Of a stretch of 64,000 nt of DNA, positions 1 to 64,000 are shown piece after piece. The stretch covers positions 2,976,001 to 3,040,000 of the forward strand of contig CM000154.2 in NCBI GenBank assembly GCA_000004695.1. The letters are read 5' to 3'. Source of the DNA: Dictyostelium discoideum. Its lineage: Eukaryota. The notes below the pieces were generated by a model. The model was given only the letters and a program-made list of their open reading frames with translations. It was not told the DNA's origin and did no database searches. How positions within the stretch are numbered: position 1 is the first letter of the stretch; each line of letters starts with the position of its first letter. Both the position numbers and the translations under genes were made by a program.

Positions 1-608
1 TTAAAAATCCAAACTTAAATTACTCAATTTTAGATTCCGCATTTTGTGGTGGTGATTTAAATATATTAGAATATTTAATTAATAATAATTTTAATAATTC
101 ATTTAAATCTTTATTAAATGCAACAAAATTTAATCATGATTTAAATGTTTTAAAATTATTATTAAATAATAATAATTTAATTTTAAAATTTTCACAATTT
201 AATTTTTTACAAGCAATTCAAAATTCAGTTTTAAATAAAAATTTAGATTCAATAAATTATTTAATTGAAATTAAAAATAATTTATATAATAATAATAATA
301 ATAATAATATAAATCCTTATAATACATCATCATCAACATTAGAAACTAATGAATTTTTAAAAATGATTGATAGATGTATTATTACAAAAGATTTAGTAAT
401 TTTAAAGATATTAATAGAGAAATTAAATTTTGAATTTAATTATAGAAAAGATTTAATTTTATCAAATGCAGCATTAAATAATTGTTTAGAAATTATTGAA
501 TATCTTTTATCATTATCAAATTTTAATTTTAAAATTTTACCAACTACAATATTAATGTCTGGTAATATTACAACTGCAAAACTTCTTTATAATTATTATT
601 GTTTAAAA

Positions 609-663
<55 letters not shown>

Positions 664-1217
664 TACCAATTAAATTATCATTTAATATTAATCATAATAA
701 AATTTTAAATAATTTAAATTTAATTAAATATCATTTCTTTAGAAATGATTGGAATTTTATAAATGAAGATGAAATTATTAAATTTGCATCTGTACCAAAT
801 AATGTTGAAGTTTTAAAATTTTTAAAGAAAATTAATTCAAATCATTATGGTAAAGAATATAAATTTTCAACTAAAGTACTTTCAAAAGCTTGTTTTTCAA
901 ATTCAATTGAAAATGTTATATTTATAAATGAAAATTTAAATAAAGAAACAGTTGATGAATGTCCAGTAATTGATAGTTCTGTTGATAATTTAGAAATTAC
1001 AAAATATTTACATTATCAAACAATTATTAATAATTATAAAAATTGGTGCACCACAAAATCTATTGACACTGCTGCTGAATTAAATAATTTTAATACAGTT
1101 TTATTTTTATTAGAAAATAGAAATGAAGGTTATTCTACTGATGTTTTCACTTCTGAAACAATTCATCATTCAATTTTAAAATTATTAAATTCTTTTAAAC
1201 ATTTATTAAAAAAATAA
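1..1217 (+). CDS. 5'-truncated CDS (codons start at nt 3, stop at 1215-1217): C-terminal part of an N-rich ankyrin-like-repeat protein
   Basis: Frame is open from the window edge into ORF 363..1217. Repeat units such as DSAFCGGDLNILEYLINN and LNAT..DLNVLKLLLNN resemble ankyrin repeats. It contains a poly-Asn run (AAT)n at 610-660. It is probably related to the family at 32595-40634 and 56158. Confidence 0.45.
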
Positions 1218-1520
1218 AAAAATAAATAAAAATAAAAAAAATTATAAAAAAATAAAAAAAATTATAAAAAAATAAATAAATTAATTTAATAATAATAATA
1301 ATAATTAAAAATATAAAATTAAATAAATAAATTAATTTTAAAATTTTTTTTTTTTATTTTATTTTTTTATTTTTATTTTCTTTTCTTTTTATCTTTATAT
1401 ATTACTGAAGGATTTTTAAAAAAAAAATTTGCGATGCCATATTATTATTATCTTCTATTTTTTTGATATTATTATTATTTGATTTGATTTGATTTTTTTT
1501 TTTTTTTTTTAAGATTTAAT

Positions 1521-2795
1521 TTAATTTAAAATTTCAGAAATAACACCAGCACCAACAGTTAATTGACCTTCTCTGATGGCGAAACGACCATTAATTGATA
1601 ATGGAGTTGGTGAGATAAGTTCAACAGTGAATTCAAGAGAATCACCTGGTAAAATGACGGCATGAGTTGGTGGGAGTTCGATCATACCAGTGACATTTGC
1701 AGTTCTAATGAAGAATTGTGGTCTGTAACCAGTGGCGAAACCTTTCTTTCTACCACCTTCAGCTTCAGTGAGTACGTAGGTCTTGGCCTTGAATTTGGTT
1801 GAGGCTTTGATTGTACCTGGTTTAGAGATGACTTCACCTCTTAAGACTTCTTCACGTTTCAAACCTCTTAATAAACAACCGACGTTTTCACCAGCTTGAG
1901 CGAAATCTAATAATTTACCAAACATTTCAATACCGGTGACGGCAACCTTTGGAACTGGTTTGATACCAACGATGGCAACTTCTTCACCGACCTTGAGGGT
2001 ACCTTGTTCGATACGACCAGTGGCGACAGTACCACGACCAGAGATGGAGAAAACTTCTTCGACTGGCATGAGGAATGGTTTATCGACGGCACGATGTGGT
2101 AATGGGATTTTAGTATCGAGGACTTCGACGAGTTCATCAATGGCTTTTCTACCGTATTGGGTGGCGGTTTCGTTGGTTTCAGCGAGAGCGACGGCGGCGG
2201 CACCTTTAACGAATGGGGTTTCATCACCGTTGAAACCATATTGTGATAAGAGTTCACGGACTTCCATCTCGACGATTTCAACGAGATCTGGGTCGGCGTT
2301 ATCCATCTTATTTAAAAAAACAACTAAAGCTGGAATACCAACTTCACGTGATAAAATGATGTGTTCACGAGTTTGTTCTTGTGGACCGTCTGGTGCTGAT
2401 ACTACGAGAATAGCACCATCCATTTGAGCGGCACCAGTAATCATATTTTTAATGTAATGTTGATGGCCTGGACAATCGATGTGTGCATAATGACGAGTTG
2501 CTGATTCGTACTCAATGTGTGATGCTGTGATTGTAATACCACGAGCTTTCTCTTCTGGTGATTTATCGATTTGTGCGTATGATTTAAAGTTGGCTAAACC
2601 ACGATCTGATAATGTCTTGGTGATTGCTGCTGTTAAGGTGGTTTTACCATGATCGACGTGACCAATGGTACCTACGTTAACGTGTGGTTTGGTACGTTCG
2701 AATTTCTTCTTTTCTGCTGCCATTGAAATTGATGTTGACTTGAATGTTCTTACAAGTTTAACATTTTGATTTGATGCAAATAATCTTGAAATCAT
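1521..2795 (-). CDS. tufM: Elongation factor Tu, mitochondrial precursor
   Basis: 424 aa, single exon. It has the G1-G4 GTPase motifs ([19 protein letters not shown]) and EF-Tu domains 2 and 3. An N-terminal basic presequence is consistent with mitochondrial targeting. The coding GC is raised, typical of a highly expressed gene. Confidence 0.9.
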
Positions 2796-2845
2796 TTTCT
2801 TATCAATTTATTGATTGATTATTTAATTAAATAAAAAAAAAAAAT

Positions 2846-2889
<44 letters not shown>

Positions 2890-3223
2890 AAAACGAATTT
2901 TTTTAAACTTTTTTTTTTTTTTTTTTAAAAAACGAAAAAAAAAAAAAAATAAAAAAATAAAAAATAAAAATAAAATAAAAATAAAACCGAACTACGAATT
3001 TTTTAAAAATAAATAAAATAAATAATAATTAAAAATGAACTTTTAAAATTTAATTTTTTTTATTTAAAATGAAAATTGTTTTTTTATTTTTTATTTTTTA
3101 TTTTTTTTTTGATGATTTTATTTTTAAAATGATATGTAAAAAAAAAAAAAAAAGTAATCAAAAAGAAAATAAATAAAATTTTTTTTCAAATAATAAATTT
3201 AAAATTGTTTAAAATTATTTAAA

Positions 3224-3257
<34 letters not shown>

Positions 3258-3487
3258 GAGACTGTTTAGTGATAAATAAAAAATTAATTAAAAAATATAT
3301 ATATATATATATTACTATTGATTATTTTTAGTAAAAGATATACAATTCCAATTATTTAATAGGCCAATTGAAAAGATCTTAAAAAAAAAAATAAAAAAAT
3401 AAACAAAATATATAAATGGAAAATAGATAAATGAAATATTTCATCTGATTTCAAGAAAAAATTCTTTTTTAAGATAATTTAATTTAT

Positions 3488-3521
<34 letters not shown>

Positions 3522-3592
3522 TTGTTTCCATATTTATTGGAAAATTTAATCAAAAAAAAAAAAAAAAAAATAAAATAATAAAAAATAAATAA

Positions 3593-3643
<51 letters not shown>

Positions 3644-4400
3644 TTTTTTTTCGGTTTTTAAAAATTTTTTTTTTTTTTTTTTTATTTTTTTTAAAAACCA
3701 AAAAAAAAAAAAAGAATTTATTTCTTTGTTGTTTCCCAATTCTTTATTCGTTCCAAAAAAAAGCACACAAAAAAAAAAAAAAAAAAAAAAATATATTTTC
3801 ACTAGTATCAAATAATAATTAAATTTATTATCACACATAAAATTTTCACCTTTTTCTTATCCTTTAACCAATTTAAAAAGAATTAATAAATATAAAGAGT
3901 TTCAAAACACATATAAAAGGAAAAAAAATAAAAATAAATAAAAAAAAAAAAAAATAAACACAAATAAAAAAAAAAAGAGTTTTCATTTTAATATTATTTA
4001 GACCTTTTTTTTTTTTATTTTTTATTTTCGGCGTTAATTAATTAAATAAAAAAAAAAACCCAAGTAAATTATTTTTTTTAAAAAATTTACGAATTGATTA
4101 TAGAGTATTATTGAAATTTTAATTAATTGATAATAAATACTTGATTATTAATCGTCATTGATATAAAATCCTCTGTTTCTTTATAAAGGATTTTTATCAA
4201 TTTTCATACGAACGCACTTATACCCCTAAACGGAATTGTTGGTTTCATTCTTTGTTTTTTATTACCCTATACCATCACTTATTATTTCATTTTTGATAGA
4301 TTTGTAAATCTAACCCAAAAATTAATAATAATTTGGTCTTTGTGACAATAAGGATTTCAGGAATCAATACAAAAGTTAAAACTACCCGATTAATTTAAAA

Positions 4401-4431
<31 letters not shown>

Positions 4432-5033
4432 TTTACAAAAAAGGTAGGAGACCATAACAATTCCATGTTCATTAAAGGGATCATGACAATATAGTTTTTA
4501 TCTATATTAAGTTGTGTTGTGTGTTTTTTTTTTTTTATTTTTAAAAAAAAAAAACAATGTGTGTGTTTTTTTTTTTTTTTATTTTTTAAAAAAAAAACAG
4601 TGTGTGTTTTAAAATTTTTTATTTTTATTATTTTTAAAAAAAAGGAGGGAAAAAGAAATCAAATCAATCGTTTAATAATTATATTATTTATTTATTTTAT
4701 ATTTTTTTTTTTATTTTATTTTTTTTGTTTCGGTTTTTTTTTTTATGGTTATCTGTTTTTTTCCCCGATTTTCGTCGTTTTTTTTTTTTTTCTTTAAAAA
4801 ATTTTATTAATTTTAATTAAAATTAATAAAATTTTAATACTCGATTTTTTTTCTCAAAATTATTTTTAATTTTTTTTTTTTTTTTTTTATATGTTTTGTT
4901 TAAAATCTATAAAATATTTATTTATTTATTTTTTTTTTTTTTCTCAAAATTATTTTAATTTTAATTTTTTTTTTTATAAAACAAATGTAATATATTCTAA
5001 TGTTTAAATTTGTTTATTTATAAAATTTAAAGA
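2796..5033. promoter_or_regulatory. Divergent intergenic/promoter region between tufM (-) and rrn3 (+)
   Basis: A 2.2 kb poly(A)/(T)-dominated spacer between two divergently oriented start codons. It contains a non-low-complexity island at about 4100-4500. Confidence 0.3.
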
Positions 5034-7254
5034 ATGCCAATGGAAGTACACACACAACCAACTCAAACAAATACACCAACTACTGGAAATATACCATCAT
5101 ACGAGATACTATGGAATAAAGCTATATCAAGTTCAAAACCAAATTTAGCAGATTGTAAGTTTTTATCTATAGATAAATATATATTAAATATATTCATTAA
5201 AATTAAAATTAATATTAATTTTTTTAAAATTTTTTTTTTTTAAATAATAAATAGTAATAAATTTTGATTGGACACAATCAGAACAAACAGTTAATAATTT
5301 TGTAGATTTTTTAATTAATTTGGTAACATTTAAATCAACATTTGCATTTGAATGTTTTAGTTTATTAATATCAGCATTTGAACCATACAAAATTGCAATA
5401 AAGAATCAAAGTAAAGTTTCCTATGAAAAATGGGAATTAATTTCAATGAAAGTTCATTTTTCATTTAATAAAATTTTATCAGTCATTCCATTAAGTTCAT
5501 CGATTTTAGCAAAATTAATTGTAAATAAATTTCCACATAAATCACATCCAGCCGATGTACAACATTTCTATTTAAAGAATGCATTATATGTAACACGTTA
5601 TTGTTCATCTATAACGCAAACCATTGTATCGGCTGCCGTTTCATCTATGATTCAAATCGATGTTTCCATCTCATTGGATGAGATGCCAGATGATGAAGAT
5701 TTACAATTTGATATAGAAGGTAATGCAAGTACAAATACAGCCGAGGAGCAAGAAGGTAAAATCAATGCACAAAAGTTGGATATTCTAATGAATTTAATGT
5801 TGGATTATTTCGATGTAAGGTTTGGTCTAGCTAAAAAAGATTCTGGTAATATCTTTTATTTCGATGGTTGTGAACTTCAAGATAAGTCAACTCAAGATGA
5901 CCTTTTTGCAAATTTAGTTAAAATATTCGATCAAACCATTTTACCAACTTATAAATCAAAATATACTCAATACCTTTTATTTTATATTTGTCGTATTCAA
6001 CATTTACAAAGTCATTTTCCACCATTAAATACAAATCAATCTTTATTACAACAATTTCCATCGATTAGTGCAAATAATAATAATGGTTCTTCATCATCAA
6101 ATAATAATGGTGGTGGTGGTGGACCAACTATGATGAGTACATCACCAGTATTTTTAACACCATCATTTAATAAATTAGCACAACAACATTCACCAAATTT
6201 TAGAAAATCACCAAATAGTTTTGGTAATAGTAGTGGTTTTAATAATTATTCAACAACAAATAGTGGTTCACCAAAGAAATCATTTAAAAACTTTTTACAT
6301 ATTGAACCAGTTCAATTTAGTGGCACAAATCATCGTATACTATATGCTGAATCATTTATTAGATATCTTTTTGGTAAACTTTGTAATGAAACTATTCATT
6401 CAATGCATAGACATGCTTGTGCAGCTTATATTGGTGGATTCATATCAAGAGCATCGTTTTTACCATCACATATTACTAAATTGGTTTTCAAAGATTTACT
6501 TGGTTTTGCAATGGCCTATGTTGAACGTGTCGATGTAAAGAGTAATCCAAATATTTATCCAGATCCACATAATCATTCTTTATTCTATTCAGTTTGTCAA
6601 TCGATTTATTATATATTTTGCTTTAGAAATAGTGTAATTTTAGATTTTACTGATTTCAAGAACGATAAAAAAGATGAAAAACAACGTGAGTTTTGGCAAG
6701 ATCTTCATGCTGCCTTTAGAAAGATTAGTATGTCTCGTTTAAATCCTTTCAAGGTTTGTTTGAAATCAGTTGTACGTCAATTTTGTTGTGTTTGTTTACG
6801 TGTTGGTATCTTTACTAAATGTACTGGTATCTTAAAAACAAACAAGAATGTATTATTATCAAAATCAACAATCACTGGTAGTTCTGCTGCTCCAACCGTT
6901 TCAAATAATCAATTTGATTCTTTCTTTCCTTTTGATCCTTATCTTTTATTCCATAGTAGTAAATTCTTTGCAAACTCTTATATTCATTGGAAAGATATTC
7001 GTAAGGATGGTGATGAAGAGAATTTAGAAGATCTATCCGATCAAGAAACTGATGATGAAGATGATTTATTAGATAAACTCTCCTCAGAATCTGATGATTC
7101 GGAATTTTCAGATTTTGATGGTTCTGACTCTGATTCTGACTCTGATAAAGATTGTGAAGATTCTGATTCTGAAGTTGAACAATTAGCTACATCTTTACAA
7201 AATTTCACTCCTGAACTTTATGATCTTCATTATCATTTTAAACATCGTAATTAA
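5034..7254 (+). CDS. rrn3: RNA polymerase I-specific transcription initiation factor RRN3 (TIF-IA); join(5034..5154,5255..7254), ~706 aa
   Basis: Exon 1 ends ..GAT T with a GTAAGT donor at 5155. The 100-nt AT intron ends AG at 5254. Exon 2 is in frame (T+TA = Leu) with ORF 5320..7254. The motif AAYIGGFISRASFLPSHITKLVFKDLL and FPFDPYLL match the conserved RRN3 core as I remember it from human RRN3. The C-terminal tail is acidic and Ser/Asp-rich. Confidence 0.75.
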
Positions 7255-8063
7255 TAATATAGTATAAAAAAAAAAGTATAAGTGTAAATTTTAATAAATA
7301 AATAAAAAAAAAAACAAAAAAAAAAAAAAAAATAAAAAGTAGTTGATTATCTTTATTTTGTATTTTTCTTTCTTTTTTTTTTTTTTTTTTTAATAATTTT
7401 AACCCAACTTAGGGTGTGTCCTATTTTTTTTATTAATTATTGTTAGTATTATTTTTTTATATTATTTGTTTATATAGTTAGTATTGAATATTCAGAAATA
7501 AGCAAGATTTTATAATAGATAAATTTGGTTCAACTCTGAGTCCCGCACGTGAAGATAAATTTTTCCATCATTTTTCATGATTTTGCATGTCTGCTTGAGG
7601 GTCTTTACTTCCATTTTTCTGATAAATTTTATTGATGAACATAATTTCTATTTGTATCAAAGTAAGAATTGGATGGGGATTAACCAAATTAACAAGATTC
7701 TCCAAATAGAAAATGAACCAATGCAACCGATTAACCAGATAAATTAGATAAATCAACCAAATGAAAAAATAAAATAAAAAAAATAAAATGGTCAAACAAG
7801 AAAACAATTACTTCACAAATTTCATTTACTATTATAAATAATCAAATAACTTTCCTAATTAATACAAATAAAAATAATTTATCTAAAATAAAAAAAAAAA
7901 TAAAGATTTTCAAATATCAATCCAATTAAATGAAGATGGTAGTTTCTGGATTATCCAGAAACTTAACTTTGTCAATAAAATTAAAATTAAATAAAAAATA
8001 AATAAATGAATAATAAATATAATAAAATAAATAAAAATAATAAATAAAATAAATAATGAATAA

Positions 8064-8094
<31 letters not shown>

Positions 8095-8109
8095 CTATTT
8101 ACATTTTAT

Positions 8110-9612
8110 TTATTGTTCAAGTTTTCTTTTATTTTTAAAACTAGAAGATGAAAAATATTTTTCAGTTTTATTATCTTGTTCACGTATATTTTGAGTAATA
8201 GAAAGTTGTAAGCCTTGTACAGGAGTAATGGCAACACTTGCAAGACCACTAGTTGAAGCAGAAGTCATAGAACCACCATAATTTTTTTGTTCCAATTTCT
8301 TTTTCTTTAGGATACCTCTTTCTTGAGCAACCAGTCTTACTTTACCACTTTCACCACCAATCATACCTAAACCAATACCACTTTCACCTATAGTTTTCTC
8401 TTCAACACCAAAGGACATACGATTTTTAGCTTTTTGAAAATCGGTGACACCATATTTCTGTTTGTATAGTCTAGCCTTTTTACCACCTCTCTTGGTTCTC
8501 TTACCCTCTTCAGGGGCAGGTAGTGCTTTATCTTGTTTTTGAGGTGGTGGTTCTTGCCATTTCTCAATTTTAGCTAAAATTTCATCACGATATTGTCTAC
8601 CTGTTTCACCATAGAATGATGAATCTTGTTGAGCATCAACTCTTGCAGCAATCGATACTCTACCAGTTAGAGTACGTAATGCTTTAACTTGTAAGAATGG
8701 TGGTGCTTTCTTTACAATATCACATTGTGAAATTAAACCCATTTGAAACTTTCTATTTGACATACCACTAAAACCTGCCAATGCTTTCTTATCAGCACCT
8801 AATGTTTGTAAATGACCAGCTGGAATATTTGCTAATTGTTGAATTGAACCTGCTATACCAATTAATTTAGATGCTATACTACTTCCCATCAATACTGATA
8901 AATTTGGTGCTATATAAGTCATTCTACTCTCTAAATAATGTAATATATTTTTTTTATGTAAATCTAATTCTAAACCCATATCACATGCATCAATTACTCT
9001 CATTAATTCTTCTTGTGTTAAATTTTTACCTGCTGTTGATGATAATGTTACTAATAATACCATAATTGTTGATTTTGGTAATAAATCATTTAATTGAACA
9101 TTAATTAAATCCTACATATATGTGTGTGTGAATATTCATCAAAAAAAAAAAAAAAATATTAATAAAAATAAACATAAAATAAAAATGAATAATAAAATAA
9201 TAAAGATATGTATGGGGGGTAAGTAACTTACATTTTCATTTTTAATTCTTTTAACACAATTTATATAATCTAATGGATTTTGAACGGAACTTTCTAATTC
9301 AGGGAATTTTTTTGAATATCTTTCACGAACAAATTTATGAATTAAATAAATTTCATGTTGAATCTCTTGAGCCATTTGATTACATTCAACGATTAATTTA
9401 TGTTCTTCAGAATCTTGACCTGTTTTAACACCTTTTTCAGGTAAACTCTTTATCATTTGATTTTTTACACGAGTTAATAATGATGTTAATTTATTTGAAT
9501 TATTTAATTTTGCAATTGATTCAATTGGTGCATCTTTATGTTTATTAATTAATTCAATTTGTTTCTTTTCAATCATTTCATCTGATAACATTAAATCATC
9601 TTGATCTCCCAT
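8110..9612 (-). CDS. prp31: U4/U6 snRNP protein Prp31 (Nop domain); join(9612..9232,9111..8110), ~460 aa
   Basis: Exon 1 (ORF 9139..9612) ends ..KNEN with a GTAAGT donor at 9231-9226. The acceptor AG is at 9113-9112. Exon 2 starts DLINVQLNDLLPKSTIMVLL and continues into ORF 8110..9063. It aligns along its length with the human PRP31 sequence as I remember it (NLS/Nop domain, KWQEPPP, GGKKARLYKQKYG). Confidence 0.85.
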
Positions 9613-10115
9613 TAATGTATCATTATCATCATCCTTTATATTTATATTTGTAGTAGTAGTTGTAGTAGTTGTAGTAGTGGAATTTTCATTATTATTATTG
9701 TTATTATCTTCCTCACCACCAAAATCATTAATGAAATCATTTGATAAACTATTATTTTCATTACTTTTTCCTAATCCATAATCTACTAATGCATCTTCAC
9801 CATCATTAAAATCATCTAAAAATTTATTTGGTAAAGGTGACCATAAATTAATAATGGAATTCCTTCGTCCTTTTTTTTTTTTTTTTTTTTTTTTTGAAAA
9901 TTTGGAAATTTAAAATGGAAAAAAAAAAAAATGAAAAAAAAAAAATAAAAAAAAAAAGGTTGTCCTTTGTGGAAAATTCTGTTTAGAAAAAAAAAAAAAA
10001 ACAAAAAATTAATCTATTTTTATTTTTATTTTATTTAAATTTAATTTATTAATTTATTATTTATAAATTGGTTATTTTGAAACAAGTAATGTTTTTATAT
10101 TAATGAAAAATTGAA

Positions 10116-11709
10116 TTATCTTTTTATACTACTTGAAATATCATCATGATCATCAATTATCATTTGATCATCACAATCATTATCATCATTATGTGATGAA
10201 ATTAAATTTAAAAATAAATCATCTGAAATATATTCTTCATCGAGTTGTTTTTGTATGAATTGATTAACCAATACTGCACTATTATTTATATTATTATTAT
10301 TATTATTATTATTTATATTATCACAATTATTGTTAATATCACTAAACCCACTAGATCCACCACAACTACCAATATTATTGGTATTATTTATTATTTCTAT
10401 TTCACAATTTTTATAATTATTATCATTTGATTTTATTGTTAAATCATCAGCACCATCCATTTCAATACATTTATTACCATTTAAATCATTATTTCCATTT
10501 TTTTCATTTTTTAATTGACTAACTTCAATTTTTTCACATTTTTCATTTTCATTTTTATTTTCATTTTCATTTTCTTTATTAATTTTTTTTAGTTTTATTT
10601 GTTTTTTATTATCTCTTTCTTGAGAAATTTGTAATGGTGATTGTGGATGATTGTGTGATAGAAATTCACCCATTTCAATTTTTTCAACAATACAACTACT
10701 ATCATCAGTATCATCAGTATCATCAGTATCGCCATCACCATCATTCAATACTAAACCTTGATAATTACCATTAATAATACACCCATTGAAATTAGTTTTT
10801 GATGATCCTTTAATTGATTTCAATGTTTCTTCAACCATATCATGTTGATTTATAGTATGGAAAATATTATCAAATAAACTTCCAACCTCAACCCTTTCAA
10901 CTAATAATGGTTGAGAATTAATTGCAATCACTCTATAAAAATCATATGGATATGCATAAACATGTACAATTGATACTATAAATAATTCAAATGTTGTTAA
11001 AGTTATCTTTTAAAAAAAAATTAAAATAAATTAGTATTATATAATTTATTAATTAATTAAAATATTTAATCCAAAAAAATATTTAATATATACAAACATT
11101 TATTAAATCCAAAAGTTCAGAAGCTTTAATATCATTTAAATCTGGAATAAAATTTAATTTATTTATTAACATGAAAACTATACTTTGCCAAAAACAAAAT
11201 CCTAAAACTATTTTAATTGATAAAAATTTTAAAATCGGTTTATAAGGTAATAATAAACTATAGGTAACTTTTAAAAATAATAAAATCGCTGATAATGCTA
11301 AACCAACTGATACAAATTGAACCATAATTTTATAAGGATAAAATTTATTAAATTGTGAAAAACTATTACCATACAAATTAAATTGTATTAATGCAATTGC
11401 AATTAATGTTAATAATGGTTTTACAACAATATATTGAAAAACTGATAATCTACAATAATATAAAAAGTTTCTATAATTAAAAATAAAAAACAAATATATA
11501 TATTAATAATTTGATTATTTAAATTTAGTATATAATATAAATATTTACTGATTTGGTTTATATTTTAAATCTGATAAATAAAGAATTTTAATCTCAAATA
11601 TTGAGATTGGTTCATGAACTACAAAGTGATTTATTAAATTTTCATCACCACCAGCATAACATGTTAATAATGCAAAAAATACATAAATTACATATGCTTC
11701 ATACCTATG

Positions 11710-11766
<57 letters not shown>

Positions 11767-12091
11767 GTATTAAATAAATTAATTAAGGAATTTTTAAAAA
11801 TTGTTTAAAAAAAAATACATACAAATCTCTAGCTAATTCTAAATAAATTTTATAATTAATAGTTAAAACTGTACAAAGTGTTAAAATTGAATATAATGGT
11901 ATCATAAAAATAATTCTAATGATATATCTTTGATGATCAGGTTTTGAATAAAATTTAAAATGTTTCAACATTAAATGAAATGATATTACAAATGTTAATA
12001 AACAAAAAATTGATGAAACTGAAAAAAAAGATGTTACAAAAGGATTATAAAATAATCCTCCTATTTTATCTTCATTTTCATTACCATTCAT
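10116..12091 (-). CDS. TMEM184/OST-alpha (DUF300) family multipass membrane protein; join(12091..11823,11704..11549,11470..11094,10975..10116), ~553 aa
   Basis: This model joins three ORF-track ORFs (11783..12091, 11083..11493, 10116..10931) plus a 156-nt internal exon. The donors are GTATGT, GTAAAT and GTATAT, and all acceptors are AG. The spliced product reads ..LELARDL/YEAYVIYVFFALL..KYKPNQ/NFLYYCRLSVFQYIVVKPLL..FWQSIVFML..LINVL/SIVHVYAYPYDFY..GSLFDNIF. This agrees with the remembered human TMEM184C sequence, including the post-TM HYTFSYKPY and EGSCFDSF motifs. Confidence 0.75.
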
Positions 12092-13529
12092 TTATTTATT
12101 TACTACTATATTATTTATTATTATTATTACTTTTATTATTGTAATTATTATTTAAATAAAAAAAAAATTTTATTCAATGGACAAAAAATTGATTACTACT
12201 TTTTTTTTTTTTTTTTTATTTATTTATTATTATTATTATTTTTATAATTTTTATTATTATTATTATTATTATTATTTGTTATTATTTTTTTTTATTATTT
12301 ACCACTATTTGAAAATCATGATAATGTTTGTAAATTATAATTGGTACTCCTAGTATATTAGGATGTGTTTATTTTTTTTTTGTGTAATATTTGTTTTTGT
12401 TTTTGAGGGAAGCTTTAATATATATTGGAATGTTGCTCAACATTCAAAAAAAAAAAAAAAAAAATTTAATTAAGTTTTTAGCTTTTGTTTTCATGTAACC
12501 ATCTATCAAAATGTTTTGATAATGAGTTAAGATTAGGAAATTTATTTGTATTTTTGGTAGAATTAGGAAATTTTATTTAGTGTGTTGTGGTACTACTGTG
12601 TGGTTATTATAGTCTTTTTTTTAATTTTTTAATTTTTATTTTTTTTGTGGTAATAGAAGTTTATTATTTAATTGTGGTGCGGAGTAGTGTTGTTGTTGCA
12701 ATAAAGTGTTATTTAGGTTTAGAAAAAAACAAAAAAGAACAAAAAAAAAAAAAAACAAAGCAAAACACGGGACTGTGGTTATTAATATTGAAAATAAATT
12801 AATTTTTTTTTTTTTTTTTTTTCTTTTAAATAATTTTTTTTTTTTTTTTAGGATATGTGTCCTTCTAACTAAAATTAATATGTTGTGATTCAAACCAGGA
12901 AAAATTTCATTTCACTGTTTTAAAAAAAAAAAAAAAATAAAATAAAAAATAAAATAAAAAATAAAAACAAAAAACAAAAAACTAAAAAAAAAAAAAAAAA
13001 TTAAAAAAATAAAATTTTACTGTTTCAAATAAAATGTCAAAAATGTCATAACCATTCGTGCAAATGATGAAGTTATACGAAAATCAGTGAGAAATAAATT
13101 TTCTTTAAAAAATTTTATTTTGGCTATTTTTTTAATTTTTGTTTTTAGGAAAAGAACTTTTGATAAATAAACAAATAAATTAATAAATATATTAATTATT
13201 GTTAATTAATTATAACAAAATAAAAATAATATAAAATAAAAAAATTGAATATTAATTTTTTTTTTTTTTTTTTTTTTCCCAAAACAATTTTTTAAAATAA
13301 ATATTTATAAAAACATATTTAAAATTTAACCAATAAAGTTAAGTTGATGTGGATTTACTTGAAAAATAAAAAAGAAAAATAAAAAAATAAAAAAAAATAT
13401 TCCATTATTTTTTTTTTTAAACTTTTATTTATGTATTTATTTTGTTTTTTTTTATTTTTTTTTTTTTTTATTTATTTATTTATTTATTTATTTATTTTAT
13501 TTATTTTTTTATTATTATTATTTTTAAAT

Positions 13530-28503: not shown

Positions 28504-29069
28504 TATATGTTTTTTCTATTGAGTATATTTAATAAAAAAAATGAAAAAAAAAAAAAAAAATTTCTTTGATTTGATTGAAAAAAAAAAACAAAAAAAAAAA
28601 AAAAAAACAAAAAAAAAAAAAAAAAAAAAAATATAAGTAAGTTCTGACCTAGATATTTTTTTTTTTGAAAAAATGGGAAAAATAATAAAAAAAAAAATTA
28701 AAAAAAAAATAATTTCAAAAAACCTTTTTCTCACCAAATCAAATATCTTTATCTATTTTTTTAAAAAAAAACGCAGAAAAATTTGAAAAAAAAAAAAAAA
28801 CAGATAACAGGTTGTAAGGTTATTGTTATATTCTCTCCCTTGTTTATTTTATTAATTTTTGTTTAATTATACAGATGGGTCTTTTTTTTTTTTTTATTTT
28901 CCAAAAATAGATTTTATTTGAATTTAATTTTTAATTTTTAAAAAAGGTATGAATTTTTTTTTTTTTTTTAAAAAAAAGGTTATAATTAAAAATTAATTTG
29001 GGTAAAGGGATTTAAAGTTTATTTTTATTTTATTTTTTTTTTAAAATTTATTTATTTATCTTTTTTTTA

Positions 29070-32075
<3,006 letters not shown>

Positions 32076-32594
32076 TCTTTTTTTTTTTTTTATCCCAATA
32101 TATATAATATCCCAATATAGATAATATCCAATAATAACCTTTGAAAATTAAAATTTTTTTTTTTTTTTTTATTTTTTATTTTTATTTTTTTATTTTTTTT
32201 TTTTTTTTATTTTTTATTTTTTTCAAAATATTTTTTTTTATTTTTTATTTTTTTTTTTTATTTTAGTGTTTTACCTCATTCGGTAGATAACAGAAATTTA
32301 TCTAACACTTTTTATTAGAAATGGAGAGTGGAAGATAAAAAAAATAATAAAAAAAAAAAATCAAAAATATTAGTTCTAGCTTTTTTTATATAAATATTAA
32401 TTTTAGGTGTTGAATCATTAATCAAACGTTATTGTTAAATGTTTAAAAATAAATGTTAATTTTGATCATAAAAAAAAAAAAAAAAAAATTAATTAAATTA
32501 TTTTTGTTTAAGGGGTTATTATTATTTTTTATTTTTTAATTATCAAAGTAATTGTATTATATATAAAATCTATTTTTTTTTTTTTTAGACTTCG

Positions 32595-34724
32595 TTAGCA
32601 CTTTTTTAAAATATTGGATTTTGAAATTAGGTCAAACCAAGAATATGAAATTTCATCATCACCTTGAGAATGATTATTTACAATATGATTAATTCTATCT
32701 AAATGATTAAATATATACAGAGGTAGTGGATTATCATTTTCTTTTTTAACCAATATATTTAAATAATTAATAATTGAATGATAGGAACAAAATTCACTAA
32801 ATTTTTTAAATGATTCTTTATCCATTATTTTAAATGAAAATTCATAAACTTCTTCAGATAAATAATATACTCTACCATTAATAATTTCAATTGTTGTTTC
32901 ATCACAACATTTCTTATTTTTATTATTATTATTATTTTTTTTATTTTTATTATTATTAGAATGATAAAAATCTAATTCATTTGGGAATGAACCAATTACT
33001 AATGTTGAATTATTTTCAAATAATAATGATTGAATATAATTTAATTCTTTGAAAAATAAATCTAATCTTTTAATTTCCAATAAAAATTTTAAATTATAAT
33101 TTAATGAAAAACCAAGGAAATCATAATTAGTTGAAATGAATTCTTTATGATTAAATGATGGTGAATGAGATAGATGATGAATTAATTTCTCTAATATGTT
33201 ATCAAATGATTGATTAAATATAAAATTAAATGTGAAAACATTCTCATTTAAATATTGTTTGATATCATATTTATTAGTTTTAAAATTACCTCTATCTATA
33301 TTATAAATAATTTTATCATAATCTTGAAAATATTGAATTCCATTCTCAAATGTACCAATTAATGAATCTTCTAAATATGGATTTTCCATAACATATTTAA
33401 TAAACACCATTGATCTCTTTGAAAGATAATATATAATATGAAATAGTGAATTTGGTATTTCAATTGACGATGTTACAATTAAATTATAAATTTTACAAAT
33501 GATTTCTTTAGTTGTTTCTTTAATTTGTATTAATTTCTTAAAAAATGAATTAATTAAATTTTTTAAAGAGTTTAAATATTTAATTTTTTTATTTTCAATA
33601 GTATCATCAATTTCACCATCACCATCACTATCACTATAATTACCAGAATTAGTGTTGGCGTTATAATTGTCTTCAGTTTTTTGAATAATTTTAAAATGAT
33701 TAATTAAAATTTCAATTATATTTATTAAATCATTTAAAGATTCTTCTGTACTTGTTGATCTATAAAATTCTATATCATCATTAAAATTATTAATGAAATA
33801 ATTATCTAATTCTGAATTATTTGAGTAAACATAACCTTTTTCAATTAAATTATAATTATTTAAAATGAAATCAAGTGTTTTTGGTAAATAATTCTTAATC
33901 GAATAATTGAATAATTGAATAATATTGATTGATTTATCAAGTTTTTTAAAATTGAATGAAACTTTCGATAAATCAAAATTTGGATAATCAATTTCAATAA
34001 TCAATTTCATTATTTCATTAATAAATTTAGATGGGAACTTTTTAATATTTTTAAATAAATATTTAACTAAATTATTTATATCTTGAGTGAAAGTTTCACC
34101 ACCACTACTATTTTCAAATTTAATTTCTTGTTGATGTTTTTTTAAATTTGTTATTGTTGGAACTTGAAAATCAATAATATTTGTAATTATATAATCTAAT
34201 GTTATTATATCACATTTTTCAATTGCTTTAATGAATGGATAAATAAAAATGATTGATTTTTCAATTTTATAATTTTCAAAAAATGAAAAATTAAAACAAC
34301 AATCTTTTTTAGTTGATTCAAATTTACTATTTGCATAAATTGATAATTCTAAAGTTTCATAATTAAAAATTGATTTAATTTTATATTGTTCAACTTTTTT
34401 AATTATCTCTTGATAGGTACCTTTTAAATTTGAATTTAAAACAATAAAATCAATTGTTGATTTATCATTTGCCATTATTTCAAATTTACCATCCCAATTT
34501 AAAATTTTATTTAAAATTGGATTCCAACCATTTGGTATTGATTTAATAAACCTTTTTAAAGAAATTTCTGAAATTGATTTAACTAATTCATTAAATTCCT
34601 CTTCATTTCTAGAATTATTAATTAATTCACAAATAATTTTATCAAATTCTTTATTTATAAATATTAATTGTGATGTATATAAATTAATGAATTTATAAAT
34701 TTTTTCCATTCCATAGTTATTATT

Positions 34725-34795
<71 letters not shown>

Positions 34796-35873
34796 GAATA
34801 GTTTTAATATCAGCCATTGGGAAATTTAAATTTTTATTCCAATTACTAAAATCTCTATTTGTTGATTTTGTTTTAAATTCTGTTAATAACCATTGAAATG
34901 TTGATATATTAAAAGTTGATAAACTAAATTGGTAAACTAATAGTCCATTTAATCCATTATCAATTATTTCACCATATTTTAAAAGATAGTTTTTATAAGC
35001 TAAAAAGTTTTTATGTTCGTTTAATAATTCTATTGAATAAAGTTTAAAAATTGTTTTAATTTTATCATTGGAAGTAGTATTTTCACATTGTAATATTTCT
35101 TTAAACTCTTTTGAATTTGAATTGGTTTCACCTGAAATTGTATAATAATAATTGATATTTAATAATTTAATTGATAATTCACTTGAATTTAAAGAAAGAA
35201 TATCAATTAAATCAATCTTTGCAATTTTATCACTACTACTTCTAGTTAAACCTATTGGTTTAATTGAGTATGTTTTTTCATTATCTAATATTAATTTTAT
35301 CATTTGTTCTTTATATTTTTCATTTGAGAATGCGAGTTTAATAGAATTGAATTTTATTTTATTTGAAATTTTTAAATTGGGTGAATTAATTAATAATTTT
35401 ACAATTTCAAATGATGAATTTGATATTGCCCATTCCAAAGTTTTCTCTCCAATATTGAATGAATTTGAATTAATTAGTTTTTCAATTATTTCAATTTGTT
35501 GTTCTTTATTTTTTGAAATTATTAAAAATAAAAAATCAAAATCAATTATTGATTTAATTTCAATACTCTTTTTTTCAATTAATAATAATATTAATTCCTT
35601 TTTTAATTCTTTATCTTTAATTAAAAGTAAAAGAGATATTGAGTATTTTGAAATCTCTAAATTTTCATTTAATTTTAATTTATATTTCAATAGTTGATAA
35701 TGTTTATTGACCAATATCCATTCTAATGAATTAACATCTTTAAATCTCTTTTTATTTTCTATATGAATTTGAGAGTATTCATTATATTCTTCCCATTCAA
35801 TATTTTTTATATAATTTAATATTTTATAAAATAAAACTTTGTTACGTATAATCTTCCAAAATAATATTTCCAT
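32595..35873 (-). CDS. Large N/K-rich lineage-specific protein (1092 aa), family member A, with a conserved N-terminal F-W-K/R motif and ankyrin-like repeats
   Basis: Single long ORF. The N-terminus is MEILFWKIIRNKVLFYKILNYIKNI. Internal blocks LEWAISNSSFEIVKLLINSPNL, NYKNYLLKYGEIID and EKLIHHLSHSPSFNHKEF..NYNLKFLLEIKRLDLFFKELNYIQSLL are shared with the downstream paralog. Confidence 0.6.
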
Positions 35874-36970
35874 TTCGGTCAGTCAATTTAAAATAAAAAT
35901 AAAAAAAAAAAAAAAATAATTTATAAAAAAAAATAAAAAAGTGATGGTTTTTTTTTTGTAAAAAAGACAAGAAAAAAAAAAGAAAATGTAAAAGTATTTT
36001 TTTTTTTTAATTTTTTTATTTTTATATTTATCAATTATCTTTATCTTTTTTTTTTTTTTTGGTTAACAGTTTTTTTTATTTATTTTTATTTGGGGATAAC
36101 TGATTCAAATTATAGTATACTTTTTTTTTTTTTTTTTTTTTTACAATCACTCTCACCAAAACCACCACAACCACCACAACTACCACAACCACCAACAAAT
36201 GTCGCTGCTTCCTTATCTCGCCAAGTGGCGCTTTATCTTATAGTTTCATTACAGTAACTCAATTCAATTTCATTAACTTTAATTGTCTTCTTGATTCAAC
36301 CAAAACCGATAGAAGAACTGATATTCCTAAAGATAAATACAAAACAGTCAATACATAATCATATTGTATCAAGATGATCATCCCACCAGCACATTTTCAA
36401 CAAGTTATTCGATCTCAAGATTCTCCATTTTCAACAAGTTATTCGATCTCACTACCGCATCTATTATTAATGCCAACCTTGGTTTCATTTCACCTTTGAC
36501 TGTTGATAAACTTGCTTGGTTTGATCCATTTACCAACATCTCCCAACATTACCATGACAAATTTAGATTTACAAGGAAAACCAATCAACTGTTAAGGACT
36601 CAAATGGATTCCACCAATTTGTTAATGGTAACTATTGTATGAATGGAAATTATAGATTCGATAACAATCAAAACCAGCTCCAGTTACAAATCAATCCAAA
36701 CAGAAATCAATAGACCAATCTTGTTTAGTTCACAATCTCCTATAATACTCGCCAAGATAACAAAGAAAATCACCAAGTCAAAATGATAAAAAATAAGTGA
36801 TTTATCATTAGTTTTTATTATTAAATTTTAATAAAAACAATAACCGATCCGATAAAATTAAAAAATAACAAAAAACTAACAATAATAAAACTAATAAACA
36901 TTATTTAAATTTAAAAAATGTTAATACATATAAAATTTTAATTTTAATTTTAATTTAATTTTTTTAATTT

Positions 36971-37025
<55 letters not shown>

Positions 37026-37031
37026 CTAAAA

Positions 37032-39952
37032 TTACAAAAGCCAACTAATGAATCTAAAAGGATGGTGATTTTCTTTTGAGTTTAATTTTTGTGACAATTT
37101 TAATTTTAAAAATTGTATATTATCTTGATTTAAATAACCAAAATCATATAAATAATTTACAAAATTAAAATTAGAGGTTTTATATGCTTGATTTAATAAT
37201 TCATCATCAATTTGAAAATAATAATGGTTTGGAAAATTGTTTAAAACTAATTCTCTTAAGGGAATATTAAACTTTCCAGATTTATTCAATTTTTCTAAAA
37301 TTAAATCCATTAACTCACTATGATTATTATTACCAAAAAAAAAATTTGAATATTTAATTATTGTATTTTCGCTAATGTTTATATTAAAAACTTTATACCA
37401 AAAGTTTTTTAAATTATCATCATTTTGAGTATTAATTATTTGATTATTAATAATTTGATCGATTAGTTGTGAATGATCTAAAATTAAATCTAAAACACTT
37501 TTTGAAGATATTTCTGAATATTTAAAATTTTTAGTTTTACTTAAATAGTCTATAAATGAAAGATATGAATATGATTTTACAAATACAGAAAATGTATGAG
37601 TATCCATTAAAAACAATAAAGTTTTAAAAATAAATGGTGAAATAGGAAAATAAATAAAGTAACCATCATCTTTGATTAATTCATTATAAACATCCCTTTT
37701 AAAATAATTATTTTTTGTATTATTATTATTATTATTATTATTAATATCTTCTTGAATTTCATCTGGTATTTTTAAAAGTTTCGAGAAAGAAACTAATGGA
37801 ACTGTTTTATCTTTTAATAGTTTTTGAATGTAATTTAATTCATTAAAAAATAAATCTACTCTTTTAATTTCTAAAAGGTATTCTAAATTATAATTAAAAG
37901 TTTTAAAAAGGTAATTGTTTTCATGAATTACCATTTTATCATTGAAATAAGGTAAATGTGATACTTCATGAATTAATCTTTCTAAAACTATTGAAAATGG
38001 AGGTGGTTGAGCAAATTCATTTAAACTATTACTATTATTACCAAAAATGAATTCCCAAGTAAAGATATTTGATTTTAAATATTTTCCAATATCATAACCA
38101 TTATGATCATATATCTTTTCAGAATTATAATTTGGTATATTTTTTGATTTTAAAAGTTTTCCAATGAATGGTAATTTTATTAAGTATTGAATAAATTCTT
38201 GTGATTTTAATCCTAAATAATAAAAACTATGAAATAGAGAATGTTCTAAACTTATTGAATTATCTAATATTAATCTACGAATTTTTTCAACATCTTTAAA
38301 TTTTACATCATCAATTTTAATTAAACATCTAAATAAACGGTTAATTAATTTTTCTAAAATCTGATTATCTTTTGATGTCGTTGTCGTTGTTGTTGTTGAT
38401 GTTATTTTAAAGGATTTTATTAATGTTTCAATACATTCAATAACATGTTTTGGATTTTGACAAGTTGTTGGAACATAAACTTGATAATAATCATTATCAT
38501 TCATTTCTCCAGTTTCATAATAATAATCTTCATATATATATGAAAGAATTGAATTATTTGTAAATAATGAATCTAAATCTAATTTTGATAATGATGGTAA
38601 TAAAATCATTTGAAAATCATTTGAAAAACCATTCACTAGTTTAGTCATTAAAAGTGGTGATAATTCGTCAAATTTCTTTGAATATTGTTGAAATTGATCA
38701 TTAAATTTAATTTTAATTTTATCACTATTAAATTTAAAATCAAATAAAAACTTTTCAAATGTTTTTTCATTAAATGCTTTATAACCACTGTCATTTAAAT
38801 AATTTATTAATTTCTCTTGATTTTCAATTGTTGTGGTTTCATTTAAATTATTAAATGAATCTTTAAATTCTCTTTTATAGATTTTATAATAGCTATAATT
38901 TTCATCCGAATTTTGATTACTACTAAAAATCATATCATTTTCAAGTTTAAAACCCAATACATTTTCATCAATGAATTTTAATGTTTCAATATCATAATTA
39001 TTAATTGCATTGATATAAGTTTGATGATATAATAAACATTTGTAGAAATAACTATCACCATTTAAACTCTTTGGATAATATAGTATTGATGATTTGTCTG
39101 AAAATGCATCAATTGCATATTGTATTAATTCTAAACTTTCAAATTGAAATAATTCTCTAGTTGTAAAACTTCTTAATTTCTCTTTTAATAGGAATCCATT
39201 ACAATTCTCTAATATCCAATCAAACTTTTCTTTATTATTAATATAGATTTTTGAATAATTAAAACCCCAATTAGATAAATCAATTAAAACTTGATTCCAA
39301 CATTTTGGATATAAACTAATTGGTATTGAATTGATTTTACTATTTGGTGAAATTGAATTATAAACTCTTTCATATTCTTCACTTGTTTTTGATGATAATA
39401 AAAGTTGTTTAATTTCTTGATCAACATCTATATTTCTAAATGCAAGACATTCACTTTGTTTTGTATAGTATTCAATAAATTCATATGTAGATTCAAGTTC
39501 TCTTTTAATATTATTTTTTTTATTATCTAATGATATACTTTCAATTATTAGTTTTACTGTTAAGAAATTAAATGATGCTTTTTTATCTTTATCTGATGTT
39601 ACTGTTTTTGAGATTACCCATTTAAAAGTTTTTGGTTCAAAATTTAAAAAACTAAATTGAATTACAATCTCTAAATATTCAATATCTAAATCTTCAATTG
39701 GTTCAAAATATTTTAAAAGATAATTTTTATAATTATTTTTATCTTTTTTTACTAATATCTTAAAAACTTCTTTTATTTTATTTTCACTCTTATCATTTTT
39801 AATAATTTCTTTAATTTCATCATGATTTGAATTGTTGAAATAATTTAAATTTAATAATTGATTTATTATTTTTGAATCTTTTATAAATAGAAATTTATTT
39901 ATATCTGGAATTTTTTTTATTGATTGAAAGTTATTAAAATCATTATTATTAT

Positions 39953-39983
<31 letters not shown>

Positions 39984-40634
39984 ATTATAAAATTTATTTA
40001 ATAATAATCCAATAATTAATTCTTTATGATTATCATTATTATTATTACGAGTAAATGCTAAACTAATTGATCTATTCTTTAATTCTTCTGTTATTATTAA
40101 ATTATGTGAATTTACTAAAATATCTACCATTTGATAAGAACAATTTAAAATTACCCACTCTAAAACTGATGGGAAAATTTTAATTGAAAATGGTTCATTT
40201 AATAAAATTTCTACAGCATCATAATTTTCAACTCTTTTTTTATTATTTAAATCTTCAATTTCTAATGCTATTGATAATAAATCGAATTGAAGTAATTCTA
40301 ATTTCTTTTTTTCATATAATAAATTAAATATTTCTTTTATTTCATCTTCATTATTATTATTATTTAATCTGAATAATTTTTGAAATGAACTTTTTGATAG
40401 ATCAATATATTCATTTGCTTTTAATTTACATATTAATAGTTGGTATTGTTTCATTTTTAACATCAATTCCATTGATGTTAAATGTTTGAATTTAATTTGA
40501 CTACTTCTATTAATACCAACAACTTCAACCCTTTCTAATATTAATTTAAGTAAATATACATTATGTATAACTTTCCAAAATATTGGTTCATTATCGCTAT
40601 TAAATTTTTTAACTTTATTACAATTGTTTATCAT
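37032..40634 (-). CDS. Large N/K-rich lineage-specific protein (1200 aa), family member B, tandem paralog of 32595..35873
   Basis: Single long ORF. It has EPIFWKVIHNVYLLKLILERV near the N-terminus, then LEWVILNCSYQMVDILVNSHNL, NYKNYLLKYFEPIED and ERLIHEVSHLPYFNDKMV..NYNLEYLLEIKRVDLFFNELNYIQKLL. These are co-linear with the upstream paralog. Confidence 0.6.
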
Positions 40635-40816
40635 TTTCTTTAATGTTAAATGAAAAAAAAAAAAAAAAAAAAAAAAAAATTATAGTGTAATAAAAAAAAA
40701 AAAAAATATCTTTTGATCTTAAAAATTCAAAAAATAAAGAAAAAAATCAGAAAATTTTCAAAAGATATTTTTTTTTATTTTTTTATTTTTTTTATTTTTT
40801 TTTTTTTTCAAATTAA

Positions 40817-42382
40817 TTATTTTTTTCCAATATAATAATTATTATAGTCATTTAATATAATATTTCTTGAATTTGAATTTGAAAAAGGACCAATCATTCT
40901 GTAAAAAGAAGGATGAAATAATAGATTCCAATTTATATTATAAAATAAAGAATCATTTTCTTTTAATTTGTTAAAATCTGGAAGTGCACCAATTTCTTTA
41001 GCAAGATCATCACAAAAATAAACTCTATTTGGTAAAGCAAATTGTGGTCTACTATGTTTTTCATTTCTCTCTCTAATAATTTCAACATTTTTTATTTCTT
41101 CGAGCATTATTTCTTTAGTTGGTAATTTTGAAATACCAGCGAATCCATAAATTGCAAAACGTGCTTGACATTCCATTTCAGAAAAAACTGGTGTTCTATA
41201 CATTCCAATGAATGCCATATTATCTAAATGTGGTGATAGTGTATGTTTATATAAAAGTATTGGTAAATGAGGTACTGATAAATTCATTGAAATCTTTTTT
41301 TTAATTTCATTGTCAAAAAACGGTAAATCAATATCATAACCAACGCAAGTAATTATATCATCAACATTATCAATTATTTCAATATTTCCATTTGAATCTT
41401 TAAAAATCATTTCATTACCATTACAATCAATTAAAGTATTTTCAACCACCTTTATTTTATCAAGTTCTAAACATTTAAAAAAGGTGTCTGAAAATATATA
41501 ATAATGAGATTGATTTTCAGGTTTTTTATATTTAAATAAATTATTTTCTCTTTGATTCTCTGACGCTAAATTGAAATAAGAATCCGTCATTTTATTGATT
41601 TCTTCAATTGTTTTTTTACTTTCATAAATCATTGATCTTTTTTGGAAACAATAATCTACATGTGGTATATTTTCTTTATCTATTGGGTATCTTCTTTTAA
41701 ATATATAAACTGAATCTCTACAATTTAAATAAACCATTTTTGCTTTTTCAGCAACTGCTGATGAAATTTCAATTCCACTTGAAAATCCACCCACAACTAA
41801 AACTCTTTTATCAATAAAGGCATTTGGATCTTTAAATTCATCAGATGACCAAACTTTACCATTAAATTTATTTATTAATTTATCTTTGATATCAATATCC
41901 CTTTTTTTACTAAACATTCCAGTACAAATTATTACATAATCATAAATTTCTTCATGAATTTCTGATTTTTCTTTAATTTTATTTGATTTTATTAACCATT
42001 GGTTTTGGTCATTTTCACAAACTTCTGATATACTAATAACGTTTGTATTTAATCTTGTTTTTTCTAAAACTTTGAAATGTTTTGAATAATCATAAAGATA
42101 TTTAAACATTTGCTGTTTAGTTGGATGAAATGGTTTTTCATTTTCTTCTTCCCATATAAAATCTGAATAACTCATTGAAACATAAGAAATATGAGTTTTC
42201 ATATTATCCCATGCTTTACCACTTTCACCAATTGACCAAACTCCACCAATATTATCATTCTTTTCAAATAATACTACATCAAATCCACATTCTAATGCTG
42301 TTTTTGCACTAACAATACCACTTGGTCCAGCACCAATAACTGCAACTTTTTTATTTCTTTTTATTTCAATATTTTCATTCAT
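40817..42382 (-). CDS. Flavin-containing monooxygenase (FMO-like)
   Basis: 521 aa, single exon. It has an FAD-binding GxGxxG (VAVIGAGPSG), a second dinucleotide-binding site (VLVVGGFSSG), and an FMO-like overall length and order. Confidence 0.75.
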   Translation of the reverse strand: MNENIEIKRNKKVAVIGAGPSGIVSAKTALECGFDVVLFEKNDNIGGVWSIGESGKAWDNMKTHISYVSMSYSDFIWEEENEKPFHPTKQQMFKYLYDYSKHFKVLEKTRLNTNVISISEVCENDQNQWLIKSNKIKEKSEIHEEIYDYVIICTGMFSKKRDIDIKDKLINKFNGKVWSSDEFKDPNAFIDKRVLVVGGFSSGIEISSAVAEKAKMVYLNCRDSVYIFKRRYPIDKENIPHVDYCFQKRSMIYESKKTIEEINKMTDSYFNLASENQRENNLFKYKKPENQSHYYIFSDTFFKCLELDKIKVVENTLIDCNGNEMIFKDSNGNIEIIDNVDDIITCVGYDIDLPFFDNEIKKKISMNLSVPHLPILLYKHTLSPHLDNMAFIGMYRTPVFSEMECQARFAIYGFAGISKLPTKEIMLEEIKNVEIIRERNEKHSRPQFALPNRVYFCDDLAKEIGALPDFNKLKENDSLFYNINWNLLFHPSFYRMIGPFSNSNSRNIILNDYNNYYIGKK

Positions 42383-42844
42383 TGTTTTTATAATTATTAT
42401 TATTTATTTATTATTACAAATAATTAAAATAAATAAATAAATTAATTTAAAAAAAAAAAAAAATAAAAAAAAAAAAAATAAAAAAAAAAAAAAAAACAAA
42501 AGGAGATTAATTATTAAAATAAATAAATAAAAATAAAAAAAAGAAAAAGGAGTTTAATAATTTAACACACCATTACAAATAATTATTATTTAAATTTTAT
42601 TATTTTAGATTAATTTCTGATTATTACCCCCTTCTTCATCAAACACCAAAATGTTGGGTGGTTGAATTTATTTTTTTAAAAAAAAAAAAAAAAAAAAAAC
42701 TTAGATATCAGATTAACATCTAATATCCAATATCTAATATCTTTTCAAGTATATATTAAATTACTATTTAAATATTTCATTAAAGAATTTGCTTTTTTTG
42801 TTAATTTTATTTAAATAATGAAAAAAAAAAAAAAAAAAAAACTG

Positions 42845-43348
42845 CTATATAATATCATCAATTTTTAAAAATGTTGTTGTAATTTTATAATTCTTTTTTG
42901 GACCCAAAACTGAATAAATTAAATTAAATTCTTTTGGTGATATTAATTGATAAATTGCATCGTATGTATCATTCCCACAAAGATGATGACCTTTTGCTAA
43001 TGAAGAGTTATTGAAATCTAATGTCTGAAATAATCGTTCTGGTTTCTCATCAAAATAAACTGAAATTATATCATCCTTTAATCTATAGATATACCTTTGA
43101 CTAATATTAAATGTTGTATTATCTGGTTGTTTTAATATTCCCTCCTCTTGATATTGATATGAAAATTCGTCATTATCTAATTGTTTAAATGATGCTATAC
43201 CTGAAACTATTGATATATCATTACTATTATTATTATTTTTATCAATTGTTGAAAATGTAAATTGTTGTGATACATCTATTACTGATTTATGAACAATTTT
43301 TCTATTAAAACTCCATTTTCCTGCAAATGATTGAAATACTTTGAGCAT
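42845..43348 (-). CDS. Hypothetical conserved small protein (167 aa)
   Basis: Clean single-exon ORF with non-repetitive sequence (..AGKWSFNRKIV..HHLCGNDTYDAIYQLISPKEF..). I cannot place the family with confidence. Confidence 0.4.
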   Translation of the reverse strand: MLKVFQSFAGKWSFNRKIVHKSVIDVSQQFTFSTIDKNNNNSNDISIVSGIASFKQLDNDEFSYQYQEEGILKQPDNTTFNISQRYIYRLKDDIISVYFDEKPERLFQTLDFNNSSLAKGHHLCGNDTYDAIYQLISPKEFNLIYSVLGPKKNYKITTTFLKIDDII

Positions 43349-43825
43349 TTAAAAATATTATTTATTTTATAAAAAATAAAAAAAAAAAAATTGAAAAGTG
43401 AAAAAAAAAAAAAAAAAAAAAATTGTTTTGATTAATTTTTAAAATCTAACATATCTGGTTAGCTGAAGGTGTTGGATTATTTCTAAAAAATAAATATTTT
43501 TCATTTTTTTTTTTTTTAGTATAATAATAATAATTCATTATAAAAATTAAAACTTTTAAATTTCAATTTTTTATTATGTCCACTCATTTATCTTTTTTTT
43601 AAAAAAAATAATTAAAATAATAAATGAAAATATGAAATTTATAAAACACAAAAAAAAAAAAAATAAACCAATTCAAACAATATTAAAAAATAAAAAACAT
43701 AATCCTATATCAAAGTATTAAAAAAAAAAAAAAAAAGAAAATTCAAAAATTATTATTATTTAAAAAATAAAACAAATAAATAAAATTATCTATTATTTTT
43801 TTTTTTTTTTATTTTTTTTTTATTT

Positions 43826-44149
43826 TTAACTTTGTGGTGGTACTGGCTCTAAAACTTTAATTAATAAGTCCAATAGGTCAGATCTTGTTACCATTCCAAT
43901 TAAACGACCTTTTTTATCTAATACGGGTAATCCTCCTACATTTGTAACTCTCATTAATTTTGCTGCCTCTACAACTGGAGAAAAATCTTCGATAGTAACT
44001 GGATTTTGTTTCATAATAGAAGAAACTTTGTGAAGTCTTAATTTTTCCAATCTATCTTCATTATTCTCTGGAAGAAATGGTGAATCAGTTGCTAATCTTA
44101 AATCTCTATCTGTGATAATTCCTTTTAGATTACCTAAATAAATTAAAAA

Positions 44150-44196
<47 letters not shown>

Positions 44197-44394
44197 AGTT
44201 TTCTTTTTTAAAAGTATAAAGTTTATACTTTTTTTATAATTAATAAAATAATTACCGTCATTGTCAACTACTGGTAATCTATGAATTGAATTGGCATTTA
44301 AACTTTTTAAGGCAACATCTAAAGTTGTATCTAAATTAATAGTAAATAATGATTTACTCATTAATTGTTTAACTTTTAAATTGGATTGGTTCAT
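43826..44394 (-). CDS. CBS-domain pair protein; join(44394..44256,44133..43826), ~148 aa
   Basis: Exon 1 (MNQSNLKVKQLMSKSLFTI..HRLPVVDNDG) has a GTAATT donor at 44255. The acceptor is tatttAG at 44135-44134. Exon 2 (NLKGIITDRDLRLA .. GGLPVLDKKGRLIGMVTRSDLLDLL) completes two CBS motifs. Confidence 0.7.
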
Positions 44395-44439
44395 TTTTTA
44401 TAAAGAAATTAAATATATGTTAATGTTTTATTATTTTAA

Positions 44440-44453
44440 AAGAAAAAAAGAAA

Positions 44454-44485
<32 letters not shown>
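44440..44485. repeat. (GAAAAA)n microsatellite
   Basis: Seven tandem hexamer units in the intergenic region. Confidence 0.7.
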
Positions 44486-45099
44486 AACTTACCAAGAACT
44501 TTCATAGTAATTATTTATTTTTATTTTCAAAACAAAAAAAAAATAAATTAAAAAAAAAAAAAAAAAATTAATAAAAAAAAATAAAAAATAAAAAGTAAAT
44601 AAAAAATAAATTAAAAATAAATAAAAAATAAATAAAAAATAAATAAAAAATAAAAAATTTAAAAAAAATAATTAAAAAAAAAAAAAAAACAATAAAAAAT
44701 TTAAAAAAAAGGGGTGAAGATCACCGATTAGGAAATTTATTAATAAATAATAAATTTCATTTAATGTGTTTAAAATATTCATTGTATTTTATAATGATCA
44801 ATTATCTTTTTTGCAATTTAAAAAAAATAAAAATAAAAATAAAAAAAAAAAAAAAAAGATAGGGACAAAAATAAAAAAAACAATAATTAAAAAAAGATAA
44901 ATACTGCTCTATTTTATTTCTAATGTTTAAAAAAAAAAAAAAATTAAAAAATAATTGGATACAGATAAGAAAATAATTAAAATAATGGTGTTCTAATTTT
45001 ATATTTATTTTTATTGTTATTATTTTATTTGTTTTATTATTATTGTTATTATATTATTTTTTTTTTTATTTTATTTTTTGTAATTTTTTAAAATTACAT

Positions 45100-45460
45100 T
45101 TAGAAATCATCTAATTCAATCTTTAAATCTACTTCTATTGGTCTAACTTTAGTATTATTTGAACTACCACCACCATAAAAAGATTTAGAATTACCACTAC
45201 CACCACTGTAAACACTCTTTGGCATTGAGAGTGCAAACTTATCATTATTCTCTGGATCATCTCTTGTATCTAAATAGGCAATTATATCACCATCCTTTAA
45301 TAGATATGGCTTACCTCTTAATTCTAAAACTGTTGAATTTTCTTTCTTTTTATTTGAAGGTGGAGGTGGTGGAGGTGCTGGTATTGATTTATTATCTATT
45401 TGTTCAGTTTCAACTATTGATACAGATGATGATGATGTTGTTGAGTTTATTGTTGTTGTT

Positions 45461-45494
<34 letters not shown>

Positions 45495-48400
45495 CTGTTG
45501 TTGTTGCTGTTGTTGAGTTTATTGAGTTTATTATAGTTTCAGTTTCTACTATTGATACTTTATTATTATCAACCGATTCAATGGTAACAGTTGAAGCATT
45601 TTGTTCAGATTGTTGTGGTTGTTGATCAACATCTTGAGGAGCACCACAACAAGCATCAATAATAACAATATTATCTAAAGCCACTGAACTACTAGATGAT
45701 GAAGATAATGTTTGTCTTTCTTCAATTATTCTCCATGGATTAGTTTTATTATTTGGGAAATACTTGTAAAGACGTAAGAATTGTTGATCGATATCAAAAG
45801 TGACTGAAATTTGATCAGTTAAATCTTTAATAGTTTTACCTTTGAAAGTGATTTGTTTTGCAGGATATTCAAAAGATTGTTCTTGTGGTACTCTCTTATG
45901 AACATAAAGTAATAACGGTGGTACTAATTTAACAAAACTAGTTGAATGTTGTTGAATATGATTTGCACCATTTAATTCATTAACTTTTTCAAGTAAATTA
46001 CCATTTGGCTCATCATAATCTTCAATTATATTTTGTTGTTGTTGGTCAATTTGTTTTGTATAAATTTCAATTGTAATTGAAGATTCTAAATGAATATGAA
46101 GTTTTGATAATGGTTTATTAAAAGAATTTAATAATTTTTCATCTAACCAAATTCTAATATCTTGTTCTTCCATATTAATAAATGATTGATTTAAAAATAA
46201 ATCCCAATTTAATAATTGATTTTTCAATTGTTGTAGAGTTATCTTTTTATCAGCCCAAAGATCACCAATTGGTATAATTGTGAATAAATCTGGTACCATT
46301 GGAATATAAGTTGGATTTAGATGAAGTATTGGTGAAGAAGGTACTGGTAAACATTGAGAAATGTTATTAATTTGGTAAAGTTTAACCTTTAATAGAATTT
46401 GATCTTTTGAAGGTAGTACACCCTCTTCTAGCCAAACGATATCCATTGATTTTATACCAGACTCTTCCAATGTCATATCCTCCTCAATGAATACATTGAT
46501 TGGTTTCTCAAAGAGATCAGTTTGTCTAAGTATATAACGATTTGAAAACTCTTCATTGATTGACAACTGTTTCAATATCTCCTTTTTCAATTGAGTGATG
46601 GTAGTTTGCTTTGAAGAAGAATTGGTAGTCAATAATTTTGGATCAGGGAAAACTGCTTTCTTATCGATTGCATAGAGATATTTAATAGAGAGATTTGATT
46701 TGGCGGGTTGTCCCTTCTCAAAGATTACCAATGAAGTATCGACGATATTTGCTTCTTTCAACATTAAACTATCGTCAGAGATACCAGTACCTTCATAACC
46801 ACCGACTAAAGTTTTTCTAATTACAGTTTGATCCAACCAAACCTTCTTTTGATTTGGATAAAGCATATCGAATATGGTCTCTTTCAATTGATAGATTGTA
46901 CTCTTTGGATCGGATAACACACGTACTGGTGGTGATTCAGTGAGTGGTGCACTAGTGGTTCTAAAACGATCTTTAACAAATATTTGAATCTTTGATTTAT
47001 TCAACTCGAAATCTTTTTTAACCAAACTACTAGATTGATCCAATGAATCTGATCCACCAATACTTTCAACATCGAATCCCTCTGGTAAAACCTCACACAA
47101 TATACTAATACCATTATAAATTCTTTGAGAGAATTTCAAATCCATATCATCCTCCAATGGCAATAAACAAGTTTGAGATGGCATCATATAGAGTAGCAAT
47201 CTATTTGGTGTTACCCTCTCATTGGTAAACATTAACTGATTAATACCATCACAAATTGTATCTTTAAATTGTTGAAAACTTGACTCCCTATCCACCATTA
47301 AATTCAAATCTTTCATTAAATAATCCACTGTTACCGATGATACAAATGAATCGGTAACGGTTTCATTCTCTTTTTCAATTTGTTCTTCTTCATCACAAAC
47401 CGTCGCATCCATTAAATTTGATAAACCTTTTGATTTATGATAGAAATATCTAACAGAGAATTTAATTGGTATATTTGATTTATCTTCACCCTTCCAAATC
47501 AATAATTGTGAACCCTCCCTAATACCAATCTTTTTAATGTTAACACTTGGTGAAGCTTGAATGGGTGGTTGTAAAATGATTTTACCATCTTTTACATAAC
47601 ATTCTTGAATTACGATACCACATTGCTTAGTTTCAATTTCAATTGACTCAATTTGATTTTTATACTTTTCTCTAATTAAATTAAATAAATCCTCTGTTGT
47701 ACTTGATACATCGATTGCCAATGACTCTCTTTCTCTTTCTCTATCTTTCTCTTTAATATTATTTTGAATATCATAAATCAGTCCATCACGAATTATAACA
47801 CTATCAATGAATCTTGGTTGTATATACATTGTATTCATACTTTTATCATAATCAATTCTTTCATTTACAATACTCTTATTAAATTCTGATATTTCCTTTT
47901 CAAAATGTGATGGTATATCCTTAAACTCCATTTTATCTCTTAATGCTACTGATCTATAAACCAACATATAAGCACATTCATCTTTACCACCAAATTGTCT
48001 CTTTAAAACATTATCTTTAATTGGTAAAACACTACTATCATTAAAATCAAACCAACCTGTAAATTTATTACCTTCTTCATCATTTTCTTCATCATTTTCT
48101 TTATTTTTATTTAATTTTTCTTTTTTTTCATTTTCTTCAATTTTATTATCTGATGCTGTATTTGTTGTTGTTGTTGTTGTTGTAGTATTTGTTGTCGTTG
48201 TTGTTGATGTATTAATATCTTTATCTTGTTGTTGATCAACTTTTAAAGTTGAATTACCAATTGATTGAAGATCTTTAATATAAGAATGATAATGACCACC
48301 AAAAGCACCACCACTATGAATTAAAACAGAGAACAATTCATAATTTAATTTCTCTGGTTCTGGTGTTGTATCAGGATTCTCTTTATGTTGTAAATAATCA

Positions 48401-49624
48401 ATAGTGAATGGTGTCATATCTAATTGTTGAGAGAATTCAAAACGATTATGAAGTTTAACACGAGTACCCCTTTGGAAATCATAATCGAATCTACGAAGTG
48501 CAAAAATTAATATTTTAGGGATTTTACCCAATTTAACTTGAAATGTTGCAACCACCTTTTCATTACACTTTTCACAAGAGTACATATTTCTACCATCCAA
48601 TGTTTCAGGAGTTGAAAAGGATCCAACCAAACTCTCTTCAATTGAATTGAAACCTTTTACACCAATGGGTATATCTTGAAAATGTTCTTGTGAATCCTTA
48701 ATGGTACCACACTTTGTACATGTTAATCTATTTACAAAATAACCTTTATATAAATCATTGAATAATGTTTCAATTGGTGTTTTCTTTATTGAATGTTCGA
48801 CTGCATCAAATAAAACTCTATTCAATTCATGTATATCTTGTTGATGAAATGATTGACTACCATTCCATCCAAAACTTTTTGTTAAATCTTCTGTTGAAAT
48901 TGCATAAACATCACCTTTTTGTAACATAGAAAATAATCTTTGTAATTCATATGGAATAATTCTACCTTTTCTTTTAGTTGTTGTTGTGGTTGTTGTTGTT
49001 GTTGTTGTTGTTGTTGTATTATTATTATTATTATTATTATTATTTACATTTGTTGTTGTGGTGGTTGTATTTGAAGTATTATCTGTTGTATTTTTATTAT
49101 TATTATTATTATTATTTTTATTATTCTCTAAAGCTTCACCAGAGAATACATTAATCTTTGTTGATTCATCATATAAAACTATTGCTTTTGAACTATCAGA
49201 TGGAATACCACTATCAATCATACCACTTGAATAATATTCACTTGTTGTACCATCACGTCTTGGATATGTATCAAATGCATCATAACAATCACCAAATAAT
49301 GATTGATCAACAAATGATGCATCATTGTCAAAATCATTATTATTACAGTTATTATTTACAGAAGGTCCAAATGGTACCTCATCATTATTATTATTTGATG
49401 CTCTATTATTATTATCATTATTATTATTATTATTACCACTACTACTAAAATCATCAAGGAATTGAGATTCATCACAAGTTAAAATCCAATCAATTAATCT
49501 TTCTTGTTGAGAAGGTAATGGGAATCTTTTTAAAGCAGCAATTAATTTATACTCTTCAAATCCAAATGCCATTAAACCAATTGCATACTCTGAATCTAAT
49601 AAATCATTATCATTTACAATATTA

Positions 49625-49685
<61 letters not shown>

Positions 49686-50224
49686 TAACACTATCATTAT
49701 TATTATTATTATTATTATTGTTTTTGTTGTTGTTATTATCACTATTGGTTATATTTGTTTCATTATCTTTTTCTTGTTCTTTTTCTTTTTCTTTTTCTTT
49801 TGTATTTTCTTTATCAATTTCATTTTTATTTTCTATTTCTTTTTGTTGTTTTAAGTCTGTTATTCCAAAATCATCAATTCCTAATTTATATATATCATTC
49901 TTTAATTCTGGTGTCATATAAAGCATTTGAATTAAACTATTTAGGTAACATGTTGCTCCTCTTTTTATTTTTTATATATTTTTTTTTTTAAGAAAAAATT
50001 AATATAGATAACTAGGATGATGATAAAAATAATAAGAAATAATTAACTTACTGATTTAATAAACCAACAAAACCATAACCTGATCTTTCACCAGTTGGTT
50101 TTCTCTTGTAAGATGTTGATCTACCATAGCCACCACCACCATTGCTTTGACCAGGTAATAAAGGCCCTATGAATTCCTCTCTATTTGTATCATCTTCATC
50201 GCCATCAAATAAACCACCAAACAT
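45100..50224 (-). CDS. Ubiquitin carboxyl-terminal hydrolase, USP47 ortholog; join(50224..50052,49960..45100), ~1677 aa
   Basis: Exon 1 (MFGGLFDGDEDDTNREEFIGPLLPGQSNGGGGYG..YGFVGLLN) has a GTAAGT donor. Exon 2 begins QGATCYLNSLIQMLYMTPELKNDIY, the Cys box, and includes the His box YELFSVLIHSGGAFGGHYHSYIKD. The N-terminal region matches the remembered human USP47 ([37 protein letters not shown]). There are long poly-Thr and poly-Asn inserts. Confidence 0.8.
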
Positions 50225-50938
50225 TATTATGAAATATTTTTATTTATTTTTATTAGTATTTGTATTTTTGTATTCTTATTAATTATTAATTATTTATTAT
50301 TTTTTGGAAAAAAAAAAAAAAAAAGAAAACAAAAAAGTTTTGTGATCTTGTTTTTGTTGAAAAAAAAAAAAAGAAAAAAAAAAATAAAAATTTTTAAATT
50401 AATTTTTTAATTAAAAAAATAAAAAATAGAAAAAAAATGAAAAATAAAAAATATAAAAAAAAAAATAATGAGAAATTTCAAAGAATTATCCATAAAAAAA
50501 AAATTTTTTTATTTTTTTGATATAAATAAAATGATGTATAGATAAAACTTTTATTAATTAATATTTGTATTGGTCTGAGATTCTCAAAGGAATTTTCATT
50601 TCATTATAACCATTCTTTTTTTTTTTTTTTCAATTTTTTATTTTAGTAATAAATATGAAAAATAATAATTTGTGGGGGTCAATAATTTCCATTTTTTTTT
50701 TTTTTTTAATTTCCCACTTTTTATTGAAAATAGATAAAATTAGATCACAATTCCCAAAGTTTCATCTGGAACATGTACAGCTAGCTTGTTGTATTAAAAA
50801 AATGGTAAAATTAATTAATTAGGAAAAAAACAAAAAAAAATAATAACCTTTTTGTAAAGAGTGTTTAGTGATTCAGTGTTGTATGAAAATAAATAAGTTG
50901 TTTTTTTGTTTTTTTATTTTAATTTTAATTTTTATTTA

Positions 50939-55174
<4,236 letters not shown>

Positions 55175-55273
55175 GGTAAAGGGGTTGCAGGTTTTTTTTT
55201 TTTTTTTACAATGATTTTTTTATTTTTTTTTTTACAACAATTTTATTTTTTTTTTTTTACAATGATTTATTAT

Positions 55274-55310
<37 letters not shown>

Positions 55311-55379
55311 GGAAATATAATTTTTAAAAATAAATAAAAAAATAATAATGGGTTTATTAATTTACAACAAAATTGGGCG

Positions 55380-55856
55380 GAATTGGGTTAAAAAAAATTA
55401 TTTCAAAAAAAAAAAAAAAAAAAAATTTTAAAAAATTCAAATTTCAAAAAAAAAATCAAATTTCCAAAAAAAATTAATTTAAATTAAATTAAATTAAAAA
55501 AACCGGTTGTTCACCTGCTTTTTAAAAAAAAAAAAGGGGTTTTTTCCCCAATTTTCAAAGGGGGGGGGGAAAAAAAAGGCCAATTTTTTTTTTAAAAAAA
55601 TTAATTAATTTAATTTTTTTTTTTTTCAAAAAAAAGGGGGGTTTATTTTTTTTTTAAATAAAATTTTTTTTTTTTTTTTTTAAAGGGCCCAAAAAATTTT
55701 TTTTTTTTTTGGCCCCCAAGGGGAAAAATTTTTTTTTTAAGGGGTTTTTGGTTTAACCCGGGGGAGGCCCCCTTTTTTTAATTTTAAATTTTAAAAAAAA
55801 AAAAATTTTTTTTGAAAAAAAAAAAAAAAAAAAAAAGGTTTTTTTTTTTTCCCCCA

Positions 55857-55870
<14 letters not shown>
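55380..55870. other. Second low-quality or artefactual G/C-homopolymer patch (RasGEF 5' flank)
   Basis: GGGGGGGGGG, GGCCCCC, CCCGGGGGAGGCCCCC and AACCGGTTG lie within poly-A/T. It is the same kind of sequence as 24420-25430. Confidence 0.45.
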
Positions 55871-55895
<25 letters not shown>

Positions 55896-56157
55896 ATTTT
55901 AAAAAAAATTATATTAATCCTTATTAATAATATATTATTATTATTATTTTAAAATTTCTTTTTTTTTTTCTTCAAATAAAATTATAATTAATAAATAAAT
56001 AAAACAAACAAATAAATAAAATAAAATAAAATAAAATAAAATAAAATAAAATAAAATAAAATAAAATAATATAAAATAAATAAAATAAATTATAAAATAA
56101 ATTAAATAAAATAAAATTAAATAAAATAAACACATAATAAAAAAAAAAAAAAAAATT

Positions 56158-57702
56158 ATGGAAAAATTATTTTTTAAAGTTTGGAAAAATAATATTTTAA
56201 GGAAATTAATATTTTCATATATTATAGAAATTAATAAAAGAAAAATTGGTAGAATTTTAAAATATTATGAAATTAAATCAGCAGATATTTTATGTGATAA
56301 TGGATATTGGTTATTATTAAAAGATATAGTTCAACAGAGAGAGATTAGAAGAAAACAAAAAGAAGAGGGTAAATCATGTTATCCAGGCCCATCAATAGAG
56401 ATAAAGATAACAGAATCATCATTAATTAAAATTTGTAAAGGTGTTTCAAATATTGATTTATTTAAATCACTTTATTATCAATTAGAAAAGGAGTTTAAAT
56501 ATCATGATTTCATGTTTATAGATTATGCAGCCGATAGCGGTTCATTGGAGGTGGTGAAATTCCTTCATGAAAAGGGCCACAGTGCGTCATTCGTTGCCTT
56601 GGATAACGCAAGTTGGAGAGGGCATTTCGATATAATTAAATTCCTAATCCACAACAGACATGAGCAATGCTCGAAAGGAGCCATCGACCAGGCCGCTGCC
56701 GAGGGTAATTTACCAATAGTGAAATATCTATCAAAGTACACACAATCTGGGTGTTCAAAGTCTGCTATTAATCTAGCATGCAAAAACGGGCATTTAGAAA
56801 TGGTGAAATACCTATTCGAGAATAGAAAAGAGGGTGCGTCAGCCAAGGCATTGGATTATTGCTGCGAGTTTGGTAGATTTGAAATATTTAAATATCTATT
56901 TGAAAACGATGTTTTGTCATTAAACAATATGGGCACTACCTCATTCAGCAGTCAAAGTGAGTCACAAAATAACAATGGTCATAATAAACAGTATATCACA
57001 GTTGACGGCTTGAAATTGGCTGTCAAAAGTGGTAATTTGCAATTGGTTAAATATATGATTGATAATAAAATTTTCATTAGATCAGATTGTAACATTGCCT
57101 ATCAACAAAGTCTATCCCAAAGAAATTGTGAAATCATTAAATTATTAGAACAATTCTCTAGTGAAAGAATTACAACAGTTGAATTCATAATGTATAATAT
57201 AAAAGCAATTGAAAATAAATTATTAAATAATATAATTTACTTATTTGACAAGTATCCTAAACAAGTACTATCTTCAACTCAATATAAAGAATTAATTTAT
57301 AAATCTGTACAATCTTCTGATTTCCAAATATTTCAATTCATTTTCCAAAATGCAATTAAAAAATATCCAACTTTTTTACAACAAACTTTAAAGAATTCCT
57401 CTTCTTCCTCTTCCTCTTCCTCCTCATCTTCTTCAAAAGGTGAAAAAAATCATTTAAATGAAAAATATTTATTTATGTTATCTATAAGATCTTTAAATTT
57501 AGAAATTGTTCAATTTATTTATAATCAATATCATATTCCTTCAAATTCAATTAATATTCAATTATTATTATCTTTTTCAATTTATAATTTTAATATACCA
57601 ATAACTGATTTTTTAATTTCAAACTTTTTTATAAATAATTTTTATTTAATTCAAAATGATCATCAAGATGATCATGATTTAGATAGTATTAATAATATGT
57701 AT

Positions 57703-57766
<64 letters not shown>

Positions 57767-58225
57767 GTTATAAAAATAGTAAATTAAATTTAGATAATTA
57801 TTTATTATCACCAATAATAAGATCAAATTCAAAAATTTATAATTATTTATTAAATTGTAAAAATAATATTTTACCACAATTACTATTACAACAAATTCAA
57901 CAACCACAACCACAACCACAACCACAATCACAACCTCAATTATCAAATAATAATAATAATAATAATACTAAAAAACAAAGTGTATTATTTATTAATAATG
58001 AAAATTATAAATTATTGTATAAATCAAATATTTCATCAATTTATGATGAAATTCATATATCAAACCCAAAATATTTTAAAATATTTTTAACCCATTTAAC
58101 TGATAGTATGATGTCGGAATTTGATGATTCTTTTAATCACATCTCAAGAGGAAATCATATTAGATTTGTTGATGCTTTTTCAGGTGATCATCATCTTTTA
58201 TATGGTTTTAATAATAATAATAAAT

Positions 58226-58230
<5 letters not shown>
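56158..58230 (+). CDS. Ankyrin-repeat protein (690 aa) whose N-terminal F-W-K motif relates it to the 32595/37032 family
   Basis: The N-terminus is MEKLFFKVWKNNILRKLIFSYII. There are at least 5 ankyrin repeats (GSLEVVKFLHEKGH, GHFDIIKFLIHNRH, GNLPIVKYLSKY, GHLEMVKYLFENRK, GNLQLVKYMIDNK). It also has poly-Ser, poly-Asn and a (PQ)n stretch. The repeat-encoding block 56540-57130 is about 42% GC, against about 22% elsewhere in the gene. Confidence 0.65.
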
Positions 58231-58258
<28 letters not shown>

Positions 58259-58497
58259 CCAAACCAAAACAAGTTCAAAATAAAAGATCCAAGTAAGACA
58301 TTTTTTTTTTTTTTTTTTTTTTTTTCAAAATAAAAGATCCAACTAATTCCTTTTTTTTTTTGGTTTTTTTTTTTATTTTATAATTTCTATTTTTAACCAC
58401 TAATTTTATAATTATTTTTATTTTACAGTTTTTACTTAAAATAAACAACTAGCCATTTTTTTTATTTGTGAATAATAATAATAATTTAGGGGGAATT

Positions 58498-58532
<35 letters not shown>

Positions 58533-58657
58533 TCAAAATGTAAAATTTTTAAAAATAAACACAAAATTTTTTTTTTTTTTTTTGTTTTTGTTTCTGTTTA
58601 AAAATTTTGCTTTTTTTTATTTTTTATTAATTATCTTAAAATAATATATAAGGTTAA

Positions 58658-59131
58658 ATGGCAACAAGTGAAGATGATAAAGATAACAGTTATAAAAAAA
58701 TTAAATGTACAATTCATCCAAATAAAAAAATAAAACTTTTATGTTCAGATTGCAATTTAATGCCATGTTGTATTGAATGTATTTTAGATGGTGAACATAT
58801 TTCACATAAATATCGAAAGTTAGAATCAGTAGATTTTTCATTAATTAATAGTAAATTTAAAAATGATATATGTCCAAAAATAAAAGAAAAAATTGAAAAT
58901 AATAAAATAATATTAAAAGAATCTTATAATAAATTCCATGAAATTCAATCACAATTTTATAATAATAATAATTTAATAAAAAATGAAATTGATAAAATTC
59001 GAGAAACCATTTCAAATATTGAAACTGATTTTCAAAATGAATTAAAAGAAACCTTTGATAATAATAAAATAATAAATACAAAAATAACATCATCAATAAA
59101 TCAAGATAATGAATTACTCACAAACATTGAA

Positions 59132-59195
<64 letters not shown>

Positions 59196-59431
59196 GTTCA
59201 AATTGTATTGATGCAAATGAAACCATTAAACGATATCAACAATTATTAATATTAATAAATAATAATAAAAAAAATTCAAATAAATTAAAAGAATATAATA
59301 ATCAAGTGATTACATTTGAAAATTCAACACTTGATGAAATTAAAAATTATTTAAAATTAATATATTCTTTTAAAAATAATGATAATAATGATAATAAAAG
59401 TAATAATGAATTTGATAATGATGGAGATTAA
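58658..59431 (+). CDS. B-box zinc finger plus coiled-coil protein (257 aa), paralog 1 of the B-box/FNIP cluster, with no FNIP repeats
   Basis: CTIHPNKKIKLLCSDCNLMPCCIECILDGEHISH is a B-box-type Cys/His finger. It is followed by a coiled-coil-like region with a poly-Asn tract, and it ends with a stop at 59431. Confidence 0.6.
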
Positions 59432-59689
59432 TATATGTATATATATGTTAATTATTTTCATTGTGTTTTCCTCAATTCAAAAATAAATAAAAGTAAAAAT
59501 CAGATTGTAACAAAGACACCATAAATAGTAATTTTTTATTTTATTTTTTGTTTTTTTTTATTTTTTTTATTTTTCTTTTTTTTTTTTTATTTCCATGCAT
59601 TTTGGGTCACTTTTTTTATTTTTACACACATTTCGCTTTTTTTTTAATTTCTCTTTTTTTTTTTTTTTTTAGTATTAAGTTTATTACCA

Positions 59690-60449
59690 ATGACAACAAG
59701 TAATAATAATAATAATAACAATAATAATAATAAAAATAAAATTCATAAAAATATTAAATGTACAATACATTCAAATAAAAAAATAAAACTTTTATGTTTA
59801 GATTGTAATTTAATGCCATGTTGTATTGACTGTATTGCAGATGGTGAACATAATACACATAAATATAGAAAGTTAGAATCAAAAGATCTTTCATTAATTG
59901 ATAATAATTTAAAAAATAATGTATATCCAAAAATAAAAGAAACAATTGAAAATAATAAAATAATATTAAAAGAATCAAATAAAAAATTCAATGAAATTCA
60001 ATCACAATTTTATAATAATAATAATTTTATAAAAAATGAAATTAATAAAATTCAAAATATAATTTCAAATTTTAAAAGTGATATTGAAAAACAATCAAAA
60101 GAAATATATAATAATAATATAATAATAAATACAACAATAACATCATCAATAAAACAAGATAATCAAATACTCACAAACATTGAAAATAATAATAATGAAT
60201 CCAACCCAAATGATATAAATGAAATAATTAAACAATTTCAACAATCATTAATAATATTAAATAACAACAATTCAAATAAATTAAAAGAATACGATTGTAA
60301 AATGGTTCAATTCGATCATTCAACAATTGATCTTATTAAAAATTATTTAAAATTAATTTATTCTATAAAAGATAATTGTAATAATCAATTTTATTACGAT
60401 GAAGATTTTCAATTTATATGTGAACCAGAAGGTAATAATGAGCCGGTCG

Positions 60450-60535
<86 letters not shown>

Positions 60536-62059
60536 CTGCAACAACAACAACAACAACCAACACCAATTTCACCAACAACAACAACAACAACAGCAACAAC
60601 AACAACAACAACAGCAACAGCAACTACAACATCAACATCACCAAATAATAAAAAAAGAAAGAATCCAGATTCTGATGATTATGATGGTAGTGATGGTTAT
60701 GATGGTCATGATTCTGATGATGGTCATGATTCTGATGATGACTCTGATGATGATGATAATAATAATGATAAAAATGATGACAATAATAATAATAATAATA
60801 AAAATAAAAATGGACCGAATAAAAAATATAGACCACGTGTATTAAGTAAAATAACAAGTAATGTTAAAACGTTGCATATACATTGTTTAAGACAAGAATT
60901 AGAGATTGGTTGTATACCTAATACTATTGAAACCATCTTTTTAAAAGGTGGATACAATCAAAGATTACTCACTGGTATAATACCAGAAGGTGTTAAAAAG
61001 TTACAATTTGGTAGAATGAATCAAGAATTAATTATTGGATCAATTCCTAAATCAGTGACGTGTGTAGCTTTAAAAGGTGGATTCAGTCAAAAATTAACAC
61101 CAGGTTTAATACCAGAAACTGTACTAGACTTTAAAATTGGTGATACCAATCAAGTTTTAATGGTTGGATCAATTCCAAATAGTGTAAAGAGACTCTATCT
61201 ATTCCGTAAATTCAACCGAAAATTAAGACCTGGTATAATTCCAAAAGGTGTTACAGAGTTGTATTTAGGTAATAAGAATGATGTATTAAAGGTTGGTTCA
61301 ATTCCAAATACTGTAAAGACTATCTATTTAGAGAAGGATTTCAACCAAAAGTTAATACCTGGCATATTACCAAACGATGGTTTTAAAGAACTACATATTG
61401 GTCCCATAGAATTAAAAGTATTAGAGATTGGTTCAATTCCTAAAACTGTAAAGAGGGTCTATTTGAATAGTAAATATCCACAAAAATTTAAACCAGGTAT
61501 ATTACCAGAAGGTGTTCAAGAATTACATTTAAGCGGAAAGAATCAACCCTTAATGATTGGTTCCATTCCAAAAACTCTAAAGAGTATTTATTTGGAAAAA
61601 GGATTCAAACAAGCATTACCACCTGGTATAATAACTGAAGGTGTAGAAAACCTATATTTACGTTCTATAGGTAAGGTTCAAATTGGTTCAATTCCTAATA
61701 CTGTAACAAGTGTCCATATATTGAAAGAGTTTAATCAAACATTAAAACCTGGTGTTTTACCAATAAGCGTTAAACATTTACATCTATATGATTTCAAATC
61801 AACATTAACTATTCATTCAATTCCTAATACTGTGGATAATGTATATTTAAATGATGGATTCAGTCAAAAAATAATGCCTGGTATATTACCAATAGGTGTT
61901 AAATCTTTACATTTAGGTGATATAAAAAAAGAAATAACCATCGAATCAATCCCCTTCACTTTAGAGACTATAAATATATATAGAGGTTTTAAACATCCAA
62001 TTGAACCATTCATTTCAAAAAATATAAAAATTGTCAATCACTTAAAGAGACTTAACTAA
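59690..62059 (+). CDS. B-box zinc finger plus FNIP-repeat protein (789 aa), paralog 2
   Basis: It has the same B-box (CTIHSNKKIKLLCLDCNLMPCCIDCIADGEHNTH). It then has polyQ (CAA)n, a Thr/Ala-rich stretch and an Asp-rich stretch. After that come 17 or more ~22-aa FNIP repeats (..IGSIPKSVTCVALKGGFSQKLTPGLIPE.., ..VGSIPNTVKTIYLEKDFNQKLIPGILP..). Confidence 0.7.
60462..60540. repeat. (CAA)n polyglutamine-coding microsatellite
   Basis: About 26 CAA units. Confidence 0.8.
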
Positions 62060-62085
62060 AATATTATTTTTAAACTATTTTTTTT

Positions 62086-62261
62086 ATTTTATACTACAAC
62101 TACAACATCAATACCAACATCACCAAATAATAAAAAGAGAAAGAATCCAGATTCTGACGATTATGATGGTCATGATTCTGATCATGATCATGATCAGGAT
62201 TATGATAGTCATGATTCTGATCATGATCACGATTCTGATGATGATTCTGATGATGATGATG

Positions 62262-62357
<96 letters not shown>

Positions 62358-63125
62358 GTGAAACCATCTTTTTAAAAGGTGGATACAATAAAAGATTACT
62401 GATACCAGAGGGTGCTAAAAAGTTACAATTTAATAGAATGAGTTGGGAATTAATTATTGGATCAATTCCTAAATCAGTGACGTGTGTAGCTTTAAAAGGT
62501 GGATTCAGTCAAAAATTAACACCAGGTCTAATTCCAGAAACTGTATTAGACTTTAAAATTGGTGATACCAATCAAGTTTTAATGGTTGGATCAATTCCAA
62601 ATAGTGTAAAGAGACTCTATCTATTCCGTAAATTCAACCGAAAATTAAGACCTGGTATAATTCCAAAAGGTGTTACAGAGTTGTATTTAGGTAATAAGAA
62701 TGATGTATTAAAGGTTGGTTCAATTCCAAATACTGTAAATACTATCTATTTAAAGGGGAATTTCAATCAAAAGTTAATACCTGGCATATTACCAAACGAT
62801 GGTTTCAAAGAACTACATATTGGTCCCATAGAATTAAAAGTATTAGAGATTGGTTCAATTCCTAAAACTGTAAAGAGTGTATTTTAATAGTAGAAATATA
62901 CAAAAAATTAAGCCAGGTATATTACCAATAGGTGTTAAATCATTACATTTAGGTGACATAAAACAAGAAATACCCATCGAATCAATCCCCTTCACTTTAG
63001 AGACTATAAATATATATATATAGGTTTTAAACATCCAATTGAACCATTCATTTCAAAAAATATAAAAATAGTTAATCACTTAAAGAGACTTAACTAAAAT
63101 ATTATTTATAAACTATTTTTTTTAT
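62086..63125 (+). pseudogene. Truncated tandem duplicate of the 3' ~1.5 kb of the 59690..62059 B-box/FNIP gene
   Basis: The copy starts immediately after the parent 3' flank. 62086-62260 corresponds to parent ~60590-60790 (TTTPTSPNNKKRKNPDSDDYDG..). 62340-62885 is near-identical to parent ~60930-61470 (ORF 62438..62887 is a frameshifted FNIP block). 62890-63110 is near-identical to parent ~61870-62090, including the stop and 3' UTR. It carries internal deletions and a new (AAT)n at 62262-62355. It has no start codon and no B-box. Confidence 0.6.
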
Positions 63126-63129
63126 TTCT

Positions 63130-63185
<56 letters not shown>

Positions 63186-63378
63186 GATACATCTATTTAA
63201 TTAAGTAAAAAATATGTTTTTGTTTTAAAAAAAAATAAAAAAAATAAAAAGTAATGTTTTGAAAATATCTCGACATCATTTTGTTTTTCTACTTTTTGGC
63301 ACAAAACAAGTAAAATTTTTTTTTTTATCAGTTTTTTTTTCTTTATTTTTTAAGTCTTCCATTTTATTTTATTTTATT

Positions 63379-63414
<36 letters not shown>

Positions 63415-63502
63415 ATATACTGGATATTGATCCAACAAAATTTTTTAAAAATATTTATTTTTTTTTTTTTTTTTTTTTTGATAAACTATAATTCCAAAAA
63501 CA

Positions 63503-64000
63503 ATGATATCCAACAATAATGCAATAAATAAAATTGATAATAATAAAAAGTGTACACTTCACCCAAACAAAGATATAATATTCTTTTGTTTAGATTGTAA
63601 ATTAATGCCATGTTGTACTATATGTATATCAAGTAAAGGTGAACATCATGCTCATAGAATTGATCCATTAGAATCTAGTTCAAATATTCTTTCATTAATG
63701 AATAGTTTTAAAGATGATGTACATCAAAAAGTAATAGAAAGAATTGAAACTAATGAAATAATTTTAAAACAATCAAGTGATAAATATAATGAAATTCAAT
63801 CACAATTTGATAATAATAATAATTCATTAAAAAAAGAAATTAAAAAAATTCATGATATCATTTCAATCATTGAATTGGATATTAAAAAACAATTAGAAAC
63901 AGCCTTTGGAAATAATACATTAATAAATTCAATGATAAATTCTTCAATCAATAATGATAATCAAATACTTTCAACAATAATTAATAATGAAAATGAAAAT
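63503..64000 (+). CDS. B-box zinc finger protein, paralog 3, 3'-truncated by the window end
   Basis: The ATG at 63503 opens [51 protein letters not shown]... This is the same B-box and coiled-coil layout as paralogs 1 and 2. The frame is open to the end of the window. Confidence 0.6.

What the first reader, a model, noticed from the sequence alone, without database searches (positions are those of the whole stretch)
32595..40634. Head-to-tail pair of ~1100-1200 aa paralogs in a wider family with a conserved N-terminal FxK(V/I)(W/I)(K/R)N motif
The two large ORFs are co-linear paralogs at roughly 30% identity, so the duplication is old. Their N-termini (ILFWKIIRNKVLFYKIL and PIFWKVIHNVYLLKLIL) resemble the N-terminus of the ankyrin protein at 56158 (KLFFKVWKNNILRKLIFSYI). 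All are followed by ankyrin-like LExxxxxGxxxxVKxLL units, and the truncated gene at 1-1217 has the same repeat style. The motif spacing (aromatic-W-basic-N ... L.(K/Y)(I/L)) is F-box-like. That suggests a lineage-specific F-box-like plus ankyrin substrate-adaptor family, with four members inside 64 kb.
Basis: partly seen in the sequence, partly recalled or inferred. Interest (0 to 1): 0.5.

Follow-up and report, generated by a model that had tools for sequence, protein, structure and literature searches.

The report
Dictyostelium ankyrin-like family with conserved N-terminal module
Two neighbouring slime-mould genes are old duplicates from a large, unnamed Dictyostelium-only family of helical-repeat proteins that share a strongly conserved 70-residue N-terminal module, which is real and non-random but matches no F-box model, so a role in ubiquitin ligases remains only a hint.

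Summary
The window is Dictyostelium discoideum chromosome 5. ORFs 37032-40634 (DDB_G0289603, 1200 aa) and 32595-35873 (1092 aa) are same-strand tandem paralogs (BLASTP E 5e-31, 34% identity overall). Both copies are also adjacent in D. firmibasis, so the duplication is old.

The strict N-terminal motif occurs 3 times against 0.05 expected, always at the start of a long ORF. It belongs to a ~70-aa module found in at least 81 Dictyostelium protein clusters. The module also heads the 690-aa ankyrin protein at 56158 and the full-length (806-aa) version of the gene truncated at 1-1217.

The F-box reading fails every sequence test: 0 of 44 members hit Pfam F-box models against 29 of 30 genuine Dictyostelium F-boxes, hhalign probability is 0.5%, and no PDB F-box protein is matched. 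The only support is indirect. Published N-terminal fragments of two Skp1 co-immunoprecipitation hits score above all shuffles against the module.

Verdict: a new, lineage-specific ankyrin-like scaffold family. A cryptic Skp1-binding role is possible (~0.2).

The parts
37032..40634 (-). Upstream paralog, DDB_G0289603, 1200 aa, single exon, annotated 'hypothetical protein', no Pfam domain
   Evidence: ORF list. 100% match to DDB_G0289603. Gene call in assembly GCA_054883475.1.
40398..40607 (-). N-terminal module of DDB_G0289603 (residues 10-79): ...EPIFWKVIHNVYLLKLILERV...IKFKHLTSMELMLKMKQYQLLICKL
   Evidence: Module HMM 72.5 bits, HMM positions 2-80. Conserved in orthologs from 5 Dictyostelium species or strains.
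39588..40634 (-). N-domain of DDB_G0289603 (residues 1-349), a divergent ankyrin-like helical solenoid by homology to the modelled paralog
37035..39587 (-). C-terminal all-alpha region of DDB_G0289603 (residues 350-1200), no known relative
   Evidence: C-domain HMM match. No Pfam hit or PDB sequence hit.
35874..37031 (.). AT-rich intergenic spacer between the two paralogs (1158 bp)
   Evidence: ORF coordinates. GC about 0.17-0.22.
32595..35873 (-). Downstream paralog, 1092 aa, single exon, uncharacterised
   Evidence: ORF. Called as a 1092-aa gene in GCA_054883475.1. D. firmibasis ortholog at 59% identity over 1106 aa in the same position.
35652..35873 (-). N-terminal module of the 1092-aa paralog (residues 1-74). 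AF2 gives helix 2-10, a break at invariant Asn11, helix 12-24, a variable loop, then an ankyrin-like hairpin at 50-55 and 59-67.
   Evidence: Module HMM 83.4 bits. AF2 secondary structure. Blocks 1-20 and 41-70 are the most conserved of the N-domain.
34839..35873 (-). N-domain (residues 1-345): about ten helix-turn-helix units, ankyrin-like solenoid
34716..34793 (-). Poly-Asn low-complexity linker (residues 361-386) between the N- and C-domains
   Evidence: Translation.
32598..34706 (-). C-terminal all-alpha region (residues 390-1092), no recognisable relative
33027..33566 (-). Most conserved part of the C-domain (residues 770-949): ...HSLxHSFYYLxIKSxKFxKYI..., ...FTFxFIFGxxFDxIL..., ...NxxLxYxLxIxRxDLFFxxLxxIQ
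   Evidence: Column conservation in the 24-sequence alignment. Nearly invariant Y816, L817, S821, L897, R936, D938, L939, F940.
56158..58230 (+). 690-aa ankyrin-repeat protein that shares only the N-module with the large paralogs
   Evidence: Pfam Ank_4 E 1.2e-24, repeats at residues 121-251. Called as a 690-aa gene. No match to the N- or C-domain HMMs.
56158..56343 (+). N-terminal module of the 690-aa protein (residues 1-62): MEKLFFKVWKNNILRKLIFSYI...ILKYYEIKSADILCDNGYWLLLKDIV
   Evidence: Module HMM 28.2 bits, E 3e-7, above all 2000 shuffles. 21.8 bits in the whole-protein context.
1..1217 (+). C-terminal half (residues 403-806) of an 806-aa ankyrin-repeat gene. Its N-module lies about 1.2 kb upstream of the window start.
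   Evidence: The window fragment is contained exactly in the 806-aa product of L005:9579-11999. Its N-terminus matches the module at 23.6 bits. Pfam Ank_4 66 bits.

Best explanation
The two genes are ancient tandem duplicates from a Dictyostelium-genus-restricted, expanded family of ~1000-1300-aa all-alpha proteins.

Each protein has four parts:
1. A strongly conserved ~70-aa N-terminal module. It has two short helices hinged at an invariant Asn (LFWKVFxN-KYLFxxIFxxI), a variable loop, and then NRxKFKxIxSLxWMIxNxQYxLLKxKL. The last stretch is the first ankyrin-like helix hairpin.
2. A fast-evolving ankyrin-like solenoid reaching about residue 345.
3. A low-complexity linker.
4. A ~700-aa helical C-terminal region with three conserved blocks and no known relative.

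The same N-module also heads ordinary ankyrin-repeat proteins, including the 690-aa and 806-aa genes here.

Shown: the paralogy, the family, the module, and the ankyrin-like fold of the N-domain.

Inferred: these are non-enzymatic protein-protein interaction scaffolds. The constant N-module serves as a specialised N-terminal cap and docking surface of the solenoid for a common partner. The variable repeats and C-domain bind diverse ligands. Tandem duplication and loss diversify the repertoire. The module is not a demonstrable F-box, and its partner is unknown.
For: Paralogy. Duplicate pair conserved between FMO and PI3K in D. firmibasis, and lost in D. dimigraforme.

Family size and range: 81 representative clusters with E<=1e-3 and 60 with E<=1e-10 in an exhaustive profile search. 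Every named member is a Dictyostelium 'hypothetical protein'. There are no relatives in viral, bacterial or archaeal, or JGI metagenome contigs.

The module is the most conserved segment, with invariant F5, N11, I18 and K65 in 44 sequences of ~25-30% overall identity.

Modularity: N-only and C-only members exist. The module occurs in front of canonical ANK repeats and after a Ras domain in P0115.

No catalytic or other Pfam domain appears anywhere.

Against: The scaffold or adaptor function is inferred from architecture and conservation only. There is no expression, localisation or interaction data for these genes, and no paper mentions DDB_G0289603.

The conserved R-x-D and H-S-x-x-H motifs in the C-domain could mean an unrecognised enzymatic activity.

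I could not inspect model coordinates, so how helices 2-24 pack against the solenoid is unknown.
Confidence: 0.55

Rival explanations
1. Cryptic F-box. The N-module is a highly diverged Skp1-binding element. Helix 12-24 would play the role of F-box helix 1, with the invariant Asn replacing the Pro of 'LP'. KFKxIxSLxW would play the role of CKxWxxL...LW. The proteins would then be substrate receptors of SCF ubiquitin ligases.
For: The module sits N-terminal to repeat domains, as in typical F-box proteins.

The constant-module plus variable-repeat logic fits, as does the extreme conservation of the module.

In Boland et al. 2022 (PMC9485057, Fig. S3) two Skp1 co-IP hits have proposed 'F-box-like' N-terminal fragments that match my module HMM. 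DDB_G0268782 (MDKLFQSVFNNIYISRLIYS...) scores 19.0 bits, and DDB_G0294633 (ankyrin...SRKYKDIISLEWMIN) scores 15.8 bits. Each is above all 500 of its own shuffles.

The hydrophobic spacing LFxxIFxxI equals ILxxILxxL of F-box helix 1 (read directly from the sequence).
Against: No F-box model is matched by whole proteins, by N-termini at E<=10, or by 0 of 44 family members. The same test recovers 29 of 30 real Dictyostelium F-boxes.

The module profile finds no PDB F-box protein at E<=10, while a Dictyostelium F-box profile finds 52.

hhalign probability is 0.5%, and the best match is 5 columns. None of the 30 genuine F-boxes scores against the module HMM.

AF2 predicts no helix 2 / helix 3 pattern between residues 25 and 49.

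The family and its members found here are absent from that paper's list of 83 candidates. The two co-IP hits were unvalidated, their F-box assignment came from forced pairwise alignment, and I could not retrieve their full sequences.
Confidence: 0.2
2. Purely structural cap. The N-module is only the N-terminal capping unit that shields the hydrophobic face of an ankyrin-type solenoid. It would be conserved for folding, with no partner of its own.
For: The module always directly precedes ankyrin or ankyrin-like repeats. Its second half resembles an ANK helix hairpin. pLDDT of residues 1-20 is 83-86, which suggests an ordered part of the domain.
Against: Capping repeats are usually less conserved than internal ones, not more. 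Here the module is far more conserved than the repeats it caps across ~25%-identical paralogs.

Predicted proteins of 76-124 aa consisting of the module alone recur, although many may be partial gene models or gene fragments.

In the 806-aa protein a poly-Asn insert splits the module in two, so the two halves tolerate separation.
Confidence: 0.2
3. Chance or low-complexity resemblance, or a membrane-anchoring or targeting helix rather than a protein module.
For: The genome is ~20% GC, so K/N/I/F-rich peptides are common. Helix 2-24 is amphipathic (read from the sequence).
Against: Three observed motifs against 0.05 expected. HMM scores lie far above composition-matched shuffles. The codons differ between copies while the residues are kept.

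The helix contains K7, R10, N11, K12, K17 and N20, so it is not a transmembrane segment.
Confidence: 0.03

Closest known systems
Canonical F-box proteins (Pfam PF00646 / PF12937), e.g. Dictyostelium FbxA and Legionella AnkB (F-box + ankyrin repeats, PDB 5k35)
   Same: A short conserved N-terminal helical element is followed by a variable repeat domain. The family is multi-gene and fast-evolving. The hydrophobic spacing of the second helix resembles F-box helix 1.
   Different: There is no profile, profile-profile or PDB-sequence match. The LP motif is absent, with an invariant Asn instead. An extra conserved helix (LFWKVF) sits upstream. A long variable loop replaces helix 2. Skp1 binding has not been shown.
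Ankyrin-repeat scaffolds (Pfam clan Ank), e.g. TRPV3 ARD 4n5q, KANK3 6tlh, IkB-beta 1oy3
   Different: The repeats of the two large paralogs fall below the Pfam threshold, and Foldseek is not significant. Repeat lengths are irregular. The proteins are preceded by a family-specific module and followed by a ~700-aa domain with no relatives.
Skp1 co-IP candidates DDB_G0294633 (ankyrin) and DDB_G0268782 (LRR-like) of Boland et al. 2022, J Biol Chem 298:102305 (PMC9485057)
   Same: Their published N-terminal 'F-box-like' fragments match the two halves of the module: 15.8 bits to HMM positions 43-61 and 19.0 bits to positions 7-40. DDB_G0294633 also has a poly-Asn insert between the halves, as the 806-aa gene here does.
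   Different: Only loop-deleted fragments, read by machine, were available. The full sequences could not be retrieved. None of the window's genes is in that paper's lists.
ANK-based cullin-RING substrate receptors (ASB proteins with a SOCS box; FEM1B/C)
   Different: In these proteins the box is C-terminal and binds Elongin C. No SOCS or BC-box profile hit was seen.
Other lineage-specific repeat-protein expansions in Dictyostelium (FNIP/IP22-repeat proteins, e.g. the B-box + FNIP gene at 59690-62059)
   Same: These are also Dictyostelium-enriched, tandemly arrayed, poly-Asn-rich repeat proteins of unknown function.
   Different: They have a different repeat type (LRR-like FNIP) and a different N-terminus (a B-box zinc finger here).

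Membership tests
F-box protein family | Significant match to an F-box profile (Pfam F-box, F-box-like, F-box_4, F-box_5) | tested here: not met
   No hit for whole proteins at E<=1, for isolated N-termini at E<=10, or for 0 of 44 family N-domains at E<=1. Positive control: 29 of 30 Dictyostelium F-boxes hit.
F-box protein family | Profile-profile or profile-sequence similarity to genuine F-boxes | tested here: not met
   hhalign probability 0.5%. The module profile finds no PDB F-box protein at E<=10, while the control F-box profile finds 52. No genuine F-box scores against the module HMM.
F-box protein family | A ~40-50-aa three-helix domain starting with LPxE(I/L) | tested here: inconclusive
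   AF2 shows helices at 2-10 and 12-24, then mostly non-helical residues 25-49 with pLDDT ~68-73. There is no LP motif, and an invariant Asn occupies that position.
F-box protein family | Located N-terminal to a repeat-type substrate-binding domain | tested here: met
   The module precedes ankyrin or ankyrin-like repeats in all four genes.
F-box protein family | Direct binding to Skp1 | not testable with these tools
   Only indirect evidence exists: fragments of two Skp1 co-IP hits in PMC9485057 match the module.
Ankyrin-repeat proteins | Pfam ANK match above the gathering threshold | tested here: not met
   For the two large paralogs, Ank_2 scores 21.2-22.6 bits against a cut-off of 27.3 in the 1092-aa protein, and nothing is found in DDB_G0289603. 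The threshold is met for the 690-aa protein (86 bits) and the 806-aa protein (66 bits).
Ankyrin-repeat proteins | Stacked helix-turn-helix solenoid superposable on solved ANK domains | tested here: met
The Dictyostelium N-module family defined here | Match to the ~80-position module HMM at the N-terminus | tested here: met
   1092-aa protein 83 bits, DDB_G0289603 72.5 bits, 690-aa protein 22-28 bits, 806-aa protein 23.6 bits. All are above all shuffles.
The large-protein subfamily (N-domain + C-domain) | Match to both the N-domain (~360 aa) and C-domain (~840 positions) HMMs | tested here: met
   Met for the two paralogs (364-476 bits and 740-1350 bits). Not met for the 690-aa and 806-aa proteins.

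The most novel reading that the evidence does not exclude
The N-module is a previously unrecognised, Dictyostelium-specific class of Skp1-docking (or other cullin-adaptor-docking) element that standard F-box models cannot see. If so, at least 80 additional large proteins plus an unknown number of ordinary ankyrin (and perhaps LRR/FNIP) proteins would be SCF substrate receptors. That would roughly double the organism's F-box-protein repertoire and explain part of the unassigned Skp1 interactome.
Probability: 0.15. Interest if true: 0.65.

Novelty: new variant of a known kind. Interest (0 to 1): 0.35.

Why it matters
Every member of this family is annotated as a 'hypothetical protein' and has no Pfam domain. 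Defining the N-module, the ankyrin-like N-domain and the orphan C-domain gives these proteins a first architecture.

The family spans at least 81 clusters at 50% identity. It evolves by tandem duplication and loss and is confined to one genus. That pattern is typical of recognition or adaptor repertoires.

If the module does dock to Skp1 or another common adaptor, it would be a new solution to the F-box problem. It would also give the Skp1-glycosylation field a concrete, testable set of hidden substrate receptors. If it does not, the family is one more lineage-specific repeat-protein expansion, of interest mainly to Dictyostelium annotators.

Tried and rejected
- **Pfam scans.** Whole proteins, isolated N-termini, 44 N-domains and 24 C-domains gave only weak ANK hits and no consistent family. 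The single DUF7593 hit (E 0.059) did not recur and was dismissed.
- **PDB sequence searches.** Module and whole-family profiles found nothing.
- **Profile-profile comparison.** hhalign against a Dictyostelium F-box alignment gave nothing. The best match was LFWK against the LWK tail of the F-box, 5 columns and not significant.
- **Homolog search with the module profile.** A 62-aa module profile returned only short proteins of 76-112 aa and none of the long members. This looks like a limitation of that search for short queries.
- **Last homolog search.** I spent it on the published DDB_G0294633 fragment, and it shared no words with any protein. The machine-read, loop-deleted sequence was probably too corrupted.
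- **Scans of other collections.** Viral, bacterial or archaeal, and metagenome contigs had no relatives. Sensitivity was limited because confirmation used the divergent 690-aa N-terminus.
- **Internal repeat search.** Only a weak match (P 0.08) was found between the second half of the module and the ANK-like unit at 144-158. Helices 1-28 matched nothing.
- **Rejected explanations.** A chance or low-complexity origin of the motif is rejected. A transmembrane anchor is rejected because the helix contains charged residues.
- **Other checks.** DDB_G0293774 from the Skp1 list looked similar by eye but was not significant. There are no tRNA genes in the window.
Full report
**Source and gene models.** The window has ~20% GC. 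The 1200-aa ORF at 37032-40634 (minus strand) is 100% identical to DDB_G0289603 of Dictyostelium discoideum AX4, a 'hypothetical protein' without Pfam domains. Neighbouring ORFs match other chromosome 5 genes: mitochondrial EF-Tu, Prp31, the FMO DDB_G0289605 and DDB_G0289607. In another D. discoideum assembly the 1200-aa and 1092-aa ORFs are called as adjacent single-exon genes between an FMO gene and a PI3-kinase gene. The rest of the window holds ordinary genes: RRN3, NFACT, PI3K, a USP-type deubiquitinase, an LRR-RasGEF, and B-box/FNIP genes.

**The observation.** The two ORFs are co-linear paralogs. BLASTP gives E 5e-31 (29% over 590 aa) and 3e-30 (37% over 290 aa). Identity over a family alignment is 34%. 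The strict motif F[WF]K[VI][WI][KRH]N occurs three times in the six-frame translation, each 4-18 residues after the start Met of an ORF of 690-1200 aa. The expectation is 0.05, and the maximum in 200 shuffles is 1. Codons differ between the copies while the residues are kept.

The duplication is old. D. firmibasis has FMO, a 1117-aa ortholog of DDB_G0289603, a 1186-aa ortholog of the 1092-aa gene (59% identity over 1106 aa), and PI3K in the same order. D. dimigraforme retains only a 64-aa remnant of the second copy.

**The family.** An exhaustive profile search found 81 representative clusters at E<=1e-3, 60 of them at E<=1e-10. Every member that carries a name is a Dictyostelium 'hypothetical protein'. 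The species are D. discoideum strains, D. cf. discoideum, D. citrinum, D. dimigraforme, D. firmibasis and D. purpureum. No relatives were found in viral, prokaryotic or JGI metagenome contigs.

Nearly all members begin with the same ~70-80-aa module, E-x-LFWKVFxNKYLFxxIFxxI ... NRxKFKxIxSLxWMIxNxQYxLLKxKL. F5, N11, I18 and K65 are invariant in 44 sequences that are otherwise ~25-30% identical. Blocks 1-20 and 41-70 are the most conserved of the N-domain.

The family is modular, with an N-domain (~1-360) and a C-domain (~400 to the end). Some members match only one of the two. The C-domain has three conserved blocks at residues ~810-829, 880-899 and 930-949 of the 1092-aa protein.

**Wider reach of the module.** A module HMM built without the 690-aa ankyrin protein scores that protein's first 62 residues at 28.2 bits (E 3e-7). 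The best of 2000 composition-matched shuffles scores 10.3. The rest of the 690-aa protein matches neither family domain but has canonical ANK repeats (Ank_4 E 1.2e-24).

The gene truncated at window 1-1217 was recovered in full (806 aa) from another assembly. The window fragment is its residues 403-806. Its N-terminus, MIDNLFFNVFRNKYIRSIIVRYL...[poly-Asn]...KKYIEINELEWIVKNKKFSILHDKL, matches the module at 23.6 bits (E 2e-6), with no shuffle reported. It also has canonical ANK repeats. However, only the two large ones are paralogs over their whole length. One metagenomic protein has the module after a Ras domain and before ANK repeats.

**Structure.** AlphaFold2 on residues 1-360 of the 1092-aa protein, with a 44-sequence alignment, gave mean pLDDT 87 and pTM 0.82. 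It shows about ten helix-turn-helix units. The module itself is helix 2-10, a one-residue break at Asn11, helix 12-24, a less confident loop, and then a hairpin at 50-55 and 59-67.

**Is the module an F-box?** Sequence tests say no.
- No F-box model is matched by the whole proteins, by the N-termini at E<=10, or by any of 44 family N-domains.
- As a control I built an alignment of 30 Dictyostelium F-boxes taken from Fig. S3 of Boland et al. 2022 (PMC9485057). Of these, 29 hit the Pfam F-box models, and their profile finds 52 F-box proteins in the PDB. AT-rich composition therefore does not hide real F-boxes.
- The module profile finds no PDB F-box protein.
- hhalign of the family against the F-box alignment gives probability 0.5%.
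- No genuine F-box scores against the module HMM.
- The predicted secondary structure lacks the helix 2 / helix 3 pattern.

None of the window's genes is among the 83 candidates in that paper.

**What keeps the idea alive.** In the same supplementary figure, two proteins recovered in Skp1 co-immunoprecipitations carry 'F-box-like' N-terminal fragments that resemble the module.
- DDB_G0268782 (MDKLFQSVFNNIYISRLIYS...) scores 19.0 bits against module positions 7-40.
- DDB_G0294633 (an ankyrin protein; ...SRKYKDIISLEWMIN, with a poly-Asn insert) scores 15.8 bits against positions 43-61.

Each exceeds all 500 of its own shuffles. These interactions were not validated, and the F-box assignments came from forced pairwise alignment that tolerated loops. 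I had only loop-deleted, machine-read fragments, and a search for the full DDB_G0294633 sequence failed.

Two further points fit an adaptor-docking element but do not prove one. The spacing LFxxIFxxI equals ILxxILxxL of F-box helix 1, with Asn where the F-box has Pro. The module is also far more conserved than the repeats behind it.

**Conclusion.** The finding is real. It describes an unannotated, Dictyostelium-restricted family of ankyrin-like solenoid proteins with a distinctive conserved N-terminal module and an orphan helical C-domain. The two genes are an ancient tandem pair from that family.

The most likely role is non-enzymatic scaffolding or adaptor function, with the N-module acting as a specialised cap and docking surface (confidence 0.55). 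A cryptic Skp1-binding role is possible (about 0.2). A purely structural cap is about equally likely (0.2). Chance is excluded.

The family is a new variant of a known kind (ANK-type scaffolds). Interest is moderate and would rise substantially if Skp1 docking were shown.

Noticed in passing
L004:13778-17831 (D. dimigraforme, between the DDB_G0289603 ortholog and PI3K): The second paralog is missing in D. dimigraforme. Only a 64-aa stretch, 52% identical to residues 954-1017 of the 1092-aa protein, remains by tblastn, and a 149-aa gene is called on the opposite strand. This points to gene loss or pseudogenisation within the family.
   Followed up: partly
Proteins P0036-P0039, P0076, P0079, P0081, P0084, P0089, P0102, P0106, P0112 (e.g. 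DDB_G0273369, 102 aa, chromosome 2): Many predicted proteins of 73-124 aa consist of the N-module alone. Some are marked 'partial', so they may be truncated gene models, pseudogene fragments or genuine stand-alone modules.
   Followed up: no
P0115 / P0119 (JGI metagenome contigs of ~1.5 kb): A 433-aa protein combines a partial Ras-family GTPase domain (residues 23-88), the N-module (residues ~191 onward) and ankyrin repeats (322-373). The module is therefore not strictly N-terminal and travels together with ANK repeats.
   Followed up: no
window 58658-59431 and 59690-62059 (+); L002:8499-14073: Directly downstream of the 690-aa ankyrin gene lies a run of B-box zinc-finger genes. They are a 257-aa B-box protein, a B-box plus 9 FNIP-repeat protein (called as 1061 aa in another assembly), and a further B-box/FNIP gene beyond the window. 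This is a second tandem repeat-protein family in the same region.
   Followed up: no
D. purpureum contig of 269,154 bp (P0053, P0055, P0036, P0037): Four family members, two full-length with consecutive gene numbers and two partial, lie on one D. purpureum contig. Tandem arrays of this family therefore also exist in a more distant species.
   Followed up: no
window 32598-33566 (-), residues 770-1092 of the 1092-aa protein: The C-domain carries nearly invariant polar residues in otherwise hydrophobic blocks (HSxxHSFYYLxIKS; IxRxDLFF). They could mark a binding or catalytic site in a domain with no known relatives.
   Followed up: no
window 35652-35873 (-) and the family consensus: The spacing L14-x3-I18-x3-I22 in the second helix matches the spacing of BC-box (Elongin C-binding) helices as well as F-box helix 1. 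The best hhalign match, which is not significant, pairs LFWK with the LWK tail that ends canonical F-boxes.
   Followed up: partly
window 35152-35697 (+): A 181-aa ORF with a TTG start lies antisense inside the 1092-aa gene. It is most likely a by-product of the AT-rich sequence and not a gene.
   Followed up: no
window 45100-49926 (-): A large USP-type deubiquitinase (UCH domain plus a USP40-like UBL; 1677 aa in the annotated model) lies 4.5 kb upstream of the paralog pair. There is no evidence of any functional link.
   Followed up: no

Follow-up and report, generated by a model that had tools for sequence, protein, structure and literature searches.

Between two large paralogous genes of Dictyostelium discoideum lies a short block of DNA that is markedly richer in GC than the spacers around it, which raises the question of what this block is and where it came from. 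The first-pass annotation of the window (the whole stretch of 64,000 nucleotides, or 64 kb, analyzed here) had described it as a compositionally foreign, non-repetitive segment of ~0.7 kb with a GC content of ~40%, starting at position 36130, and had proposed a degenerate transposon or retroelement, an unannotated ncRNA gene or a relic exon. Much of this description is confirmed: a GC-richer block of this length is real, it lies between the stop codon of a 1200-aa gene on one side and the start codon of a 1092-aa gene on the other, the three sequence strings quoted from it are located at 36148, 36201 and 36306, and it contains no long ORF, the longest being one of 92 aa (36364..36642). The block proper, however, begins at 36143, past a run of 22 T, and ends at about 36800; its GC content is 33–34% rather than ~40%, to be compared with 22% for the whole window and with 12 and 7% for the spacers on its two sides. 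Its plus strand contains far more C than G (154 vs 69), and its 5' end (36158–36196) is an ACC/ACA/CAA-type repeat, so the block is not fully non-repetitive.

The term "foreign" turned out to be a misnomer. Scanning the whole window, we found that every other 650-nt stretch with a GC content of at least 0.33 lies within a long ORF, which indicates that the composition of the block is that of the coding sequence of the host genome itself; its 34% GC would be a leftover of coding composition that has yet to fall as low as in the AT-rich spacers. Chromosome CM142511.1 of assembly GCA_054883475.1 (L001) shares 99.4% identity with the window, and its annotation leaves the block without a gene call. 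No second copy of the block was found within the window by blastn and tblastx, both of which returned only low-complexity ACC and poly-T matches.

On the evidence set out below, window 36143–36800 is very probably a non-functional, plus-sense fragment of a colossin-like gene, i.e. of a gene for SdrD_B/Cna_B-type repeats of prealbumin fold. The relic, as we call it, and its surroundings are composed as follows, in genomic order:

32595..35873, minus strand: flanking paralog of 1092 aa, outside the relic, its start codon 270 nt away from it.
36121..36142, no strand: T22 run within the AT-rich spacer that precedes the 1092-aa gene, left boundary of the relic.
36143..36157, plus strand: conserved 5' edge ACAATCACTCTCACC, of which CACTCTCACC is invariant in all three aligned copies.
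36158..36196, plus strand: ACC/ACA/CAA repeat, what is left of a low-complexity stretch rich in Thr or in Pro/Gln.
36230..36358, plus strand: ALSYSFITVTQFNFINFNCLLDSTKTDRRTDIPKDKYKTVNT (TDRRTDIPKDKYKTVNT), frame 1, followed by a TAA stop; placed by eye.
36359..36430, plus strand: SYCIKMIIPPAHFQQVIRSQDSPF, frame 1, the best-preserved piece, at positions 58–83 of the repeat HMM (consensus DYCVSATIPEGYKAVNTSSDSVF).
36392..36451, plus strand: direct repeat, two exact 26-nt copies (36392–36417 and 36426–36451) with a period of 34.
36442..36537, plus strand: FDLTTASIINANLGFISPLTVDKLAWFDPFTN, frame 0, where one repeat ends and its successor begins; cf. CFTITDESILDANLGLVPLYTIGDDVWLDPFN in the Polysphondylium protein P0006.
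36536..36589, plus strand: TSPNITMTNLDLQGKPIN, frame 1, with a terminal stop common to all three copies.
36585..36641, plus strand: STVKDSNGFHQFVNGNYCM, frame 2, consensus TTTTDANGKY...APGDYCV.
36642..36701, plus strand: NGNYRFDNNQNQLQLQINPN, frame 2, core motif of a further repeat, fuller in copy 1 of assembly L002 (TTTSDENGNYRFDN).
36702..36800, plus strand: 3' tail of the relic, aligning to L002 copy 1, with no recognizable reading frame and followed by A-rich spacer.
37032..40634, minus strand: flanking paralog of 1200 aa, its stop codon lying past an AT-rich spacer and a T53 run (36973–37025).

The assignment to the colossin-like family was obtained from both the protein and the DNA side. 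A homologous block in a divergent D. discoideum assembly (L002, described below) carries an annotated 155-aa product, KAM9974701.1 (P0005), whose sequence we reconstructed and which is present in the protein collection. In a HMMER search against 1.84 billion representatives, P0005 matched the 3208-aa protein KAF2069556.1 of Polysphondylium violaceum (P0006) over eight stretches with an E value of 3e-15, and a second protein of 4342 aa (P0007) with an E value of 2e-10. Both are chains of 24–28 Pfam SdrD_B domains, to which CarboxypepD_reg, SpaA and Cna_B match too, which is how the Dictyostelium colossins are built. P0006 was compared with the entire 64-kb window by tblastn and matched at a single place, 36362–36641 on the plus strand, in frames 2, 1 and 3 (E 9e-7); the best E value in 150 dinucleotide shuffles of the block, used as a control, was 0.15. 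Similarity to bona fide SdrD_B-repeat proteins is thus present in both comparisons, and the suggestion of a relic exon was essentially right, as tblastn and HMM alike place the block in a colossin-like gene with SdrD_B/Cna_B repeats.

The HMM was built from 21 repeats of P0006 and searched against 6569 stop-to-stop six-frame fragments of the window, of L002 and of a further locus (L004). The top 13 matches among these 6569 fragments all fall in the three copies of the block and on one strand, the best in the window being 36359–36496 (hmmsearch E 0.0056 among the 6569 fragments). Note that neither the window nor the L002 copies score high enough against SdrD_B or Cna_B to pass the Pfam gathering threshold: the stitched translation of the window has no Pfam match, that of L002 copy 1 scores 20 bits against SdrD_B (E 8e-4), below the gathering score of 29.7, unbiased six-frame Pfam scans gave noise-level matches only, and P0005 itself has no Pfam match at E values up to 0.01. 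A search of PDB sequences with L002 copy 1 gave the UafA B domain as its best match, with E 0.31. Two six-frame protein searches with X-joined queries returned nothing; we give them no weight, since they missed P0005, which is in the collection and shares long identical stretches with one of the queries that missed it, and the protein searches also failed to return the window's own 1092-aa protein, likewise in the collection. We also considered a Gly/Cys-rich gene of the hssA/2C/7E type on the minus strand, where the ACC repeat reads GGCGGCGG, and rejected it, all profile and tblastn matches being on the plus strand.

The pieces of the relic are collinear but lie in frames 1, 1, 0, 1, 2 and 2 with stops in between, and all the repeat units in the window are partial. 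Matches by tblastn or HMM were obtained for three of them (SYCIKM..., FDLTT... and STVKDSNG...), at HMM positions 58–83, 56–107 and then 39–61 of the next unit; the others (36230–36358, 36536–36589 and 36642–36701) were assigned by visual comparison with the P0006 repeat or by way of the L002 copy. The first of the matched pieces, SYCIKMIIPPAHFQQVIRSQDSPF, is 52–56% identical to P0006, and the following one, FDLTTASIINANLGFISPLTVDKLAWFDPFTN, which is contained in the 92-aa ORF, 39–42%; the E value of 9e-7 is summed over these two. The order of SYCIKMIIPPAHFQQVIRSQDSPF, FDLTTASIINANLGFISPLTVDKLAWFDPF and KDSNGFHQFVNGNYCM in the window is the one found in the P0006 repeat ...GDYCVSMTIPAHYKQVATSPDSPFDSDTKYCFTITDESILDANLGLVPLYTIGDDVWLDPFN...TTTDNKGVYKFPDVAPGNYCI. 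Among the pieces placed by eye, 36230..36358 may be read as the first half of an SdrD_B-like repeat (DGKY...PGDYC region) and TSPNITMTNLDLQGKPIN as the putative V.LTLTDKDGNPIA strand of the following repeat; neither gave a statistical match of its own. At the position of the TAA stop that ends 36230..36358, L002 copy 2 has AAA (Lys), and the counterpart of this piece lies within the near-open frame of that copy. The L002 fragment 6278–6201, counterpart of the NGNYRFDNNQNQLQLQINPN region, matches the repeat HMM with E 7e-4, and Pfam CarboxypepD_reg has an E value of 0.035 on the motif of 36642..36701.

Assembly L002 (GCA_054859355.1) is a divergent D. discoideum assembly, one of those reached by searching with the 1092-aa neighbor and retrieving the loci of its relatives; at third codon positions of PI3K, it differs from the window by 7.4%, compared with 20.9% for D. 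citrinum. Its spacer at the same place measures 2121 bp and carries a block of ~1.6 kb with a GC content of up to 0.58. Three segments of the window align to it: 35890–36157 to L002 7985–7721, 36154–36643 to L002 6809–6317 with 84.5% identity, and 36642–37024 to L002 6239–5910. Relative to this copy 1, the window is without ~930 bp after the CACTCTCACC edge (junction 36157/36158) and without 78 bp at junction 36641/36642, and we suggest that the window lineage lost both the ~930 bp at the 5' side and the 78 bp internally. The low-complexity stretch at the 5' end is much longer in L002 copy 1, with GC up to 58%, and a T-run is likewise present at the 5' edge of this copy.

A second copy lies at 2040–1060 of L002 and is missing segments that differ from those missing elsewhere. 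It arose by a tandem segmental duplication including the 3' end of the neighboring paralog, not by transposition. On the strand equivalent to the plus strand of the window, it contains a 211-codon frame with one stop, the first 114 codons of which score 0.19 bits per codon on host codon usage, a value equal to that of real genes here. The L002 annotation calls genes of 155 aa and 219 aa in the homologous blocks. These models (KAM9974701.1, the product of copy 2 with its one 59-nt "intron", and the 219-aa gene) look dubious, since they skip stops only through odd introns, 59, 92 and 95 nt long. No intact parent gene was found nearby when L002 copy 1 was compared by tblastx with all the fetched loci.

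The comparison of copies also documents how the sequence has changed. Some stops are shared by all three of them, for example after ...QGKPIN[Y/C], and each copy is missing a different part. Between the window and L002, the block diverges by 10–12% with 14–17 gap events per kb, to be set against 3.3–3.8% and 1.9–3.1 gap events per kb for the flanking genes, 3.7–7.4% for third codon positions, those of the flanking genes being at 3.7–5.3%, and 10–16% with 20–35 gap events per kb for the AT-rich spacers. Divergence is thus at the level of spacers, with no visible constraint, and disabling mutations go together with a divergence not slower than that of unconstrained DNA, as in a pseudogene. Since some stops are common to all three copies, the sequence would have been disabled by the time the window and L002 lineages of D. 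discoideum parted, and would then have decayed without constraint; the relic probably has no function.

Substitutions that could be polarised among the copies comprise 14 from GC to AT and 15 from AT to GC; the numbers are small. They are less AT-biased than expected under free decay in a genome of 22% GC.

The internal direct repeat belongs to this history of change. It had been reported as a 24-nt repeat occurring twice, and the 24-mer is indeed present at 36394 and 36428, the exact repeat being 26 nt long with a period of 34 nt. Both L002 copies read ...CTCCATTT-AAGAACAGTATAATTTATTGTTTCGATTTCAC-TAC..., and the window has a second TCAACAAGTTATTCGATCTCAC at that position: the second 26-nt copy stands in place of 32 nt, AAGAACAGTATAATTTATTGTTTCGATTTCAC, that are common to the two L002 copies and encode KNSIIYCFDF, which itself matches K-YCFT of the protein repeat. 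The net change in the window is −10 nt and thus accounts for one of the frame shifts. The two sites have in common the short homologies CATTT and CGAT(C/T)TCAC. Comparison with L002 marks the direct repeat as secondary and private to the window lineage, a putative templated duplication that is neither original nor conserved. It could have formed by a local template switch or by slippage, in which 22 nt were copied onto the neighboring stretch, resulting in the exact 26-nt direct repeat.

To place the arrival of the block in time, we compared sister species. The same pair of paralogs is separated by a plain AT-rich spacer of 412 bp in D. firmibasis and of 219 bp in D. citrinum, with no block in either. 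By parsimony, this absence points to an insertion in the D. discoideum lineage, which is probably a better account than an ancestral gene lost elsewhere; the species tree on which this argument depends is assumed here. A piece of a colossin-like gene of at least 1.6 kb would then have been inserted once the D. discoideum lineage had separated from D. citrinum. An AT-rich, intron-like stretch at the 5' side of the L002 copies may hint at arrival as a DNA-level copy.

Several other readings of the block have to be weighed against that of an inert relic. One of them shares its origin and departs from it on function: the relic may not be wholly inert and may supply the material from which a new transcript or small ORF could evolve, or may influence the fast-evolving 1092-aa paralog as a promoter element or in antisense. 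A piece of a colossin gene could in that case have been captured recently into a double-strand break between the tandem paralogs. The hints for it come down to the low AT bias of substitutions and to L002 copy 2 being nearly open (211 codons, annotated as a 155-aa protein), and we consider it very unlikely.

An origin from a Dictyostelium transposon or retroelement, of which the block would be a fragment or which would have carried a gene piece here, is very unlikely. Its restriction to one lineage, with absence from D. citrinum and D. firmibasis, would suit a mobile element, and the T-runs at its flanks together with the A-rich tail on the sense strand could fit a retro-copy; runs of A and T are, however, ubiquitous in these spacers, and the coding similarity is to SdrD_B-repeat proteins and not to transposon proteins. 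Neither L002 copy 1 nor the window copy showed terminal repeats (LTR, ITR or TIR, whether inverted or long and direct): comparison of their ends gave only chance matches of 7–17 nt with E values of at least 0.2, and the inverted repeats that were detected are pairs of A-runs and T-runs. TRE elements target tRNA genes, and the 64-kb window contains none. With the extra L002 copy explained by a segmental duplication that took in the 3' end of the neighbor gene, the proposed degenerate transposon or retroelement finds no support in these tests, which covered terminal repeats, tRNA genes and further copies within the window and L002.

A very small probability likewise attaches to the block being an ncRNA gene, or the relic having been co-opted to act on the 1092-aa gene in the form of a long non-coding or antisense RNA. 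GC-richer islands in AT-rich spacers are typical of expressed sequence in this genome, the block sits 270 nt upstream of the 1092-aa gene and antisense to it, and its substitutions are not strongly AT-biased. Against this, no Rfam family was matched at the gathering score in the whole window, the best relaxed match on the block (E 0.16) being far below threshold, and its folding showed no excess stability over dinucleotide shuffles on either strand (z +0.68 and +0.90). Nor do the block copies show conservation above the neutral background: their divergence is spacer-like, deletions of 78 to ~930 bp separate the three of them, and the two sister species lack the block. The unannotated ncRNA gene suggested earlier thus finds no support in these data.

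Lying between the two genes, the block is on the path of either transcript and might be taken for the 3' UTR of the 1200-aa gene, or for a 5' UTR, a non-coding first exon or a promoter belonging to the 1092-aa gene. This is highly improbable: the coding relic reads in the direction opposite to both genes, 270 nt of AT-rich spacer separate the block from the start codon, and the D. citrinum and D. firmibasis gene pairs do without it.

Finally, the block almost certainly does not encode a live small protein such as the 92-aa ORF (36364..36642): the genes annotated in the homologous L002 blocks, which would speak for one, need their three short introns against stops, the period-3 signal of the window block (z 4.7) is not seen in the corresponding segment of L002 copy 1 and was not counted as evidence, the 92-aa ORF has TTG as its start and crosses the lineage-specific repeat, which puts its beginning in a frame other than the ancestral one, codon-usage log-likelihood showed no gene-like frame among the six of the window block, the window ORFs of the block are all missing from a collection of 15 billion proteins, and no intact ORF with a start codon was found in the block, with its stops between pieces and no L001 gene call.

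The inert relic of a colossin-like gene can be compared with known systems. ColA is described as a slug structural protein of hundreds of Cna_B repeats and a candidate for transfer from bacteria (PMC3188802). The colossins (ColA, DDB_G0292696) and P0006 have repeats of the type seen in the relic (Pfam SdrD_B, Cna_B or CarboxypepD_reg, with a prealbumin-like fold). Unlike the colossins, the relic in the window lacks a start codon, is interrupted by stops and changes frame at least three times within 400 nt; it keeps only ~2–3 partial repeats, and sits alone between unrelated genes. It resembles gene-fragment pseudogenes in that it is homologous to a functional family, carries disabling mutations, diverges like spacer DNA, has deletions specific to each copy and was passively duplicated with its surroundings in L002; with respect to such pseudogenes, its arrival could have been an ectopic insertion at the DNA level or a retro-copy. 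It also shares the motif TTT-D-x-G-x-Y-x-F-D-N-L-x-x-G-D-Y with the B domains of the bacterial adhesins SdrD and UafA, a distant similarity, under curated thresholds, that marks the fold family and is silent on origin.

The practical value of this identification is modest. It accounts for an odd GC island with no need of a new element, and adds an unannotated pseudogene fragment to the map of D. discoideum. In its three copies, the ways in which dead sequence changes are on display: large deletions, in- and out-of-frame indels, a templated micro-duplication and a passive tandem duplication. The colossin family may derive from bacterial Cna_B domains, and the relic would be a small marker of the ectopic movement of colossin-family sequence.

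The divergent D. discoideum assembly L002 (GCA_054859355.1) carries an extra tandem segmental duplication in its lineage (L002 1-2130 versus 4950-7800, 92% identical). The 1205-aa-like gene contributes its 3' end to the duplicated unit, which also includes the relic of a colossin-like gene and ~60 nt of spacer. Three paralogs consequently stand in a row in L002 after the segmental duplication, versus two in the window, and the latter were compared with their L002 orthologs:

Window 37032-40634, minus strand: 1200-aa paralog, compared with L002 2264-5881
Window 32595-35873, minus strand: 1092-aa paralog, compared with L002 8001-11219

For the 1200-aa paralog, codon positions 1, 2 and 3 differ equally from the ortholog (0.039, 0.037 and 0.037, respectively), and purifying selection is thus not visible. 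The corresponding values for the 1092-aa paralog are 0.024, 0.022 and 0.053, and these codon-position differences show only mild constraint. No Pfam domain was found in either paralog, the only hint being a faint ankyrin signal in the D. firmibasis ortholog. Note that the homology search with the 1092-aa protein failed to recover that same protein, and the one with the X-joined frames missed KAM9974701.1, both present in the collection; negatives of this protein homology search for D. discoideum need careful reading.

Two T-runs lie around the relic in the window:

Window 36973-37025: T53 run, starting six bases past the end of the 1200-aa gene
Window 36121-36142: T22 run, abutting the 5' edge of the relic

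The corresponding runs in L002 are shorter or interrupted, indicating that they are length-variable. Elsewhere in the window, an ORF at 25963-26805 (plus strand) has a very long Asn-rich low-complexity core and internal tandem repeats; this ORF gives many off-diagonal matches (window 26185-26460) of ~90% identity when the window is compared with L001, a second D. discoideum assembly (GCA_054883475.1).

Within the relic, substitutions were polarised on the two L002 branches using the three-copy alignment (window 36100-36830, L002 6080-7760 and L002 1060-2060), giving 14 GC to AT and 15 AT to GC changes, a small sample in which alignment error is possible. Free decay of the relic toward the ~13% GC composition of the spacer would be expected to give about 73% GC to AT.

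Both L002 relic copies bear gene models:

L002 1339-1865, minus strand: 155-aa model (KAM9974701.1)
L002 6365-7211, minus strand: 219-aa model

The reconstructed 219-aa model is absent from the protein collection, and PPQ low complexity makes up most of it. Stops are skipped in the two models only via introns of 59, 92 and 95 nt, and both look like gene-prediction artefacts on pseudogenes.

Follow-up and report, generated by a model that had tools for sequence, protein, structure and literature searches.

Proteins that combine a B-box with FNIP repeats, and the expansion of this family in social amoebae, have already been published, and the array described here is an ordinary member. The expansion is lineage-dependent, with OrthoMCL group OG5_126643 counting 241 members in D. 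discoideum, 381 in A. subglobosum, 206 in P. pallidum, and 55 in D. fasciculatum (PMC4334915), and FNIP repeats are reported as the most abundant Pfam domain class in D. giganteum, with 419 proteins (preprint 10.64898/2026.03.01.708701). The one studied member, AreA (DDB_G0279871), binds Atg101 and restrains autophagy (PMC4554924). FGxxFN structures are known from giant viruses, and Megavirus proteins carry the repeats behind an N-terminal adaptor, the F-box, a fusion that suggests target selection (PMC9525666). Of the TRIM proteins, a single TRIM37-like one has been counted in D. discoideum (PMC5758549, PMC3503706).

The window, the whole 64,000-nt stretch analysed, belongs to a Dictyostelium genome (~20% GC) of the D. 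discoideum complex. At positions 58658–64000, it holds three plus-strand genes, each with a B-box zinc finger at its start, followed by a long helix, which were labelled gene A (g1), gene B (g2), and gene D (g3); a decayed fragment was labelled psiC, as the counterpart of a gene C (Table 1). The three open reading frames (ORFs) of the preliminary description were recovered as given, that of gene D being open to the window end. Similarity searches of the window found no other family copies. The same locus was compared in two further assemblies, L002 and L003 (three genomes with the window), and the flanking ankyrin-repeat gene (ank) was used as the synteny anchor and selection control. The gene order was ank-A-B-C-D in L002 and ank-A-B-D in L003, and the copy content varied among the three related genomes. 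The region probably represents the beginning of a tandem array with four members (A, B, C, and D) of the dictyostelid B-box and FNIP family in the D. discoideum complex, shaped by birth-and-death evolution.

Table 1. Features of the locus (window coordinates) and the evidence for each.
Feature	Position	Strand	Evidence
Flanking ankyrin-repeat gene, outside the family	56158–58230	+	Pfam Ank; 99% aa identity to ACTFIR_002073 and ACTFIY_001625
Gene A (g1), 257 aa: B-box2, long helix, poly-Asn, two short helices, then stop	58658–59431	+	ORF
Gene A B-box2	aa 14–55, nt 58697–58822	+	Pfam E 6e-7
Gene A single long helix	aa 57–162, nt 58826–59143	+	AF2 model
Gene A poly-Asn run, (AAT)21	59132–59195	+	
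A–B spacer, T-rich upstream region of gene B	59432–59689	.	Alignment with L002 spacers
Gene B (g2), 789 aa, single exon	59690–62059	+	ORF, Pfam
Gene B B-box2	nt 59747–59875	+	
Gene B coiled-coil helix, then second helical segment	about 59876–60199 (helix)	+	
Gene B poly-Gln, (CAA)n	60450–60637	+	
Gene B Thr-rich, acidic, Asn-rich linker	60638–60840	+	
Gene B FNIP: 9 double units, about 18–19 LRRs	60854–62029	+	
Pseudogene psiC, 5'-truncated, frameshifted remnant of full-length paralog gene C	62095–63127	+	Alignments, translation
psiC linker remnant	62095–62261	+	
psiC expanded (AAT)32	62262–62357	+	
psiC in-frame FNIP remnant	62357–62884	+	
psiC 2-nt deletion leading to stops	62885–62893	+	
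psiC 384-nt deletion, equal to three double units of 129 nt less 3 nt		+	
psiC 2-nt insertion	near 63010	+	
psiC C-terminal end and stop	63082–63084; 3'UTR-like tail to 63127	+	
A50 run in psiC 3' flank	63134–63183	.	TRF; L003 B 3' flank alignment
Gene D (g3), first 166 codons only: B-box2 and coiled coil	63503–64000	+	Open frame to window end, Pfam
Gene D B-box2	nt 63539–63670	+	

The Pfam zf-B_box model (PF00643, gathering score 24.1 bits) matched genes A, B, and D at 29.9, 28.6, and 34.7 bits, in agreement with the earlier view that all three open with this finger. The finger motif reported as common to them was present in each, except that gene D has F instead of L at one position. When the B-box2 zinc-ligand pattern (C-x2-H-x7/8-C-x2-C/D-x4/5-C-x2-C-x5-H-x2-H) was tested, the ligands C17, H20, C29, C32, C38, C41, H47, and H50 (g1 numbering) were invariant in a 9-sequence family alignment; among 74 representatives, conservation was at least 90% at seven of the eight positions, with C32 below. 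The segment first described as coiled-coil-like was modelled by AlphaFold2 (AF2) as a 106-residue helix (pLDDT 85–95) starting one residue after the B-box, with local heptad patterning (a/d hydrophobic fraction 0.75–0.88 in the central windows); the B-box part had a pLDDT of only 71–75.

The top PDB matches of the head model in Foldseek were all TRIM B-box2 or B-box/coiled-coil structures (MID2, TRIM72, KAP1, TRIM5alpha, and MuRF1), with weak E-values of 0.045–0.5, and the B-box part matched MuRF1 and TRIM5alpha with an rmsd of 1.9–2.2 Å over 40–41 residues (weak E of 0.14–0.35). A profile search with the three heads retrieved 87 cluster representatives among 1.84 billion, including RING-B-box-TRIM_CC-PRY/SPRY and TRIM-NHL proteins, for which the TRIM matches (E 5e-5 to 7e-4) extended ~100 residues beyond the B-box. 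The Pfam TRIM_CC model did not match the array heads, and no RING model matched genes A, B, or D, in which only 13–23 residues precede the B-box. The array proteins are like TRIM/RBCC proteins (TRIM5alpha, TRIM72, TRIM28, and TRIM-NHL) in having a type-2 B-box, directly followed by a helix of ~100 residues, and a variable C-terminal binding domain, but they lack the RING and thus the canonical E3 module, and their C-terminal domain is an LRR solenoid instead of PRY/SPRY, NHL, MATH, and others. The TRIM-like head is the wider point of the locus; by sequence profile as well as by predicted fold, this cassette agrees with TRIMs.

Full-length members of the array consist of the type-2 B-box, an amphipathic helix of ~105 residues, a low-complexity poly-Gln/Thr/acidic linker, and an FGxxFN (FNIP) LRR solenoid of ~18–19 repeats, which is the order of other dictyostelid B-box and FNIP proteins (N-terminal B-box, helical region, and FNIP repeats). 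Among the three genes, PF05725 matched only gene B (11 stretches, E 7e-70), as had been claimed for the middle gene; however, gene D is cut by the window end, and its counterparts in L002 and L001/L004 bear FNIP repeats in a second exon. B-box and FNIP occur in one polypeptide in gene B and in the counterparts of gene D outside the window. Gene A differs from the family in that FNIP is absent altogether.

The FNIP domain of gene B matched Crov588 (6NYR) with a phmmer E-value of 1.1e-58. Its AF2 model (pLDDT 87.9, pTM 0.85) contained 19 regularly spaced beta-strands with a period of 21–22 residues, and the best Foldseek match was again 6nyr (E 1.3e-19, TM 0.66), followed by TLRs and YopM. The giant-virus FNIP proteins (Crov588, Crov539, and the Megavirus F-box-FNIP proteins) belong to the same repeat class, with 21–22 residues, but the repeats of gene B form a 43-residue double unit of two alternating types, each with a partial FGxxFN motif (x-G-F-x-Q for the FN half and F/L-G-x-x-N-Q for the FG half), and the Megavirus F-box is replaced by a B-box/coiled-coil head. 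Judging from the repeat count, the ~18–19 repeats of gene B probably form an open arc, in contrast to Crov588, whose 25 repeats close into a circle.

By analogy with TRIMs, the long helix would dimerise and present two FNIP solenoids as protein-binding modules. The B-box may mediate further assembly or partner contact, and the short form A could pair with B or C via the common helix and modulate them. In a broader and speculative reading, which we consider unlikely on balance, B-box/coiled-coil/FNIP proteins would be the amoebozoan functional counterpart of the TRIM 'receptor-regulators', that is, dimeric scaffolds that lack a RING and use their LRR tails to select cargo or partners, either for the autophagy machinery of Atg1/Atg101 or for cell-autonomous defence. 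Their arrays would turn over between close genomes, and FNIP-less members such as gene A would be natural dominant-negative partners. If true, this would add a family of hundreds (241 in D. discoideum, PMC4334915) beside the one recognised Dictyostelium TRIM. The autophagy complex that AreA touches is also the one scaffolded by mammalian TRIMs, and the present locus adds little to that lead; AreA has a DUF4559 domain, for which genes A, B, and D gave no Pfam match.

The three copies were clearly related in the pairwise blastn comparison, with nucleotide identities of 78–90% across ~700 nt between genes A and B and 71–78% between gene D and either of them (E 1e-83 to 0). In the neighbour-joining (NJ) tree, gene A, gene B, and the fragment were local paralogs (A/B/C clade), which bears out local duplication as proposed in the preliminary description. 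The description went on to regard the locus as currently expanding; in this view, the fragment would be a fresh partial tandem duplicate of the gene B tail and the short gene a recent domain-loss derivative. This is very unlikely. The fragment, re-placed from 62086–63125 to 62095–63127, does start ~35 nt past the gene B stop and is 95–96% identical to gene B in the aligned FNIP blocks, and the heads of A and B are as close as given above; nevertheless, the fragment and L002 gene C, which is full-length, have 17 derived sites, a 9-nt deletion, and several amino-acid states to themselves, whereas only two sites are exclusive to the fragment and gene B of the window. The fragment also carries five disabling lesions. 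Furthermore, the A orthologs form a clade with 100% bootstrap, and dS between A and B (0.12–0.16) exceeds that between genomes at A (0.03–0.07). The locus is a case of birth and death with a little gene conversion, which was seen between paralogs at a few sites, and not of simple expansion.

The A orthologs are intact in L002 (309 aa) and L003 (299 aa), and the stop position is the same in two of the three genomes. As gene A is intact in all three, it is not a product of recent domain loss; on the evidence of these sequences, it is an old FNIP-less paralog retained as an open reading frame, and it should be annotated as a conserved short paralog rather than a fragment. A non-functional relic whose frame stayed open by chance is rather unlikely. 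The dN/dS of the A orthologs (0.58–0.76) is not significantly below 1, with confidence intervals including 1, so that solely the retention of the reading frame argues for constraint, and dN/dS between A and B is 0.95–1.35. On the other hand, ~65 substitutions on the three-genome tree produced no stop (P ~0.01–0.03 in a neutral simulation), all indels preserve the frame, and FNIP-less B-box/coiled-coil proteins recur among dictyostelid relatives.

Gene A was also considered as a 5' exon spliced to gene B, or as part of a read-through transcript without a gene of its own. Removal of the 273-nt interval from a GT (59400) to an AG (59672) in the window would leave the two frames connected with no stop between them, but the candidate donor is GTAATA, whereas the usual Dictyostelium donor is GTAAGT, and neither L002 nor L003 has the required AG acceptor. 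The product would bear two B-box/coiled-coil heads, the L003 spacer holds ~190 nt of extra sequence that is not T-rich, and A and B were called as separate genes in both assemblies. The A–B spacer contains the conserved motifs TTAATTATTTTCATTGTGTTTT, CAGATTGTAACAAAGACACCATAAATAG, and CACACATTTCGCTTTTTTTTT and can be aligned to the L002 spacer that precedes B and in part to the one that precedes C; thus, the spacer was co-duplicated with the gene, and its upstream motifs further speak against splicing, which we judge highly improbable.

Gene C is full-length and intact in L002 and absent in L003. The comparison of the three genomes points to one fairly recent duplication, B to C, present in L002 and the window. 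B was duplicated with its upstream spacer to give C, probably after the L003 lineage split; whether C was lost from L003 or never present there is weakly supported, resting on nodes with 34–47% bootstrap. In the window lineage, C then lost its promoter and head by a deletion of ~1.15 kb (about 16320 to 17471 in L002, covering the promoter, B-box, and coiled coil) and gained frameshifts, while it stayed intact in L002. The remaining psiC ORF still matched FNIP in three stretches (E 3e-27). Its alignments identify psiC as the decayed counterpart of L002 gene C, an old copy being destroyed and not a sign of ongoing expansion, and 62095–63127 should be annotated not as a new gene but as the pseudogene of one that a sister genome retains intact.

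We also considered psiC as a processed (retrotransposed) 5'-truncated cDNA copy of gene B, which is consistent with its truncated 5' end and with the A50 run starting 6 nt past the end of the 3'UTR homology. This origin was rejected as extremely improbable. Past the A-run, the sequence can be aligned to the 3' flank of L003 gene B, where a shorter A-run occupies the equivalent position; by this alignment, the A50 run is an expansion of an A-run already in the ancestral gene B flank. The position of psiC is that of the full-length, promoter-bearing gene C in L002, and no target-site duplications were seen flanking 62095–63183.

Gene D was 90–91% identical to genes of another array (L001; 90% to L001 4994–5498) and about 73–75% identical to genes A and B. 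For gene D, this is the outcome that the preliminary description gave as refuting its reading, a closer match to family members elsewhere than to the other copies of the window. The nearest named relative of gene D is DDB_G0289849, whose cluster genes show 85–91% nucleotide identity to it. Genes A and B consist of one exon each and carry a poly-Gln/acidic linker where D-type genes are interrupted by an intron (GTAAGC...TATAG, 61 nt, seen in L001). By sequence affinity, gene D belongs to a separate two-exon, DDB_G0289849-type subfamily with its nearest relatives in other tandem arrays, and it should not be lumped with A and B in annotation. The NJ tree gave the D clade only moderate support, with 83.5% bootstrap for the three D orthologs and 28% for the node that unites them with the L001 genes. 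Gene D has a nonsense codon in L002; in L003, it appears truncated and is flanked by retroelement ORFs, a probable retroelement disruption. The locus is a clean, small example of birth and death, with duplication of a gene and its promoter spacer, deletion, nonsense mutation, and probable retroelement disruption in three close genomes.

Evolutionary rates were estimated by the NG86 method, which is crude at 20% GC. The dN/dS of the array proteins was 0.2–0.8 (0.22–0.29 for the gene B orthologs, of 898 aa in L002 and 814 aa in L003), compared with 0.02–0.04 for the flanking genes (0.02–0.03 for the ankyrin-repeat gene). The suggestion of a fast-evolving recognition-type family stands as to rate, as the proteins evolve 10–30 times faster than the flanking genes, but not as to the FNIP domain of gene B, which is conserved. 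The immune TRIM clusters of vertebrates typically form tandem arrays in which genes are gained, lost, or turned into pseudogenes. A recognition family of the innate-immunity type that evolves under diversifying selection, in the manner of TRIM5 or NLR clusters, would fit the TRIM-like head with an LRR tail, the gene gain, loss, and pseudogenes in a tandem array between close genomes, and the dN/dS raised relative to the neighbours, as well as the coiled-coil segment of A versus B, in which 34 amino-acid changes stand against one synonymous-only codon. We nevertheless consider it quite unlikely, as dN was significantly above dS in none of the comparisons. The FNIP domain of gene B, with few changes and without clustering by repeat position, had a dN/dS of 0.09–0.20; it is under purifying selection and therefore gives no sign of diversifying selection on a recognition surface.

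The cluster of three B-box genes on the + strand at 58658-64000 was borne out by open reading frames, Pfam matches, and nucleotide identities, but its interpretation in the preliminary description, as a locus now expanding by local duplication and domain loss, was only partly supported, the readings of g1, g3, and the degraded fragment psiC having failed. Matches to zf-B_box above the curated Pfam threshold were obtained in g1, g2, and g3 (genes A, B, and D), and FNIP (PF05725) matched 11 times in g2 (E 7e-70) and three times in a 149-aa ORF within psiC. The nucleotide identity was 78-90% between g1 and g2 over ~700 nt and 71-78% between g3 and either of them, and the relatedness among the copies is far above chance. 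The B-box motif described as common to all three genes is matched imperfectly by g3. Only the head part of g3 (B-box and long helix) is seen, any tail lying beyond the window end. No further B-box or FNIP copies were found elsewhere in the 64-kb window, which has ~20% GC and long poly-Asn and poly-Gln runs, as expected of a Dictyostelium genome.

Features of the array in the window and at the compared loci (L002 and L003, matching loci in two other assemblies; L001, another tandem array)
Feature	Position	Strand	Remark
Ankyrin-repeat gene	56158-58230		flanks the array
T32	58500-58531		simple repeat
g1 (A)	58658-59431	+	257 aa
GT...AG interval	59400-59672		273 nt
g2 (B)	59690-62059	+	789 aa
(CAA)62	60450-60637		codes poly-Gln
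g2 TAA	62057-62059
Open frame past g2	62057-62887		276 codons
psiC	~62095-63127	+	degraded copy of g2 tail
(AAT)32	62262-62357		perfect
psiC stops	62885-62893		from 2-nt deletion
A50	63134-63183		simple repeat
T-rich tract	63316-63413		imperfect, ~98 nt, 73% T
g3 (D)	63503 to window end	+	open frame, 166 codons visible
L002 called array proteins	12429-18894
L002 D, TAA	19591-19593		codon 124
L003 called array proteins	12482-16278
L003 D region	17536-21188		ORF stops after 272 codons
L003 D, inverted FNIP piece	17917-18137
L001 stretches bearing on the chimeric member	7628-9447, 12184-13044

The flanking ankyrin gene showed 99% protein identity to ACTFIR_002073 ('D. discoideum', GCA_054859385.1) and to ACTFIY_001625 ('D. 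cf. discoideum', GCA_054859205.1). Close matches were confined to these two new assemblies, and the next best was from D. purpureum (48%). No AX4 protein was among the matches returned, so the reference strain may lack this region, carry it in divergent form, or have no annotation for it. At both matching loci, L002 and L003, collinearity with the window extends from USP and RasGEF across the ankyrin gene and on into the array, with a nucleotide identity of ~90-95%. After the ankyrin gene, the window carries A, B, psiC, and D; L002 carries A (309 aa, without FNIP, same stop), B (898 aa), a full-length C (748 aa), and D; and L003 carries A (299 aa), B (814 aa), no C, and D, followed by retroelement-like ORFs of the reverse-transcriptase type. 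The g2 orthologs are 94% identical to g2. Gene D is damaged in both L002 and L003 and open for at least 166 codons in the window. The A, B, and C proteins as called at these loci were absent from a collection of 15 billion proteins, in which the neighbors ACTFIR_002073 and ACTFIR_002077 were present. An identical entry was likewise lacking for each of 12 proteins of the window that were looked up.

The truncated copy had been taken as a sign of ongoing expansion. When the five tails from window g2, psiC, L002 B, L002 C, and L003 B were aligned together, 17 sites and a 9-nt deletion were common to psiC and the intact L002 gene C only, as were the states NKRLL, RMS, NTVNTIYL, QEIP, and YIG; two sites were common to psiC and window g2 only, and three to L002 B and L002 C only. 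From this pattern, the separation of B and C predates the split between the window and L002 lineages, and psiC is a dying gene, the counterpart of L002 gene C, and not a new copy. Slight later conversion between paralogs is also indicated by the shared sites. Relative to L002, the window lacks ~1.15 kb from the B 3'UTR to the C linker, a loss that took the C spacer, start codon, B-box, coiled coil, and poly-Gln. The remaining lesions are the replacement of 61 nt by (AAT)32, a 2-nt deletion creating stops, a 384-nt deletion, 3 nt short of three 129-nt double units, and a 2-nt insertion. An origin of psiC as a retrocopy was ruled out, the A50 run having expanded from an A-run that the matching L003 flank also carries. 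The duplication of B to C, which took in the upstream spacer, most likely followed the L003 split, because L003 has no C and window B, L002 B, and L002 C were grouped apart from L003 B in the tree, with weak support.

The FNIP-less g1 had likewise been read as current domain loss, which does not agree with an intact A in all three genomes. The A orthologs form one clade (100% bootstrap), and the dS between A and B (~0.12-0.16) exceeds that between genomes at A (0.03-0.07), so the short form is old. It could be a non-functional relic, as the dN/dS among A orthologs (0.58-0.76) is not significantly below 1. The three-genome tree of A, however, holds ~65 substitutions with zero stops and only frame-preserving indels, and the probability of such stop-free frames was about 0.01-0.03 in a neutrality simulation. 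Compared with a relic, a maintained short paralog is thus considered quite probable. We also considered g1 as a 5' exon of g2, since a GT...AG interval in the window would join them in frame with no stop. This is unlikely; the AG acceptor is absent from L002 and L003, for which reason the interval was taken as coincidence, and the motifs in the spacer upstream of g2 were duplicated together with B.

The claim of three local paralogs failed for g3 under the preliminary description's own test, a closer alignment of the three B-box regions to one another than to family members at other loci, as g3 is nearer to members of L001 than to g1 and g2. Its nucleotide identity was 90-91% to the DDB_G0289849 array genes of L001 and about 73-75% to g1 and g2, and by these identities, g3 belongs to a separate subfamily. 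L001 matched g3-type genes only, at 85-91%; it was rejected as the orthologous locus, with no ankyrin anchor in the stretch examined and another contig position. The L001 array consists of four members on the + strand, in which head and tail are separated by a 61-nt intron; the first has about 17 double units (1069 aa), and one is chimeric, combining the duplicated 5' end of the next gene (MVITSSTPPSS...) with FNIP repeats. As the FNIP repeats are nearly identical both within and between the genes, very recent expansion or concerted evolution is suggested. A comparable stand-alone array of D-type genes was found in another genome (L004).

The array genes evolve much faster than the neighboring genes. 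Using NG86, which is crude at this base composition (20% GC), the dN/dS was 0.02-0.03 for the ankyrin neighbor and 0.04 for the RasGEF-LRR neighbor (L003 left out), compared with 0.22-0.29 for B orthologs over the whole gene, 0.56-0.87 for B versus C, and 0.41 for psiC versus L002 C. Positive selection was not demonstrated: A versus B gave ~1.9 for the first 160 codons but 0.95-1.35 over the full alignable length, with CIs spanning 1 (0.6-3.0). In this pair, the coiled coil showed 34 amino-acid changes against one synonymous-only codon, and the B-box dN/dS was 0.56. The proposal of a fast-evolving recognition family agrees with rates above those of the neighbors but not with the FNIP domain of B (0.09-0.20), the putative binding domain and the best-conserved part of the gene, in which the few substitutions mapped by repeat phase formed no hotspot. 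Between the window and L002, the dS of the ankyrin gene (0.26) was ~10 times that of gene A (0.026), with 0.07 for RasGEF and 0.09 for B; this gap could reflect NG86 noise at 20% GC or differing histories (conversion or introgression).

The heads belong to the B-box2 family, all eight zinc ligands being invariant in a nine-sequence family alignment. AlphaFold2 predicted for g1 a B-box (pLDDT 71-75), a single 106-residue helix (pLDDT 85-95) with local heptad patterning and register shifts, and then disordered poly-Asn and two helices of low confidence. All top PDB matches of the g1 head in Foldseek were TRIM B-box2 or B-box/coiled-coil structures, at weak E values of 0.045-0.5. A three-head HMMER profile retrieved 87 of 1.84 billion cluster representatives at E <= 1e-3, and the 74 of these covered by the Pfam scan comprised 64 with B-box, 22 with FNIP, 14 with RING, seven with TRIM_CC, and three with PRY/SPRY; several dictyostelid relatives are short and lack FNIP. 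The head resembles that of TRIMs, and the array proteins are not TRIM family members because RING is absent. The g2 tail belongs to the FNIP/FGxxFN leucine-rich repeats (LRRs), with a sequence match to the crystal structure of Crov588 (E 1e-58), and has nine double units of 43 residues (~18-19 LRRs). In Foldseek, its predicted fold (pLDDT 87.9, pTM 0.85) retrieved Crov588 (E 1e-19), then TLR8, YopM, and LGR4.

The locus belongs to an already known kind, and its worth lies in showing gene birth and death in a worked case. AreA, the only studied protein with B-box and FNIP, binds Atg101 and reduces autophagic flux, and its HHpred matches to TRIMs covered the B-box region alone (PMC4554924). In true TRIMs, the match to our head profile reaches ~100 residues past the B-box, and this likeness, continuing beyond the B-box to the coiled coil, adds modestly to what was known. 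According to reviews, D. discoideum has a single TRIM (PMC5758549, PMC3503706), and FNIP is reported to be the D. giganteum genome's most abundant class of Pfam domain (bioRxiv 10.64898/2026.03.01.708701). Fusions of FNIP repeats with F-boxes in Megavirus, and with kinases in Polysphondylium, suggest a target-selecting role (PMC9525666). By analogy with TRIMs, the long helix would dimerize and display a pair of C-terminal binding domains, which in these proteins would be LRR solenoids carried by long flexible linkers, while the B-box might serve assembly or partner contacts, and the tail-less A might modulate B or C by pairing with them.

Beyond the g2 stop, the frame remains open across the linker of psiC and 3.5 double units of FNIP up to the frameshift-created stop, with one stop codon alone intervening. 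This is probably chance (one in three for frame); a polymorphism of the TAA or stop-codon read-through would yield a longer protein. The rest of the window (1-56000) appears to hold ordinary chromosomal genes, such as those for an EF-Tu-like GTPase, RRN3, an LRR protein, NFACT, PI3-kinase, an FMO-like monooxygenase, a USP deubiquitinase, and a RasGEF-LRR protein, and no tRNA genes were found in the window. Simple-repeat lengths vary greatly among the window, L002, and L003, and gene A ranges from 257 to 309 aa across genomes through the length of its poly-Asn run.

Follow-up and report, generated by a model that had tools for sequence, protein, structure and literature searches.

Immediately behind an intact B-box/FNIP gene on chromosome 5 of Dictyostelium discoideum lies a damaged second version of the 3' 1.48 kb of that gene, which we regard as the probable product of a genuine head-to-tail partial duplication at the DNA level, followed by decay. 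Judged on its sequence, this copy is a non-functional relic that would at most form 3' untranslated sequence of the parent gene's transcript. It was found within a window of 64,000 nucleotides, the whole stretch of DNA that was analyzed, to which all positions given here refer unless stated otherwise. Proteins encoded in it are identical to AX4 DDB_G0289603, DDB_G0289605, and mitochondrial EF-Tu, which identifies the window as AX4-type chromosome 5 of D. discoideum. A first-pass annotation, made from the letters of the sequence, had already described a tandem partial duplicate of the 3' half of an FNIP gene at 62086-63125. The repeat is indeed at this place and far above chance by BLASTN and global alignment, it lies on the same strand as its parent, the neighboring B-box/FNIP gene, and its limits need only be moved to 62093-63130. 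The features of the locus, all on the forward strand, are as follows.

56158-58230, + strand: ankyrin-repeat open reading frame (ORF).
58658-59431, + strand: gene A, an intact ORF of 257 aa with a B-box and a coiled coil, which duplicates the N-terminal half of the parent only.
59690-62059, + strand: parent gene, B-box/FNIP, an intact ORF of 789 aa (from the ORF list).
60609-62092, + strand: source segment in the parent, running from the last part of the poly-Thr linker to 33 nt of 3' flank beyond the stop codon (global and block alignments).
62092/62093, + strand: duplication junction, at which the parent 3' flank ...TTTTTTTTATTTTAT is directly joined to ACTACAACTACAACATCA (poly-Thr codons).
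62093-63130, + strand: the copy, a head-to-tail duplicate of the parent's last ~1.48 kb (BLASTN, global alignment).
62093-62261, + strand: hinge part of the copy, with the end of the poly-Thr tract, a KKRK motif, and an acidic Asp/His/Ser hinge; 90.5% identity to the parent.
62262-62357, + strand: AAT microsatellite, a perfect (AAT)31-32 that reads as poly-Asn in frame.
62350-62911, + strand: FNIP block 1 of the copy, equivalent to parent 60919-61491; 95.5% identity.
62911/62912, + strand: scar of a 384-nt (128-codon) in-register deletion, by which three FNIP double units (parent 61492-61875) were lost.
62912-63097, + strand: FNIP block 2 of the copy with C-terminal tail and stop-codon homologue, equivalent to parent 61876-62059; 95.7% identity.
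63098-63130, + strand: copied 3' flank, the parent's 33 nt, with 31 of 32 positions identical and one 1-nt indel.
63134-63183, + strand: A50 homopolymer just past the duplicated unit; A37 in the AX2 assembly.
63504 onwards, + strand: DDB_G0289641, the next B-box/FNIP gene after the copy.

The parent gene, from which introns are absent, encodes a B-box zinc finger, a coiled-coil region, polyQ and poly-Thr tracts, an acidic hinge, ~9 FNIP double units, and a C-terminal tail. Pfam recognizes both of its domains (FNIP, E=7.3e-70, 231 bits, 10 stretches; zf-B_box, E=1.7e-6). The polyQ tract is a (CAA)28 run at 60452-60535, the FNIP double units recur with a period of 129 nt, and the stop codon is a TAA at 62057-62059. 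The linker of polyQ, polyT, and acidic residues that the parent carries is missing in the closest paralogues retrieved (P0001, P0069), and the paralogous loci (L001-L003) are non-syntenic and at most ~77% identical. No domain family is more abundant in Dictyostelium genomes than that of the FNIP repeats, which belong to the leucine-rich repeat (LRR) type; it counts 419 proteins in D. giganteum and 557 Dictyostelium sequences detected by HMM, and truncated relatives are common. A literature search on the DDB_G identifiers of the locus returned no match.

The match between copy and parent is co-linear and on the same strand, with the copy beginning 33 nt past the parent's stop codon. BLASTN aligns 62350-62951 with 60919-61531 (92.7%, E=0), 62854-63123 with 61816-62085 (89.7%, 6e-98), and 62097-62314 with 60615-60811 (80.7%, 1e-39). 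The left edge of the source segment is uncertain by ~6 nt as it falls within an (ACA/GCA)n tract, and at the other end homology stops at 63130, the point corresponding to the junction in the parent. Calculated with gaps excluded, the block identities listed above show that the near identity ascribed to the pair does not hold throughout; the longest exact tract measures 193 nt, with 61125-61317 equal to 62547-62739. Two strings singled out earlier as identical each occur exactly twice, at 61040/62462 and 62042/63080. The microsatellite, initially counted as (AAT)29, has 31-32 perfect units, with 32.0 copies at 100% according to TRF and 31 units at 62264-62356 by regular expression.

As the first-pass annotation conceded, a repeat of this kind could equally be an artefact of assembly, namely an expansion or collapse in a repetitive region. 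For comparison we used GCA_054883475.1 (contig CM142511.1), an independent de novo Nanopore and Illumina assembly that most likely represents AX2-214; the assembly method of the set to which it belongs has been described (PMC12745789). Its corresponding region was fetched via the spliced 1371-aa RasGEF protein rebuilt from the window. Over 59578-63133 this assembly is 100% identical to the window, including parent, junction, copy, and both microsatellites. Across 23 kb the two sequences differ in 171 alignment columns, which are restricted to intergenic homopolymers and to the stretches 44.0-44.5 kb (17 columns) and 55.0-56.0 kb (121 columns); because they differ elsewhere, the assemblies are independent. 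AX2 and AX4 both descend from the NC4 isolate, so that their agreement validates the structure and gives no date. The 121 differences accumulated in a low-quality stretch ~4 kb upstream could be held in favor of an artefact, but the base-for-base match in an independent long-read assembly refutes it as an explanation on equal terms, and a single locus duplicated by the assembler would not give the ~48 differing sites and several indels that separate copy from parent. We thus regard an artefact as practically discounted.

The upstream stretch itself has an unusual appearance, as intergenic bases between 55000 and 56000 (worst at ~55480-55960) are "stuttered," each apparently called 2-10 times (e.g., GGGGTTTTTTCCCCAATTTTCAAAGGGGGGGGGGAAAAAAAAGGCC), where the AX2 assembly reads normal AT-rich sequence (55.4-55.95 kb). 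It is probably a low-quality or gap-fill stretch of the reference-type sequence. Homopolymer lengths also vary, with A50 in the window against A37 in AX2 at 63134-63183 and a T-run at 63381-63413 that is 7 shorter in AX2, and these differences may reflect either real length polymorphism or sequencing error.

The copy has accumulated lesions of several kinds, not all of which had been recognized. Its hinge shows in-frame length changes of +6 and +21 nt, among them a local tandem duplication of 39 nt (62159-62233) that partly accounts for a real difference reported earlier in this region (HDSDHDHDQDYDSHD against SDGYDGHDSDDGHD). A deletion of about 100 nt had been proposed for the hinge; a lesion is present there, but it consists of a replacement, in which the AAT run stands in for parent ~60775-60918, which encodes the last part of the hinge plus the initial half FNIP unit, with ~107-144 nt replaced. 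The second proposed deletion, of about 400 nt, is also present and measures exactly 384 nt. Its crossover falls within a ~25-nt window holding a 12-nt identity, GGTATATTACCA, common to both repeat units. The three units concerned are 63-75% identical to their neighbors in the parent and are hence older than the duplication, which means that they were lost by the copy and not gained by the parent. Three further lesions were absent from the first description: a 9-nt in-frame deletion at 62400, and two frameshifts. The first disabling lesion is a 2-nt deletion at 62877 (parent GG, 61455-61456), after which the shifted frame meets a TAA at 62885-62887 and then a TAG, and the second is an insertion of 2 nt (AT) at 63010-63011 that leads to a TAG at 63021-63023. 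The last ~31 codons are back in the original frame, up to the stop homologue at 63095-63097. Together with these lesions, ~48 point differences distinguish the copy from its parent.

In its coding capacity the copy is a fragment. It stands one TAA and 11 sense codons behind the parent in the parent's frame, and 275 codons remain open after the parent's TAA until the stop at 62885; each of the five length changes ahead of the first frameshift is a multiple of 3. The translation of 62060-62884 matches the FNIP profile (Pfam PF05725) with 95.9 bits (cut-off 21), E=1.5e-27, in 2 stretches, and Pfam gives no B-box match (PF00643) in the copy's translation, from which a coiled coil is also absent. 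The ORF list contains no in-frame ATG, GTG, or TTG in the copy before 62438, and only 33 nt of parent flank lie upstream of it, so this is not an intact B-box/FNIP family gene. An intact in-frame coding sequence with an upstream B-box exon, which the first-pass annotation had named as the contrary evidence to look for, was sought and not found. With no start, no B-box, two frameshifts, and a premature stop, the copy is a disabled fragment, and the original pseudogene call stands. As it adjoins and is co-linear with an intact parent and includes non-coding flank, it would belong with the unprocessed pseudogenes.

Regarding its origin, the breakpoints are informative. The left one lies in the (ACA/GCA)n poly-Thr tract at ~60609-60615, and the right one 33 nt past the stop codon in AT-rich 3' flank, 3-5 nt before a long A-run. 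The junction, written across the breakpoint as TTTTATTTTAT/ACTACAAC, contains no filler and at most ~1 nt of microhomology, and the junction string is unique in the sequence, at 62083. When the flanks were compared by BLAST with the window and the fetched loci, low-complexity matches only were obtained. Since the breakpoint sequences offer no usable homology, the primary event was probably non-homologous and not an unequal crossing-over between FNIP repeats. The latter had been suggested at first, and recombination between repeats has a place in the history of the locus solely as a source of the secondary 384-nt deletion, the primary breakpoints being in the poly-Thr linker and the 3' flank.

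Our favored reading is that of a single non-homologous event in which a point 33 nt past the stop codon would have been joined to the poly-Thr microsatellite of the same gene, possibly through replication template switching or end-joining between sister chromatids beside low-complexity tracts. The new copy would have been born without a promoter, start codon, B-box, or coiled coil. Its later decay is seen in the in-register loss of 384 nt with the three FNIP units, explained by repeat-mediated recombination or slippage, in the replacement of the boundary between hinge and first unit by the expanded (AAT)31-32, and in triplet-type length changes in the acidic hinge. The 9-nt deletion, the ~48 point differences, the two frameshifts, and the premature stop belong to the same decay.

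A longer route to the same junction is conceivable, in which the whole gene was duplicated in tandem and a subsequent deletion, stretching from 33 nt beyond the parent's stop codon as far as the poly-Thr linker of the new gene, left the latter with its 3' half only. The family forms whole-gene tandem arrays elsewhere on chromosome 5 (L001), this route predicts the same junction as the one-step model, and the in-frame indels of the copy together with a dN/dS of 0.42 are compatible with a functional period. However, it needs two events in place of one, there is no intergenic or promoter trace between the parent flank and the copy, and the dN/dS does not depart significantly from what a functional gene and its neutral copy would be expected to give. 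We consider this two-step history rather unlikely, though it deserves to be kept in mind.

The copy also shares some features with a processed, 5'-truncated retrocopy of the parent mRNA inserted beside its source, in that it is truncated at the 5' end, while at its other end ~36 nt of 3' UTR lead into the A50 run (63134-63183). The parent is intronless, and so there is no intron by which a retrocopy could be told from a DNA copy. The A-run is not diagnostic either, given the 53 A/T runs of at least 20 nt in the 64-kb window, including an A25 that begins 3 nt past the stop of the ankyrin gene; it probably belongs to the gene's ancestral downstream flank rather than being the tail of a retrocopy. 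Against retroposition, the copy adjoins its own parent head-to-tail, on the same strand and 33 nt after the stop, and is not flanked by a target-site duplication, the best shared word being a non-flanking 7-mer. Classification as a processed pseudogene was rejected on the same grounds, with the A50 present, no target-site duplication, and the parent adjacent, and we view a retrocopy as extremely improbable. A search of the vicinity for tRNA genes, as marks of TRE retrotransposon targeting, found none.

Gene A adds a further element to the locus, for the full-length gene is flanked by two complementary half-copies of similar age, gene A for the N-terminal half and the copy for the C-terminal half. 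Gene A, which is called as a gene in the AX2 annotation, has 86.5% nucleotide identity to the parent, with dS 0.117, dN 0.158, and dN/dS 1.36. Its homology stops at parent ~60420-60425, ~185 nt before the point at which the copy starts, and these ~185 nt are almost entirely polyQ/polyT microsatellite. This complementarity, along with the similar dS values of 0.117 (gene A/parent) and 0.103 (copy/parent), could indicate that an older paralogue was interrupted in its polyQ/polyT linker by a full-length duplicate nested within it (59432-62092), leaving gene A and the copy as its two halves, or, equivalently, that a single replication event with two template switches produced both. Conversely, independent events may have struck the linker microsatellites as a shared fragile site, the dS values derive from only 12-18 synonymous differences, and the ~220 nt between the end of the A-homology and the parent's start codon have no homologue upstream of gene A or elsewhere in the sampled sequences. 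Extension of the gene A homology into the polyQ/polyT linker was not significant, as 86 of 500 shuffles scored as high, and the sequence upstream of gene A scored 69 against that upstream of the parent, not above shuffles (57 +/- 8); only the ~40 nt before the ATG look related. A linked origin is therefore quite unlikely in our estimation. The wider proposition that the locus is a snapshot of domain-array growth or gene fission, or else a paralogue (gene A plus copy) split by a nested self-duplicate, appears improbable as well.

The AX2 annotation places parent and copy in one gene, with a 1061-aa product over 59690-63023 (L007 11031-14364). When all GT-AG intron pairs were enumerated, one solution gave 1061 aa, with introns at 62033-62137 and 62870-62912. 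The former measures 105 nt, has a weak GTCAAT donor, and cuts away the final 8 codons of the parent together with its stop and the flank; the latter measures 43 nt and excises precisely the frameshift with the premature stop. In both cases the supposed intron is made up of sequence with homology to coding DNA of the parent. Dictyostelium introns usually measure ~100-150 nt, and 43 nt is far below this range. The model terminates at the TAG that arose from the +2 slip, so that the conserved C-terminal tail is missing from it. It is thus probably an annotation error, to go by the sequence of its two introns, in which a gene predictor bridged the lesions.

A functional C-terminal extension, in which the copy would serve as exons of the parent according to the AX2 model or be reached by read-through of the TAA, could draw on this gene call (59690-63023, 1061 aa) and on the 275 open codons that follow the parent stop in the same frame. 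It depends, however, on two unlikely introns of 105 nt and 43 nt, and the in-frame relation is expected by chance in 1 of 3 cases, which leaves it very unlikely. Should stop loss, read-through, or cryptic splicing occur, the protein would gain a second acidic/poly-Asn linker and ~4-5 FNIP double units.

Empty results of exact look-ups and homology searches had led to the parent, gene A, a 149-aa ORF, the read-through ORF, and the reconstructed 1061-aa model being read as "not annotated"; this was rejected, as AX2 gene calls exist for these loci and the protein collection is incomplete, with even the conserved neighboring RasGEF gene lacking a D. discoideum match. Searches for proteins identical to the RasGEF, ankyrin, and gene A products gave the AX2 contig only.

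The duplication had initially been described as very recent, which its divergence contradicts. The Nei-Gojobori comparison of copy and parent, resting on 17.8 synonymous and 29.2 non-synonymous differences, gives dS 0.103, dN 0.043, and dN/dS 0.42; at the nucleotide level the two diverge by 4.5-9.5%. For calibration, three neighboring genes of the window were set against their counterparts in a wild D. discoideum isolate (GCA_054859385.1), with dS of 0.065, 0.068, and 0.128, and EF-Tu was compared with two D. citrinum assemblies, with dS of 0.14-0.17. The dS of the copy is about that of the wild isolate and not far below the D. citrinum value, so its age would be about that of the divergence among D. 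discoideum lineages. It is accordingly not a recent, strain-level segmental duplication, with a dS of 0.10 against 0.065-0.128 between strains.

This estimate may be affected by later exchange between the two sequences. The 193-nt identical run has P=0.0005 under random placement of differences (run-length permutation test), which points to one or more subsequent exchanges with the parent by gene conversion; the dS would then represent a minimum age. Multi-nucleotide differences are clustered on the borders of the tract, as at 62432-62446, where 6 fall within 15 nt. The in-frame indels and the dN/dS of 0.42, which rests on small counts, would also fit past coding constraint on the copy; however, this argument is weakened by the triplet repeats and the 129-nt period, which bias indels toward in-frame sizes.

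One of the calibration genes is itself unexpectedly diverged. The flavin monooxygenase-like DDB_G0289605 (40817-42382 against L010 11005-12582) has dS 0.128 and dN 0.063 between AX4 and the wild isolate, with products of 521 and 525 aa, and the neighboring genes are also fairly diverged.

Compared with known systems, the copy is an ordinary case of a partial tandem duplicate in decay, within a family that is very large and turns over rapidly. It resembles duplicated (unprocessed) pseudogenes from partial tandem duplication in being head-to-tail, on the same strand, partial, and without promoter or start, and in bearing frameshifts, a premature stop, deletions, and a microsatellite expansion; it is unlike them in standing in the parent's frame right after the stop, opposite a complementary duplicate of the N-terminal half. 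With the B-box/FNIP (IP22, FGxxFN-type LRR) family, which includes DDB_G0289641 and DDB_G0289849 on chromosome 5, it shares bona fide FNIP repeats, and the parent has the B-box, coiled coil, and FNIP array of the family and paralogous neighbors. The copy itself, without the B-box/coiled-coil half and without an intact ORF, is a fragment and not a member gene. At the tgrB/C locus, intact genes are similarly mixed with truncated copies from local duplication, recombination, and deletion (PMC12745789), but the sole other assembly compared at the present locus (AX2) is identical.

The locus thus provides a case of turnover in the largest Dictyostelium repeat family, with a non-homologous partial duplication followed by deletion, microsatellite expansion, frameshifts, and probable gene conversion. 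It illustrates that a seemingly fresh duplicate in a very AT-rich genome can equal the divergence of D. discoideum lineages in age. Its scientific value is modest, and its practical value lies mainly in annotation, concerning the 1061-aa AX2 model and the poor sequence at 55.0-56.0 kb. The next gene downstream, DDB_G0289641 (63504-64000 and beyond; L007 14824-16443), is modeled in two ways, with a product of 513 aa in the AX4 annotation and one of 427 aa in that of AX2. At its N-terminus, the DNA of DDB_G0289641 is ~90% identical to several genes of the DDB_G0289849 cluster, a larger B-box/FNIP array ~230 kb away.
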